A DNA stretch of 64,000 bases from Guillardia theta CCMP2712 (lineage: Eukaryota > Protista > Cryptophyta), in NCBI RefSeq assembly GCF_000315625.1, contig NW_005434545.1, positions 120,786-184,785 of the forward strand. The letters run 5' to 3'. A model generated the notes under the pieces. It saw only the letters and a program-made list of their open reading frames with translations. It was not told the origin of the DNA and did not search any database. Positions 1 through 64,000 of the stretch are shown piece by piece (the first letter of the stretch is position 1; every line of letters starts with the position of its first letter). Position numbers and translations under genes: made by a program.

Positions 1-3000
1 CCAGCTGCTGATCACGGAGAGCCCGAGGTAAGCGATCAAGGCTTTCTTCTATGAGCCTCTGCCAACCCTCTCTCAGCAAATGACACAGGTTGACCAGGTC
101 AGCTCAAGTCCAGCTGCCCAAGTTGAGGCTGGATCTAATCAGTCAGGTACTCGCGTTGTCAACTTTACGATTCGGATCTGACGTGCATTGCATCTTTGCA
201 GAAGCAAAGAAAAGCCGAGCTCATCCTCGAGGAAAGTAAGAAGATGTGCATGGATGTGCCTTCTCTGAACCGTCGATCTTTATCCGTGAACTTGGTTAAA
301 CTATCTCTTGTTGTAGAGCCGTTCCAAAAGTGTTCAAGTCAAATGCGAAATCTGCTCAAGACGCTGAAAAATCAAGAGAGAAAGTCCCTAGCACAGATCA
401 ACAATTACCGTCAACGAATGAAGGCGAATCAGGTTGTCAGTTGATCTCGATTGTGTCGAAATTAGGATACTGCATATCGTGTTTTGCTTCTCTGTTATGT
501 CCTGGTTTCTGGAGTGTGTGTAACTTTTGTATTTAAGTAGCTGCTGAAGGCTCTGAAAGAGATACGGTTGCAACAACAAGAGAAGAAGAAACAATCTCGT
601 CAGCAAGAGGGCGAGATCCAGCTCAGTCATCGCGACAAACAGCTTCGTCATCAGCTGCACGAAACTCGGCTGGAGAGGGGGAGGAACAGTCCTTTGAATT
701 GGACGCCTTGGCTTCCGCAGGTACGAGAGACACTTGATCGTGAAGTGAAAGCCATTCATTTCATTCTTCCTATCCTTATCGTTTCTTTCCTTGCCACAGC
801 GAGCGCTCAGTTGAAGGAGATAAGTTCCTCAGCCCGTCGATCTCAGGAGGGCGCCAGGCCTTCTTCCTTGCCTCAAGACAACCAACAGCAAGACGAGGAT
901 CCGTAGCTGCTCCTCTTAGAGACTGGCCGTTGCTCATCGTGAGATGCAGGACGTGTGCATCGGAGGAAACGACGAGGACAAGGCGGGCTCCAAAGAGAAA
1001 TCGAAACTCAACGGCAGCTGGAGATGTTCCCAGCTCGCTTGCATCGGGACAAGTGAGTTTGACCATGAGGGGCCTCCGGCGATGGTTTGACAGGCTGGTT
1101 TCGATAGAGGGACGAGTCTGAACCTCGCACTGAAGTCTCGCCGTCTGGCACAGCACAAAACAGTCCAGCTGAGAAACCAGGTGGGCAGAACGAGCAGATT
1201 GGAAGGGAGGGGTGATATTGTCAAGCAGGCCGGAAGAAGAAGTCGAATAAGAAGAAAGCTGCAGCAGAATCACACAATGGGGACGGAGACACACAAAACG
1301 ATTCAACAACGGGCAATGAGGGTGCAAGTGTGAATGGCAAGGCAGCAGAAGGAGGAGGTTGAGAACCGATTTCATGACGTCCTCTTGACAAGTCGCAGCA
1401 GGAAAGAAGCGAAAGGCCTCGGCCAAGGGCAAAGGCGTCTCCTCTGAAAGCAACGACCCCAACGCAGAACCAGCCTCAGCTGTGCAGCCTCAGTCACCCA
1501 CAGCAGACTCTACCTCAGGCAGCACGAGCAAGAATGTCAACGGGGGCAGGAAGTCAGGTGGTCTCGTTCCTCCTGCTAGGGGATCTTGACGTGCTCACTC
1601 CGCCATGGCAGAGAAACCTCGGAACTCGCGACCTCCTTCCACCCCCGAGAAGTCGGTGGAGCAGCGGACGATCCGCGAGCTCATGCGTGACCCTTCCTAC
1701 GGCATGCCCATGTCGGCTGAGGGGCAGGTCGCCCATGCCTTGTGTTGGGCCTCGTGCCCGGTGGCTCTGACTGCACATGCAGGCCAGGGCAGAGAAACGG
1801 AGGAAACGAACTGGAGAACCGAACCAGCCGACGAGCTTTGTACGTGATTGAAGCAGACCACGAGGAACCCTGACGCGTCTGAACTTGACAGGAAAACGAC
1901 GCGCCGGAGTCCCAAGTCGACAACTCAAGTGTCATGGCCCCGCAGGTGCGCCTCTCCTCCCCCCCTTGTCGCCGCCCGGTCACGTGACCTGCTGCAGGTC
2001 CGGACGGTCGGGGGGCGCATAGTGATCGATGACAGCAGCTTGACGATCAGCAATGCGACTGAGAGGTGAAGTATCTTGTTCCATTCTCGTCTCCTGGTCT
2101 CATGCTCTGCTGCAGCAATCTCGACATGTCAGATGTACGATTTGACTGACCTTCCTCTCTCTTACATCAGCCTGCGCCCTTGTCCCTCACCTGCTTGTTC
2201 TTTTCTTTCCTCTCCTCCCTCTCTCCTCCTCTCTCCCCCTCTCTCCCCCTCTCTCCCCCTCTCTCTGCCTCTTCAACTCTCTCGTTCCTACTAGCGCCTC
2301 GTTCACTGCAGCAACAGATCGTTCTTGACCAGAGCGGTCGCGGAACCAACGCCTGGAGCAAGAAGAGGAAGGTGGGAGCTCCAGGTTTCGCTCTCCATGC
2401 TCACTCGTCGTCAGCATTGCGACCGTTGGACGGCAGAAGAAACCGAAAGATTTTACGTCGGGCTCAGAAAAGTAGATCTTCTTCCCTGCGAGGTGCTGGC
2501 CACTCACACTCTGCTCCTCAGTTCGGCCTCGACTTCCAGCTGATCGCCTCGTGGATGGGAGATCGGCGAAACGACAGGCAAGGAGGAGGAGGAGAAGAGG
2601 AGGTGGAGGAGGAGGTGGAGGAGGAGGAGGAGGAGGAGGTGGTGGTGGTGGTGGTGGAGGAGGAGGAGGAGAAGGAGGTGGTGGTGGTGGTGGAGGAGGA
2701 GGTGGTGGTGTTGTTGTGGTGGTGGTGGTTTTGTGGTGGTAACAGAACCACAGGAGACACGTGAGGAACAAGTTCAAGAAGGAGGAGCGACTCAACCTCG
2801 CTAGGATAAACCAGGTGAGACCTCTCCACGTCTTCAGCTCCTTCCTGCCCCTTACCTGCCCTCAAGGCTATCGCAAACCGCATGCCCGTCAACGACGAGG
2901 ACTGGAGGAAGGTGCGTCATAGGAGAGTCTCAGTCCGCCTTGTGAGACTAGTCCAGGTGAAAGGACTCGGACCGGAGACGCTCGGACAGAACTCCAAGTG

Positions 3001-3279
3001 GGTGGAGGAGGAGGAGGAGGAGGAGGAGGAGGAGGAGGAGGAGGAGGAGGAGAGACTTGAGACGAGGGAGGATAGCAGCATCATGCTTACAGCCGGCTTC
3101 CAGGATTCCGGCGCAAACGCCAGGAGCAGAGGAGGCTGCAGGTCTTCCAGGTATACGCACATGCTGAGGGCTGTTTATCATGCTCATCCATGTTCGAATC
3201 AGGAACGCCGAACGCTATGGAGCACGAGAGCGGAAGCGACTTGCCTGAAGACGATGCCAACGAGAGCGACGACTATTGA
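1..3279 (+). CDS. BDP1: TFIIIB subunit B'' (Bdp1)-like SANT/Myb protein, multi-exon, 5' end outside window
   Basis: Spliced exons give RWTAEETERFYVGLRK / FGLDFQLIASWMGDRRNDR / RHVRNKFKKEERLNLARINQ, matching the Bdp1 SANT domain, preceded by VRTVGGRIVIDDSSLTIS. Long low-complexity N-terminus; stop TGA at 3277-3279. Confidence 0.8.
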
Positions 3280-3419
3280 GAGGAGGAGCGACCTGTGTAC
3301 TTGTAGAATACTATACCGTAACTAAACACCAGCTGCAAGCCGTTCAATGTGTAAAGCTTTCCGGTGACGGTGTGGCCCCCTGCAGAAACTTGAAAGCCAG
3401 CTAACTTGCCAGAAACTTA

Positions 3420-3650
3420 GAGTCGGCCATGGCGCGGCCGCCCCGCCCGCGCTGCATGATGGGTCTGCCTTCAGTGTGAGTGCCAGGGCCCTGCGGCGGC
3501 GGGCTGACTCAGTTATGATCATCCTTGTTGGGCGGCCCGGGCTGGCACTCCGATGGCAGCGGCCGGGCCCCGGTTCGGGGCCCTGCTTGCGCCGGGCCCC
3601 GACCTGGTGGGGCTCCCTGGTGCCCGACTGGTGCCCGACTCACTGGCCCG
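3420..3650. promoter_or_regulatory. GC-rich GGCCC/CCGG/GACTC island upstream of a gene start (one of about 7 such islands)
   Basis: Dense GGGCCC, CCGG and TGACTC words immediately 5' of the ATG at 3713. Similar islands at about 9810, 21050, 23750, 27480, 39270 and 52370. Confidence 0.45.
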
Positions 3651-3712
3651 ACACCGTAAAGGATGAGTGGGGATGGGGGACGCATAAGTATACTGGAAAG
3701 AATGGTGGCGTG

Positions 3713-4391
3713 ATGGCGGGGAGGGAGGGGGGCGAGCGGGGAGAGGAGGATCTTTCTTCTCTTCCTCTTGTCTTGTGGAGCACAGACGACGAGTCTGAAG
3801 AGAACTCGGTAGAGAACGAGCACGAGGAAGCAGCACGAGAGTTCAGCAGAACTTTTTCTTCCCTCCTGCCCTCCAGCAAGCTAGGATTCGTCACCTATGT
3901 GGTCCGGGGAAGGGACGGGGAAGGATACTCAGCGCGAAGGGGTCAGCTCACAGAGGATTGCAGAATTATTCCGCTCCATGGCAAGTATGAGAGTTCGAGC
4001 ACAAGGGTGGATGGCTCAGACAGGATACCACGAGCAATTCGAAGTAGCAGTGTGGATAAGATCTCGACTCTGTACGACTTTGATGTCTCAATCAGCCTCG
4101 AGCAGTGGCTTTCTCTGGTCAAGCAGGAGAGCAGTAGGAAGGCTCCTCTTTCCAGGAACTGGCAGTGAGTCACGTAGACACGCTGCGTGCAAGAGTTGAA
4201 ACTCGTTCATGTAGGTCACTTCCGATCGACGAGCTGAGGCAGCTAGCGCTCGAGCGAGGGATGGGAGAGGACTCCAAGGAAGCGGAGCGAATCAAGTTAG
4301 TGAAGTTCTTGCGTGAGGTATCTGCATCCAACGCCGAGGTTTCATCGAACTGACTTTATTGCAGTGGGACCGCGAGTACAGAGTCCGCTGA
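3713..4391 (+). CDS. Hypothetical protein with possible C-terminal SAP/HeH-like helix pair
   Basis: ATG 3713, GT-AG introns, exon SLPIDELRQLALERGMGEDSKEAERIKLVKFLRE|WDREYRVR*. Confidence 0.45.
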
Positions 4392-4418
4392 TGCCTGCTG
4401 GTCGTTAGATCCGCGGGT

Positions 4419-6335
4419 TCAAGAAGTCAGGGATTGGAATGCGAATCCTGCGCGCCATGTAAGAATGTATCCATAAAGACACAGACATCTCGTCACTGGA
4501 ATCCGTTGGTGAACAACTTGTGTGCGATATCCAGCGCCTGGCAGGGGTGGACTGGGTCAAGTTCTACCAACCCCGAGAATGGCAGCAACCTTCAAGGCCC
4601 AAGGGCGCGCTTTCTCCCAGAACTCCAGGATCTGCGTGTTCCTCTCACTCTCAACCCCCTCTCCTTCCTCGCAGCAGTAACCTTGTTCTTCATCTTCTCA
4701 TGCGCCTTGGCTGGAGGGAGAGGCTTCTTTGCAGTAACGTACCTGCCCCGTGGTGTCAGGGTTGTGGGTGATCTCGTTCAGCAGGAAGCAACGAGGCAAC
4801 CACAGGCTCTCCCTACCAGGTTCGCTTCACATTGAAATCGTCGCGCGGAGATGTTCCATTCGGGCTGACCTGGGAGGGGGTTGGAATTTCAGCCTTCACA
4901 ATATCGAAGAGCGGGAGGTATTCTGAGTCACATAGCTCAGATCCCATCCTTCTGCGATCTCTGGATTGCCGAGCTCCTACGAGAAGGTGAACGAGACAAG
5001 TCGAGGGAAAAGCTCCAACTCAGCAGTACACCTGTTCAGCTACGTCTGTCCAGCCCCAAGTCTCCAAGAATCGTGCTGGGGAGTCAGTTCCCCATTGCCA
5101 ACGGCTCCCATTCGTTGCCGCCGCTGCACTCACAGCACTCAACCCGATCCCTTGCGCAAACATGTCAAGACCAGACATCTTGTACGATCGCAACTTACGG
5201 GACCCGGGTGCTGTTACGTTGGAAATCTGGGTCATGATCCTCTGCACATCGTCTTCTACCTGTTGGCACCACGTGCATCAGAAGATAGGGGGCAGGACAT
5301 TTGCGGGAGGTTCAACTCACAAAGTAGTAGAGAAATCCTTCGAGTAGGAAACACGATGGGTATTGTGACTGGAAGCCGTATCCTGCCGTGACTCTAGTCA
5401 GACGGACCTCAGCTCGTAAAGGGCCCTCACTCTTCAATACGCTCATCCAGTCCTCAACCATGACGTCAACGCCGATACGGAAAGTGAGCGGGAGCTTCAT
5501 GCTTCGGGCCTTCAAGTACCAACGCACGTGACAAGTCAAGTTGAGTCGTTCAACATGGCTGTGGTCACCATGTGAGAGTCCATCCCGGCTCGTCTCAAGA
5601 TGCTGTTCTTCTTGTTGATGATCTCGGGGAGGTCAAGCTCCCAGATCGTCAGCCGCTGCCCGTCCATCAGCTCTCTTGGCGTCGAGGGTGGAACCTCCGC
5701 CCAACGGAAATCCCGACCCCGCAAAGCCCTCGCATCAAACCCGGCGCCGATCAACACAACCTGTTGGTGTCATGTGATGCGACAGTAGAGAAGCAGCTGT
5801 AACCTCTTACCTGCTTGATTCCAAGCTCATGTACTGCTTCGAAGATCAACTTATCAAAGAATTTCGTCCGAACGGCAATGCGTGCAAGCTTTGGGGGTTC
5901 TAGTTTGACAGTTTCCTCAAGCTTCGAAGGACACGTATCTCTTGCAAACAGAGCTGCGTAGGGATCGTCGATAAAGGACTGATTCACCAAACTAACAATG
6001 CAACCACCATCAGACGCAAGGATACGGAGCTTTCTCAGAATCAATCTTTACCTCACTGCTGCTCTGTATGCAGCTATGGAGCCCGCTGTTGCTGTGATGT
6101 TCAATCCAGTGTCCTCCAAGTACCTATCTGCTCCCTTCCATGCCCTCCCTGCTGATGGTTCGGCCATGGTGGAACTTCCGCCCCTTAGAGCCTTGAGTGC
6201 ATACTGTGCTTGCAAACAGGAGCCCGCAGGAGCATCGCAGTTCACTGTTCCTACACCGAGAAAGACAAGGAGGAGGAGATGTTGCGGCCATGAGCTCTTG
6301 CTTGCTCTATATTCTTCTCTCCCTCTTCTCACCAT
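4419..6335 (-). CDS. SAM-dependent methyltransferase, LCM/TIGR00027-like, with signal-like leader ending ALRGG (3' end uncertain)
   Basis: Exons TATAGSIAAYRAA, FIDDPYAALFA, RIAVRTKFFD, VLIGAGFDARA, IWELDLPEI, GFQSQYPSCFLLEGFLYYF, GTDSPARFLETWGW occur in the order expected for the family. Confidence 0.8.
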
Positions 6336-6981
6336 GTCGCCTCCTCCGTTCCCCGCCATGCCGACAGGATCTGGCAGGAAAGTAGACCGGGCGCCCGAAC
6401 GTCAGTGGAAAGGCAGCAAAAATATATGGTACATAATGTAATATAAGTTATATACTGTCCTGGTCCATGTCCAATTTAATTTGCTGAGGCGGTTTCCCCT
6501 TCTTCCTCGCTCATTCTTTTAGTCAGCGCACTGAAAAATGGTGACCAGGTAGCTCGCCCATGCCCTCGTCCTCCTGTCATGCTTCTACCCCCCTTCCTCT
6601 GTCCTTGCCGTCCTCGACATCCTTCTCTTCTGCGCCTTCATCTCTCCCCTCCTCCTGCGTTCTCCTCCTCTCTGAGTTTCCTTGGTTTCGTCGTTTGTTC
6701 TGGCGTGCAGGCTGTGACCTCTCTATCGTCTGGTATGATGATGGGAGGGATGAAAGGGAGGACGGACGAGAGGGCATGAAATATTTCATGTCATGCGATG
6801 TTGGACTAGAAGTGAGGGGGAGATGGAGAGAGGAGACACAGACACAGGCACAGGCACAGGGAAAAAGTGGATCGAATCAGATCGCGTTCTAGCTGACAGC
6901 TCTTCGTGTAGGTGTGGAAGAGACAGCTCCGGAGACTGTGATCGGATGAAGATGAAAGCAAGATGAGGAGCTAATAACGAA

Positions 6982-8276
6982 ATGTCGAGCAACCCATCAG
7001 ATCCCTTCACACTGTGGCTGTCCAAGCTGGACAGCATGTCATCAGACTTGCAAACTGAGCAGAGAGAAGTTGGGCTTGCTGGGTCAGGCATGGACAACCT
7101 CAAGTCATGGTTCACCGACTCGATGCCGGCACAACTGACCAACAAGCATCATTCGGATGGAGATCTGATAAAATCACTGCAAAAGCTGGTGAGACCTTTG
7201 TGATGATGAAGAGAAGTTTGTGACTTGGGTGCACTGAACGGCGTAGACGGCGCGAACCTTCGATCCTGTGGAGCCGATGTCGTGCTTCCATCCTCCTTCC
7301 ATCTTCTGCTGACGCGCTCCTTCAACAGGAAATCGAATAGCAACAGCTGGCCCTGGCCATCTCAACAAGATCACGACGCCAGAGAACAGCCTGTAATTGC
7401 ACGTGTCACCGAGTATCATGAGCTGAAATTTTGAAGTTGCTGGCCAAACTCAAGCCGAGTGGTCCGCCGAAAACTCTTTGCAGGTTCAAAAGAGGAGGAG
7501 GATTGGTGTGCCTTGTTATCGTTGAGCTCGCTATGCAACAGAGATCTGCCCAAGAAAACTTCCAATCCTTACGCTCACAGCGTGCTGCGCACTCCTTCCG
7601 CCGTGGCCATGGCTTCGAGAATAGAGGCCGAGGAAAGGATTCGTTCCCTTGAGATCTTCGTCTGCCTCATTTTCCTCTCTCCAGGTCTTTGTCGAGCAGC
7701 CCAACTCTTGGCGCACGCCTGATCCTACCCCTCGCTATTCAGCTCGAGAGCATCGCAGCGAGGAGGTGCTGAAGACTTCAAGGAGGTGAGCGAAGGGGAA
7801 GGAGTGAGAGGTTGCAGAGGATAGACAAGGATCAACGACGGGAGGAGCGCGGGAGTGCATCAGTGTAGCGTTTCGCTGTCATGGTTGACTGTGCTGGACA
7901 GTTTGCACAGTGCTTTCAACTCCAAACTCAATTCCAGGGACGATATTACCATCCTGTCCGGAGAAAGATTTGTAGAGAGTTTGGATCTCCCCAAGTCAGC
8001 CAGATCTCCGAGCAAGTCTGTAGATCTCGAAGGCATCAAGAATCAGGTTTTCATCGTCCACTCGACGCCGAGTCAATTGACATCATTTCAGGTTAGGAAG
8101 CTCTCGTCGCACTTGTCTCCTCAAACGCGATCTTATGAGTGAGTCAATCATGAGTGGATGAGTTTTACATACTGTTGTGCTGACTTCGCATGGTGCGCTT
8201 CAAGAAACGGTCCCATGACACCATCATCCCAACAGCAACTCTGCCGAGACATCACGCCAGGAATGAGGTGAACTAA
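6982..8276 (+). CDS. Hypothetical multi-exon protein (3' end uncertain)
   Basis: ORF MSSNPSDPFTLWLSKLDS...LQKL ends at a GTGAG donor; further exon-like segments follow. No family recognised. Confidence 0.4.
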
Positions 8277-8563
8277 CTGTCATCGCCGCTTTGATGTTGA
8301 TTCAAGCTTGCAACTTAGGAACGGGGAGCTGTGGCATCAAGACCTTCAAAAACGACTGGAGAATCTCCTCTCACCCCTCAACTCATGGAAATGACCGCAT
8401 GAGTCCATATTCTTTCACTTTACATTTCTTTTCTGTAAAACAACAAAATATCCCCTCTGAGACATTTGTATGCGAAAACCTCAAACACTGCTCATATGTC
8501 GCTCGCTCGCAAAATCAAAACATACATGGACGCCTTTCCAAGTTTTATTTTCAAAAAATTGGC

Positions 8564-9719
8564 TTAGATGATTCCAATCTTGTTGGCAACATCGAGAGCA
8601 TCAAAATCCTGTGTCAAGCGCACATATGCCTTCTTGACCCCGTCCGGTCGTACAAGAGTGTTAACCTTGGAGCAGGAAATATCGTACATCTTTTTAACTG
8701 CTTGAGAGATCTGGCGCTTATTGGCACGGACATCGGTGATGAAGACAAGGGTGTTGTTGTCTTCGATCTTCTTCATCGCAGACTCAGTAGTTAGAGGGTA
8801 CCTGCATCTCCGTCACACAGACCACCTCCTCTCCCTCTCCTCCTCTCTCACTTAATAATCTGGAATTGGTCGAGCTTGTTAGCCTTGGGGGCAGACTTGC
8901 GCAAGTACTTGGGGGCCCTGGGCTTCTTGAGGGTCTTGGGGCGGTGGAAGGTGGTGTTCCTCCTCACTTTCGTGGGCTTCTTTGACCTGAGCCCCTCCTT
9001 GACAGCCTTCGCGGCCTTGGTGGCTTTGGCAGCTGGGGCACCCTGAACCAATCAAAGTCAAAGAGCGCAATGCTGAAAATCTTCCTTTCACACACGCATG
9101 AATGAATGATTAGAGCAACCGTACCAGAAGTCACAACCAACTCATAGAACACTGAATGATCATGGCCAAGTTTCAAACAGAACCCTTGTTGCACCCTTAG
9201 AAACGAATCCAACGAGCAACGCTCACGAGCTCATCGCAATCAAGAAACGCATGAACGGTACAGATTTTTGCAGAAACCACATTTTCCTTACATCTTAGCA
9301 CCACATCTCAGCACCATTCCATCACTTTGCCTCACTTCTTCATTCAATGCTCATCAGGATCCCGTGCAAATTGACATCCCCCATGCAAGTCCCAGTTCAT
9401 CAAACGAATTTCTTCTCTTCCTCTCTCAAGTTTGGCAAGCGCATCAGAAACAATGCATGCCTTAGAAACACCTCATGAACTTTTCGAGCAACATTCATAC
9501 TCTCATCCCTCATCTTCACCCACATCCTTCAATCTTCCTCATGCATTCCCCCAGTCTGGCTTCACTCCTCCTCAACAACACACTCAACAACCTGGCAGAT
9601 GACTCTCTCAACGCTCGCTCCATCTACTTCCTATGTCACCTCTCCAAGCTTTGGCCATAGCCCTCTCTCTCCCTTTCGCCATCCTCCCTCACCTTGGCGG
9701 TCGCAGGCTTCTTGGGCAT
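8564..9719 (-). CDS. RPL23A: 60S ribosomal protein L23a (uL23)
   Basis: Exon 1 MPKKPATAK (9693-9719), then [17 protein letters not shown]...KLDQFQIIK|[20 protein letters not shown]...[17 protein letters not shown]...DVANKIGII*. Confidence 0.97.
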
Positions 9720-10137
9720 GGCGCTTGTGAAGAGCACGAGGGCACGAGAGAAAAAAAAGCGAGAGAAACGTTACAAATGTAACCACCAGCGTTAAATTTT
9801 GTAACTGCTTTCGGGGCCAGGGGCGGGCCCGGGCGATTACAACGTTGCTCGCTTTTATGCCTTGTGAGGGTAGGTTTGGAAAATTCTTCAGTAAATTTGT
9901 AATTATTGAAAAATATTTGAAATTATTTTCAGGACCCGGCCTTGTTTGTGAGTTTGTGAGGATTTCTTGACTGGCCTTGAGACCCCCTTGAAGTTTGCCC
10001 TGCCATGTTGCCAAAGCCCACGGCACGAGCAGCAAGCGGGAGTAGCGGCAGAGAGTGGCAGCAGCAGCACAAGGACTGTATGTGCATGAGACGACCAGGC
10101 AGATAAGGACACTGAAGAGATCACAGCATACGCGAGC

Positions 10138-13100
10138 ATGAAGGACCTTCACGCAAAGCTGCTCAAGGAGTTCAGAAGCTTCGCTCGCTTGTCTTCCTGG
10201 CCTTTGCGTCAAACTCTGGCATGCGGGCTCTCATGCTTGATCAACCTTGAGGGGGACAACAAAATTTTTGGTGCGAAAATTTTCGCACCTCTAGTATCTC
10301 TTGTATGCATCACTCCACACCTTGGTTCGACTCTCAAGACATGCGAGATGGCCGTGCTAGGTCTGGTCGTGGCAGCAATCCTGGGGTTCCCCATGGCTTT
10401 TATCATCACGCCGAACCTGCTCGTGCTTCATGTTCTCCTGACAGTCTCCAGCATCCTGATCCTCCTGCCCTCTCTGAATCCCTTGACAGCGAAACTGGCT
10501 TTGGTCATCCTCACTGTGCTTTTGACCTCTGCACGAGAGGATGAATCTAGCCTGCAGAGGCAGTGCTGCGGTTCCCCGCTGCAGGATCTCGCATCAGCTG
10601 CTGCAGGTCTGCTGGCTGCGTTGGTGGTAGCTCTGCTCCCTCTCCCAGGAAGCCGGGCCCGCAACATCGCTGAGAGCACTATGGCGGAGGCTGAAACGAA
10701 TGCGGCAAATGCAGCAGCCCTGCTTTGCCATTCCATTGGAGCAGGAAGGAGCAAGAGGGCGATCCTCGCAGCGCATGCACAGATTCTGATCGTTAAGTCT
10801 GTGCGATGCCAAGAGAGGGTCAGGATGCTCCTGCCAGATGTCTCATGGGAACTGCACTTGTTCGCACTGCTGCGCTTTCCTGACCGCTTGTTCTACTCGA
10901 GCATGGAAGAGCCGAGCCATCTGATCGACCACATTGCCAAGCGCCTGGAGCAACTGTCTCGAGTCGATGCTGCTCTCTTTGGCATCCTGCGATGCCTCAA
11001 CAACGACAACTACGAGGACTCGGTCGTAGCTTCCTGGTCCACCATCCAGCGATCCGACTCCATGGAGCTCCAGAGCGACTTTATCACCCAGCGGAACTGG
11101 GACGGATGGGAGCACATTGCAGCCGTCAAGGCTCTGCACATCAGCGTGCAGACACAGCTGGAGGTGCTGCGCACTGGCATCGTCGACGCCACTGAGAACT
11201 TGGGGCAAGTTTTCAGCGAGTTGGCGGTGGTGAGGGGCTACGAGAACAGGTTGAAGATCATCGCAGACCTGGAGCAGGTGACGCCTCTTGTTGTAAGTTC
11301 CTCCTGTCGTCCTGCTCGCTGACCCCGTCGCAGGCTGTCAAGCTCCTCGACAGGGCCACTTACGACGCGAGGAAAAAGGCCTTCTACAGCAGTGGGAACG
11401 ATCACACCGAGCAAGCGATCGCGGCGCTCGGGCCCCCGACCTCTCGACTTTTTCTCCTGTACCCTTGTGCTCTGCACCTGCTGCCTCAGGTTGAACCTGC
11501 CCTTCCAGGTTCTGCATCATGGAGGTGGGAAAGATCTGGACGGACATCTCTCCACCTGTGCGAGCTCCCAAGAGCCTCATCAGCGATCGAATTCGCTCCA
11601 TGTGGATTGACTTCAGCCGTTCTCGAATCCTCTACGTCTTCAAACTCACCCTGGCCATCAACTTAGCGCTGGCTGCAGGAATATACTGCACAGGTGATGT
11701 TGTCTCCCCTCCTCCATCTCTGTCTCATCCCCGCAGGCTCGGGCATGTGGGCGGCGGTGGCCGTATGCATGGTAGGGCCTCGATCCCTCATGGAGGTCGG
11801 AGGAAGCTTTCGCGCTGCGAAGCTGCGTTTGAGTGGAACAGGAGGAGGAGCGATCTTTGCTGCCGTCGTGATGATCCTCGTTCAGTCTGTAACTCTGGAG
11901 ATTGGCCACTTCCTCCTCATCCTCCCTTGGGTCTTCGTCATGGGCTATCTCCGCCACAACGTGTCCATTGCGTATGGAGCTTTTATAGCCCAGGTGAACC
12001 CATGAGCTCCCAACTGTCCTGCCCTCCAACTCCTTCGCTCTCTCACCTCCCCTTGGCCTGTTCCTCTCGCTCCCGCTCGAACTCTTCTCAATTCTAACCA
12101 GCTGAGTTCACAGGTGACTCCCTTTCTCATGATGCAGAACTCGCTGATCAGCTACACGAGCGTTGAGAGCTGGGTGTACCGCAGAATCTCTCAGAACTTC
12201 TTGGGTGTTATCATCTACATCGCCATCGAGGTTCTCATCAAACCTGTTCGCGCCCTGTCCATCTTTGAGGTGCAACTCGGAAAGAACTTGAGAAACATTG
12301 CGTCTGCCATCGACACCATCATGCACGAGAACTTGGGGGCTCTTTGCTGCGAGTGCAGGTCGAGTTATGCGCAGAAAGCCTCCTCGCTGCTCTCTTCCTT
12401 GTATCAGGGGATGAAGATGCAGAAGAATCTGGTAAGACACACAGATTCTGCCCCTCCCATGTCCTCGCTGACGCCAGCTGTTTGCTCGGCAAGATGTTTG
12501 AGGTCTACGATGAGCCCAGCTGGTTGATGAGCAGCGCTATCCCTCCTCGGGCGGTGGAGACTTTCTTGGAGAAGGTTGCGGACACATCTGTACGTTGCCT
12601 GCCTTCTCACTCCTCCTCTCCTTCTGCTGCAGAGCATAGAAAGTGTCGACCGACTGCTAGGAATCATGCAAATGGTACGCAAGCTTCATGTCAACGTCGG
12701 GCTGACTCCTTGCTTGCTACAGGTCCTCTCCAACTGGACGCGCGAATGCGCTGATAGCCCCGAAGACATGGCTCAATTCCTTTTTCCGCTCAAGGACCCA
12801 CTGCTGAAGGTGAACCTCTTTCCCCCCCTTCTCCCTTCCGTGCTCCTTCCCTCAAACTCCTTCTCTCTTACCTCGCCCCTGAGTCATTTTCTCCTCGCAG
12901 CTCAAATCCATTATGGTCGCCTGGTACGAGTCCCTCGCTGAGCGTGCAGAGAGTCACACGCACGACTCCCGCAACGAGCTCAAAGCGGTCAGACTCTGCC
13001 CTCTCATCCTGCTACCTCCATCTCCGTCAGCTCTCTGCTACCTCCCCCTCATTCTTCCTTCTTCCTCGTCCCTCGTTCAACCTCCTCCCCCTCGTGACAT

Positions 13101-13749
13101 CACACGCAGATCGAGATCTCCTCGCAGGTCCATGCATGCGTGACAGCGCTGGAGAAGCAGCACGCTTCTGCCTGTGCGAAGATCATCAAGAGCATTCGGA
13201 GCGAGAAGAGCGGATCGAGCGAGGGCAGCGAGGGAAGCTCCTCTATCAGGGACAAGGTCCCCACTAACGACACAATCCTCCCACTGAGCGCCATCCTCTA
13301 CTGCACGCGAGCTCTCTCCAAAGTCTCGGAAGGTGACGCATGCTCCACTGCCCCTCAGGCCTCTGCTTGTCTGACTTGTGCTGCTGCTAGAGGTCGCATT
13401 CGGCATGCGAGAGCTCTCCATCTCCGTCAACCCGGACTTCTCGATCCTAAAGGATCATCACAACATTCAGAGAGGCAACCTGGCCGAGGAAGTGGCGAAC
13501 ACCCTCGCCGACGCCAACGGCGAGATCTCCTCCACCACGTTGGCAACGTCGAGGATCTCCTTCGAGCTGGGGTTTGTCAACGGGAATCACTCGCTGACTG
13601 ACTTGAGGGGCATGGAGGCTGACCCCCTCGTACGAGGGTCCAACTTGCGAGACTCGAACGAAATCGCTCTCGAAGTCTCCCCCGACAGGTCTCAAGGGGA
13701 ATCCGAGCAGGAGTATGTCCTCTGCCGCCGCTGCCAGAAGAGAATATGA
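10138..13749 (+). CDS. FUSC / aromatic acid exporter-like multi-pass membrane protein
   Basis: Two hydrophobic blocks. The second reads FKLTLAINLALAAG...WAAVAVCMVG...GGSFRAAKLRLSGTGGGAIFA...YGAFIAQ...RRISQNFLGVIIYIAIEVLIKP, typical of FUSC_2. Confidence 0.75.
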
Positions 13750-13941
13750 AGGCAGAGCGCATCAGGCCTCAACGGGACGAGCATGAATACAATGAGTCAT
13801 AGCGTTTCTTTCCGTGGTGTCAGAATTTGAGTACCAGACTCGTGGGTGGACGAGAAGAAAAGAGACACCCACGCTCCTCATGTGTTTCACAGGCATGAAG
13901 TCCAACAGCAACAAGTTTAGTGTTCACAGGAAGGCTGAGCT

Positions 13942-14433
13942 TTATCCGTAGTTGAGTCGAAAGATGTCGTTGAGGACCCAGAATCCCCCACCTCCTGGGA
14001 GGGGCATGAGGACGAAGGTCTGGCTATACTTGAGAGGAGGACGATCTTCTGCCTCCCCTTCTACTTTGAGGTTGCCGCAAACATGTACCAGAACACCATC
14101 GCCTGCGGTCGGGTGAGAGTCCATGCTGGTGACCTGGTGAGCGACTTGCTGGAAGGGCAGAGACTGTAGCAAGCGCAGATCAGCGACTTGAGAGCAGGAG
14201 AGATCGCACAGGCACCGTGAGCTTGTTCAGAATATTGGCCTGTCCTTGAATCTTCTCTCCCTCCCACGACAACCTACGATGCTCACTCAAACATCGTCCT
14301 TCACGCAACGACATTCAAATTACATCGACTGATCCTGATACAAGCTGCCCAATCCAGCTCTGTTGGTATCGAATGCCTGGTAATAATGGGCTACAAAAGC
14401 CTTCCCAACAGTTTCAAACTGGGGCTCAGCCAT
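13942..14433 (-). CDS. NTF2: Nuclear transport factor 2
   Basis: Three exons: MAEPQFETVGKAFVAHYYQAFDTNRAGLGSLYQDQSM|LSWEGEKIQGQANILNKLT|SLPFQQVAHQ...YSQTFVLMP...FWVLNDIFRLNYG*. Confidence 0.95.
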
Positions 14434-15508
14434 CTATTTAGAAGATATTCGTGTCAGAACGCAAGAGTAACATCGAGGCAGGTCTGAATATGACCAACAC
14501 ATCTGTGCTGCTACTCAACCTCGCAGTCAGTTCACTTGTCTCAAATTCCGAAAGAGGAAACAAACAAGAACTATGATTGATAGAACAACAAAAAAACGTG
14601 GAGACGATGTTTGCACAATGTGATCGTCTCAATCTAGATTCCATTGATCACTACCCTTTCCATCCATCGGGTTGGATGAGCGGATTATTAGTTGAAGCAT
14701 GCGAGACATGTTCATCACATGGAGTTTGAGCTAACACAGCAATAGTCCGTACACAAGAATGGGAAAATATAACACCTTGTAACAGATTTAAGAAGGAGCA
14801 GCAAAAATCATCCCAAACATTCTGGTCAGATTACACAACCCCCTTCGTCACGACCACGCTGCAAGCCCCCCGTCTCCTGCTTCTAAACCTCCTCGTTCCC
14901 AATTCACAATCAGCATCAGCCTTCTTTTACTGCTTTTTCCTCGTCCTCACACATTTTCGGCATGATCCATCGCCTCCTCGTCCTCCTCGTCCTCTTGTTG
15001 TCTAGCGATCCCGCCATGGCACGCGGCGAAAGTTCTGGAGAGGTAACAAGTACCCCACCACCTCTACTACCCCCACCCTCTCTGCCTGTTGCCACCCCCT
15101 TTTCCATCTACACAGTCCTAGGTCCAAAGACATACCCGGGTCCTAGAATCCGTGTTAGGATGAATGCCTCACCCCAACCAGATATCGATCAAGATATTTG
15201 AGGGGGTAGGGTAGACAGTCTGAGGACCCGTAGTTCGGTCAGATCTGGAAGGGGGTGATGATGGAAATTTGAAAATTCAAAATTTAGGTGTATTTTAAAC
15301 CAAAGTTACTGGGATACTTGCCGAATGTCTTCATGAAAATTTGGAAATAAAATGGGAGAATTGTTCAAATTCCAAATTTCTTCAAACAGTTCTGCTTTTT
15401 GAGATTTTGACCCAAAGATCCAAATTCAGCTTTTATGAAACCGAATTGATATTTTGAAAATTATAAAGAAGATTTCAAAATCGGATAGGAACTTGGTCCG
15501 AGGGAGAA

Positions 15509-17858
<2,350 letters not shown>

Positions 17859-17939
17859 TCTGCCAAGTGCTGTAGAATACAAGCTTTCCAACTGAGATTT
17901 TCATGAGGTCTTTTATTCTTGAACGTTTTTCCTACTGCC

Positions 17940-19843
17940 TTACTGGTGAGCGCACTGTACTCGCTGTCCTCCACGCATGTCTTCATCGTCATCCTCGTCA
18001 TAAGCACCAGATCGACCGTGCCCAGTTCCCTTGCCAAGGTTCTGGATGTCGGCGTCATGCATGACAACCTCCTCGGCTTCGTTGTGTGGAGGAACTCCTT
18101 GAGCTGGCGGCAAAGCCTGAAGAATGGTCAGATAATCAGCGTCCAAGGTTTGCCAGAGGAGAGGGGAATGAGTTTTGCGGTGTCTATTTCGTCCATGCTT
18201 TTCATTGTGTTCGAGCACGGTCAGAGAACACCTTTGTCTCAGCAGATATGATAAAATTCCCATAACACAATAGCGCTTGCGTTCAGGAGGACAGTTCTGC
18301 TTGATACAAGAATGCACGAAATACACGCAACTTACCCCGATCAGAGCTTTGACGTCTTCAGGTGCGATGCTTCCGTTCTCAGGGAACTCGATCTCGAACT
18401 TAACGTAAAGCTTGCCCTGTGCTATCGAGTCAGAACGAACATGTCTTCGTCCACTTGCCGACCTTCACGAAAGGATTCTTATGCATGGGCATGCCTTCAT
18501 CTTCAATAGTCTTAACATCGCCAGGACGGATCAGCTCGCCCTCTTTCGTCTTCACAATAAGCTTTCTCTTGTCAAGATGCTCAACGACGAAATGGCAGCC
18601 ACAGAGAGCTTCAACAAGTTTGATCTGACCATGCAAGTCAAAAGCTCGTTGAGAGGAGGAAAACAATGTCATACTCTCTGTTGCATCAACAAGTCATCGC
18701 CCTTCCTAATGAACTTTGGATGCTCTTTCTGTTGTACAACGAAGACGACGTCGCCGGGCAACATTCCAGGCTTCTGATCCGCCTCACCCGCAAACGTGAT
18801 CTTCTGGTTGTGCTTCATACCCTTGTCGATTTGGACCTCAAGCACTTTCTTCTCCTTGGTTGTCTTCTTTCCGCTACATTCTGTGCACTTGTCCTTGGGT
18901 TTGATGCTGGTGCCGGAACCTTCGCAATCCGGGCAGCGAGCTTGCATTTGCTGGATCATACCAGGAGCAATTTGTCTCACAACGAGCTTCACACCATGTC
19001 CATCACATGACTGGCAGGTTGTGTTAGCGTTGGGATTCTTGCTGCCAGATCCATTGCAAGCTGTGCAGATGATGTCCCTGGTGAGGGCAAGCTTCACGGT
19101 CTTTCCGTTGTAGAGGTTTTCCAGATCGACTTGGATCGGATGAACCAAATCCTCCCCTTTCTGCGGACCTCTCTGCCTTCTTCCGCCCCCTCCAAAAAAT
19201 GCAGAGAAAATGTCGTGCGCATCGCCACCTCCTCCTCCACTCTCCACGGCTTCCTCGCCGCCTTCATCGTACAGCTTTCTCTTGTTCTCGTCGGAGAGGA
19301 TCTCGTAAGCTCTGGTGATTTCCTTGAACTAGAAAGCATACATCGTCAAGAAGTACCAGTGACAGTTTCGTAAAAGAGAGAAAGGAGACACAGAGAGAAC
19401 TAAAGATTTGTGCGCATCGGTTAGGAAGAGGAAAATATTTTGATTCAGGCATGAAATTGCAGGAGCACAAGGCTGTTCGACATTAATATTTCTTTCTCAC
19501 CGTTGCTTCGTCTCCACCTAGAATCAAACGTCAATCGATCAAGCATGACAAGCATCTCACGATTAGAAAGAAAAAGAGCGACAAAGCACACGCATGCTTG
19601 AGAGAAATGGACAACAAAACAAGCATGCAAGAGCAGAGGTTCGGAGAGGCAAGTTCTGCTACCTTTGTCCGGATGGTGCTTGATAGCAAGCTTCTTGTAG
19701 GCTTTCTTGATCTCGGAGTCCGACGCGTTCGACTCGAGTCCGAGCACCTTGTAGAGCGAAGTGTTGTCCACCTTTTGTGAGCCTCTTCCAGCGCCACCAG
19801 GAAAGCCTCCTGGAAAGCCATCGAAGCCGCCGCCGAAGAACAT
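17940..19843 (-). CDS. Type I DnaJ/Hsp40 (DNAJA/Ydj1 type) with C-terminal CaaX box
   Basis: J domain with HHPDK, G/F region, CxxCxGxG repeats, DnaJ_C domain, ends VQCAHQ*. Confidence 0.96.
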
Positions 19844-21642
19844 GACGCTGAGGCTTCAGGAGATAACAAGAGAGTGGAACGAGTTCAGGAAGCAAGAGCT
19901 AGGAGGAGAGGAAGAAGAAGGGAGGAAGGACGAGCTGGCTCTGGAATGCAGGAGCGCAGTCGGCGGCGATGCAGGCTGCCTGATCGGCCAGCGGGTGGGG
20001 TGCTCAAGGCATACCAGGGGTACTTTTCTCGAGGTTTATGTGGGTGGTGGTTGATGCATGGGTGTTCGCAGGAGGGGTGGTCACTTGAAAGGCGGGAAAG
20101 TGTGCAGGAGTATGAAAAAAGAAAGTCTCCAGAGGGGTGGGGTAGTCTCAACTGACTTGAGGTGGGGTTATAGGGTACTCAAAGAAAATGGCGGGGTGGT
20201 TTCATGGATTTTCAGGGGTAGTTTATCATATGGGGTGGGGACAAACTAGGAATGTGAGAGGGATGGGCAATATAGACTTCAGAGTCATCGAGAGAAATGC
20301 AACCTAGGGGGGGTAAGGTAGACACCAGTTGGGTACTCAGTTGCTAAGAACATATGGGAGATCGATTCTAGAAGAGATCCTTCAAATATTTCATCACATG
20401 GTGAAAATTGCCAGGAAATAGGTGCTCATTCCTAGGTAGGGTATGTGGACCCTCGAACAAATGGGTTAATATATGGTACAAGGAGGGGTACAGTCGCGAC
20501 ATCACGTGCGAACAGCTAACGCAACGATGAGATTTTTGACCTCTCAAGAAACTAAAAAGGACGGGTAGTAATTTCATTTTGTTTCGTGCGACATTCCGTA
20601 CATTCTCGAAGACTCTTGCAATGGACCCAGGGCCTCTCAGATATAGGGTGGGTCAATAGCTTTCCGAATGGACGTGGGGTAGGGTACCAAACTTAATTGT
20701 ACATGGCCCAAGGACCCGTGATGGTACGTAGATAGGGTATATTATGAGGGACAGGTAGGGTGGTCAGGTGATTCAGGTGGTGGTGCAAACGATGGTGGGT
20801 AGTAATGGGAATTGGTGGGGTAGTGTGAGGAAGATGATGATTGCGTTCAGGAGGTGTAGGCATATAAGGGGAGCCACAGGGTAGTAGGGGTAGTCTAAAC
20901 ACGCGTTTGCGGTACAAAGGGTGGGTACTTTCTGGGGAGAAGGAGAGGTTGGTAAGTTGAACACCCTGTCAGGGGTCGATGACGGGTAGCTAAATCATGA
21001 TGAAAGGTAGGGTGGGGTGGTTGAATCTTTGTCAACAACTGACTAGTACTCACTCAGTCTGACCCGGGAACTAGACCGGGCGGGCCGGGCCCGGTAATTT
21101 GGGGATGAGGGGGGACAGCCCCTACATCAAATACGAAGAGTCAGGATTGACTCTTCATATCGTCCGAATCGGTATGGCAGCGAGCGAGGGGAGATTGCGG
21201 GTAGAGCAGCAGAGATGGCGAGAAGGCTGCAGGCGGAGAGCGGAAACTAGAGCGGTTATAGAGATAGAAAGATATTTGGAGGCAGGACAGGGAGACGGTG
21301 GTGAAGTGGATGAGTTAGTTCAGATGTAGGTACCGATTTGAGACCTGTCCGTGAAGTTTGTCGTGATTCATGCCTCTTTGTCTTTATGCACTCATTCCAA
21401 TTTTCTTTTGTTGAGATTGATTTTGGTATGAGAAATCAAATCTTGCATGGTTTCATTGCGTGTTTGAGTGTTGCAAAGGTTCGGACGTAAATACTGTACG
21501 ATGTATTTCGATATTCCTAATAGAGTATCTTATATGAACATGCTTGTGCTGTATGACTCGGCAGTGTTTTTCGTTCTTTCGTACTTGTTATAAGTATTTG
21601 GCTGAGAAGCTTGCATCGACTGATTTTTTTTTGCCTATAGAG

Positions 21643-21783
21643 ATGTTCACTCAGCTTCACCGCGACTCCTCTGAGTACAACAGCGTTGCTCCCTTCACCA
21701 TGCCTTCCTACAAGTCGGTGATGAGCCAGTACAGCGCCTCCACCTCCACCTACGAGTCCAAGGCCCCCGTCGAGTTCTTGTAA
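21643..21783 (+). CDS. Putative 46-aa microprotein MFTQLHRDSSEYNSVAPFTMPSYKSVMSQYSASTSTYESKAPVEFL
   Basis: No sense codon ends in A; all F/Y/K/E/Q/N/D/H codons use the C/G-ending form. ATG sits just after a polypyrimidine-TAG acceptor, suggesting a 5'UTR intron. Confidence 0.65.
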   Translation: MFTQLHRDSSEYNSVAPFTMPSYKSVMSQYSASTSTYESKAPVEFL

Positions 21784-21930
21784 GCTCCGCATTTGCAGTG
21801 TGACCTCGGAAGGATGTGCGAAGGAGTCTGGGAGATCTCTTCCAGCTGTTTGTGAATAAACTTTCAGTATCACTGAGGTTTTGTAGTTGTGTTGTTACAT
21901 TTTGCTATTTACAAACACAGAATATGACAT

Positions 21931-23722
21931 TCAGAAATGGTGAAACTTTAGCAGTGGTCCTGCAGTTCGTCAATGTGAAAATTTGCAAGCATCATGCTTA
22001 CCTGTCGTTGTTTCGCATATCTCGATGTTCCCGTGCCCGATGACATCTCGCAAGTGAAACCTGTGCAACCTTCACTACCTGCGACCTTGAAGAGGATTCC
22101 ACTTATACCGCATCCCGAGCGTCGAAAATCTCAACCTGATCTTTTCGATCTCCTGCGGATCGCAGGTTGATTAGTTCAGTGCTGTTGAGGGATCAAACGT
22201 AGATACCCTAACAAGCATCTCTGAAAAGCGTCTCTTCGAGATGACCTGCCTAATTGTCACTCCCTACAAAACGATCCTTTTGCCCTCTCACATTGAGAAT
22301 TTCTCTTCGTCCCTGCATGATTTCGTTGAAAAAAGGCCCCATCCCCTTCGTTCAAATTGTTGTCAACCACAATGCGGAATCTTCGGGCAATGCCAAACCG
22401 GAAGAGCAAAGATGAAGGAAAGGTTGTCTCTTTGCACCAGTACGCCACAATCGGTGAGTATCCTCTGGGCTACCTTCACCTGCTTCGTGTTGAGAATGGG
22501 AACAGAGGAGTCCAGCGATCATCACGTCTTCATCGCTCCAGGTTTCTGAGGATCGCAGAGACGATCTGAAAGCATCTTCGACATCGTCAGAGAGCCATTC
22601 TTCTCTCCAAGACAGCAGACCCGGCACGTCGACAAGCTCCGGTGGAGCGAGCTTGAGGAAGTCTTGTAAATCAGATTGCATTATTGTTGGGTGGTGACAC
22701 TGGAGAGGTTTGTTTGAGCATCGAAACAACGAAAGAGGCAACTAGGACCCGACTGATGACACATGCAACGAATCGGCTGAACACTTGAAGCTGTGGTCAC
22801 CAACCTCGAGCAAGCAACAGTCCTGCTCTCTACCTTCTTCCACTCCTCTTTTTGGTCGATTCAGTTCTTCATCGTTCTTAGCTTCTATCTTCTTGCGCTT
22901 CGTTGAGCCTTGACTGCAAAGCTGGTCCGCGATGCGAAAAGCTGGACGAGGGCTATGAAGGAGCAAGGAGATGTCAAGGAGGCACCTGTGTCGATCTGTT
23001 TTTCTTCTCGAGATTCTGTACATCTAGAACGACTAGACAAGGGGCTTCAGACTCCGAACGGACCTGATTCCAAGTTCTCACCTCGCTTTCTTCCTGAACG
23101 TAAGGACTTCTTGCAGGAGGCGCAAATAGTCCGGAGTCTTCATGATCAGCTCATCGTTGGCGTATCCTATGAGCTTGAAAGTCCGGATATCCTGTCGGAA
23201 TATCAGGAACCAGGAAATGTTGTGATAACAGTTTCACCCTCTTCTTGACAGCATTGTCCAGCTGCCGGTCGACTTCGGTTCGGCTCTTGACGATGGAGTA
23301 GATCTGATCATGCACATAGAGGTGAGGATAAGAGAACACCTCCACCCCCTTCCACCCGCAGAGACGGCACCTGCGAGACCAAGACCACAGGGTAGGCGCC
23401 CGCAACTGGGCACTTGGGATACTGTTGTCGCAACAGCTCGAACGCAACCTGAAAGCACGTCACATGTCGCATCCCATTGTACCAGCATCTCTCTTCTGCT
23501 CTATCAAGGGAGACGGTGACATCTTCTCTTTGTTGTCTAGGCGCGGGCAATGGCGGCCAACATACAACAGTGATCGTGGAGGTAAGCATGGCTCACCATG
23601 GCATCGTCTGGCAGCTCACTGAGTATGAGTCTGTTCTCCTCTTCGTCATCTTCCTTCTCGTCGTCCTCCGCCTTCCTCGCGCTCCCTTCGCCATTCCCGG
23701 ATCTCCTCCTTCGTTTCAGCAT
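21931..23722 (-). CDS. STK19: STK19-like winged-helix protein (transcription-coupled repair factor family)
   Basis: Spliced product contains PVVLVSQ|IYSIVKSRTEVDRQLDNAVKKR and C-terminal RRFSEML...STLGMR|FHLRDVIGHGNIEICETTT|GPLLKFHHF*, matching remembered STK19 blocks. N-terminal KRRRR is NLS-like. Confidence 0.75.
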
Positions 23723-23894
23723 TCGGAGCGATCTGAGAATCGCCCGATCATAGGGCGCGCGGCCCGCCGCCCGGCCCGGCCGGGGCCTGACTCGCGGCCG
23801 CCGTGGACTCGGACTCGGCCCGGGCCGTTACTAGTAGGCCCAGGGTTCCGGTGCGGCATCGTAGCACATCCTCCAGCATAGTGACGGTTGTAAG

Positions 23895-26341
23895 ATGGCG
23901 GAGTTGAAGATCAGTCGCTTGTCGCTCAGTATGGCCAGCCGCGATCGGATGAAGATCAGTATCTTGTCCCTGACAGTATGCAGCCGATGAGCCTTGTCGC
24001 CTTCGAGAACTTGAGCCGGAGTCCGAAATGCGGCACTGAATGGTTGAATGTTAGCATGTCACTCTGGCTTGCGGCAGAGCTCTGTTGGTATCCCCCCCGA
24101 GAAATTGCGGCACTGAGCTCAGACTGATCAGACTCTTGCCACAGACGGTCACGGTGACTTAGTGAGTGAAGCATGTCACAGTGTGATGGACTCGGAGGGG
24201 AAGGAACTTCGGAACGATCTTCTGAGACAGTGACTGGGGCCGGCGTTCAAGGGGATCAGCGAGTGTGACAAGCTCTGATGTCAGCATTCAGTTCTGCTAG
24301 GGAGATGACTGTGAATCAGCCGCACACTATGCACGAGGAGGAGGAGGAGGAGGAGAAAGGAGCGCAGACCCCGCTGCAGCGGGATAGTGTGACAATGTTT
24401 CGTGGGACAACAGCAAGGGTCGACCAGGAGGACATGGAGAGGACAAGAGAAGTTGCGAACAAGAGGCGGAACGCCAAAGAAGGGAAGCAGGTTGGAAGCA
24501 AGGCCATGTCGTTCAAGATGAGGTTTCAGAAGCAGACTGCGCACCTGCATGAAGCAGACGAACTCATCCACTCCCTCACTGCTATGAGGGCGATGATTCC
24601 CTGCCGTGACTCCTTGAAGCAAGACCCGTCTGTCAGGTCCATGCTCGACATGGCTACCCTCTCGACGGCAGTCAGTGAGCAGCAGGGGCCCAACCGCGGA
24701 AGAAGCCAGCGCGAACCATCACGCCGATACCAGTGGACAAGATGGTGGTGAGGACCCTGGGGGCCCGAGACGCCTGCCATGAGTTTGTCGTTGAGTTCAG
24801 CAAGAAGTTCCACGAGACGTTCTTGGAGGTCGAAGTCTCCTCCTTGAACAACGTCTACGAGGCCCTTGACTTCTACGTGAGGAAGGGGGAGGCAGCGAGC
24901 CCCACCATGTTCGACATCGGCTCAGCCAAGAAGAACTGCATTCACATCAGGCCGGGCCGGAGCAAGTTCGGGTACGGCAGGTACTACATCGCCGTCGCAT
25001 CCAACGGGCAGACGACGAGGTACAGCATCACGTGCCGGCAGTTGTACTTCCGGCCAGACCTGTTGACCCCGCATGAGAAGGCAGCAAGGACCATGATCAA
25101 CGCCGAGTTGAAGTCGCGCATCCACCAGGCGGAGAGGAGGAGGGCGTACAGCAGGAACGGCTACACGGAAGCGCTCGACAGGAGGAAGTATCTTCAGGAG
25201 ACGTTCAGTGGCGGCAAGGAGACGCCAAGGTGAGACGAGGACCTCTGAGAGGAAGAGATCGACTAAGTTGCTGTGCAGCATGGAGCGATACTCCAAGTGG
25301 ATGAGCGACGTCTGGGAGCCCTTCACTTTCCAGTCGCGCAGTGTCACAGTCAAGGATGACATGTTCAACCCCATCAAGCTGCGACAGGTCCTGTCGGAGA
25401 TTCATCGCTGTAAAACCTACAAGGAGGGAGAGCTGGAGGGAGTCTACGAAGGTTCTCCCCACCCACCCCCTGATTTCTTTCACTCCTCCCCCTCACTTGA
25501 TGCCTTCACTCGTTCCCTCTCAACGCCCCTCTTTAGCTGCTAACCATGTCTCGGCCCCTGACATGCCCTGACCAGGGAGCACGCCGGACGAAGCGTGCAA
25601 GGAGTATCTGCAGTCGTACCTGTCCGCCTCGATCCCTGGGAAACGAGACGTGACAATGTTCTACTCAGAGTCAAGCCAGAGCAAGGTCAGAGGCCGCAAG
25701 TCACCCGTCGAGAAGAACAGATACGAGCTGATGCCGGTCGACCGGAGGATCCTGAGGCTGCTCGCGACGGGCTCTCTTCCGAGCGGGCCTCTTTATGTCC
25801 TCTTAGCCGACGCCGTCGACTTCCGCACGCACTCATGGGAGCACAAGTACCTGCGGGTGAACCAGCACGGGACGGTCCAAGTCTATGACGACAAGGACGA
25901 TCTCAACTTCAGGGAACTCTTCAATCTCCAGGAAATCTCATCAGCAGAGGAGATAGTGCTCGACGAGCAGCCCTCGAACTTTCTCAGCTGCAGGGTCGTC
26001 ACGTCCAAGGTACCCCAGCTGCACCCCAACTCTCCTCTCACTCCCCCCTCCTTCAGGACACCGTCATGCTCGCTGCCACCAAGTTCGAGGACTTTGACAA
26101 GTGGGTCAGAGCCTTCCGCATGTTCGTCAAATATGAAAGTCCGCGGACTAGTCCCACCCCGATCTCCTCCCCCAAGGAAGGCTCATCGCCTCGATTGAAG
26201 GCCAGCTACCGCTCGCAGCTGCTCGAGCTGGAGAGGGCTGATCGCCTCGACGATAAGCGGAGGCCGCTGTCGGCTCAGAGCTGGGGGAACTCCCTGCGGA
26301 GTTTCAAGTCTGCACAATCCTCCAGACGCTCTCTTATATGA
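23895..26341 (+). CDS. PH-domain protein with a central PPC-like beta-sandwich segment (start uncertain)
   Basis: C-terminal SGPLYVL...SWEHKYLRVNQHGTVQVYDD...|DTVMLAATKFEDFDKWVRAFR is PH-like. Central LDFYVRKGEAASPTMFD...GRYYIAV...YSITC. Confidence 0.6.
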
Positions 26342-26419
26342 GCTGATGCATACAGAGTACTCAAGACTCTCGAGACAACAGTATACAAGAGTTTGAGTAG
26401 CAACTCGTTGTAAAGTACA

Positions 26420-27317
26420 CTATGAATGCTCCTGTGTCTTGAACATGGATTCCCCCGCTGGTGAATGCATGAATGATTCCTAAGAAAAGGCGATTTCAGC
26501 GAAGCAAACTCATGCTAGTCAGACGTGTCTTCACCATGGCTAGTGACCATGCAGCAAAGCCTGCACATCCTCCTGCTATCCCCACTCCTCCAGCTGATAG
26601 CACGGGTGACGAGAGTAAAGGGGCAGTTACAAGTCACCTTTGCGTGCTAGGAACGCCCCGGACAAGCAGCCAGCGTAGGCGGAGTTCTTGAGGTCAGAGC
26701 GAGCTCGATACTAGAAGGAGTCAGGCATCAGAGAGAGGAGAAAGACAGGCACAGGGAGGCATCACCCGCTCAACAAGACATTCACTGAGCGAGTATACCG
26801 CCCCGATAGCTGCAAACGTCTTTCCCATGGATTTTGCTTTCGAGGCTGTATGATGCCAGGTCGCTATCGCAGTTTCCTTTGCCGTTGTAGTCTCCGCGGC
26901 CTGTCAAAGAATGCCGTTCAATGCCAGGATGCTCAATCACACACAAGCAGCCGCAATATTTGGCCGAGCAGCGACAAAACGGCAATCATGTCATGTCGGA
27001 GCACACGAGCGAACACACCAACCGTATCCCATCCAACTCACCCTCAGTCCATTCACACCGTCGAAAGGTGCGAGGAATGCGCCCAGAAGGATCCCTCCTC
27101 CTCCTCCGATCGCCCCGCTCATTGCTGTCTTCACCGCGCAATTCTCAGCAAAGAGTCTGTTGAACCCTCCCTGTTGCACCCACGCCTCGAACCTCGCCTG
27201 CCCCTCAGCGAATCCTGCAGCATACGCGTCCTGTGTAGCCTGCATGTTCCGCTGCGGCATCTTCGCCCATGGTGGCGCCATGGTCGACCAACCCCCATGC
27301 CCATCGTTCTTCTCCAT
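26420..27317 (-). CDS. TIM22: Mitochondrial inner membrane translocase, Tim17/22/23 family, Tim22-like
   Basis: ENCAVKTAMSGAIGGGGGILLGAF...SMGKTFAAIGAVYSLSECLVER|RARSDLKNSAYAGCLSGAFLARK|AGGVGIAGGCAGFAAWSLAM. Confidence 0.9.
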
Positions 27318-27613
27318 TTGCTAGCCCGATCCTCATGGGGGTGGGGGTAGTTACCCTACCATGTTTTGGCAGATGATTTCAATTGAAAATTGAGGGTACC
27401 AAATGCTTTGGGCAGGTGGTTTCAGCCGTCAGCCTCCGAGCACATGCACTGTGAATGAGAGGGGATGCGGGCAGACAAACAGACAGCGGGACGGCGGGCG
27501 GGACGGCGGGCGGGACGGCCCGCCCCGGACTCAAGTGAGACACAATTCACCCGGCAGGCTACAAGCCTGAGACTCGAGCTAATCGCTGAGCAGCAGTGGG
27601 TTCATAGTGACAT

Positions 27614-29372
27614 TTACAGTTGCCATACAAGAGCTAAGTTATCATCGCCACCAGACACAAGATGGTTGTCTACAGGCGACGCCGCCACGTCCATGACAGC
27701 GTTCTTATGCCCTGTGAATCGTGCGAGACAAGACCCAGTCTTGCCGTCCCATGCCATGAGAGTCTTGTCAAGGCTGGTGGAGAGAAGCATGTCGCGTGTA
27801 GGATGCCATGCGATCTGATGCATTCGTCAGGAAGTGGAGGAGAGAAAGCATGAGGAGCTGACAGACCTTCGTGACCCCTGCGCGATGCTGGCACATGTAC
27901 CGTGGCACGTCATGGTTCATCTCGTAGACGAAAATCTTACTGTCCAGGCTGCCGAAACGATCATGTGAGAAGGGAAGAGAAGCGAGTGTTGCAGCTGACC
28001 TTGCTGTCGCTATATAGTGTGTGCGAGGTGCGATGGCGACACTCTCCACGCCGTCAGTGTGCTGCCTGTAGGTGGTGACGACCTTGGCTGTGGGAGTTCC
28101 GTCGGCTCCGAAGTGGATGGTGGTGAGGATTGCCGTAGAGTCTTCACTACCCGTGAGGAGGAGATCGCCTTTGGTATCCAAGCATGTCACCCCCCCTTGA
28201 TGGAAGTGCCCGGCGTTCTTCGGGTCCGAAAGGTTCACCAGGCAGCTGCCGTCCTTGGGGTTCCAGATGCGAGCTGAGCAATCTGCCGAGCCGGTGATGA
28301 CTAGCTTCCCGTCCTCTGTGAACTGCCCGCATGTGACGCTGTCGCTGTGGCCGCTCAGGACTGTCATGCACGCCCCGGTCGCCGCGTTCCACATCCAGAT
28401 CGACATGTCAGAGCTGCCTGCGATAATGACGTCACCCTTGCTGTGCCAGTTGATCCAAGTGATGTCCTCCGACGGTCCTTCCAACGTCCTCAGCAGCGAG
28501 CCGTCCATCGGGTTCCAGATCTTTACCAGCCCGTCCATGCCGGCCGACGCCAGCATCGACCCGCTCGCATTGAAGGCGACGCACACGACTGTGTCGGAGT
28601 GTCCGGCCAACACCCTCCTCTCTCCCGTCGACCTGCACCAGCACGCCAGTGAGACAAAGTGGGTGGCAGTGACACAAAACGCACTTGCTCCAAATGGACG
28701 CCGTGTCATCGCCGCTGCCCGTGGCGATGATGTCAGCCATGGTAGGATGAACGGCAACTGAGTAGACTGGATCTGTGTGTCCGATCAACTTTGATGCTGA
28801 CACATCTTCAACTTCCTGGTTAACTCGTGAGTATTGCCAATATTGCTGGAATATTCACATTTAGCACCTCCTCTTCCTCTTCCTCTGCCTCCTCGTCTAC
28901 ATCCTGCCCAGCTTCATCATCGTCGTCTTCTCCCTGCATTTCTTCCATTTCCTCGTCCTCGTCCTCGTCCATGTCTTGGCCCTCCAGCTCAACAATCCTC
29001 CTTCCACCATCGGCTTCTGGGTCAAGGAACACCTCGTCCTCACTATCGGATTCCTCGTTCTCATTTTCGTTGTCAATCCTGGGGACCAGAAGACATTCAG
29101 CACGGAGTTTGCAATTAACTGAATTGTGACAGGTAAATATCTTTGAGAACGAATATAGTCCGACGATCCCCATGGTCGAAATCTCCCCTTCGCGTCACCA
29201 ACATATAAACCCACATAACATCTCCTCAATCTAGCTCAATATCAAAGTCCTCACCACCGTATCGATCTCATCGAGTTAACCACCACAAAAATCCCCAATC
29301 AACATCGTCATCGTCATCGTCTCGTCATGGTTCTTCAACTTACACTTCTTCTTTTTCCATTCCATCCGCCAT
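27614..29372 (-). CDS. WD40 protein, SQT1/AAMP family (uL16 chaperone)
   Basis: Acidic N-terminus, GHTDPVYSV, LEGPSEDITWINWHSKGDVIIAGSSDMSIWMWN, VSGGDDNLALVW. Exon 1 MADGMEKEEV is spliced via intron 29079-29343. Confidence 0.85.
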
Positions 29373-30379
29373 TGCGCACGTGCCCTTTGCCCCCTCTTCC
29401 CCGCTCAATCCTCTCTCAGTACCCCACCCACCCTCATGGAACACCTTGATGCAGTACCCGGTCTGTAGTAATGTTTTTGTATCAATTAGTACCCCTCCTC
29501 CAAGTACCCCCTTTGTCACAGCTCGGCGCTTCACGTGAACAATGGTAAGCTTAGTGCTGATGCTCTTGCTCCCAGTCCTGCTGCTGAACACACACCTTCC
29601 ACCGCTCCTGCCCATCACCACACGCACCAACAGCACTGTCTTCACTGTCTCCTCTTCTCCAAGTCACCATGTTCCCTTCATATGTCATGCCCATGCACAG
29701 AATCTTTCCTCGCGATAGATTGTCAATGCTATGCGTGAGGGACAAGTCTGATGCTATATCAACCTGTGAAGGCTTCTTTTCTCGAACGCTGCGTTATGTG
29801 TTCCAGGGCATGTTGCTTTCGCAAATGTCATCTTCTTGCTTCGCAATCTGACAGGATTCTTTCCTCTAGCAGACTAAGAGGTGGATATAGGCACGTGGGC
29901 GACGGAGATAATGGTGAGCGTGAGCTTGTGTCTTGTGGGTGATACCGAGCGAGAGCTGCCCGATGATTCACATGAAAGTTTGAGGATATCTGAAGCAGGG
30001 AGGGGTGCGAGGATACGAGGAAGGCTGGGGTGCGACATGAGTACAGCTTTTTGCTGTATTGTAGTCGTAGCGCTGTCTGCCTCGTTCCAACCAGCCCTCG
30101 CTGTTATGAAGTCAAACTTGCCGTGAGGGATGTTTGAACTCTTTTTGACTCAATGACTGTTCTGCTCGGCTCCTAGTGACGGATGATGGCAGGAGATGGT
30201 CAAGGATGTCTGGAGGTGAACGAAGACCTGTAGCATCGGTCGTCCATGTACATTGGGTTTTGTACAGTATTGTATCTATGTGAATGATTCTGTATGTAGA
30301 GTAGAGTTTTTCTTTTGAAAACAATTACATGAGTGTAAAGTCTCTCTGCCTAGACGTTCTCTTGCCTCCAGCAGTGCGC

Positions 30380-33375
30380 TCACTTCCCCGTCTTGCTCTT
30401 GCCAAGGCGACTGACACCGAAGGGCATAGCTGGAGCTGCCTTGGGTTTGCTAGTGGAGCTGCTCTTCTTAATAGCGTTGATCTTTTCCATGAAGTTTCCC
30501 TTGGGGGCAGAGTCGGACTGGCAAGTGAGGTCAGCAAGGCGTACTTGCACTGGGGAGTGCAAACTGTTTACCTTGTTGATCAGCTTGTTCTTCACGGAGA
30601 AAAGATTCGACAAGTTAGACTTGTTGTCCTTGATGGGACGCCCCGTCGGGGTCTCTGCTTTGGAGCGCGAGCTTGGGCTCGGATCAACAAACCGTCGAGG
30701 CTCATTGTGAACCTCTTCAGGTTCCTCGTCCATCTGGTCTCTAGTCGGCGAAGCAGGTTCAGAATGCTCTTCTACCGGGGCTTCCTCCATCAGCATCATC
30801 GGCTCTTCTTCCTCAACCTCAAGCTCCTGGAATCTCACTTGTCGATATTCGTCCATGATCTCAGCAAGGTTGGGAAGTCTATGGCGGTTTGCAAGCGTGA
30901 TGGCTGCTTCGAGCGCTTTCTCGCTAGAAATCTGTTTCGCCAAGTCCAGAGCTTTGGCCAATTTGCGCTACACAACATTGCTTTAGAACCAGAAAGAAAG
31001 CGTATGAAATGAAGTACCTGCTCGCATGCTGCGTTGATGAGTTGAATCAACTTCTTGTCCAACTCCAACTTCATCACATCAATGTCGTCGTCGTCACCTC
31101 CGGATTGAGAAGCTTGAAAATTGACGAAGATGCTGCCTCTCAACCATGGTTCCTCCAAGTCATGGCCCGGAAGGATCGGCATCTTTAAGTCATACTTGAC
31201 TAGCACTGGCTGGGGCACGTCTGGGTACCTTTGGAACACGCGTCATCAAGGAATAATTGCATTTTTGCAATACCTCTTCTCAATCTTGCATACGACACCG
31301 AGCAAATTAGAGTCCGTGATCCGAATAGGCCAGAACCAGTCACGTTGATGCTTGTTGCAAGTCTTGATGTCCAACATCGGGATCCATTGCCCCGAGAATT
31401 CTGCATGACTGTACACCATTACCATGCCTTCTGAATCCATTATCGCTACCATGCCTGTCTCTGTTACCTGATGGATTTCATAAATTGAGGTGCATTAGAA
31501 AACGATTGAGTTTCACCTGCAACCATTCCAATTTTGATCCAGGAGACAAACACACTGGTCCGCGTGCGACTGTCGTCTTCGTACTGATATTCATGAGGAG
31601 GAATTGCAATTCTTGATCTCCAGACAGTGAAGGAGACGAAGGTGTATGATAGATAAAGCATAGGAAGTCATTGCAGCCGTGCATACAGAGTGCAGGTCCT
31701 GGGAACATCACTGTCATCAACTGGACACAACTAGTGCTGAAGATTCGCAAAATCCGTTTTGAAGTGGCAGCAGCTACCCAAGATTCGCTCGTTGCGACGG
31801 CCATAATCTCCTCATTCTCAGGCATGGTTGTTGTCCAATCTGACTGGGATGCCCACGAATCGAAGGGGCGATATGATAAAGTGCTCAAATTCAGATCTCC
31901 ATTCCTTTCTCTGACCTACGACCAGACAAAGATCAGATTGGTTTTCAGCTTGCAAAATATTAAATACCTGAGGACTTGCAAATACAGCCCCTGAAGCGTC
32001 CATTGCGGCCATCGTGAATCCTGTGAAATCGTTGAACCTGATTGGACGATGAGTGTTGATATCTGCAAATTCGATTTCGATAGCGTTGTATGTCGATTCG
32101 TTGCGACTTGTGATATGCCCAACAGTGGTGTAGGTGAGAAATCTTCTCTTCAATTCAACTGGCGTCGACTACCACAGGTGAGTTGCGTTTTCAAGTGCAA
32201 GGATCAAGTACCTGAGGCTGAAAGGAAGCTTGAGGAATCGGGCGACTTATAGACACTGACTGCACGTTGGATTGTTTATATGCAGATGGGTCTGCTTGAT
32301 CCAAGTCCAGCGCATCTTCATCTAAATCACCAACTGAATCGACATCTGCTTGGTCACTATCTACTCTGTCATTTGGACCAATTTTGTCGCTTGGAATAAC
32401 ACCATCAACGAGTCCGTATGTTCCTTCAACAGATATCAAAGCAATACTGTTCGAAAAAGGGTCCCATCTTGCAGACAGAATCTTTGATGAGTTCTCGTAC
32501 CTGCCGCACACAGTGAGCACAACAAGCAACAACACATGAATGCACCTCTTGATGGACTCTCTTGAGCTGATATCCCATATCACAATGACACCGGAGGTAT
32601 CGACAGACAGCAAATAAAGCCCGTTGGAGCTGAATGCAAGATCGGTGACATTTTGCAAATGTCCACCAACGCACGATTCTGCCTCTTTCCAGTCTTCCCG
32701 CTCAAAGATCTTGATGTCGCGAGAACCTGCAACTGCAAAGATTGATCCATCGGGGGACCATGCTACTCTGCACAGGTTGGCAGGGACACCATCCTTGATG
32801 GAAGATGCAGCATCCTTTTCCAGGACTTGGCTGATTTTGTGCTTCTCTGTTCCAGACTCAACATCCCAGATACGGAGGCTGCGATCGGATCCAGTGGAGA
32901 GCAAGAATTCGTTCTTTGGATCAAAGCTCACAGACTTGACACCACCTTCATGCCCCTGCAAAGTCTTGAATTCTTCAACATTGTTGACGTTGACGATTTT
33001 GATCTCAGAGTCATCAGAAGCGATAGCAAGGAATGAACTGTCCTGGCTGAAAGCCAGATCCCGGATTGGAAGGGAGCAACGAGTGACGTTCCGTTCAAAA
33101 TCTGCATCCTCCATTCTGAACAACGCCACAAGGCTCTCTTCTCCACCAGCTGCAACACTCTGTCCGTTGGGACTGACGGCCACAACATGCACTGGGCCAT
33201 GAAAATGGTCAATCTCCTCCACATCATTGCCTTCGTCCCCGTACTTCTCCAGGTCGTGGATCTTCACAAGGCAGTCACTTCCGCAAGTCACAAGTTTCCT
33301 GTCCTTGATCCCGGGGGCGAATTGCATGGAGCAAAACCCCTCCAGGTGAGCATTTCTCGTTGTCAGCCTTTTCAT
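30380..33375 (-). CDS. WDHD1: WDHD1/And-1/Ctf4 replisome hub protein
   Basis: N-terminal WD40 (RNAHLEGFCS, LVTCGSD, TRCSLPIRDLAFS); SepB domain KRRFLTYTTVGHITSR...IEIEFAD; LSYRPFDSWASQSDW; WIPMLD...FWPI; helical C-terminus AITLANRHRLPNLAE. Confidence 0.9.
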
Positions 33376-34208
33376 CTGACGGGGGCCTCCGACCTGCAAA
33401 ACAACAAGATCCATCAATATTTCGGTACCAACTAGGCACTGACACGATTGTTACTTGTCTACAATCATAGTAGACATCCTCGACATCTTCGCTCCTGATA
33501 CATGCTCACGATCAAGATGAATCCATACTTTCATTTCTATCACAGCATGCTGAATGTTGGCACTGGTCGATCAACCATATTTCTTGGACACTCTTGAATC
33601 ACTGACAATCTCCTGCCTGATAACCTCCTGATCCTGTTCCATTGCCTCCCACCATTCCTCCCTCCATCTTCATCCCTGGCTCCCTCGCCTGCATTGCCCT
33701 CCCCTCGCCCTTCATTTCCCGCCTTTTCTTCCGATGACAACCCCTACGCTACAGTCCCAGAGACCACCCCACCATTCCAATATGACAAGTACCCCTCCTT
33801 CAGACCACCCCATCGAAAGCCTTCTAAAATACCCCCATCATCTTGGAAACGTTACATTACGTTTCAATAAAATTTAACGGTTGTAACGTTGAATGCCCCT
33901 TCGGTATTATCATGGCGATGGTGGGATAGAGCAAGGGAGCAGGGGGAGGTACAGGTAGATAATGGTGAAGGCAGTTGGCAGGCAGGAAGATAGGGATACA
34001 GACAGGAAGATAGGCAGATAGAAGATTAAGGTACAGGGCTTACTTTGACAGCATCATAGATTGTTGGTATTGATGAAAGCATGTATTCACAACTCATCGT
34101 GCGGAAGTCAGATGGCAATGGAGACAGAATAGCAGAATATGGGCATTATTGATCGAAATCTTGACTGAAGGTTAAAAGGATTCTTGTTTAACATTCAAGC
34201 AGGTGACC

Positions 34209-34924
34209 ATGAGGGCGTGGGCTATCCTTGCTTCATGTCTTGCAGCCATCGCTTGCCTCGGCTTGATCGTCTACAATAACACCGCCCACCAGACAAGCTT
34301 GCAGCAAAAGAATGTTGTGTACTACAGACAGAACAGGATCAATTCTCTCCCCGTAGCTGTTGCAAGACCGTTGGCAGCAAATCAGCACATTGCCAACGCT
34401 CATTATCAACAGCGCTCGATTCAGCATTCTGTCGATCGCCGCTTCGGGAAGAGATCTGATGGTGCGGGCATTGCAGCAAAGCGAGCCAAGGAAGAAGCGG
34501 AGAAAGATTATCTCAAAACGTACAACATGGCGATCCAGGTGCCTCCGATTGAATGTATGAAGTCGCTTGTTGATACAGTCCAGGCCGAAAATGCGGAGGA
34601 GACTCAGGAGCGCAAGTACAGGGCGTTGAGAGCTAAGGTACTCTACTCGACTTTTCATCCTGCATGTTGAATATGGGCATGCAGCATGAGCAAGAGAGAA
34701 CGAAGGTTTTCAACGAGTTGAAGAACAGAGCGAACAAGTGAGTGCCTTTATGTGGCTTCATGTGCATACACTCCGTAGTTGTCGCTTTAATAATGACTGT
34801 GGATGTTGTTTGACATGAGATTCCTCGCAGGAAGGAAGGGTGGGACAAGCTGGAGCGCGAGATGGGAATGATCATGGACGGTGTTGACGGCCTTCACTAC
34901 AAGGGATACGCGCGTGGCCATTGA
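34209..34924 (+). CDS. Hypothetical small type II membrane/secreted protein with a coiled-coil tail
   Basis: MRAWAILASCLAAIACLGLIVY anchor, three short introns, ends GLHYKGYARGH*. Confidence 0.6.
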
Positions 34925-35754
34925 TACGGACGAGGGCATCGGTCATGATGCTGAGACACCAGCTAGAGCTTGTAGCGTATTGAACTTGCAGAAAGTGTCT
35001 TGATGTGTCGATTTATGATCCCACTAAGACTGTATAAGAGCACCTGAGGTCTGCCGGCCTTATAACTTGGGGGATTTTTCGGACGCCTCCTTCTGGCGAC
35101 CTGAACATCGGAGTAGGGGATCACCGACTGTTCATAGAATCCTTCTCATAGTAGTTTTAGTCAAATTCAACTCCAAAGAGAAAATTGACCTAAAAATGTT
35201 TGCTCCGTCAATTTATGCCTTTTCCGTTGCCTGGGCTGCCGTGCCACTCGAGACAAGGAAGGGCAATGTTGAGCAAAACTTTCCTCTATTTGATATGAAT
35301 AGGCGTGTATAGTTACTGAGATCAAACAGCTCAATCCTTGGCTGAGAATCACACCTATAGCACGTTGAATGTGTAAGGTATGCATTCAAATTTGCACTTG
35401 CGTACCACAGCACTGATCAGCTATAGGTGTTGGTTGTTCACATCCAGAAGCCTTGAAGGGAAACATGAAGGGAACCGATCAGAGAAGCAACCTCGAAGAC
35501 ATCAAGGAAATTCGATTCTCCTTGCTGTGTTGAGGCCCTAGCTTCCTTTACCTGAATGCTTCGTCGGTTGAATATGAAACATATTTCAAGAGACTTCCTG
35601 TTGCTTTGCCATGAGGCTAGTTGATATGCCTGATCGCCGCGAGAGAAGATGCCAGAGGAGAGACGGTTTACTCAAGACCACTAGCGAATCGGAAGGCAGG
35701 AGGGCGAGGAGGACATGAGAGGAGAGGAAGGAGAAAGCTACGGGTAGAGACGGT

Positions 35755-36499
35755 TTACTTGATATCACTTGCGAGGAAGGGATGCTTCAGAGCCTCCTGT
35801 GCTGTCATCCTCGTGCGGGGATCGATGTCGAGGCAGCGGTTGAGGAAGTCCCAGATCGCATGTTCCTCCTCCACCTCTAGCCAGTCCTTGCATCCCGCAT
35901 CCGCGCCCAGGGAGCTTGTCAAGGTCCGCCATGTTTGCTTCAACCCGCGGGCATAGCTGAGATGAAGTTCCAATGGTCCGAACTGCCAATGACATCAAGT
36001 TAGCAAACTCAGACTTCCCGCCTCCATATCACCCTCATCCTCATCCTCATGATACAACAACGCCGACGACAACAATTTTACTTCAACGTCGAGCTTGAAA
36101 TCTTCGATAACATCTCTGATCTTATCTCTGTACTGACCCGTATACCCATAGTTGTGCTTCCACACAGCATCCATGCTCTTGATGTACATGCGCGAGCTGC
36201 CAGACATTCAGACAAGCGCACTTACCAAGTTACACAAAGATCGTTAGGCCGGAACCACTGGAACTGTGTCGTGCGGCACAGCAGGGTAAGTAGTACTACC
36301 CCAGCAGCCCACACGTCCACTGCTGTGGTCTGGAACTGACTGCCCATGAGCACTTCGGGCGCTCGGTATCCCCGAGTTCCCCCGCGGTTGACTGGAAGTT
36401 CGAGTTTGACCCCTGAGTTCCTCACTGTCACCGATGCGTTCGTCTTGCTGACGCCCAACATCCGCCTCTTCGCCATCTGCTGCACCATCCATAGCTGCC
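35755..36499 (-). pseudogene. Cdc7-like Ser/Thr kinase, C-terminal half only
   Basis: NRGGTRGYRAPEVLMGSQFQTTAVDVWAAGVVLLTLL and DFLNRCLDIDPRTRMTAQEALKHPFL*. No N-lobe, HRD or DFG exon found upstream on this strand. Confidence 0.6.
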
Positions 36500-36697
36500 T
36501 GTTAACAGTATACCGGACCCACCTACTACTGACACGTGTCCCATAAAACCCCTTGGGATCCAAACGACAGCGGAATCAGTGGCGGACCTACTCCAAAGCT
36601 CCCTAAGGCTGAGATCCTACCAGAAAGAAAGGAGATCCTACCAGACTCTCAACAACCTACGTCGAACACTTTCCGCCCAGTGCCGCGGCAGTCTACC

Positions 36698-39111
36698 ATG
36701 GCCAGGAGTTCGAACCATAAGAATACAGGTAAAATCATCCGCAAGCTCAATCAAAACAAATCTTGCAACAGTTTCGAAAGTCAACTCTATACCAATCTTG
36801 CGCCTATCACAGTCGAGATGTTGAGATTTCAAAGATTAAATCCGATTGAAGATCTTGTGTTTATCAATACAAAAGTGTATCGGGTTTCCTGGAACAACAT
36901 TTTCGTCGCGGAGAGATCGGCGAGTCAACTCAAAGGCATTTCTGAAGAAATCAAAACGTACAGCATCAATTGCGAATTTCAGTTCGATCTCTATTTTCGA
37001 ATCTTACCGATTACCCCAACCATGAGTTTGAGAGGAATTTTGGAATGCGTACTGGACTTTGACGATGCTTCGGAAGAAGCCAGCTCGCTCGTCATCGCCT
37101 TACACACATACGGTAGAGAGGAGGACGAGGATGCCAGAAAGCAGCTAGAGCGTCTTGTTCTGATGGAAAATGATCTTGTACATTTTGAATTCACTGAATG
37201 TACCTCAAGTATTGTACAGAAGCTCTGGCAACTTGAAACTGCTTTGTCGCTCAGGCAACAAATGTGGCCACCGGACCAGGCTGAAAGCAGCAACACCAGG
37301 CTGGTGGCGATGGGCGTGATAGTCGGAGGAAGCAAGACGGTCTTCGTCGACAACGCCATTCATATTGCTAAGCAATGGCAGCTCGCCAAGGAGGCAAACA
37401 TCTTACTAGCTCAGTGCGGAGTACCAATCTTCCTGTGTCATGCAGAGCCTCAGACTGTCTATGGCATGTTCAATGACGTGAGAACGAGCCTCAAGGTATG
37501 ACGTCTCTAATTCTCGACATCGATGACTCGCCCCTTTAAAGGAACTTCGAGACGAAATCGTTCAAACGGTTGAGAAACACATGGTATGTGGAGCACGGTC
37601 ACCGGGTGTTAGTAGCGGAGGCTCGAGTCTCACTGAGGGATTGACCGTAACAATGCGGCAGGAGCCTGTCAGAAAGGATGTGCACGAGCTCGAGAGCAAA
37701 ATGGATACGGGGCTGTCGGTCAGTGGGAATTTGATCAAGCTTGAAGACAGTCATAGAGGAGCTAACGAATGTGCAGGAGGTCAAGAATGAGGTGCAGCAG
37801 CTGAAGGGAAGCCTGCACGAGCTCGAGAGCAAAATGGATACGGGGTTGTCGGTGGGCCCAGTCACTGATCTTGACACATAGAGGAGCTAACGAATGTGCA
37901 GGAGCTCGAGAGCAAAATGGATACGGGGCTGTCGGTCAGTGGGAATTTGATCAAGCTTGAAGACAGTCATAGAGGAGCTAACGAATGTGCAGGAGGTCAA
38001 GAATGAGGTGCAGCAGCTCAAGGGAAGCCTGCACGAGCTCGAGAGCAAAATGGAAACGGGGTTGTCGGTGGGCCCAGTCACTGATCTTGACACATAGAGG
38101 AGCTAACGAATGTGCAGGAGCTCGAGAGCAAAATGGATACGAGGCTGTCGGTGGGCCCAGTCACTGATCTTGACACATAGAGGAGCTAACGAATGTGCAG
38201 GAGGTCGAGAGCAAAATGGATACGAGGCTGTCGGTGGGCCCAGTCACTGATCTTGACACATAGAGGAGCTAACGAATGTGCAGGAGGTCGAGAGCAAAAT
38301 GGATACGAGGCTGTCGGTGGGCCCAGTCACTGATCTTGACACATAGAGGAGCTAACGAATGTGCAGGAGGTCGAGAGCAAAATGGATACGAGGCTGTCGG
38401 TGGGCCCAGTCACTGATCTTGACACATAGAGGAGCTAACGAATGTGCAGGAGGTCGAGAGCAAAATGGATACGAGGCTGTCGGTGGGCCCAGTCACTGAT
38501 CTTGACACATAGAGGAGCTAACGAATGTGCAGGAGGTCGAGAGCAAAATGGATACGAGGCTGTCGGTGGGCCCAGTCACTGATCTTGACACATAGAGGAG
38601 CTAACGAATGTGCAGGAGGTCGAGAGCAAAATGGATACGAGGCTGTCGGTGGGCCCAGTCACTGATCTTGACACATAGAGGAGCTAACGAATGTGCAGGA
38701 GGTCAAGAATGAGGTGCAGCAGCTCAAGGGAAGCCTGCACGAGCTCGAGAGCAAAATGGAAACGGGGTTGTCGGTGGGACCAGTCACTGATCTTGACTCA
38801 CATACTACCGAGGAGCCGCAGTAACGAATGTGCAGGAGGTCAAGAGCAAAATGGATACGGGGTTGTCGGTGGGCCCAGTCACTGATCTTGACACAGAGGA
38901 GCTAACGAATGTGCAGAAGGTCAAGGGTAGCATGCAGGAGCTTGCGCAGGATATGCGGCAGGTGGGTCAAGAGATGGCTGAAACTCAGTCCACTGAGTTG
39001 ATTCGTGAAAAGATGTTCCATCAAGCCCTTAGGGATATTTCGAATAGCAATTTCCCGGCGCAGCAGCAGCCTGACCGTGGCACGACTGTCGATGACGGCC
39101 GCGGCGCCTGA
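36698..39111 (+). CDS. Orphan protein: globular N-terminal domain plus long repetitive coiled-coil encoded by tandem mini-exons
   Basis: About 800-nt first exon, then phase-0 exons ELRDEIVQTVEKHM, EPVRKDVHELESKMDTGLS, repeated ELTNVQEVESKMDTRLS, and a terminal exon ending DDGRGA*. Confidence 0.55.
37686..38916 (+). repeat. Tandem array with 83-bp core period (51-nt exon-like + 32-nt intron-like), plus 93-nt exon and 40-nt intron variants; about 13 units
   Basis: Near-identical units start at 38100, 38183, 38266, 38349, 38432, 38515 and 38598. Longer variants at 37759, 37975 and 38681 carry the insert KNEVQQLKGSLHEL. Confidence 0.95.
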
Positions 39112-39377
39112 CCGTCACGGCATGGTATAGTAGAACAGTATAAATCTTTCAGTTATTCTTTCTCAGTCATCCAGTCAGCCATCAGAGTCTCTATGATAGT
39201 ATCATAAATGATAGCGCCTTTCCTGTTCGCAAGTTCCGAGCGTCACCGTACTATCATGTGTAGTATCAGTGATGCCGCCGGGCCCGGGACTCCGGGAGGC
39301 GGCCGGCAACGGTTCGGCAAGGAGTCCGACCAAGGACGCTCACAGGCGGGCCCGCCTGCTCCATCCGTCTCTCCGAC

Positions 39378-42338
39378 ATGGAGGAATATGCTAGGCTATG
39401 CAGCAAGAGGAGGGCGGGAGAGGAGAAGCTTGACGAGGGAGTTGTGGATGTGGGAAGGGAAAGAGGAAGAGAGGTCATCTCAGGTCCTCCCTCCTCCTCC
39501 TCCTCCTCCTCCTCCTCGTCTCAGCGTCAAGCTCCAGAGGTTCCCGCAGGAGGCGCCTGGTGGGACGCTGTTTGCCTCTTTGCACGCGGGCAGAGGCAGA
39601 AGGAGCTTTTCGAGTCTCTCGTCGAGTTCCGCAAGTTGAACGCCATGATACCGACCTTCAACAACTGCATGTACCTCGTCGTCGACATCGAGGACGGTGG
39701 CGCGGCCGGTCAGAAGTTCAGCGTCAACAAGTTCCTCAAGGAGTTGAATGAGAGGATGATGAGGGAGGGAGGGAAACACTTAGAAGAGTGCAAGGTGTCT
39801 TTCATCTACTCCAGCATCGAAGATCTGTGGATGGAAATGCATCCCTGGGGCGAGATGTTCGCTCCGTGCTCTCATCCTGTGCTCCCACACGTTCAGACCA
39901 GCACCATGGTCGACTTCAAGCTTTCTTCCATGTTGAGCCTCGCGGCCCACGGCAAGGCGGGGATCTACTTGGTGAGCGTCGGCAACGTCTATCTGCTCGA
40001 TCCCTTCAGCATCCCCTCGCGCTTGCAGCTCAGAGATCACAAGATGTTTGCGCTGGGCAGGCGTCAGGCAGCAGGGGCTGACGAGGCCCGAGGGGTCTTG
40101 ATCGCGAACGATGAGGCAGAGCGACAGGATGAGTCGATCGTAAGATGCAATCGTTACATGAGGAGAGGCGAGCAGGAGCAAGGGGACGCTGCTGCTGAGC
40201 AAGCTACTGCAGACGTAGGCGTCGTGCCCTCTGACCTCTACATCGAGCATGAGCTCTTCGTGCTTTTGGCGGAAACTCTAGAGCACAAACCATACAAGAG
40301 CCTGGTCGATGGCATTCTCGCCAGCGCCTTCTCGTGCAACCTGAGCATGGAGGAGGAGAACAAGGAGAACCTCGTCCACCTCGCCATCAGCTCGAACCGC
40401 GAGCTCTACATGCCGTGCGTCGTTGCCGGACCCTCTGAAACTGTGAGGTTGGGGAGGCGTCAAGCTGAGGCGGGAAAGACGAGCAGCGTGCTGGGATCTT
40501 ACGTGGACTCGAGCAGCAGCGTGGAAGGCTGCAGCATCTTGAACTCCTCCCTTCACTCTGTCACGGCGCAACCAGCGAGCCGGATCGAACTGTCGACGAT
40601 CATCCGGGCAGAGGGGCAGGAGGGATCGCATACCATAGGGAGGTCCTCGACCGTCAGTGGCGTCTTCTACAGTCATCCTACGACCCCGCTGGTCCTTCCA
40701 GAAGACGTCCGGCTGCTGTCGTTCCCGATCCTGAGTGAGGGAGGAGGAGTCAAGTTCCTCACAGCCTTCACCGGTGCTAGCGACGATCTCGAGGAAGCAC
40801 CTGTGCGCAGGTTCCTAAACCTGCCGGTAGAGGCGATCTGCGAGAGACAGGGCTCACTCCGAGAGCTTCTCGCCCCTCCTCATGACCTCCTCCATGCTCC
40901 GCTCTTTCCCCTCCACGAGGACCCCACCACCTCCGTGCTGCTGGCACTGCACGCCATCCATCAGCTGCTGGGCAACGAGCAGGACGCTTCCTTGTACGCC
41001 AGGGCGATCCCTCTTCCTCTGACGCCCCAGAAAGCCGACAGGACTTCCCTGCATGCGGCTCTTCCTCTGTTCTCGTCGCAGCAGTGCTACGTAAAGTTCG
41101 CTCCTCTCCCGGGCCCGTGCCTTCAGTCCGTCACCTTCCACAACTTGCACTCCTGCTGGTCGTTCCCAGCAAGGGGGGTGAGGCCAGCACAGGTCCAGCT
41201 GCCTGCGCGGCTCATCGTAGCGGGAGGATGGACGGATACGCCTCCTGTTTGCTTCATGCACCCGGGCGGGATCTTCAACCTCTCCTGCAGGCTTGACGGG
41301 CAAGACCCTCTGCAGGCGCGGGTGGAGGTGGTAGGAGGAGAGCGGCTGGAGCTCTGCTCGGAGGACCAGCAGGCGGAGGAGGGGTACGGCAGCTGGGAGG
41401 AGTTGTACGAGGGCATGAGGGCAGGAGGGCATGCGCTATCGCCCTGGAGGACGATGGGCCACGAGTCGTGCACCGCTGTGCATGCTGCTGTCATCTCCGT
41501 CCTCTTCGACTCGAACCTCTACGGCAGGATCAGCTCGCAGGCCTCCTCCTCCTCTCCCTCTCCCTTCCCTCGCGGCATTCGCCTCCTCACCAACTCTCTT
41601 CTCCCCAAGGGCAGCGGACTCGGCGGCTCCTCCATCCTCGCGCTCGCCTGCGTCCGCGCGCTTGAGGATGCGTGTGGGCTGGAGATGAGCCTGCGGCAGG
41701 AGATGGACGCAGTGCTCATGGTGGAACAGCTGCTGGGCACGGGAGGAGGGTGGCAGGACCAGATCGGCTGCGAGCCCGGAGCCAAGTTCACGACCCGGGA
41801 TCAGGGAGGATACCACGTGAGCAGAGTGAGCATGTCAGAGGAGCATGCTGCCCTCCTCAACTCGCGCCTCCTCTGCCTTGGGACCAGCATGACGAGAGTC
41901 GCCAAAACGGTGCTGGTTGGCGTCGTGGACAAGTTCTGCTCCGGCGACTTCAACATCGTCAGCATCCTCGGCAGGCAGCTCGAGCTCAATGCCAGGAGCA
42001 TGAGGGATAAGTTCCTCCGGTTCGCCGCCTGCTCCCTGAGGGAGGAGGAGGAGCTCGAAGCTTGCCTGCGCGACATCGGGGAGGAACTTGAGCGCTACCG
42101 CGAGCACTGCGAGGGCTTACAGGGCAGCACGTTCATGCCCGAGAGCCTCCGGCCGATCTTCGCAGCCATGGCAGGGTACACCTACGGGGCGAACCTGATG
42201 GGGGCAGGGAACGGAGGCTTCATCGTGGGTGTGGTCAAGGCGGGGAGGAACAAGGAGGAAGTTCTGCTCGCTTGCCAGCAGGTTGCAGTGACATGTGGCG
42301 TTTCGTTGACTCTGGCGAATGTGGAGGTGACAGTGTGA
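39378..42338 (+). CDS. L-fucokinase-like GHMP kinase, intronless, 986 aa
   Basis: PARLIVAGGWTDTPP, LPKGSGLGGSSIL, EQLLGTGGGWQDQIG and GAGNGGF are fucokinase/GHMP motifs. N-terminal half divergent. Confidence 0.85.
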   Translation: MEEYARLCSKRRAGEEKLDEGVVDVGRERGREVISGPPSSSSSSSSSSQRQAPEVPAGGAWWDAVCLFARGQRQKELFESLVEFRKLNAMIPTFNNCMYLVVDIEDGGAAGQKFSVNKFLKELNERMMREGGKHLEECKVSFIYSSIEDLWMEMHPWGEMFAPCSHPVLPHVQTSTMVDFKLSSMLSLAAHGKAGIYLVSVGNVYLLDPFSIPSRLQLRDHKMFALGRRQAAGADEARGVLIANDEAERQDESIVRCNRYMRRGEQEQGDAAAEQATADVGVVPSDLYIEHELFVLLAETLEHKPYKSLVDGILASAFSCNLSMEEENKENLVHLAISSNRELYMPCVVAGPSETVRLGRRQAEAGKTSSVLGSYVDSSSSVEGCSILNSSLHSVTAQPASRIELSTIIRAEGQEGSHTIGRSSTVSGVFYSHPTTPLVLPEDVRLLSFPILSEGGGVKFLTAFTGASDDLEEAPVRRFLNLPVEAICERQGSLRELLAPPHDLLHAPLFPLHEDPTTSVLLALHAIHQLLGNEQDASLYARAIPLPLTPQKADRTSLHAALPLFSSQQCYVKFAPLPGPCLQSVTFHNLHSCWSFPARGVRPAQVQLPARLIVAGGWTDTPPVCFMHPGGIFNLSCRLDGQDPLQARVEVVGGERLELCSEDQQAEEGYGSWEELYEGMRAGGHALSPWRTMGHESCTAVHAAVISVLFDSNLYGRISSQASSSSPSPFPRGIRLLTNSLLPKGSGLGGSSILALACVRALEDACGLEMSLRQEMDAVLMVEQLLGTGGGWQDQIGCEPGAKFTTRDQGGYHVSRVSMSEEHAALLNSRLLCLGTSMTRVAKTVLVGVVDKFCSGDFNIVSILGRQLELNARSMRDKFLRFAACSLREEEELEACLRDIGEELERYREHCEGLQGSTFMPESLRPIFAAMAGYTYGANLMGAGNGGFIVGVVKAGRNKEEVLLACQQVAVTCGVSLTLANVEVTV

Positions 42339-42503
42339 GAACAAGGACGGAGAGGAGAAGGAGGAGGAGGAGGAGGAGGAGGAGGAGGAGGAAGCAACAT
42401 TAAAGATCACCAATTTCATTGTGTGTTATGGATTAAGTTAGAACACATAAGATTCGAGAAGACAGGAGAGACGGGGGGAGGACGAGGTAACAGGGAGGTC
42501 AAT

Positions 42504-45406
42504 CTAGAGCAGCCATGCTCCTTCATCGTCGATTGCGTTCTTCTTCCTGCGATCCTCCTCCAGCTTGCGGTACTTGGCCGACTGTGACAGGGGAGTGAGA
42601 GAGCGGGAGGATCTACGGAAGAGCATACATCTTCGTCTGGGATCAGATTCGGGAGGGGAAGCTTGAAGAGGTCGATATCTGACAAGATAAGTTAAAGGAG
42701 GAGGGAGGGAGGGAGGGAGGGAGGGAGGGAGGGAGGAGAGAAAAGGAGGAGGAGGAGAGAGAGTTGACGAGACAAAGGAGAAGTCAAAGGAGGAAGAGGA
42801 GGAAGAGAAAAGGAGGAGGAAGAAGATCCTCACTGGGCAAGAAGCTGGAGCTCTTCTCCTCAGCTGCTTCATTTCCTTCCTTGACGTCCGCCTGCATCCC
42901 CTTCGCATCACAACACCCGCCCCTCTCCCCACTGCTCATCACCTCAGCCTTGGACTTCTTGGAGGGGGACGATGCCGTCGGAGACTCCGAGGTCTGCGCC
43001 TTGAGTTGCCAGAAGGACCGTTTGGCAGCGAAGTCCTTCTCCGACACAGTCTTGCTCTCAGCCTTCTTCTGCTCGGGTTTCGCAGAGGAGGAGGAGGAGG
43101 AGGAAGCGGTCGTAGCAGTGGTGGCCTCCTTGGCTGCAGGAGGGGCAGAGGAACCCAGCAGGATGTTGTTAGTGAGAAAGTCGAATGGCTGGCTGGGCTG
43201 GCTGGGCTGGCTGGTGGTTGACTCCTTGCTCTGCTTTGAGGGCGCAGCAGCTCCGAGCTTCGTTTGACCTCCCTTCTTCTGCGCGTTGCTCGAGCTCTGC
43301 TGCTTCTGCGCAACACGGAAGGAGTCAAACATCAACTCCAGCACTGGAGGGACGTAGGAGAAGGGGGATGAGGAGAGGGCAAAGCAGTAATTCAGATCAC
43401 CTTGGCGTTGCCCGTTGACTTGTTGGAGGAGCTCTCGCCCTTCTTGTCCGCTGGGGTCTCCCCAGCTGCCTTGCTATCCTGCATGGAGGAAGTCACTTGA
43501 GCCTGGCAGGAGGGGGGGGGGGTGAGAGGGTTACCTTCATCGAGTACGCGATCAACGAGGCGATCACAATCGCCGCGATGCTGGGGGTTATGATTTGCTT
43601 CAAGGCACCAGGTCAGGACCTCAGCTCAGCCCCAGCAGCCTCCCTACCTCGGGGGACATGGTGTTGGTCCAGGCGTACCAGGACGAATCGGAGTCGGCCT
43701 GTTGCTGGCCCAGTGCCGTCAGTCGACTGGAAACTATTGCGCGACCAGTCACCTTGTTCGACTTCTTGCTCCTCTTCGCCTCCTCGGCCTTCTTCGCTGC
43801 AGCTTTCCTCGCTGCCTCCTCGGCCGCAGCCTTCTTCTTGGCCTCCTCAGCAGCCTTCTTCTTGGCCTCCTCGACCGCAGCCTTCTTTTTGGCCTCCTCG
43901 GCCGTGGCCTTCTTCTTGGCCTCCTCGGCGGCAGCCTTCTTCTTGGCCTCCTCAGCCGTGGCCTTCTTCTTGGCCTCCTCAGCAGCCTTCCTTGCACTCT
44001 CTTCCTCTAGTGAACCGACAGTCAGCGGTATTCATCCGCCGGTCTATGACTTGCCTTTTCTCTTTGCCTCAGCGCTGGCTACGTTGTCGCTGCTTGCCTG
44101 CGATGTGCCAGGTTGAGCGGCGAGGAAGCAGAGGCAGGGAATCACCTTAGCGTTGTAACTTTCTGAGATACCGCCGGACAGTGTGTCCGTCAAATTGGCA
44201 ACCGTCACAAAGGCCTTGTTCATCACCGAACTAGCCTGCAGCCAGTCGTCACATGCTGTCGACGACACTCACGAGTCTTTACGGCAAGGCCAATCCTTCC
44301 ACTGATAGCACCCTTGTGCTCAACAGGGTCCCACGTGTCATCGATGATTGCAAAACATTGTCCTTGAATATGATACAAGTCAGTAAAACATGGAGCTGTC
44401 GCAGTAGGGAACTACCAGTCAGGCAATCCTTGCGAGCCAGGCAGCCTGTTTCCGGTGCATCAAACCAAGCGAAGGAGAAGCACTTGTTTCCTCTCCTGCA
44501 TTGTTGGGATCAGACGTGACATAGAGTACTCAAGATGCTCTCGAGAAGAAACACGATATCAGTAACGCTTTCTACGTGGCTACCTGTCCTTGTAGTTGAC
44601 GCACGCAGTCTCGCACTGTCCAACCGTCGGAAATGTGCCAACGTATCGCTGATTCTTGTAGTTTCCTTGCCATCTTGCCCTGGGAACATGCTCGTAAGTT
44701 CAACATCAAGGCAAGCAAGCATTTGATACTTTGGGGCGTTGTTGTAGTCGGCATAGCATGCCATCTCCTTGCAGTGGTTTTCACCCAAGAATGCAAATGT
44801 GCATGCACATTGCAAGACCAAGAAGCAAGCGAGTAAGCACTCGCACGAGTGAAGTTTCCCCAGCATTGCCTGCAGACGACAGCGTGAGCCGTGCTGAAGG
44901 TTCACCACCCTATGGGTCAGGCATCCAGCGAATGTACGTGAGCATGTTGGCAGGTGTGATTGTGAAGATTGAAGCAAATGACAACAATATTCGATCATTC
45001 ATCAGAATTCTGCTCAAGACAAGCCAACTGTACATCAATCTCTTCAATCGCTGGTATTGACTTCGACGTATCTCCTTGCACGCCTACTCGTTTCACTTCG
45101 TACATCGATTGCTTGCAATCATGCATACCCTCCAGCCCCCAATCCATATACTCCTCTTCTCAGCATTCAGGCGCTATCAACTGCTCACCGTTCTAGCGAA
45201 AGTGAAGTGTCAACCAACTGCTACACTGCTCTTGCAACAGGGCAACAACATAGTGGATAATCTTCCCTTACGGTCTGCTTTCAAGCTCGGCCATTCTCAC
45301 ACAGTTTATCTCAACTACATGTGCTGTACAACTTCCCTGCTGATACCTGATCTCCACATTCTCCCTCCCTCCCTGCCCTTGGCATCTTCGTCTTCCTCCT
45401 TTCCAT
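42504..45406 (-). CDS. Hypothetical multi-exon protein with EEAKKKAAA repeats (ends approximate)
   Basis: Series of exon-like ORFs bounded by GT-AG, a charged helical repeat and a Ser/Lys-rich C-terminus. Confidence 0.5.
43775..43995 (-). repeat. Coding 24-27 bp tandem repeat, (EEAKKKA[A/T]A)n, single-alpha-helix-like
   Basis: GAGGAGGCCAA(G/A)AAGAAGGC recurs six times on the minus strand. Confidence 0.85.
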
Positions 45407-46279
45407 ATCCCTCCTCCCTCGGCACCCCGTCATTTCGGCCTGGGGCGCTTGAAATTGTCCCTGTACCCCCTGATTTTGCAATGTGAGGGTACTTAATTGC
45501 CTACTACCCGTACATAGTATATCACATGACCCACCTATTTGACTACACCTATTTCCTACCACCCCATCAAGGGTAACCCCTACCCACCTAAAGTCTCTTC
45601 CCAGCCTGATTTTCGAGCTCCTGCACCCGAACTCGGAGTCCATTACCCACCCCAACCTTATGACTACCCCACCCACTACAAATCATAACAAGGACCCCTA
45701 ATTGAAATATATCCACCACCCACCCATATGAAGGAAGTAACTGACCCCACCTACCTTTACACCTTATCAAAATGTAACGCCACTACTACACCACCCCTTT
45801 CTTTGCAAACCCTCATGAACCCCTAGTATGTACCCACCCCACCCTCTTTTTTCCTGGCTCTATCCCCACCCTTCATCTGAACTTAGCATAATAGCCACCA
45901 CCCCAACCTAACGGCTTGACCACCACCTACCCGATTACTCTTGCCGAGGTGTAGACAGGGTAGTATACCTATATATTTTTTGATATATATATATATATGT
46001 ATTATTGACTTGAGAACACCATTAAGAATTTTCACTAATAAAATATTACTTTTTAATGTTTGTGGCTCATTTGCTGTCTCAAAAAGATAAAACATGTTTT
46101 TGCTGGTACAATTATCTTCTTACATCCGAGCAATTGGTACCTCTAAAAACTTCTATTTAGACAAATATAAAATCTTTTTGCACTCAAGTATCCGCAGGTA
46201 TCCGCATGTGCATCCGCAAGTATCCGCAGGTATCCGTGTAGATCCATCGGGATGCTGGTTCAGGTGCCGGGCGCGTGGC

Positions 46280-47898
46280 CATGGGCTGGAGCGGGAGCAG
46301 GGGGCGGGGCATGGGAAGCAGGAGGAGGCATGAGAACCTGGGCAGGAGGGATGAGGTGATGTTCCTGACGACATGGCGTCTTCGTGTGCTGAGGTGTCCC
46401 AGGGCTCCAAGACTGGCACCCGGCGATCCGATCCGCTGCCGATGCTCCGTATGGCAGGCTGAGGGTGTTCAGTCTCACATGACAAGGAAGAAGGTAGAAG
46501 CACATCCTTGCTCTCTCATGTCCCAGCATGCTCGTCAGATGGGATCATCTCTCGCCTTCCTGGCCTCGTGGGCTGTTTCCCGTTCCTTACATCGAGTTCA
46601 GTTGATGTTGCACACTTTCGCGCTTCTCTCAGCCTGGTTGGCATCAGCGAGACAGTCCGATGCTTCGGATCTCTACAAACGACTCGAGAAGGTCGAGCAT
46701 GCCTGTGATGAGAGGAAGAGCTGAGGCTGGGGGAGGGCAGAGGGATCCAGAAGCGCTGTCTAAACCTCTCATGCCGTCGGTGAGCCAAGACTGTGTCCCT
46801 CATCTTTCTAATCCTCGTGTCAGATTGTAGCGATACCAGTGGCAGAACAGGTTTATCCTGACTGGTTGGAGGGGACTTGGGATGTTTCATGCAAGGTATG
46901 CGTGTGGTTGGTGAGGGAGGTCCAGGGGATGAGGAGATCCTTCAGTTCTCGGGATACTTGTTGCCCGTGAAGCAGTTGTCCAAGGAGCAAATCATGAGGG
47001 ATGTCGAGATCCCGGGGTTTCAGAAGCTGTCGATTGCTCTCCTGCCCGATGTCGGCTCATCTGCGTCATTCCAGAAATCTTTCCGAAGGAGGGCGGATGG
47101 GAAGGTGGAGGAAACCCTTCGCGCGCCTGTCGCGCGCCTTTCGAAGGGTGAGTTTGTTGGCAGGTAGTTGAAGACCGGCAGGCTGGTTTCACATCGCTCA
47201 TCAACTCATACGTCGGATCCTCTGCAGTGAAGTCTGTTACATGCACTAACGACAGGTTTCGAGCTGGCTGAGCCGCCATGTGCCACGTACCGATGCATTT
47301 CTGCTCCAGGGATTCCATCGAACTGATACCTGGCAAGACGAGGAACGCTGAGCGGATCGGTAAGAGGATTTTCGAATGGGCTATGGACGCAAAGCTCTGA
47401 TGTACTCTCCAGAGCTCTTCTCAAGTTCTAGGGACAGCGAGGCCGTGGGGGACATCTTCGTTTGCTCGGACTACGTTCGACAGGTTGGATTCGGCAGGAG
47501 TCTCGTTCTTGCTCCTCTAACTATCTCTCTAGGTCACCTATGGCCTATCAAAGCAGTTCGGAGTAGCCAGACAGGTCTGTCATGTAGTTGACGATGGTAG
47601 TCGCCGATACTGGTAGCAGGTGGTGGGGGAATATCAACACTTCTGGACTTTCAAGAAGAAGACCGATTATGAGTTGACCGCCAACCTTCTCACAGCAGCT
47701 TACCTTCAGGTGCAATCGTAGATGGCGTCTGTTAGTCGCATGTTCGAATGACTTTCAAATGACTTTCCCCCCAGCCGCAAGATCCTCTTTTCTTCCAGGC
47801 CCCATCGAAGGTAAGCTGTGTCCTACAGCCCGTGGACTGAGGAGGTTTTGCAGGCTGTTGTAGTGTACTCCACCGATTACAATTTCAGACGTGGATAA
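46280..47898 (+). CDS. DUF6816-like probable plastid protein (start uncertain)
   Basis: VYPDWLEGTWDVSCK, FVCSDYVRQ and NLLTAAYLQ|PQDPLFFQAPSK|AVVVYS resemble the cyanobacterial/plant DUF6816 family as I recall it. Confidence 0.6.
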
Positions 47899-48187
47899 GC
47901 TATACTCCACCGATTACACTTTCAGACGCGGATGGGCTGTAAAGAATGTATTTCTACGACTCAATGAAACAACTATTCCTGACCATCTTGATCTAAACGC
48001 TATTGACAGAAACAATAATGCCTAGAAAGAACGAATACAATTTCCTCATCGGCAAAAAGCATGCAGTTGACAGAGAGGAAGGGAAAAATAACTTAACGCC
48101 TGTCACAATACGGTAAGGCCACTACTTATCATGTTATCTACTTGTACAAAAGATCCTGATACATCTCAAATCTACATATGAGTCTAA

Positions 48188-48943
48188 TCAGTTGTTTGGT
48201 TGTCCTCGAATCATATTCTGCAAAATACGAAATCAGATAACGAAGTTGCGGGAACAACAGAAATCCACCTCTCGTCGCACAGCAACCGCCTTTGCCTCCT
48301 CCGCAAGCTGCATGTAGTTTTTATTATAGGCATCCTCCTTGCAAAGACACAAATTCTTGCAAGCATGTTCCTGTCATGAATCAGCTCTACCACGCATTTG
48401 GGGAAGAAGAATTACCTCAGGAAGACGATGATCAGGGCAAAACTTCAGATCGCAGTACTGGCAGTCTCCAGCAATCTGCAGACATTCAGTCAAGATCATA
48501 GAGAGCCGACTAGCTAACGGTGCCAGACCTGCATGTAATATTCTTTGCAACCTTTGACAACACACCTCCTTTTCCCTGCTCCTCCTCGAAGCCTGCAAAC
48601 AATCAGATCAAGAAGTGCGGAGAATGTGTTGTCACCTGCTGCAGCCCCTTAATTTTGTGTCATCCCCTGTCTGCTGTTCGCTGATCTCAGGGTCTTTCGT
48701 CCACGAAGCGACTTCAAATCCTCCGACGAGATCTGCTGAATTTCGCAATTCAACGTTTTCCGGGTAATGTGCGACGAGACTGTTCTTAGGGTGAAGGAAT
48801 GGTGAGTTGGAATCAATACTTGCGAATGTCTGTAACTCAATAGATTGCGAAGAGAAGTCTGATATAGCATAAGAGACCCGCACGAGGGTCAAGGCTAAAA
48901 TCAGCATCGACGGCCCCACGATATGAGAGATCCCTCTGTACAT
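48188..48943 (-). CDS. AN1-type zinc finger protein with bipartite leader ending RLRGG
   Basis: Signal-like MLILALTLVRVSYA; spliced LRGCS|RLRGGAGKRRCVVKGCKEYYMQ|IAGDCQYCDLKFCPDHRLPE|EHAC is an AN1 signature. Confidence 0.85.
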
Positions 48944-49151
48944 CTTTGAAAAGTTCTTGAAACCTTGTTCAGATCGAACACGCTTCATCCGATGAAAGAT
49001 AAATCGGCGGCTGCCATCTCCCCCGCCAGGTTACGACCAAATTATTGTTGATTTGAGAATTTCTGCTTCAAGAAACGACTCAGCTTTCAAGAGAAACTTG
49101 TACAAACAGCGAAGCAATAGACATATGACATCTGGGATTTCCGGAGGAAAC

Positions 49152-49853
49152 TCAATTCAAATCAACATCCATTTCAAATCGAGAATTCACACAGATATCT
49201 CCTTCATGTCTAGCGCGACTTAGCACAAAACAAAGTCTTTGTGGTTCGCAACATAGACCTCTCTGAGGTACACTTCCAACAACATTTGTCCGCCTCACGA
49301 GAACAACTGATATTATAACTTCATGATGCAGATGGGACGTTTCGGAAACCATCCTCTGTGCAGAAAATTTCCCTCTTTGCGCATCTCAATATCTAGTTTG
49401 CTGGTTGCTTTTGGTTTTTCTATCTGAACGGACACGTCTTTGAAAAATAGCCAAATGATCATGGCAAACACCAAGAAACTTTTCATAAAAACTTCAGAGC
49501 TCAAAACTAGTTGATTCCTCTTTCTCGAATTCTTTATCCGCTTCTTCCCACCAAATTCGTTCATACCCCACGGAGTACTCGTTCACATACATCACAACAT
49601 ATCAGTAAAATTGTGCATTTTTGCCTCACGAAACACTACGAAAGTTGCAGGCATATGTTTTTTCTACAAAGTTGCAGGTCATTATCAGAACTTGTGAAGT
49701 GCAACATTGTGATCCCCTAGATAAAATCACTTGAATCCTTGAAGCTCACGTACTGTTTGCTTCTCTACTCTTGACTCGATGTTTAAAACGTTTCTCCCGC
49801 ATGCCGAGCAGGGAAGTGTCCATGATCTCTATCCTCCATTTGTTCGTTCCCAT
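49152..49853 (-). CDS. Possible hypothetical protein with one transmembrane segment
   Basis: ORF fragment with FMKSFLVFAMIIWLFF; exon structure unresolved. Confidence 0.25.
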
Positions 49854-51229
49854 CACCTCCTCCTCCCCGCCTCTGCCTCTTCCTTATCCTCGGCTCTATT
49901 CACTGCGCTTCGACGTTGCAGCCATCACAGATGGAATTGCGAGCAGCCTCTTTAGGGGTGGGGGGGTACACCATTTCATCTTTTGGGTGGGGTCATTCTA
50001 CAGGGATTGGGTAGGGTTATGAATAGTCATCTTGGAGGTAGGGTGGATAATAGCATGGGGTGTCGTGGATTGAAACGGGGTTGTATTCGCGGAATACTTC
50101 GTTTGATGAGGTGGGTAGGGTGGTTTGAGATTCAATGAAATAGGTGGGGTGGGTTGTGAGGGCCGACGACAAAGAGTTACCAAGAGGGTAGGGTAGTCTT
50201 CTAGGTGTTTGTGGGGACACAAGGAAACGGGTAGGGTGGTATCTGCTGAGGATCATCCTTTGCCCACGGGGTACCGATAAATTGCACTTATTATAGGGGT
50301 GGGGTATATATCAGCCCCAAAGGAAAGCCTTCAACGGGTGGGGGTGAAATAATCTGATCCTGAAGAAGGGGTGGGTTGAAAACCTGTAAAGCTGCCTGGG
50401 GGTAGGGTCTGTAGAATTGGGTAGGTGGGTAGGGGTAATGCTTGCAGGGGTAACAACAAGGTGGCCGGACATACTACCCAGGCCTTGATGACCCTACCAG
50501 GGAAAACGAGTGAAGTAATGTCTCAGTACCCGTTATTTCCGAATAGAAAAGATATCGAGTAAGGGGGTCAGGACAACCCCCACCCCCCATATACGCACCA
50601 TGAACCTCTGTGCACCCAACCACCCGTCGAATTTCCTTTTGGACAGATAAAGCCCGGGGTATTCGACAGAAACGCGCCCGAAATCTTGGGTGACAGATTA
50701 AAATCTTATCTATTTTAAAGCATATTCTCCTCTGCCTTAACCGGTCCAAACAAGGCAAAGACATCTAGAGGGGGTGGGTACTCTCTGGTACCAATTAATA
50801 ATTGTTAACAACCTTTTTAGGATTACGGTACAAAAAGTATTCTTGTATTCGACTACCCCTCCACTTCACTCTCACTACCCCCCATTACCCCCACCTCTCC
50901 TCAATCCACCACCCCCCCACCCTCCTTTGTCAGAGAACATCGGTTGTCACATGGGTGGTCGTCATACCCCAAACAGACTACAGTACCCCCTCCTGGCAGC
51001 CTGACATACTATACGTAGGAGGGGTACTTCATCACGATTAGGAAAGTCTACAGTACCCCCTTGTGGGTGAAGGAAGGCAAGATGGGAAGAAGTATCAGAA
51101 GATACCTACTGCGAGAGGGATGATGGTATTAGTTCCCAACCTTGCTTCAATCACCATGATTTTGCCAGAATACCACCTATGTAGAATCATCACACCACAA
51201 CATACACGGGAAACAAGAAGATTGAAGGG

Positions 51230-51873
51230 GGGGAACCTGTGTGTGATGTGACAGAAGATTTTTTGGCTACCAACCGGTACCTGTCCACCCACATTTACAG
51301 GAGATACGTGTTCTCACCGAAAGGTTACCTGCATCCTTCACACGTACACAGGATCAGATATGATTTAAATCCTGAGGGAGCTCGTTGAACACGAACTCCC
51401 TTGTTCCCATTAAGAAAGTTGATTTCTTGTACATAAGACGTACACTGTTTACGTTTGAGGAAATGTTTGCCTTGAAGCTTGGAAGCATGACATACGGCGG
51501 GGACAATGGCGGATGGAGTTGCGTATAGCATTGCGTCGACAGGGGACTGAAGGGGCGGGGCAGGGGCTGGTGATATGGAATGCATCGCAGAAGAAGGCAT
51601 ATGCTGTGATGTATCATCATCACCTACTTGAAGACCTGCCAGTACTGTTGTGTGACTAACATTGACCGTGGCGGGAGAAGTAGGCATAGATTGGTCTGCC
51701 AGTTCATGATAAAGACGACTAGCCGCTTCCACGAGGTTCCCGTCAAGCCTCCATCCCACGAGTTGATGTCCCTTCGAGATAACTTGACCTATACGAAGGT
51801 TGGAGGAAAGCCCCAGCTGAGAACGTATGGTTTCAACATGGTGCATGAACGATGTGGGATGCAGAGCTGCCAT
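51230..51873 (-). mobile_element. Possible decayed Mutator-like (MULE) transposase N-terminal remnant
   Basis: ORF ends GKHFLKRKQCTSYVQEINFLNGNKGVRVQRAPSGFKSYLILCTCEGCR*, with W*PKIFCHITH in another frame, resembling the MuDR/WRKY-type Zn DNA-binding motif. No DDE domain or TIR seen. Confidence 0.3.
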
Positions 51874-52893
51874 GGCGCGGCGTCCGCGGCGTGCTGGAAT
51901 GGCCAGATTTGTTGGCGGGAAAGTAGTACCAAGTTGGAGAGTTTGTACGGGGTCGTACTACCGTACCTTAGCAATAATTGTTTGTAAAGGGCAAATGTAA
52001 CTTAAATTAGTACCCAGTTTGCTATTTTCATACTGTTTAAAATAATCCAAGAAGCGTTACTATCCAAACAATTTGTACTATTTATCCAATTGTCCTATAT
52101 CCATGATTTTGGACGCGTTTCTGTCGAATACCCCATAAAGCCCTCCAGCGATCGGTACCCCATTTCCACCATGCTTCTTGTGGGTGAGGTACGGGGGGTG
52201 GGTAAAGCAGCAGTTGGAGGCCACAAATCTAGGGGGTGGGTAGGTATGAATGGAGCCAAACCATCTCGGACCAGATACCAGGGGGTGGGTGGGAATCTTC
52301 AGTGGGGTCATCCTAGGAAAACACACCGGTAGTCTGAGTCGACAGCCCCTCATACCGATCTCAACTGTGAATGCCCGGCTACGGGCCCAAAGGCCCGGTC
52401 ACCAACCGGTCACTGAGGGCAGGGGTATAGCGGGGATGAGGGACATGAAACAGTCATAAAGAGTAGATTTCTTCGGTGTCAGAGAGGAATGCAGGGAGTA
52501 GTGAAGCAGAGAGGAAGGAGCAAGATGAAGGGAAGAAGTCGGGGGAGAGACGATGATAGAGACAGTGGAGTGGTCATGAAGAGGAGGCCAGAGGCCAGAG
52601 ATGATCACTAGATGGAAACATACTTGAATTAAGATCACGAGGGCAGAGGGGTCACAAGAGGTATGAGTTGCAAGGGTTGCATTACTAGGTGCTGGGGATG
52701 CAGCGAAGTCTATGTTGGGGAGACGAGTATGGAGGTTGAAGAAGGCACATGAGTTTGATTCATGGCATTCCGCGAATAGAAGAATGAAGGGATCGTTGGA
52801 TGAGATTTTGTCCACTTCACAGTTGCAGGCAGATGCGACGATTTTGTTCACTTTTTCCCATTTATTGTGTGTCCATGGCAGAGGCTCCGTCGC

Positions 52894-55800
52894 ATGGCTA
52901 ATACCATGAATCGCAATAGGCAGCTCCTCCTCTTCCTGTGCATCTTCGGTGTTGTTGCTCTCGGGCTGGTGAGAGGGCGGGGTGTGCTTCTTTCCCCTTG
53001 TGCGTCTCACCCCATGGCAGGGGCATACTTGCTCGGCTTCTGAGGGCAACAGGTCCGTGGACAGCAAGACGAAGGGAATGCTTCCTGCCTTCATCAACTT
53101 TGCTCTCCGCCCGCTCTCCCACTTGTCCGGCTGCAGCGCGTTTCGCTCCGCGGCGAAGATCTTTCCCAAGAAGTTCATCCAGGTGCCTTCGGTGCGGCTC
53201 AGGGGAGGAAGAGACCAGCCCTTCACCGTGCAGGCGAGCGCAGCAGCTCCTGTGGCTGAGACCTCGACCAAGATGAACCCGCTCATCTCGCTGGAGATGT
53301 TCCCCCGCTACGACCTGGTGTCTGCCGAGCACGTGCTGCCGGCGATGCAGGAGCTTATCAAGGATGCCGAGGGGAGCCTGGCGAAGCTGGAGGCGAGGCT
53401 CAAGGAGAGCGGGTATCAGATTAAGTGCTCTGAGTTCCTCGGTGAGGTGGAGAAGCTCTCGGACCATGTCGAGCGTTCGTGGGGAGTGGTGCAGCACCTA
53501 AAGGGGGTGCGGGACAACGACGCGCTTCGCAAGGCTGTGGAGGAGGCGCAGCCAGCAGTGGTGCAAATGAACCTGAAGCTGATGCAGAACGAGGCCCTGT
53601 TCAACACGTTCAAGGCGATCAAGGAGAGCAAGGAGTTCCAGACGCTCTCCCCTGCCCAGAAGAGAATCGTGGAGACCTCCATCCGGGACGCCGAGCTGTC
53701 CGGGGTTGCCCTCAAGGGGGAGGAGAAGAAGCGCTACAACGATCTGCAGCAGGAGCTCGCGACTCTGAGCACCAAGTTCAGCAACAACGTGCGAGGAGGT
53801 CGAGGCGGCGGGTCGTTGACTGACGGCTGAGCTGCAGGTTCTTGACAGCACCAAGGCCTTCTCTGTCCGCCTGGAGAAGAAGGAGGAGGTTGCCGGGCTG
53901 CCTGCGAGCTCGCTTGCTCTCGCTGCTCAGACAGCCAAGAGCAAGGGAGACAAGGATGCGACGCCGGAGGAGGGGCCCTGGGTGTTCACGCTGGACATGC
54001 CTTCCTACCTGGCGGTACAGCAGCATGCGAAGGACCGCTCGCTGCGGGAGAAGATGTACGAGCAGTACATCACCAGGGCCTCCAAAGAGGTGAGGCGGAG
54101 CCGAAGTAGAGGGGGGAAGAGGGGGGGATGGGGAAGGAGTGAAAGGATGGGGAGGAAGGAGAGAGCGAAGGGGGAGCAAGGGGGGTGAGGGAAGGCAGGA
54201 GAGGAGAAGGGAAGAGAGGAGAAGGAAGAGAGGAGAAGGAAGAGAGGAGAAGGGAAGAGGATGACGTGGGGATGTCAGGGTCTGGACAACACGCCAATCA
54301 TCAACAAGATTCTTGCTCTTCGACAAGAGACGGCAAAGCTGCTCGGCAAGAGGTGGGCTAGAGAGAATGGGATGAAGGAGGAGTGAGACATTTTAAGAAG
54401 AGATCAGAATGGAGGAGGAGGAGGAGGAAGGGAGGAGGAGGAGGAGGAAGAGGAGGAGGAGGAGGAGGAGGAGGTTGTGATGGTGGTGAGGGAAGGGATG
54501 TGGAATGATAAGTTTCGCAGGCATCATGCTGATGTCAGCACTGCGAGCAAGATGGCCACGTACGAGAGCGCGATGAAGCTGCTCAAGGTGAGGGGAAGAG
54601 GAAGAGAAGGAAGGAAGAGAAGGGAAGGAAGAGAGGAGAGAGAGGAGAGAGAGGAAGAGAGAGGNNNNNNNNNNNNNNNNNNNNNNNNNNNNNNNNNNNN
54701 NNNNNNNNNNNNNNNNNNNNNNNNNNNNNNNNNNNNNNNNNNNNNNNNNNNNNNNNNNNNNNNNNNNNNNNNNNNNNNNNNNNNNNNNNNNNNNNNNNNN
54801 NNNNNNNNNNNNNNNNNNNNNNNNNNNNNNNNNNNNNNNNNNNNNNNNNNNNNNNNNNNNNNNNNNNNNNNNNNNNCACTGGTGGCAGAGGAGAAGAGAG
54901 GAGGCGCTTGGATGGATGTGTGCGCGGGAAGAAGCAGAGTGATGAGCGCGGAGAAAGACGGAGTTCGCCTCCCTATCGCCCACATGGTAGAGGAGGAGGA
55001 GGAGGAGGAGGAGGAGGAGGAGGAGGAGGAGGAGGAGGAGGGAGGGAACAGGGGACAAGTCGTGAATCGGGTGGCGGAGACAACGGGGGTTGTTGAAGAG
55101 GAAAATGATGTGAAGTAATAGAGAGGTGGAGGGATAGAAGAGCAGTGAGGGGGAGGGAGCGAGGAGGAGAGAGGAGGAGGAGGAGGAGGAGGAGGAGGAG
55201 GAGGAGGAGGAGGAGAAGGAGGAGGAGGAGTTCTGACTACCGAGCAGGTTTGCAATCAGTCTCCTCCTGTAGGCGACAAGCCTTCCCTGATGACTTTCCG
55301 TGAAGTCGAGACGTGAGTGACGACAATGAGGAGAGATGAGGCGCCGCTCAGATGATGAATAGAGGAAGGAGGAGATAGGGAGGGAGGGAGAGAAGCAAGA
55401 GGAAGTTTTGGAGGAAGTGGTTGTAGCAAGGGGGAGCAGGAGCTGGAGCAGAGGAGAAGGAGGAGAAGGAACAGGAGAAGGAGATGGAGATGGAGATGGA
55501 AGAGGAGGGAAGGCTTCATTTTGCAATTCTCACTTTGTTCTTCAGTCTCTTCCATGAGTTCGGCCATGCTCTCCAGCACATGCTCACGTCCGAGGATGAA
55601 GGCCTGGTGGCAGGAATCCGTGAGTAAACAGGGAAAGGAGGGGGAGGGGGAGGAGGAGGAGAAGGAGGAGGAGGAGGAGACGGCGGGTAAAGGGGACTAG
55701 TCAGGAGTGAAGCTGACAGGATTGTACAGGAGGAGTTGAGTGGGATGCTGTGGAGACGCCATCCCAGTTTATGGAGAACTGGTGAGAGGAGCGAGGAGAG

Positions 55801-56312
55801 GAGGAGGAGAGGAGGAGGAGAAGAACTGAGTGGAAGAAAGGTGCTACGACAAAGCTACCATCGACAAGCTCGCGGTACATTACGAGACGGGAGAAAAGAT
55901 GCCAGAGGAGCTCTGGCAGAAGATCAAGGCAGCCAAGAACTTTCGCTCTGGCTCGATGATGCTCCGACAGCTCCAGTTTGCCGTCACGGTCTCCGTCCCC
56001 TACCTCCCTCCTCTCAACCACATCCCTGCTCCTGCTGCTCTTTTGCTGCCGCTCCTCCCTCACTTGCTGCTCCTGCTGCTCTCTTGCTCCTCCTCCTCCT
56101 CCCTCACTTGCTGCTCCTGCTGCTCTTTTCCTCCTCCTCCTCCTCCTCCCTCACTTGCTGCTGCTGCTCCTCTTCCTCCTCCTCTCAACCTGTCTTCTCT
56201 TCCCTTCCGTCTTCTTACTTCTAAAATCTTCTCTAGGACCTCGAGCTTCACTCCAACTTCGATCCTTCAGTTGCCGAACAACCGGGCAAAAGTGTCCACG
56301 ATCTTTACAGAG
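52894..56312 (+). CDS. Oligopeptidase A (M3A metallopeptidase, PrlC/OpdA type) with bipartite targeting leader; interrupted by gaps
   Basis: [26 protein letters not shown]|[60 protein letters not shown] (HExxH), [16 protein letters not shown]. The C-terminus is presumably in the gap. Confidence 0.93.
54665..54876. other. Assembly gap (N run)
   Basis: Run of Ns flanked by polypurine tract. Confidence 1.
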
Positions 56313-56654
56313 GTCTCCTCCTCCTCCTCCTCCTCCTCCTCCAAAAACCCACAAAATGCCGATACTATTTCTCTTACGCTTTGTTATTCGATAGGTAATA
56401 AGCATTGCCCTCAAAAATTTCAATGCGATGAAAAGGAGATTGGTATCAAGACCAACCTCCATTACCAGTGACACCAACATTTCCCCCACCATGTCCTACG
56501 AACATCTACCAAGAATAGATGCCTCGTGTCCATCTAGAATGACTACCAAAAATAATACGCATGCTACCAGGAAAACTGTTCCAAAGTGACATCCCTTGCG
56601 TGCGAGATAGAGTTGCAGGCTGTTCTCAGTTGCGACCCTTCTGCATAAAGTGCT

Positions 56655-57645
56655 NNNNNNNNNNNNNNNNNNNNNNNNNNNNNNNNNNNNNNNNNNNNNN
56701 NNNNNNNNNNNNNNNNNNNNNNNNNNNNNNNNNNNNNNNNNNNNNNNNNNNNNNNNNNNNNNNNNNNNNNNNNNNNNNNNNNNNNNNNNNNNNNNNNNNN
56801 NNNNNNNNNNNNNNNNNNNNNNNNNNNNNNNNNNNNNNNNNNNNNNNNNNNNNNNNNNNNNNNNNNNNNNNNNNNNNNNNNNNNNNNNNNNNNNNNNNNN
56901 NNNNNNNNNNNNNNNNNNNNNNNNNNNNNNNNNNNNNNNNNNNNNNNNNNNNNNNNNNNNNNNNNNNNNNNNNNNNNNNNNNNNNNNNNNNNNNNNNNNN
57001 NNNNNNNNNNNNNNNNNNNNNNNNNNNNNNNNNNNNNNNNNNNNNNNNNNNNNNNNNNNNNNNNNNNNNNNNNNNNNNNNNNNNNNNNNNNNNNNNNNNN
57101 NNNNNNNNNNNNNNNNNNNNNNNNNNNNNNNNNNNNNNNNNNNNNNNNNNNNNNNNNNNNNNNNNNNNNNNNNNNNNNNNNNNNNNNNNNNNNNNNNNNN
57201 NNNNNNNNNNNNNNNNNNNNNNNNNNNNNNNNNNNNNNNNNNNNNNNNNNNNNNNNNNNNNNNNNNNNNNNNNNNNNNNNNNNNNNNNNNNNNNNNNNNN
57301 NNNNNNNNNNNNNNNNNNNNNNNNNNNNNNNNNNNNNNNNNNNNNNNNNNNNNNNNNNNNNNNNNNNNNNNNNNNNNNNNNNNNNNNNNNNNNNNNNNNN
57401 NNNNNNNNNNNNNNNNNNNNNNNNNNNNNNNNNNNNNNNNNNNNNNNNNNNNNNNNNNNNNNNNNNNNNNNNNNNNNNNNNNNNNNNNNNNNNNNNNNNN
57501 NNNNNNNNNNNNNNNNNNNNNNNNNNNNNNNNNNNNNNNNNNNNNNNNNNNNNNNNNNNNNNNNNNNNNNNNNNNNNNNNNNNNNNNNNNNNNNNNNNNN
57601 NNNNNNNNNNNNNNNNNNNNNNNNNNNNNNNNNNNNNNNNNNNNN
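56655..57645. other. Assembly gap (N run)
   Basis: Run of Ns. Confidence 1.
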
Positions 57646-57952
57646 AGGGGTATGGGGGAAACATTTTTGGGTTGTCCCGACAGTCAGGAAACTGAGTTAT
57701 CTACCATGCTGCGATGGATGATGCTCACGGCGATGACAGCAGCGATGTTGAACGGAACCGGCTCAGATGCGATCTACGAGCACAACCATCATGTTGTGAG
57801 TCCTCCAGGTATTACTTCCTCCTCCTCCGTCTCCTCCTCCCTCTCCTCCTCCTCCTCCCTCTCCTCCTCCTCCTCCTCCCTCCTGCTTGTTCACCACTTC
57901 TGGTTCTCCTGCCTCTCGTGCTCTTCTCACTCCGCCAGTCCCTTCCCTCTCG

Positions 57953-59240
57953 CTATGCCAGGAACACATCAGCGTTCTGCTGCAGCCATGGGTGCTCAGG
58001 GTCAAGCTGCATTGCACGTCGAACGAGCTGAAGAATTGAAAGTGAGCGGGAGAAACAGAAGGGAAGCGAAAGCGAGGGGACATGACCTGTTTGGCATGCG
58101 GCATGTCTTTTCTCACGTCTCGCAGCAAGAGGGCCTGCAGCTTGTCACACCTCCTCTTACTCCTCCCCCCTCTTCCCCTGCTCCTCCTGCTCCCCTGCCC
58201 CCCCCCTCCCATGACTCACGTAGGAGCAGAGAGTGTCCACTTGGTTGGGATCCAGCTGTGAGAATATGAGGACAGGAAATGAACAAGCAAGAGGAGGAGC
58301 AGGATTAGGATTAGGATGAGGATGAGGATGAGGATGAGGATGAGGATGAGGATGAGGATGAGGATGAGGAGGAGGAGGAGGAGCAGCAGCAGCAGCAGCA
58401 GGAGCAGGAACGGGGAGATGAACGGAGAGAGGAAGAAAATTCATGGAATTTTTCCACCTGCAAGACTCTTCGGTACATTTCTTCGGCCCCTACATTGCAA
58501 TCAGCACCCTCCTCCTCCTCCTCCTCCTCCTCCTCCTCCTCTTCCTTTTCCTCTTCCTCCTCCCCCTCCCCCCAACCTCCCTCGCTCTCCTCCTCTCCCT
58601 CCTCTGTCTCCCCCACCTTCCTCCTTCAACTTACCATCGAAGTCACACTTGGTCTTGTGAAGGAGGAGCCCGTAGTTGTTCAGCGTGTCCACGTGGTTCT
58701 TATCGATTCTCAAGGCCTTCAGCACAGTCACCGAATACCTCACAAAACTTGTGTTTCTGTTCCTTGTTCCCTCCTCTTCCTCCTTTCCCTTCCCGTCCAA
58801 CTCCACCTTTCGTTCCCCTGTTCCTCTCCTCCACCTGCTCCTCCTTGTTTCTCCTCCTTCCTTCACATCCCTCTCCTGCTTCTCCTCCTCCTCTCCCTCT
58901 CCCTCTCCTCCTCCTCTTCTCCCTCTCCCTCTCCGCTCCGCTCCCTCAGCCCTCCCTCACCTTCTGGTACATGCCCTCCACCTCCCTTAGGTCGCCCTTC
59001 ACGTCGTGCAGATACTCGTGCAGCAGAGCCCCGTAGTTGCACAAGGTCATCACATGGTTCGGGTCGATCCGAAGCGCCTGCTTGTACAGCTGGGGTCGTG
59101 CTCAGCGCCTGCTGGACTCTACTACTTCTCACCTGCTCCGCGGCATCGTGATCCCTCCTGACGTCGTGGAGGAGCCAACCGTAGTTGCAGAGAGTGTTGA
59201 CGTTGTAGGGGTCGAGGTGGAGAGCTCGCTTGTACCTGCC
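57953..59240 (-). CDS. TPR-repeat protein, C-terminal part (probably continuous with the EF-hand gene across the gap)
   Basis: YKRALHLDPYNVNTLCNYGWLLHDV, YKQALRIDPNHVMTLCNYGALLHEY, ALRIDKNHVDTLNNYGLLLHK, AEEMYRRVLQ|LDPNQVDTLCSY; ends PEHPWLQQNADVFLA*. Confidence 0.8.
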
Positions 59241-59551
59241 GCTGTTAGTGAGAGGAGGAGGAAAGGAGAGGGAAGGAGTTGGAAGAGGAGGAAGAGGAGG
59301 AAGAGGAGGAGGAGGAGGAGGAGGAGGAGGAGGAGGAGGAAGAGTGGGGGTGGAGGAGAGGGAGGGACGAAGGGGGGCAGGAAGAGGAGGGAAGGAGGAG
59401 GAAATGAGGAGGAAGAGTGGAGGGAAAAGAGGAAAGGGAGGTGGAGAGGGAGAGGATGACAAGCAAGGGGAGGAGAAGGAGAAAGGGACACAAGGAGGAA
59501 GGAGATAGGAGGGAGAAGGAAGGTGGAAGGGGCAGGAAACGAGGTGAAGAG

Positions 59552-60532
59552 NNNNNNNNNNNNNNNNNNNNNNNNNNNNNNNNNNNNNNNNNNNNNNNNN
59601 NNNNNNNNNNNNNNNNNNNNNNNNNNNNNNNNNNNNNNNNNNNNNNNNNNNNNNNNNNNNNNNNNNNNNNNNNNNNNNNNNNNNNNNNNNNNNNNNNNNN
59701 NNNNNNNNNNNNNNNNNNNNNNNNNNNNNNNNNNNNNNNNNNNNNNNNNNNNNNNNNNNNNNNNNNNNNNNNNNNNNNNNNNNNNNNNNNNNNNNNNNNN
59801 NNNNNNNNNNNNNNNNNNNNNNNNNNNNNNNNNNNNNNNNNNNNNNNNNNNNNNNNNNNNNNNNNNNNNNNNNNNNNNNNNNNNNNNNNNNNNNNNNNNN
59901 NNNNNNNNNNNNNNNNNNNNNNNNNNNNNNNNNNNNNNNNNNNNNNNNNNNNNNNNNNNNNNNNNNNNNNNNNNNNNNNNNNNNNNNNNNNNNNNNNNNN
60001 NNNNNNNNNNNNNNNNNNNNNNNNNNNNNNNNNNNNNNNNNNNNNNNNNNNNNNNNNNNNNNNNNNNNNNNNNNNNNNNNNNNNNNNNNNNNNNNNNNNN
60101 NNNNNNNNNNNNNNNNNNNNNNNNNNNNNNNNNNNNNNNNNNNNNNNNNNNNNNNNNNNNNNNNNNNNNNNNNNNNNNNNNNNNNNNNNNNNNNNNNNNN
60201 NNNNNNNNNNNNNNNNNNNNNNNNNNNNNNNNNNNNNNNNNNNNNNNNNNNNNNNNNNNNNNNNNNNNNNNNNNNNNNNNNNNNNNNNNNNNNNNNNNNN
60301 NNNNNNNNNNNNNNNNNNNNNNNNNNNNNNNNNNNNNNNNNNNNNNNNNNNNNNNNNNNNNNNNNNNNNNNNNNNNNNNNNNNNNNNNNNNNNNNNNNNN
60401 NNNNNNNNNNNNNNNNNNNNNNNNNNNNNNNNNNNNNNNNNNNNNNNNNNNNNNNNNNNNNNNNNNNNNNNNNNNNNNNNNNNNNNNNNNNNNNNNNNNN
60501 NNNNNNNNNNNNNNNNNNNNNNNNNNNNNNNN
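59552..60532. other. Assembly gap (N run)
   Basis: Run of Ns flanked by polypurine tract. Confidence 1.
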
Positions 60533-60544
60533 CCCCCTCTCGCA

Positions 60545-64000
<3,456 letters not shown>

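What the first reader, a model, noticed from the sequence alone, without database searches (positions are those of the whole stretch)
37686..38916. Tandem array whose unit is an exon plus a 32-nt intron: a coiled-coil built from repeated mini-exons
Unspliced, the 83-bp unit shifts frame and has stops. It splits into 51 nt (ELTNVQEVESKMDTRLS) plus GTGGGCCCAGTCACTGATCTTGACACATAGAG (32 nt, GT...AG, CTGAT/TTGAC branch-like words). Variant units obey the same rule: exons are 51 or 93 nt, intron-like parts are 32, 40 or 30 nt, all phase 0. Removing them links the upstream globular exon in frame to the terminal exon; the degenerate unit at 38774 needs the acceptor at 38835. The 32-nt introns are shorter than the 45-60 nt norm here. 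Phase-0 symmetric exons could be skipped or change copy number freely, giving a length-tunable coiled-coil (inference). Caveat: in-frame splicing needs the second or third AG of TAGAGGAG, not the first.
Basis: partly seen in the sequence, partly recalled or inferred. Interest (0 to 1): 0.8.

Follow-up and report, generated by a model that had tools for sequence, protein, structure and literature searches.

The report
Tandem mini-exon/intron cassettes, coiled-coil gene
In the alga Guillardia theta an 83-base tandem repeat is best read as a 33-base exon plus an ordinary 50-base intron, so each copy adds 11 amino acids to a helical stalk. Sister genes share the design and it resembles known cases such as chicken BG genes, but I found no RNA from this locus.

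Summary
The array is real: period 83 x 8.2 copies and period 216 x 2.2 copies, both 98% matching, with six units identical base for base. Unspliced, it has stops in all three frames. The boundaries do not.

The acceptor that works for all 13 units lies 18 nt further downstream, at GTGCAG, 11 nt after a CTAAC branch word. That gives 33- or 75-nt exons and 48-62-nt introns, close to the Guillardia theta intron mode of 47 nt. The "32-nt intron" and the "second or third AG" problem both disappear.

Support for the revised boundaries:
- An MMETSP transcript of the C29 paralogues splices its cassettes at the homologous exon start.
- Hydrophobic residues keep an unbroken 3/4 spacing across every junction.

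Sister genes carry their own cassette arrays with periods of 103, about 170 and about 231 nt. The head domain is a cryptophyte orphan with a weak likeness to the restriction-endonuclease fold. No RNA or protein record for this locus was found, so its splicing is inferred.

This is a new member of a known kind. The scan noted a similar exon-intron cassette array (EGF repeats) elsewhere in this genome.

The parts
36698..37495 (+). Exon 1: 266-aa head domain of an orphan cryptophyte family
   Evidence: Open frame. 86% identical to GUITHDRAFT_119157, dN/dS 0.48. AF2 pLDDT 82.
37496..37541 (+). Intron 1, 46 nt, GTATGA...AAAG
   Evidence: Same position as in the JGI model of C140 and in the MMETSP transcript P0002.
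37542..37583 (+). Exon 2, 42 nt, 14 aa
   Evidence: Homologous to exon 2 of P0001 and P0002.
37584..37661 (+). Intron 2, 78 nt
   Evidence: position shared with the paralogues.
37662..37718 (+). Exon 3, 57 nt, 19 aa, ends in the KMDTGLS motif
   Evidence: homologous exon in P0001.
37719..37776 (+). Array intron, 58 nt, GTCAGT donor, CTAAC, GTGCAG acceptor
37777..37851 (+). Cassette exon, 75 nt, 25 aa (two heptads plus one hendecad)
37852..37901 (+). Array intron, 50 nt, GTGGGC donor
37902..37934 (+). Mini-exon, 33 nt, 11 aa
37935..37992 (+). Array intron, 58 nt
37993..38067 (+). Cassette exon, 75 nt
38068..38117 (+). Array intron, 50 nt
38118..38200 (+). 83-nt cassette: mini-exon 38118-38150 plus intron 38151-38200
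   Evidence: 1 mismatch to the core units.
38201..38698 (+). Six identical 83-nt cassettes. Mini-exons (33 nt, EVESKMDTRLS) start at 38201, 38284, 38367, 38450, 38533 and 38616, each followed by a 50-nt intron.
   Evidence: 0 mismatches between the units.
38699..38773 (+). Cassette exon, 75 nt
38774..38835 (+). Degenerate array intron, 62 nt. Only the GTGCAG acceptor keeps the frame here.
38836..38868 (+). Mini-exon, 33 nt
38869..38916 (+). Last array intron, 48 nt (in frame and stop-free if retained)
38917..38961 (+). Exon 16, 45 nt, last coiled-coil exon
   Evidence: homologous exons in C13 and C140.
38962..39012 (+). Probable intron 16, 51 nt, GTGGGT...AAG, in frame and stop-free, so it could also be retained
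   Evidence: The homologous segments in C13 (41 nt) and C140 (76 nt) have diverged and hold stops, while the flanks are conserved. The RNA-verified C29 gene has an intron at this place.
39013..39111 (+). Terminal exon, 32 aa plus TGA. This tail is conserved across the family.
   Evidence: the homologous terminal exon is present in the MMETSP transcript P0002.

Best explanation
The array is the middle of a 17-exon, all-phase-0 gene of Guillardia theta that would encode 520 aa. Each repeat unit is a complete splicing cassette. It holds a 33-nt exon (11 aa) or its 75-nt parent (25 aa) followed by an ordinary 48-62-nt GT-AG intron, which carries a CTAAC branch word 11 nt before a GTGCAG acceptor. 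Unequal recombination or slippage between units has copied exon and intron together: a 216-nt super-unit twice, then the 83-nt unit about eight times, six of them still identical. Every exon is a whole number of codons and the 11-residue unit keeps the 4-4-3 hydrophobic spacing. So each copy gained, lost or skipped changes a continuous helical stalk by three turns without breaking frame or seam (inferred). The stalk joins a 266-aa orphan head domain, possibly of the restriction-endonuclease fold, to a short conserved tail. Shown: the repeat, the frames, the signals, the homology, and RNA-level splicing of the homologous cassettes in a paralogue. Inferred: splicing and translation at this locus, coiled-coil formation, and any length tuning.
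For: (1) One rule fits all 13 introns: each ends in AACGAATGTGCAG, is 48-62 nt long, and leaves exons of 57, 75, 33 or 45 nt, all multiples of 3.
(2) The G. theta intron mode is 47 nt (PMC6260743).
(3) No AG lies between CTAAC and the acceptor; the TAGAGGAG run lies upstream of the branch word.
The GTGCAG-type acceptor gives open, homologous exons in C13 and C140 and is the one used in the JGI model GUITHDRAFT_119157.
(5) RNA support from a paralogue: the MMETSP transcript P0002 matches the C29 copies (exon 1 with 1 mismatch, exons 2, 4 and 5 exact). It joins ...KMDEGFS directly to EHQKEIQ..., removing a 53-nt intron that holds an in-frame stop. That exon end and start match KMDTGLS and EVKNEVQ here.
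(6) Across all exon junctions the 56 successive gaps between ILMFVWY residues are only 3 or 4.
(7) The family's spliced C-terminal region hits coiled coils in the PDB and is one long helix in AF2 (residues 258-379 of P0002).
(8) Other paralogues have their own cassette arrays. C94 has a 42-nt exon plus a 61-nt intron, period 103, at least 5.6 copies. C71/C469 has 33- and 63-nt exons with 66- and 69-nt introns, up to six copies in the JGI model P0011.
(9) Exon 1 is intact, with dN/dS 0.48 against C140.
Against: No RNA-derived or annotated protein for this locus turned up. I made three word searches covering hit lengths of 51-562 aa, one whole-library search and two metagenome scans, so expression and the junctions themselves are unproven. 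The GTGGGC donor is weak-looking and I could not measure how common it is in this genome. Identical units are too young to show selection, so an open frame across them says little. The closest paralogue, C13, is a pseudogene. Copy number in a repeat from a draft assembly may be wrong.
Confidence: 0.7

Rival explanations
1. One reading: 51- or 93-nt exons and 30-40-nt introns that end at the second AG of TAGAG, giving a 17-residue repeat.
For: The arithmetic stays in frame in 12 of 13 units, and the 18 nt are stop-free there.
Against: It fails in the degenerate unit (stop) and in C140 (stop), and it shifts frame in C13. The introns would be far below the 47-nt mode. It needs a GAG acceptor behind an unused TAG, with the branch word about 15 nt from the donor. 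It puts three 3-residue spacings in a row into every repeat. The RNA-verified homologous exon in C29 starts at the other site.
Confidence: 0.05
2. The array is never translated. Either the locus is silent or decaying, or the first array intron is retained. In that case the frame stops at about 37790 and gives a protein of about 325 aa, like the short C140 paralogue. The 83-nt repeat would then be only a young minisatellite that grew out of old exon and intron sequence.
For: No transcript-derived or annotated protein was found for the locus, although one exists for the C29 paralogues. Read-through of the intron at 37719 gives a stop. C13 is already a pseudogene. Identical copies show no selection.
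Against: Exon 1 is intact and under moderate constraint. Every length difference inside exons is a multiple of 3 (42 nt), while the introns differ by -2, +8 and +12 nt. The terminal exons beyond the array are conserved and open. Sister genes with such arrays have spliced models or RNA.
Confidence: 0.17
3. Both acceptors, or variable subsets of cassettes, are used. The locus would then give a mixture of isoforms that differ by 18 nt or by whole 33-nt exons.
For: All cassettes carry identical signals and every exon is symmetric, so any donor-acceptor pairing stays in frame. Stochastic monomer number through repeated splice sites is described for human UBC (PMC10809524).
Against: There is no RNA. 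Short introns are normally removed one by one. The upstream AGs lie before the CTAAC word.
Confidence: 0.08

Closest known systems
Chicken BG (butyrophilin-like) genes: cytoplasmic tail built from 13-36 exons of 21 (or 24) nt, each encoding a heptad (PMC4046983)
   Same: A coiled-coil-type helix written as a run of tiny symmetric exons separated by short introns. Exon number differs between paralogues and changes protein length. Intron read-through can occur.
   Different: Here the exon is 33 nt (a hendecad) or 75 nt. The whole exon+intron unit is only 83 nt, and six copies are still identical. The organism is a cryptophyte alga, the head is a soluble orphan domain rather than an Ig receptor, and there is no cDNA proof.
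Sister genes of the same G. theta family: the C29 copies (MMETSP transcript P0002), C94, and C71/C469 (GUITHDRAFT_113956, _122835)
   Same: They share the head domain, the same first two introns and a stalk made of tandem phase-0 exon-intron cassettes. The cassette exon ends in the same K-M-D-x-G-x-S motif in C29.
   Different: Their unit sizes are 103, about 170 and about 231 nt with 1.5 to 6 copies. The window locus has the smallest unit (83 nt), the most cassette exons (12), and no public model that I could find.
Human polyubiquitin UBC: splice sites at every repeat boundary, with stochastic inclusion of monomers (PMC10809524)
   Same: A tandem repeat in which every unit carries splice signals, so splicing can change repeat number in frame.
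   Different: UBC repeats are whole 228-nt coding units with dual-use AGGT sites and no true intron in the unit. Here each unit holds a dedicated intron.
Lipoprotein(a) kringle IV-2 repeats and the spider Flag silk gene's exon-intron iterations (from my own knowledge, not checked here)
   Same: Exon and intron are duplicated and homogenised together. Copy number sets protein length.
   Different: Those units are kilobases long, not 83 nt.
EGF exon-intron cassette array elsewhere in this genome (scan note s1-430486, not checked by me)
   Same: Same genome; near-identical exon plus intron units form a repeat protein.
   Different: A 270-nt unit and a cysteine-rich extracellular repeat rather than a helical stalk.

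Membership tests
Ordinary short GT-AG spliceosomal intron of G. theta | GT at the 5' end and AG at the 3' end | tested here: met
   All 16 proposed introns.
Ordinary short GT-AG spliceosomal intron of G. theta | Length near the genome's short-intron mode (47 nt, PMC6260743) | tested here: met
The array introns are 48, 50, 58 and 62 nt with the GTGCAG acceptor.
Ordinary short GT-AG spliceosomal intron of G. theta | Branch word (CTRAY) shortly upstream of the acceptor, with no AG in between | tested here: met
   CTAAC ends 11 nt before the exon, and no AG lies between it and the CAG. TAAC is kept in the degenerate unit.
Ordinary short GT-AG spliceosomal intron of G. theta | Removal seen in RNA | tested here: inconclusive
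   No RNA for this locus. The homologous cassette intron of the C29 paralogue is removed in MMETSP transcript P0002.
Tandem symmetric exon-intron cassette array (as in chicken BG tails) | The repeat unit holds one whole exon and one whole intron | tested here: met
   83 = 33 + 50, 133 = 75 + 58, 137 = 75 + 62, 81 = 33 + 48. The boundaries are inferred from signals and paralogues.
Tandem symmetric exon-intron cassette array (as in chicken BG tails) | Exons are whole numbers of codons in the same phase, so units can be added or removed in frame | tested here: met
   All 17 exons are multiples of 3.
Tandem symmetric exon-intron cassette array (as in chicken BG tails) | Unit number varies between gene copies or individuals | tested here: met
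   Between paralogues: 0 (C140), 1 (C13), 2-3 (C29), at least 5 (C94), 1.5-6 (C71/C469) and 12 here. Variation between strains was not testable.
Coiled coil with heptad/hendecad periodicity | Hydrophobic residues spaced 3-4 (heptad) or 4-4-3 (hendecad) without breaks | tested here: met
   56 successive spacings are all 3 or 4, across every exon junction.
Coiled coil with heptad/hendecad periodicity | Long uninterrupted helix; likeness to known coiled coils | tested here: inconclusive
   Shown only for the paralogues' spliced region: PDB coiled-coil hits with E from 6e-4 and an AF2 helix at residues 258-379 of P0002 with pLDDT 58-75. I did not build the joined product of this locus.
Coiled coil with heptad/hendecad periodicity | Oligomerisation | not testable with these tools
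   Needs protein work.
PD-(D/E)XK (restriction-endonuclease-like) fold, for the head domain | Core fold similarity to solved members | tested here: inconclusive
   The model is good (pLDDT 82, pTM 0.84). Foldseek gave nothing at E<=0.001. The VIA-align top 30 hits are mostly nucleases of this fold (Can2, BglII, HamA, NucS, McrC, FokI, NucC), but Z is only 3.6-5.1.
PD-(D/E)XK (restriction-endonuclease-like) fold, for the head domain | Catalytic D ... (D/E)-x-K signature | tested here: not met
   Invariant residues are D97, H162, E164, T166, K175 and Q178. The third position is Thr, not Lys. A Lys sits on the next helix, so the strict motif is absent.

The most novel reading that the evidence does not exclude
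The 83-nt cassette array works as a length ruler that evolves fast and may also be tuned by splicing. On this reading, copy number differs between strains, occasional cassette skipping occurs, and together they give a ladder of stalk lengths. The steps would be 11 residues (about 1.6 nm) on a nuclease-like head. The cryptophyte-specific family would use independent cassette amplification in each paralogue to diversify reach or spacing, perhaps in a genome-conflict or defence role.
Probability: 0.2. Interest if true: 0.6.

Novelty: new member of a known kind. Interest (0 to 1): 0.4.

Why it matters
It corrects a tempting claim. There are no 32-nt introns here; the introns are normal for this genome.

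It also shows a clean, very small example of how a repeat protein can grow. An 83-nt minisatellite carries a complete exon and a complete intron, so repeat expansion, normally a frameshift hazard when the period is not a multiple of 3, becomes an in-frame way to lengthen a helical stalk.

The same trick arose several times in one cryptophyte gene family, with different unit sizes. That makes the family a natural system for studying concerted evolution of exon-intron cassettes and splicing of very short exons.

The locus seems to lack a public protein model, and the model of its C140 sister probably has a wrong 3' end. Both are useful for re-annotation.

Tried and rejected
RNA evidence for the locus. 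I ran three word-index protein searches, with exon 1 plus upstream frame, the last 110 aa of exon 1, and the terminal open frame. I also ran one whole-library HMMER search, one protein-pattern scan and one exact-DNA scan of metagenome contigs. All came back without a record of this locus.

Unsupervised intron census. I scanned the window for GT...AG segments flanked by open frames, hoping to get donor statistics. It gave 4224 candidates and no length peak, too noisy to use, so I dropped it.

Mobile intron ("introner"). The unit matches only the three closest family loci in the genome, so I rejected this.

Head-domain identity. Pfam gave no hit. The ESM Atlas features gave only 0.77 to serpins, which I treat as noise. 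Foldseek found nothing significant. The atlas fold library was unavailable.

Metagenome contigs. A contig carrying the C94-type protein is DNA, not RNA, and did not help.

Joined product. Exons were translated and compared one by one, and only their lengths were added up.

Full report
**What is there.** The window is scaffold C129 of an 87.1-Mb, 669-scaffold assembly. Three things identify it as the nuclear genome of Guillardia theta CCMP2712: the best protein hit is named GUITHDRAFT_119157, the assembly statistics match the published table (PMC6260743), and earlier notes of this scan say the same. Tandem Repeats Finder confirms the array, with period 83 over 38030-38708 (8.2 copies, 98%) and period 216 over 37678-38152 (2.2 copies, 98%). 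Six units (38201-38698) are identical base for base and the unit before them differs at one base. Read without splicing, three consecutive units have stops in all three frames.

**Where the exon really starts.** That acceptor, GTGCAG, is present in every unit. If it is used throughout, all 13 array introns end in the same 13 bases, measure 48, 50, 58 or 62 nt, and leave exons of 57, 75, 33 and 45 nt, all whole codons. The G. theta intron length mode is 47 nt (PMC6260743). The TAGAGGAG run lies upstream of it, which removes the "which AG" problem.

**Tests between the two parses.**
- The three close paralogues have homologous introns. The stretch equivalent to the 18 nt is 18, 19, 20 or 23 nt long, while the exon after it keeps its frame.
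The GTGCCAG acceptor gives the peptide used in the JGI model.
- In C13 the same acceptor gives open, homologous exons of 45, 75 and 66 nt with introns of 48, 51 and 41 nt.
- There is RNA evidence from a more distant paralogue. The library search found P0002, an MMETSP transcriptome protein. It matches the four C29 copies, with exon 1 showing one mismatch to L016 and exons 2, 4 and 5 exact. It joins ...KMDEGFS directly to EHQKEIQALK..., across a 53-nt GTGTGT...TGTAG intron that contains an in-frame stop. These exon ends correspond to ...KMDTGLS and EVKNEVQQLK... here, which is my parse.
- Adding up exon lengths only, the 56 successive gaps between large hydrophobic residues from exon 3 to exon 16 are all 3 or 4. 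They form heptad (4-3) and hendecad (4-4-3) patterns with no break at any junction.

**Gene model.** The gene has seventeen exons, all in phase 0, and a 520-codon coding sequence.
- Exon 1 (36698-37495) encodes a 266-aa head.
- Exons 2 and 3 are short.
- Twelve cassette exons follow, three of 75 nt and nine of 33 nt.
- Then come a 45-nt exon and a 99-nt terminal exon.

The 51-nt segment 38962-39012 is probably a further intron. Its counterparts in C13 and C140 have diverged, hold stops and are 41 and 76 nt long. The terminal peptide after them is conserved, and the RNA-verified C29 gene has an intron at the same place. In this locus the segment is in frame and stop-free and ends in AAG, so retention would also give a protein. 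The 33-nt exon is the 75-nt exon minus an internal 42 nt, that is, two heptads.

**How it likely arose and works.** A 216-nt super-unit was duplicated and then the 83-nt unit was amplified. Six perfect copies point to very recent unequal exchange or slippage, or to ongoing homogenisation. Because the unit carries donor, branch site and acceptor, a period of 83, which would otherwise shift the frame, adds exactly 11 residues per copy. Eleven residues with a 4-4-3 seam make about three helical turns. Taking the standard 0.15 nm rise per residue, each copy would lengthen a helix by about 1.6 nm, and the whole stalk of about 208 residues would be about 31 nm (inference from standard helix geometry). 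The stalk's helical, coiled-coil character is supported for the paralogues: profile hits to PDB coiled coils and one long AF2 helix at residues 258-379 of P0002.

**The family.**
- The head domain has at least 15 loci in the genome and a relative in Rhodomonas abbreviata. No Pfam family matches it.
- Cassette amplification has happened independently in the family. C94 has a 42-nt exon plus a 61-nt intron, period 103, at least 5.6 copies. C29 has 96-138-nt exons plus 53-nt introns in 2-3 copies, and its exons also vary by 21-nt heptad repeats. C71/C469 has a 33-nt and a 63-nt exon with 66- and 69-nt introns, giving one and a half to six copies in JGI models.
- C140 has no extra cassette. C13 has one, but its exon 1 carries a TAG and a deletion.
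- Exon 1 of the window gene is intact, with dN/dS 0.48 against C140.
- The head folds confidently (pLDDT 82, pTM 0.84). Foldseek finds nothing significant. The exhaustive aligner lists mostly restriction-endonuclease-fold nucleases, but at Z 5.1 or below. The invariant residues are D97, E164, T166, K175 and Q178, which do not form the strict D...(D/E)xK motif. I treat a nuclease-like fold as a lead only.

**What is missing.** I found no transcript-derived or annotated protein for this locus. The searches covered hit lengths of 51-562 aa, and a longer model would probably have appeared as its own representative. Splicing, translation and even expression of this copy are therefore inferred. The main rival is that the array is a young minisatellite in a silent or truncated gene: retaining the first array intron stops the frame near 37790.

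**Comparison and verdict.** Coiled coils written as runs of tiny symmetric exons are known. Chicken BG genes have 13-36 exons of 21 nt, one heptad each, with number varying between genes (PMC4046983). Repeat-borne splice sites that vary repeat number are described for UBC (PMC10809524). The scan has already noted an EGF exon-intron cassette array in this genome. This locus is therefore a new member of a known kind. It is notable for the very small unit (83 nt), the hendecad exon, the perfect copies, and the recurrence of the design across a cryptophyte-specific family. The intron-size anomaly that drove the high first score is not real.

Noticed in passing
L010 (G000:C140) minus strand, about 153200-153460 of the contig: The public model GUITHDRAFT_119157 (P0001) ends in VGQEMAIN by reading into a 76-nt GTGGGT...TGTAG intron. 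Splicing that intron gives a 31-aa tail that is conserved in the window gene and in C13, so the model's 3' end is probably wrong.
   Followed up: partly
L009 (G000:C13:40600-42050, minus strand): The closest-but-one paralogue is a pseudogene. Its exon 1 has an in-frame TAG and a short deletion, yet its 3' cassette exons and introns are still intact.
   Followed up: partly
L018:3177-3726 (G000:C94, upstream of the family gene): A 27-nt tandem repeat, 20.4 copies, 97% matches. Each unit holds GTGAGC and CTCAC words, and some units carry TAG. I did not study its nature; it could be a plain minisatellite or another exon-intron-like array.
   Followed up: no
G000:C29:520500-539200 (L014-L017): At least four near-identical family genes plus fragments lie within about 19 kb in both orientations, with an assembly gap. 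They differ in cassette number (2 or 3) and in the number of 21-nt heptad repeats inside exons. The MMETSP transcript P0002 looks like a mix or a fifth variant.
   Followed up: partly
window:36698-37495: The orphan 266-aa head domain folds confidently. Its nearest solved structures are almost all PD-(D/E)XK nucleases, at low Z (5.1 or below). Its invariant residues are D97, H162, E164, T166, K175 and Q178.
   Followed up: partly
window:39378-42338: The downstream neighbour is a 986-aa single open frame with fucose pyrophosphorylase and GHMP kinase domains, a bifunctional fucokinase/GDP-fucose pyrophosphorylase type. It has a (TCC)n serine run near its start, at 39485-39517.
   Followed up: no
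window:54000-58000: Composition is strongly skewed (GC skew 0.52, then a 26% GC stretch), with many purine- or pyrimidine-rich microsatellites (GAG, GGA, TCC, AGGATG).
   Followed up: no
window:35755-36563 (minus) and 32191-33417 (minus): The upstream neighbours are a protein kinase split by short introns, transcribed divergently about 130 nt from the array gene's start, and a WDHD1/Ctf4-type WD40 protein.
   Followed up: no
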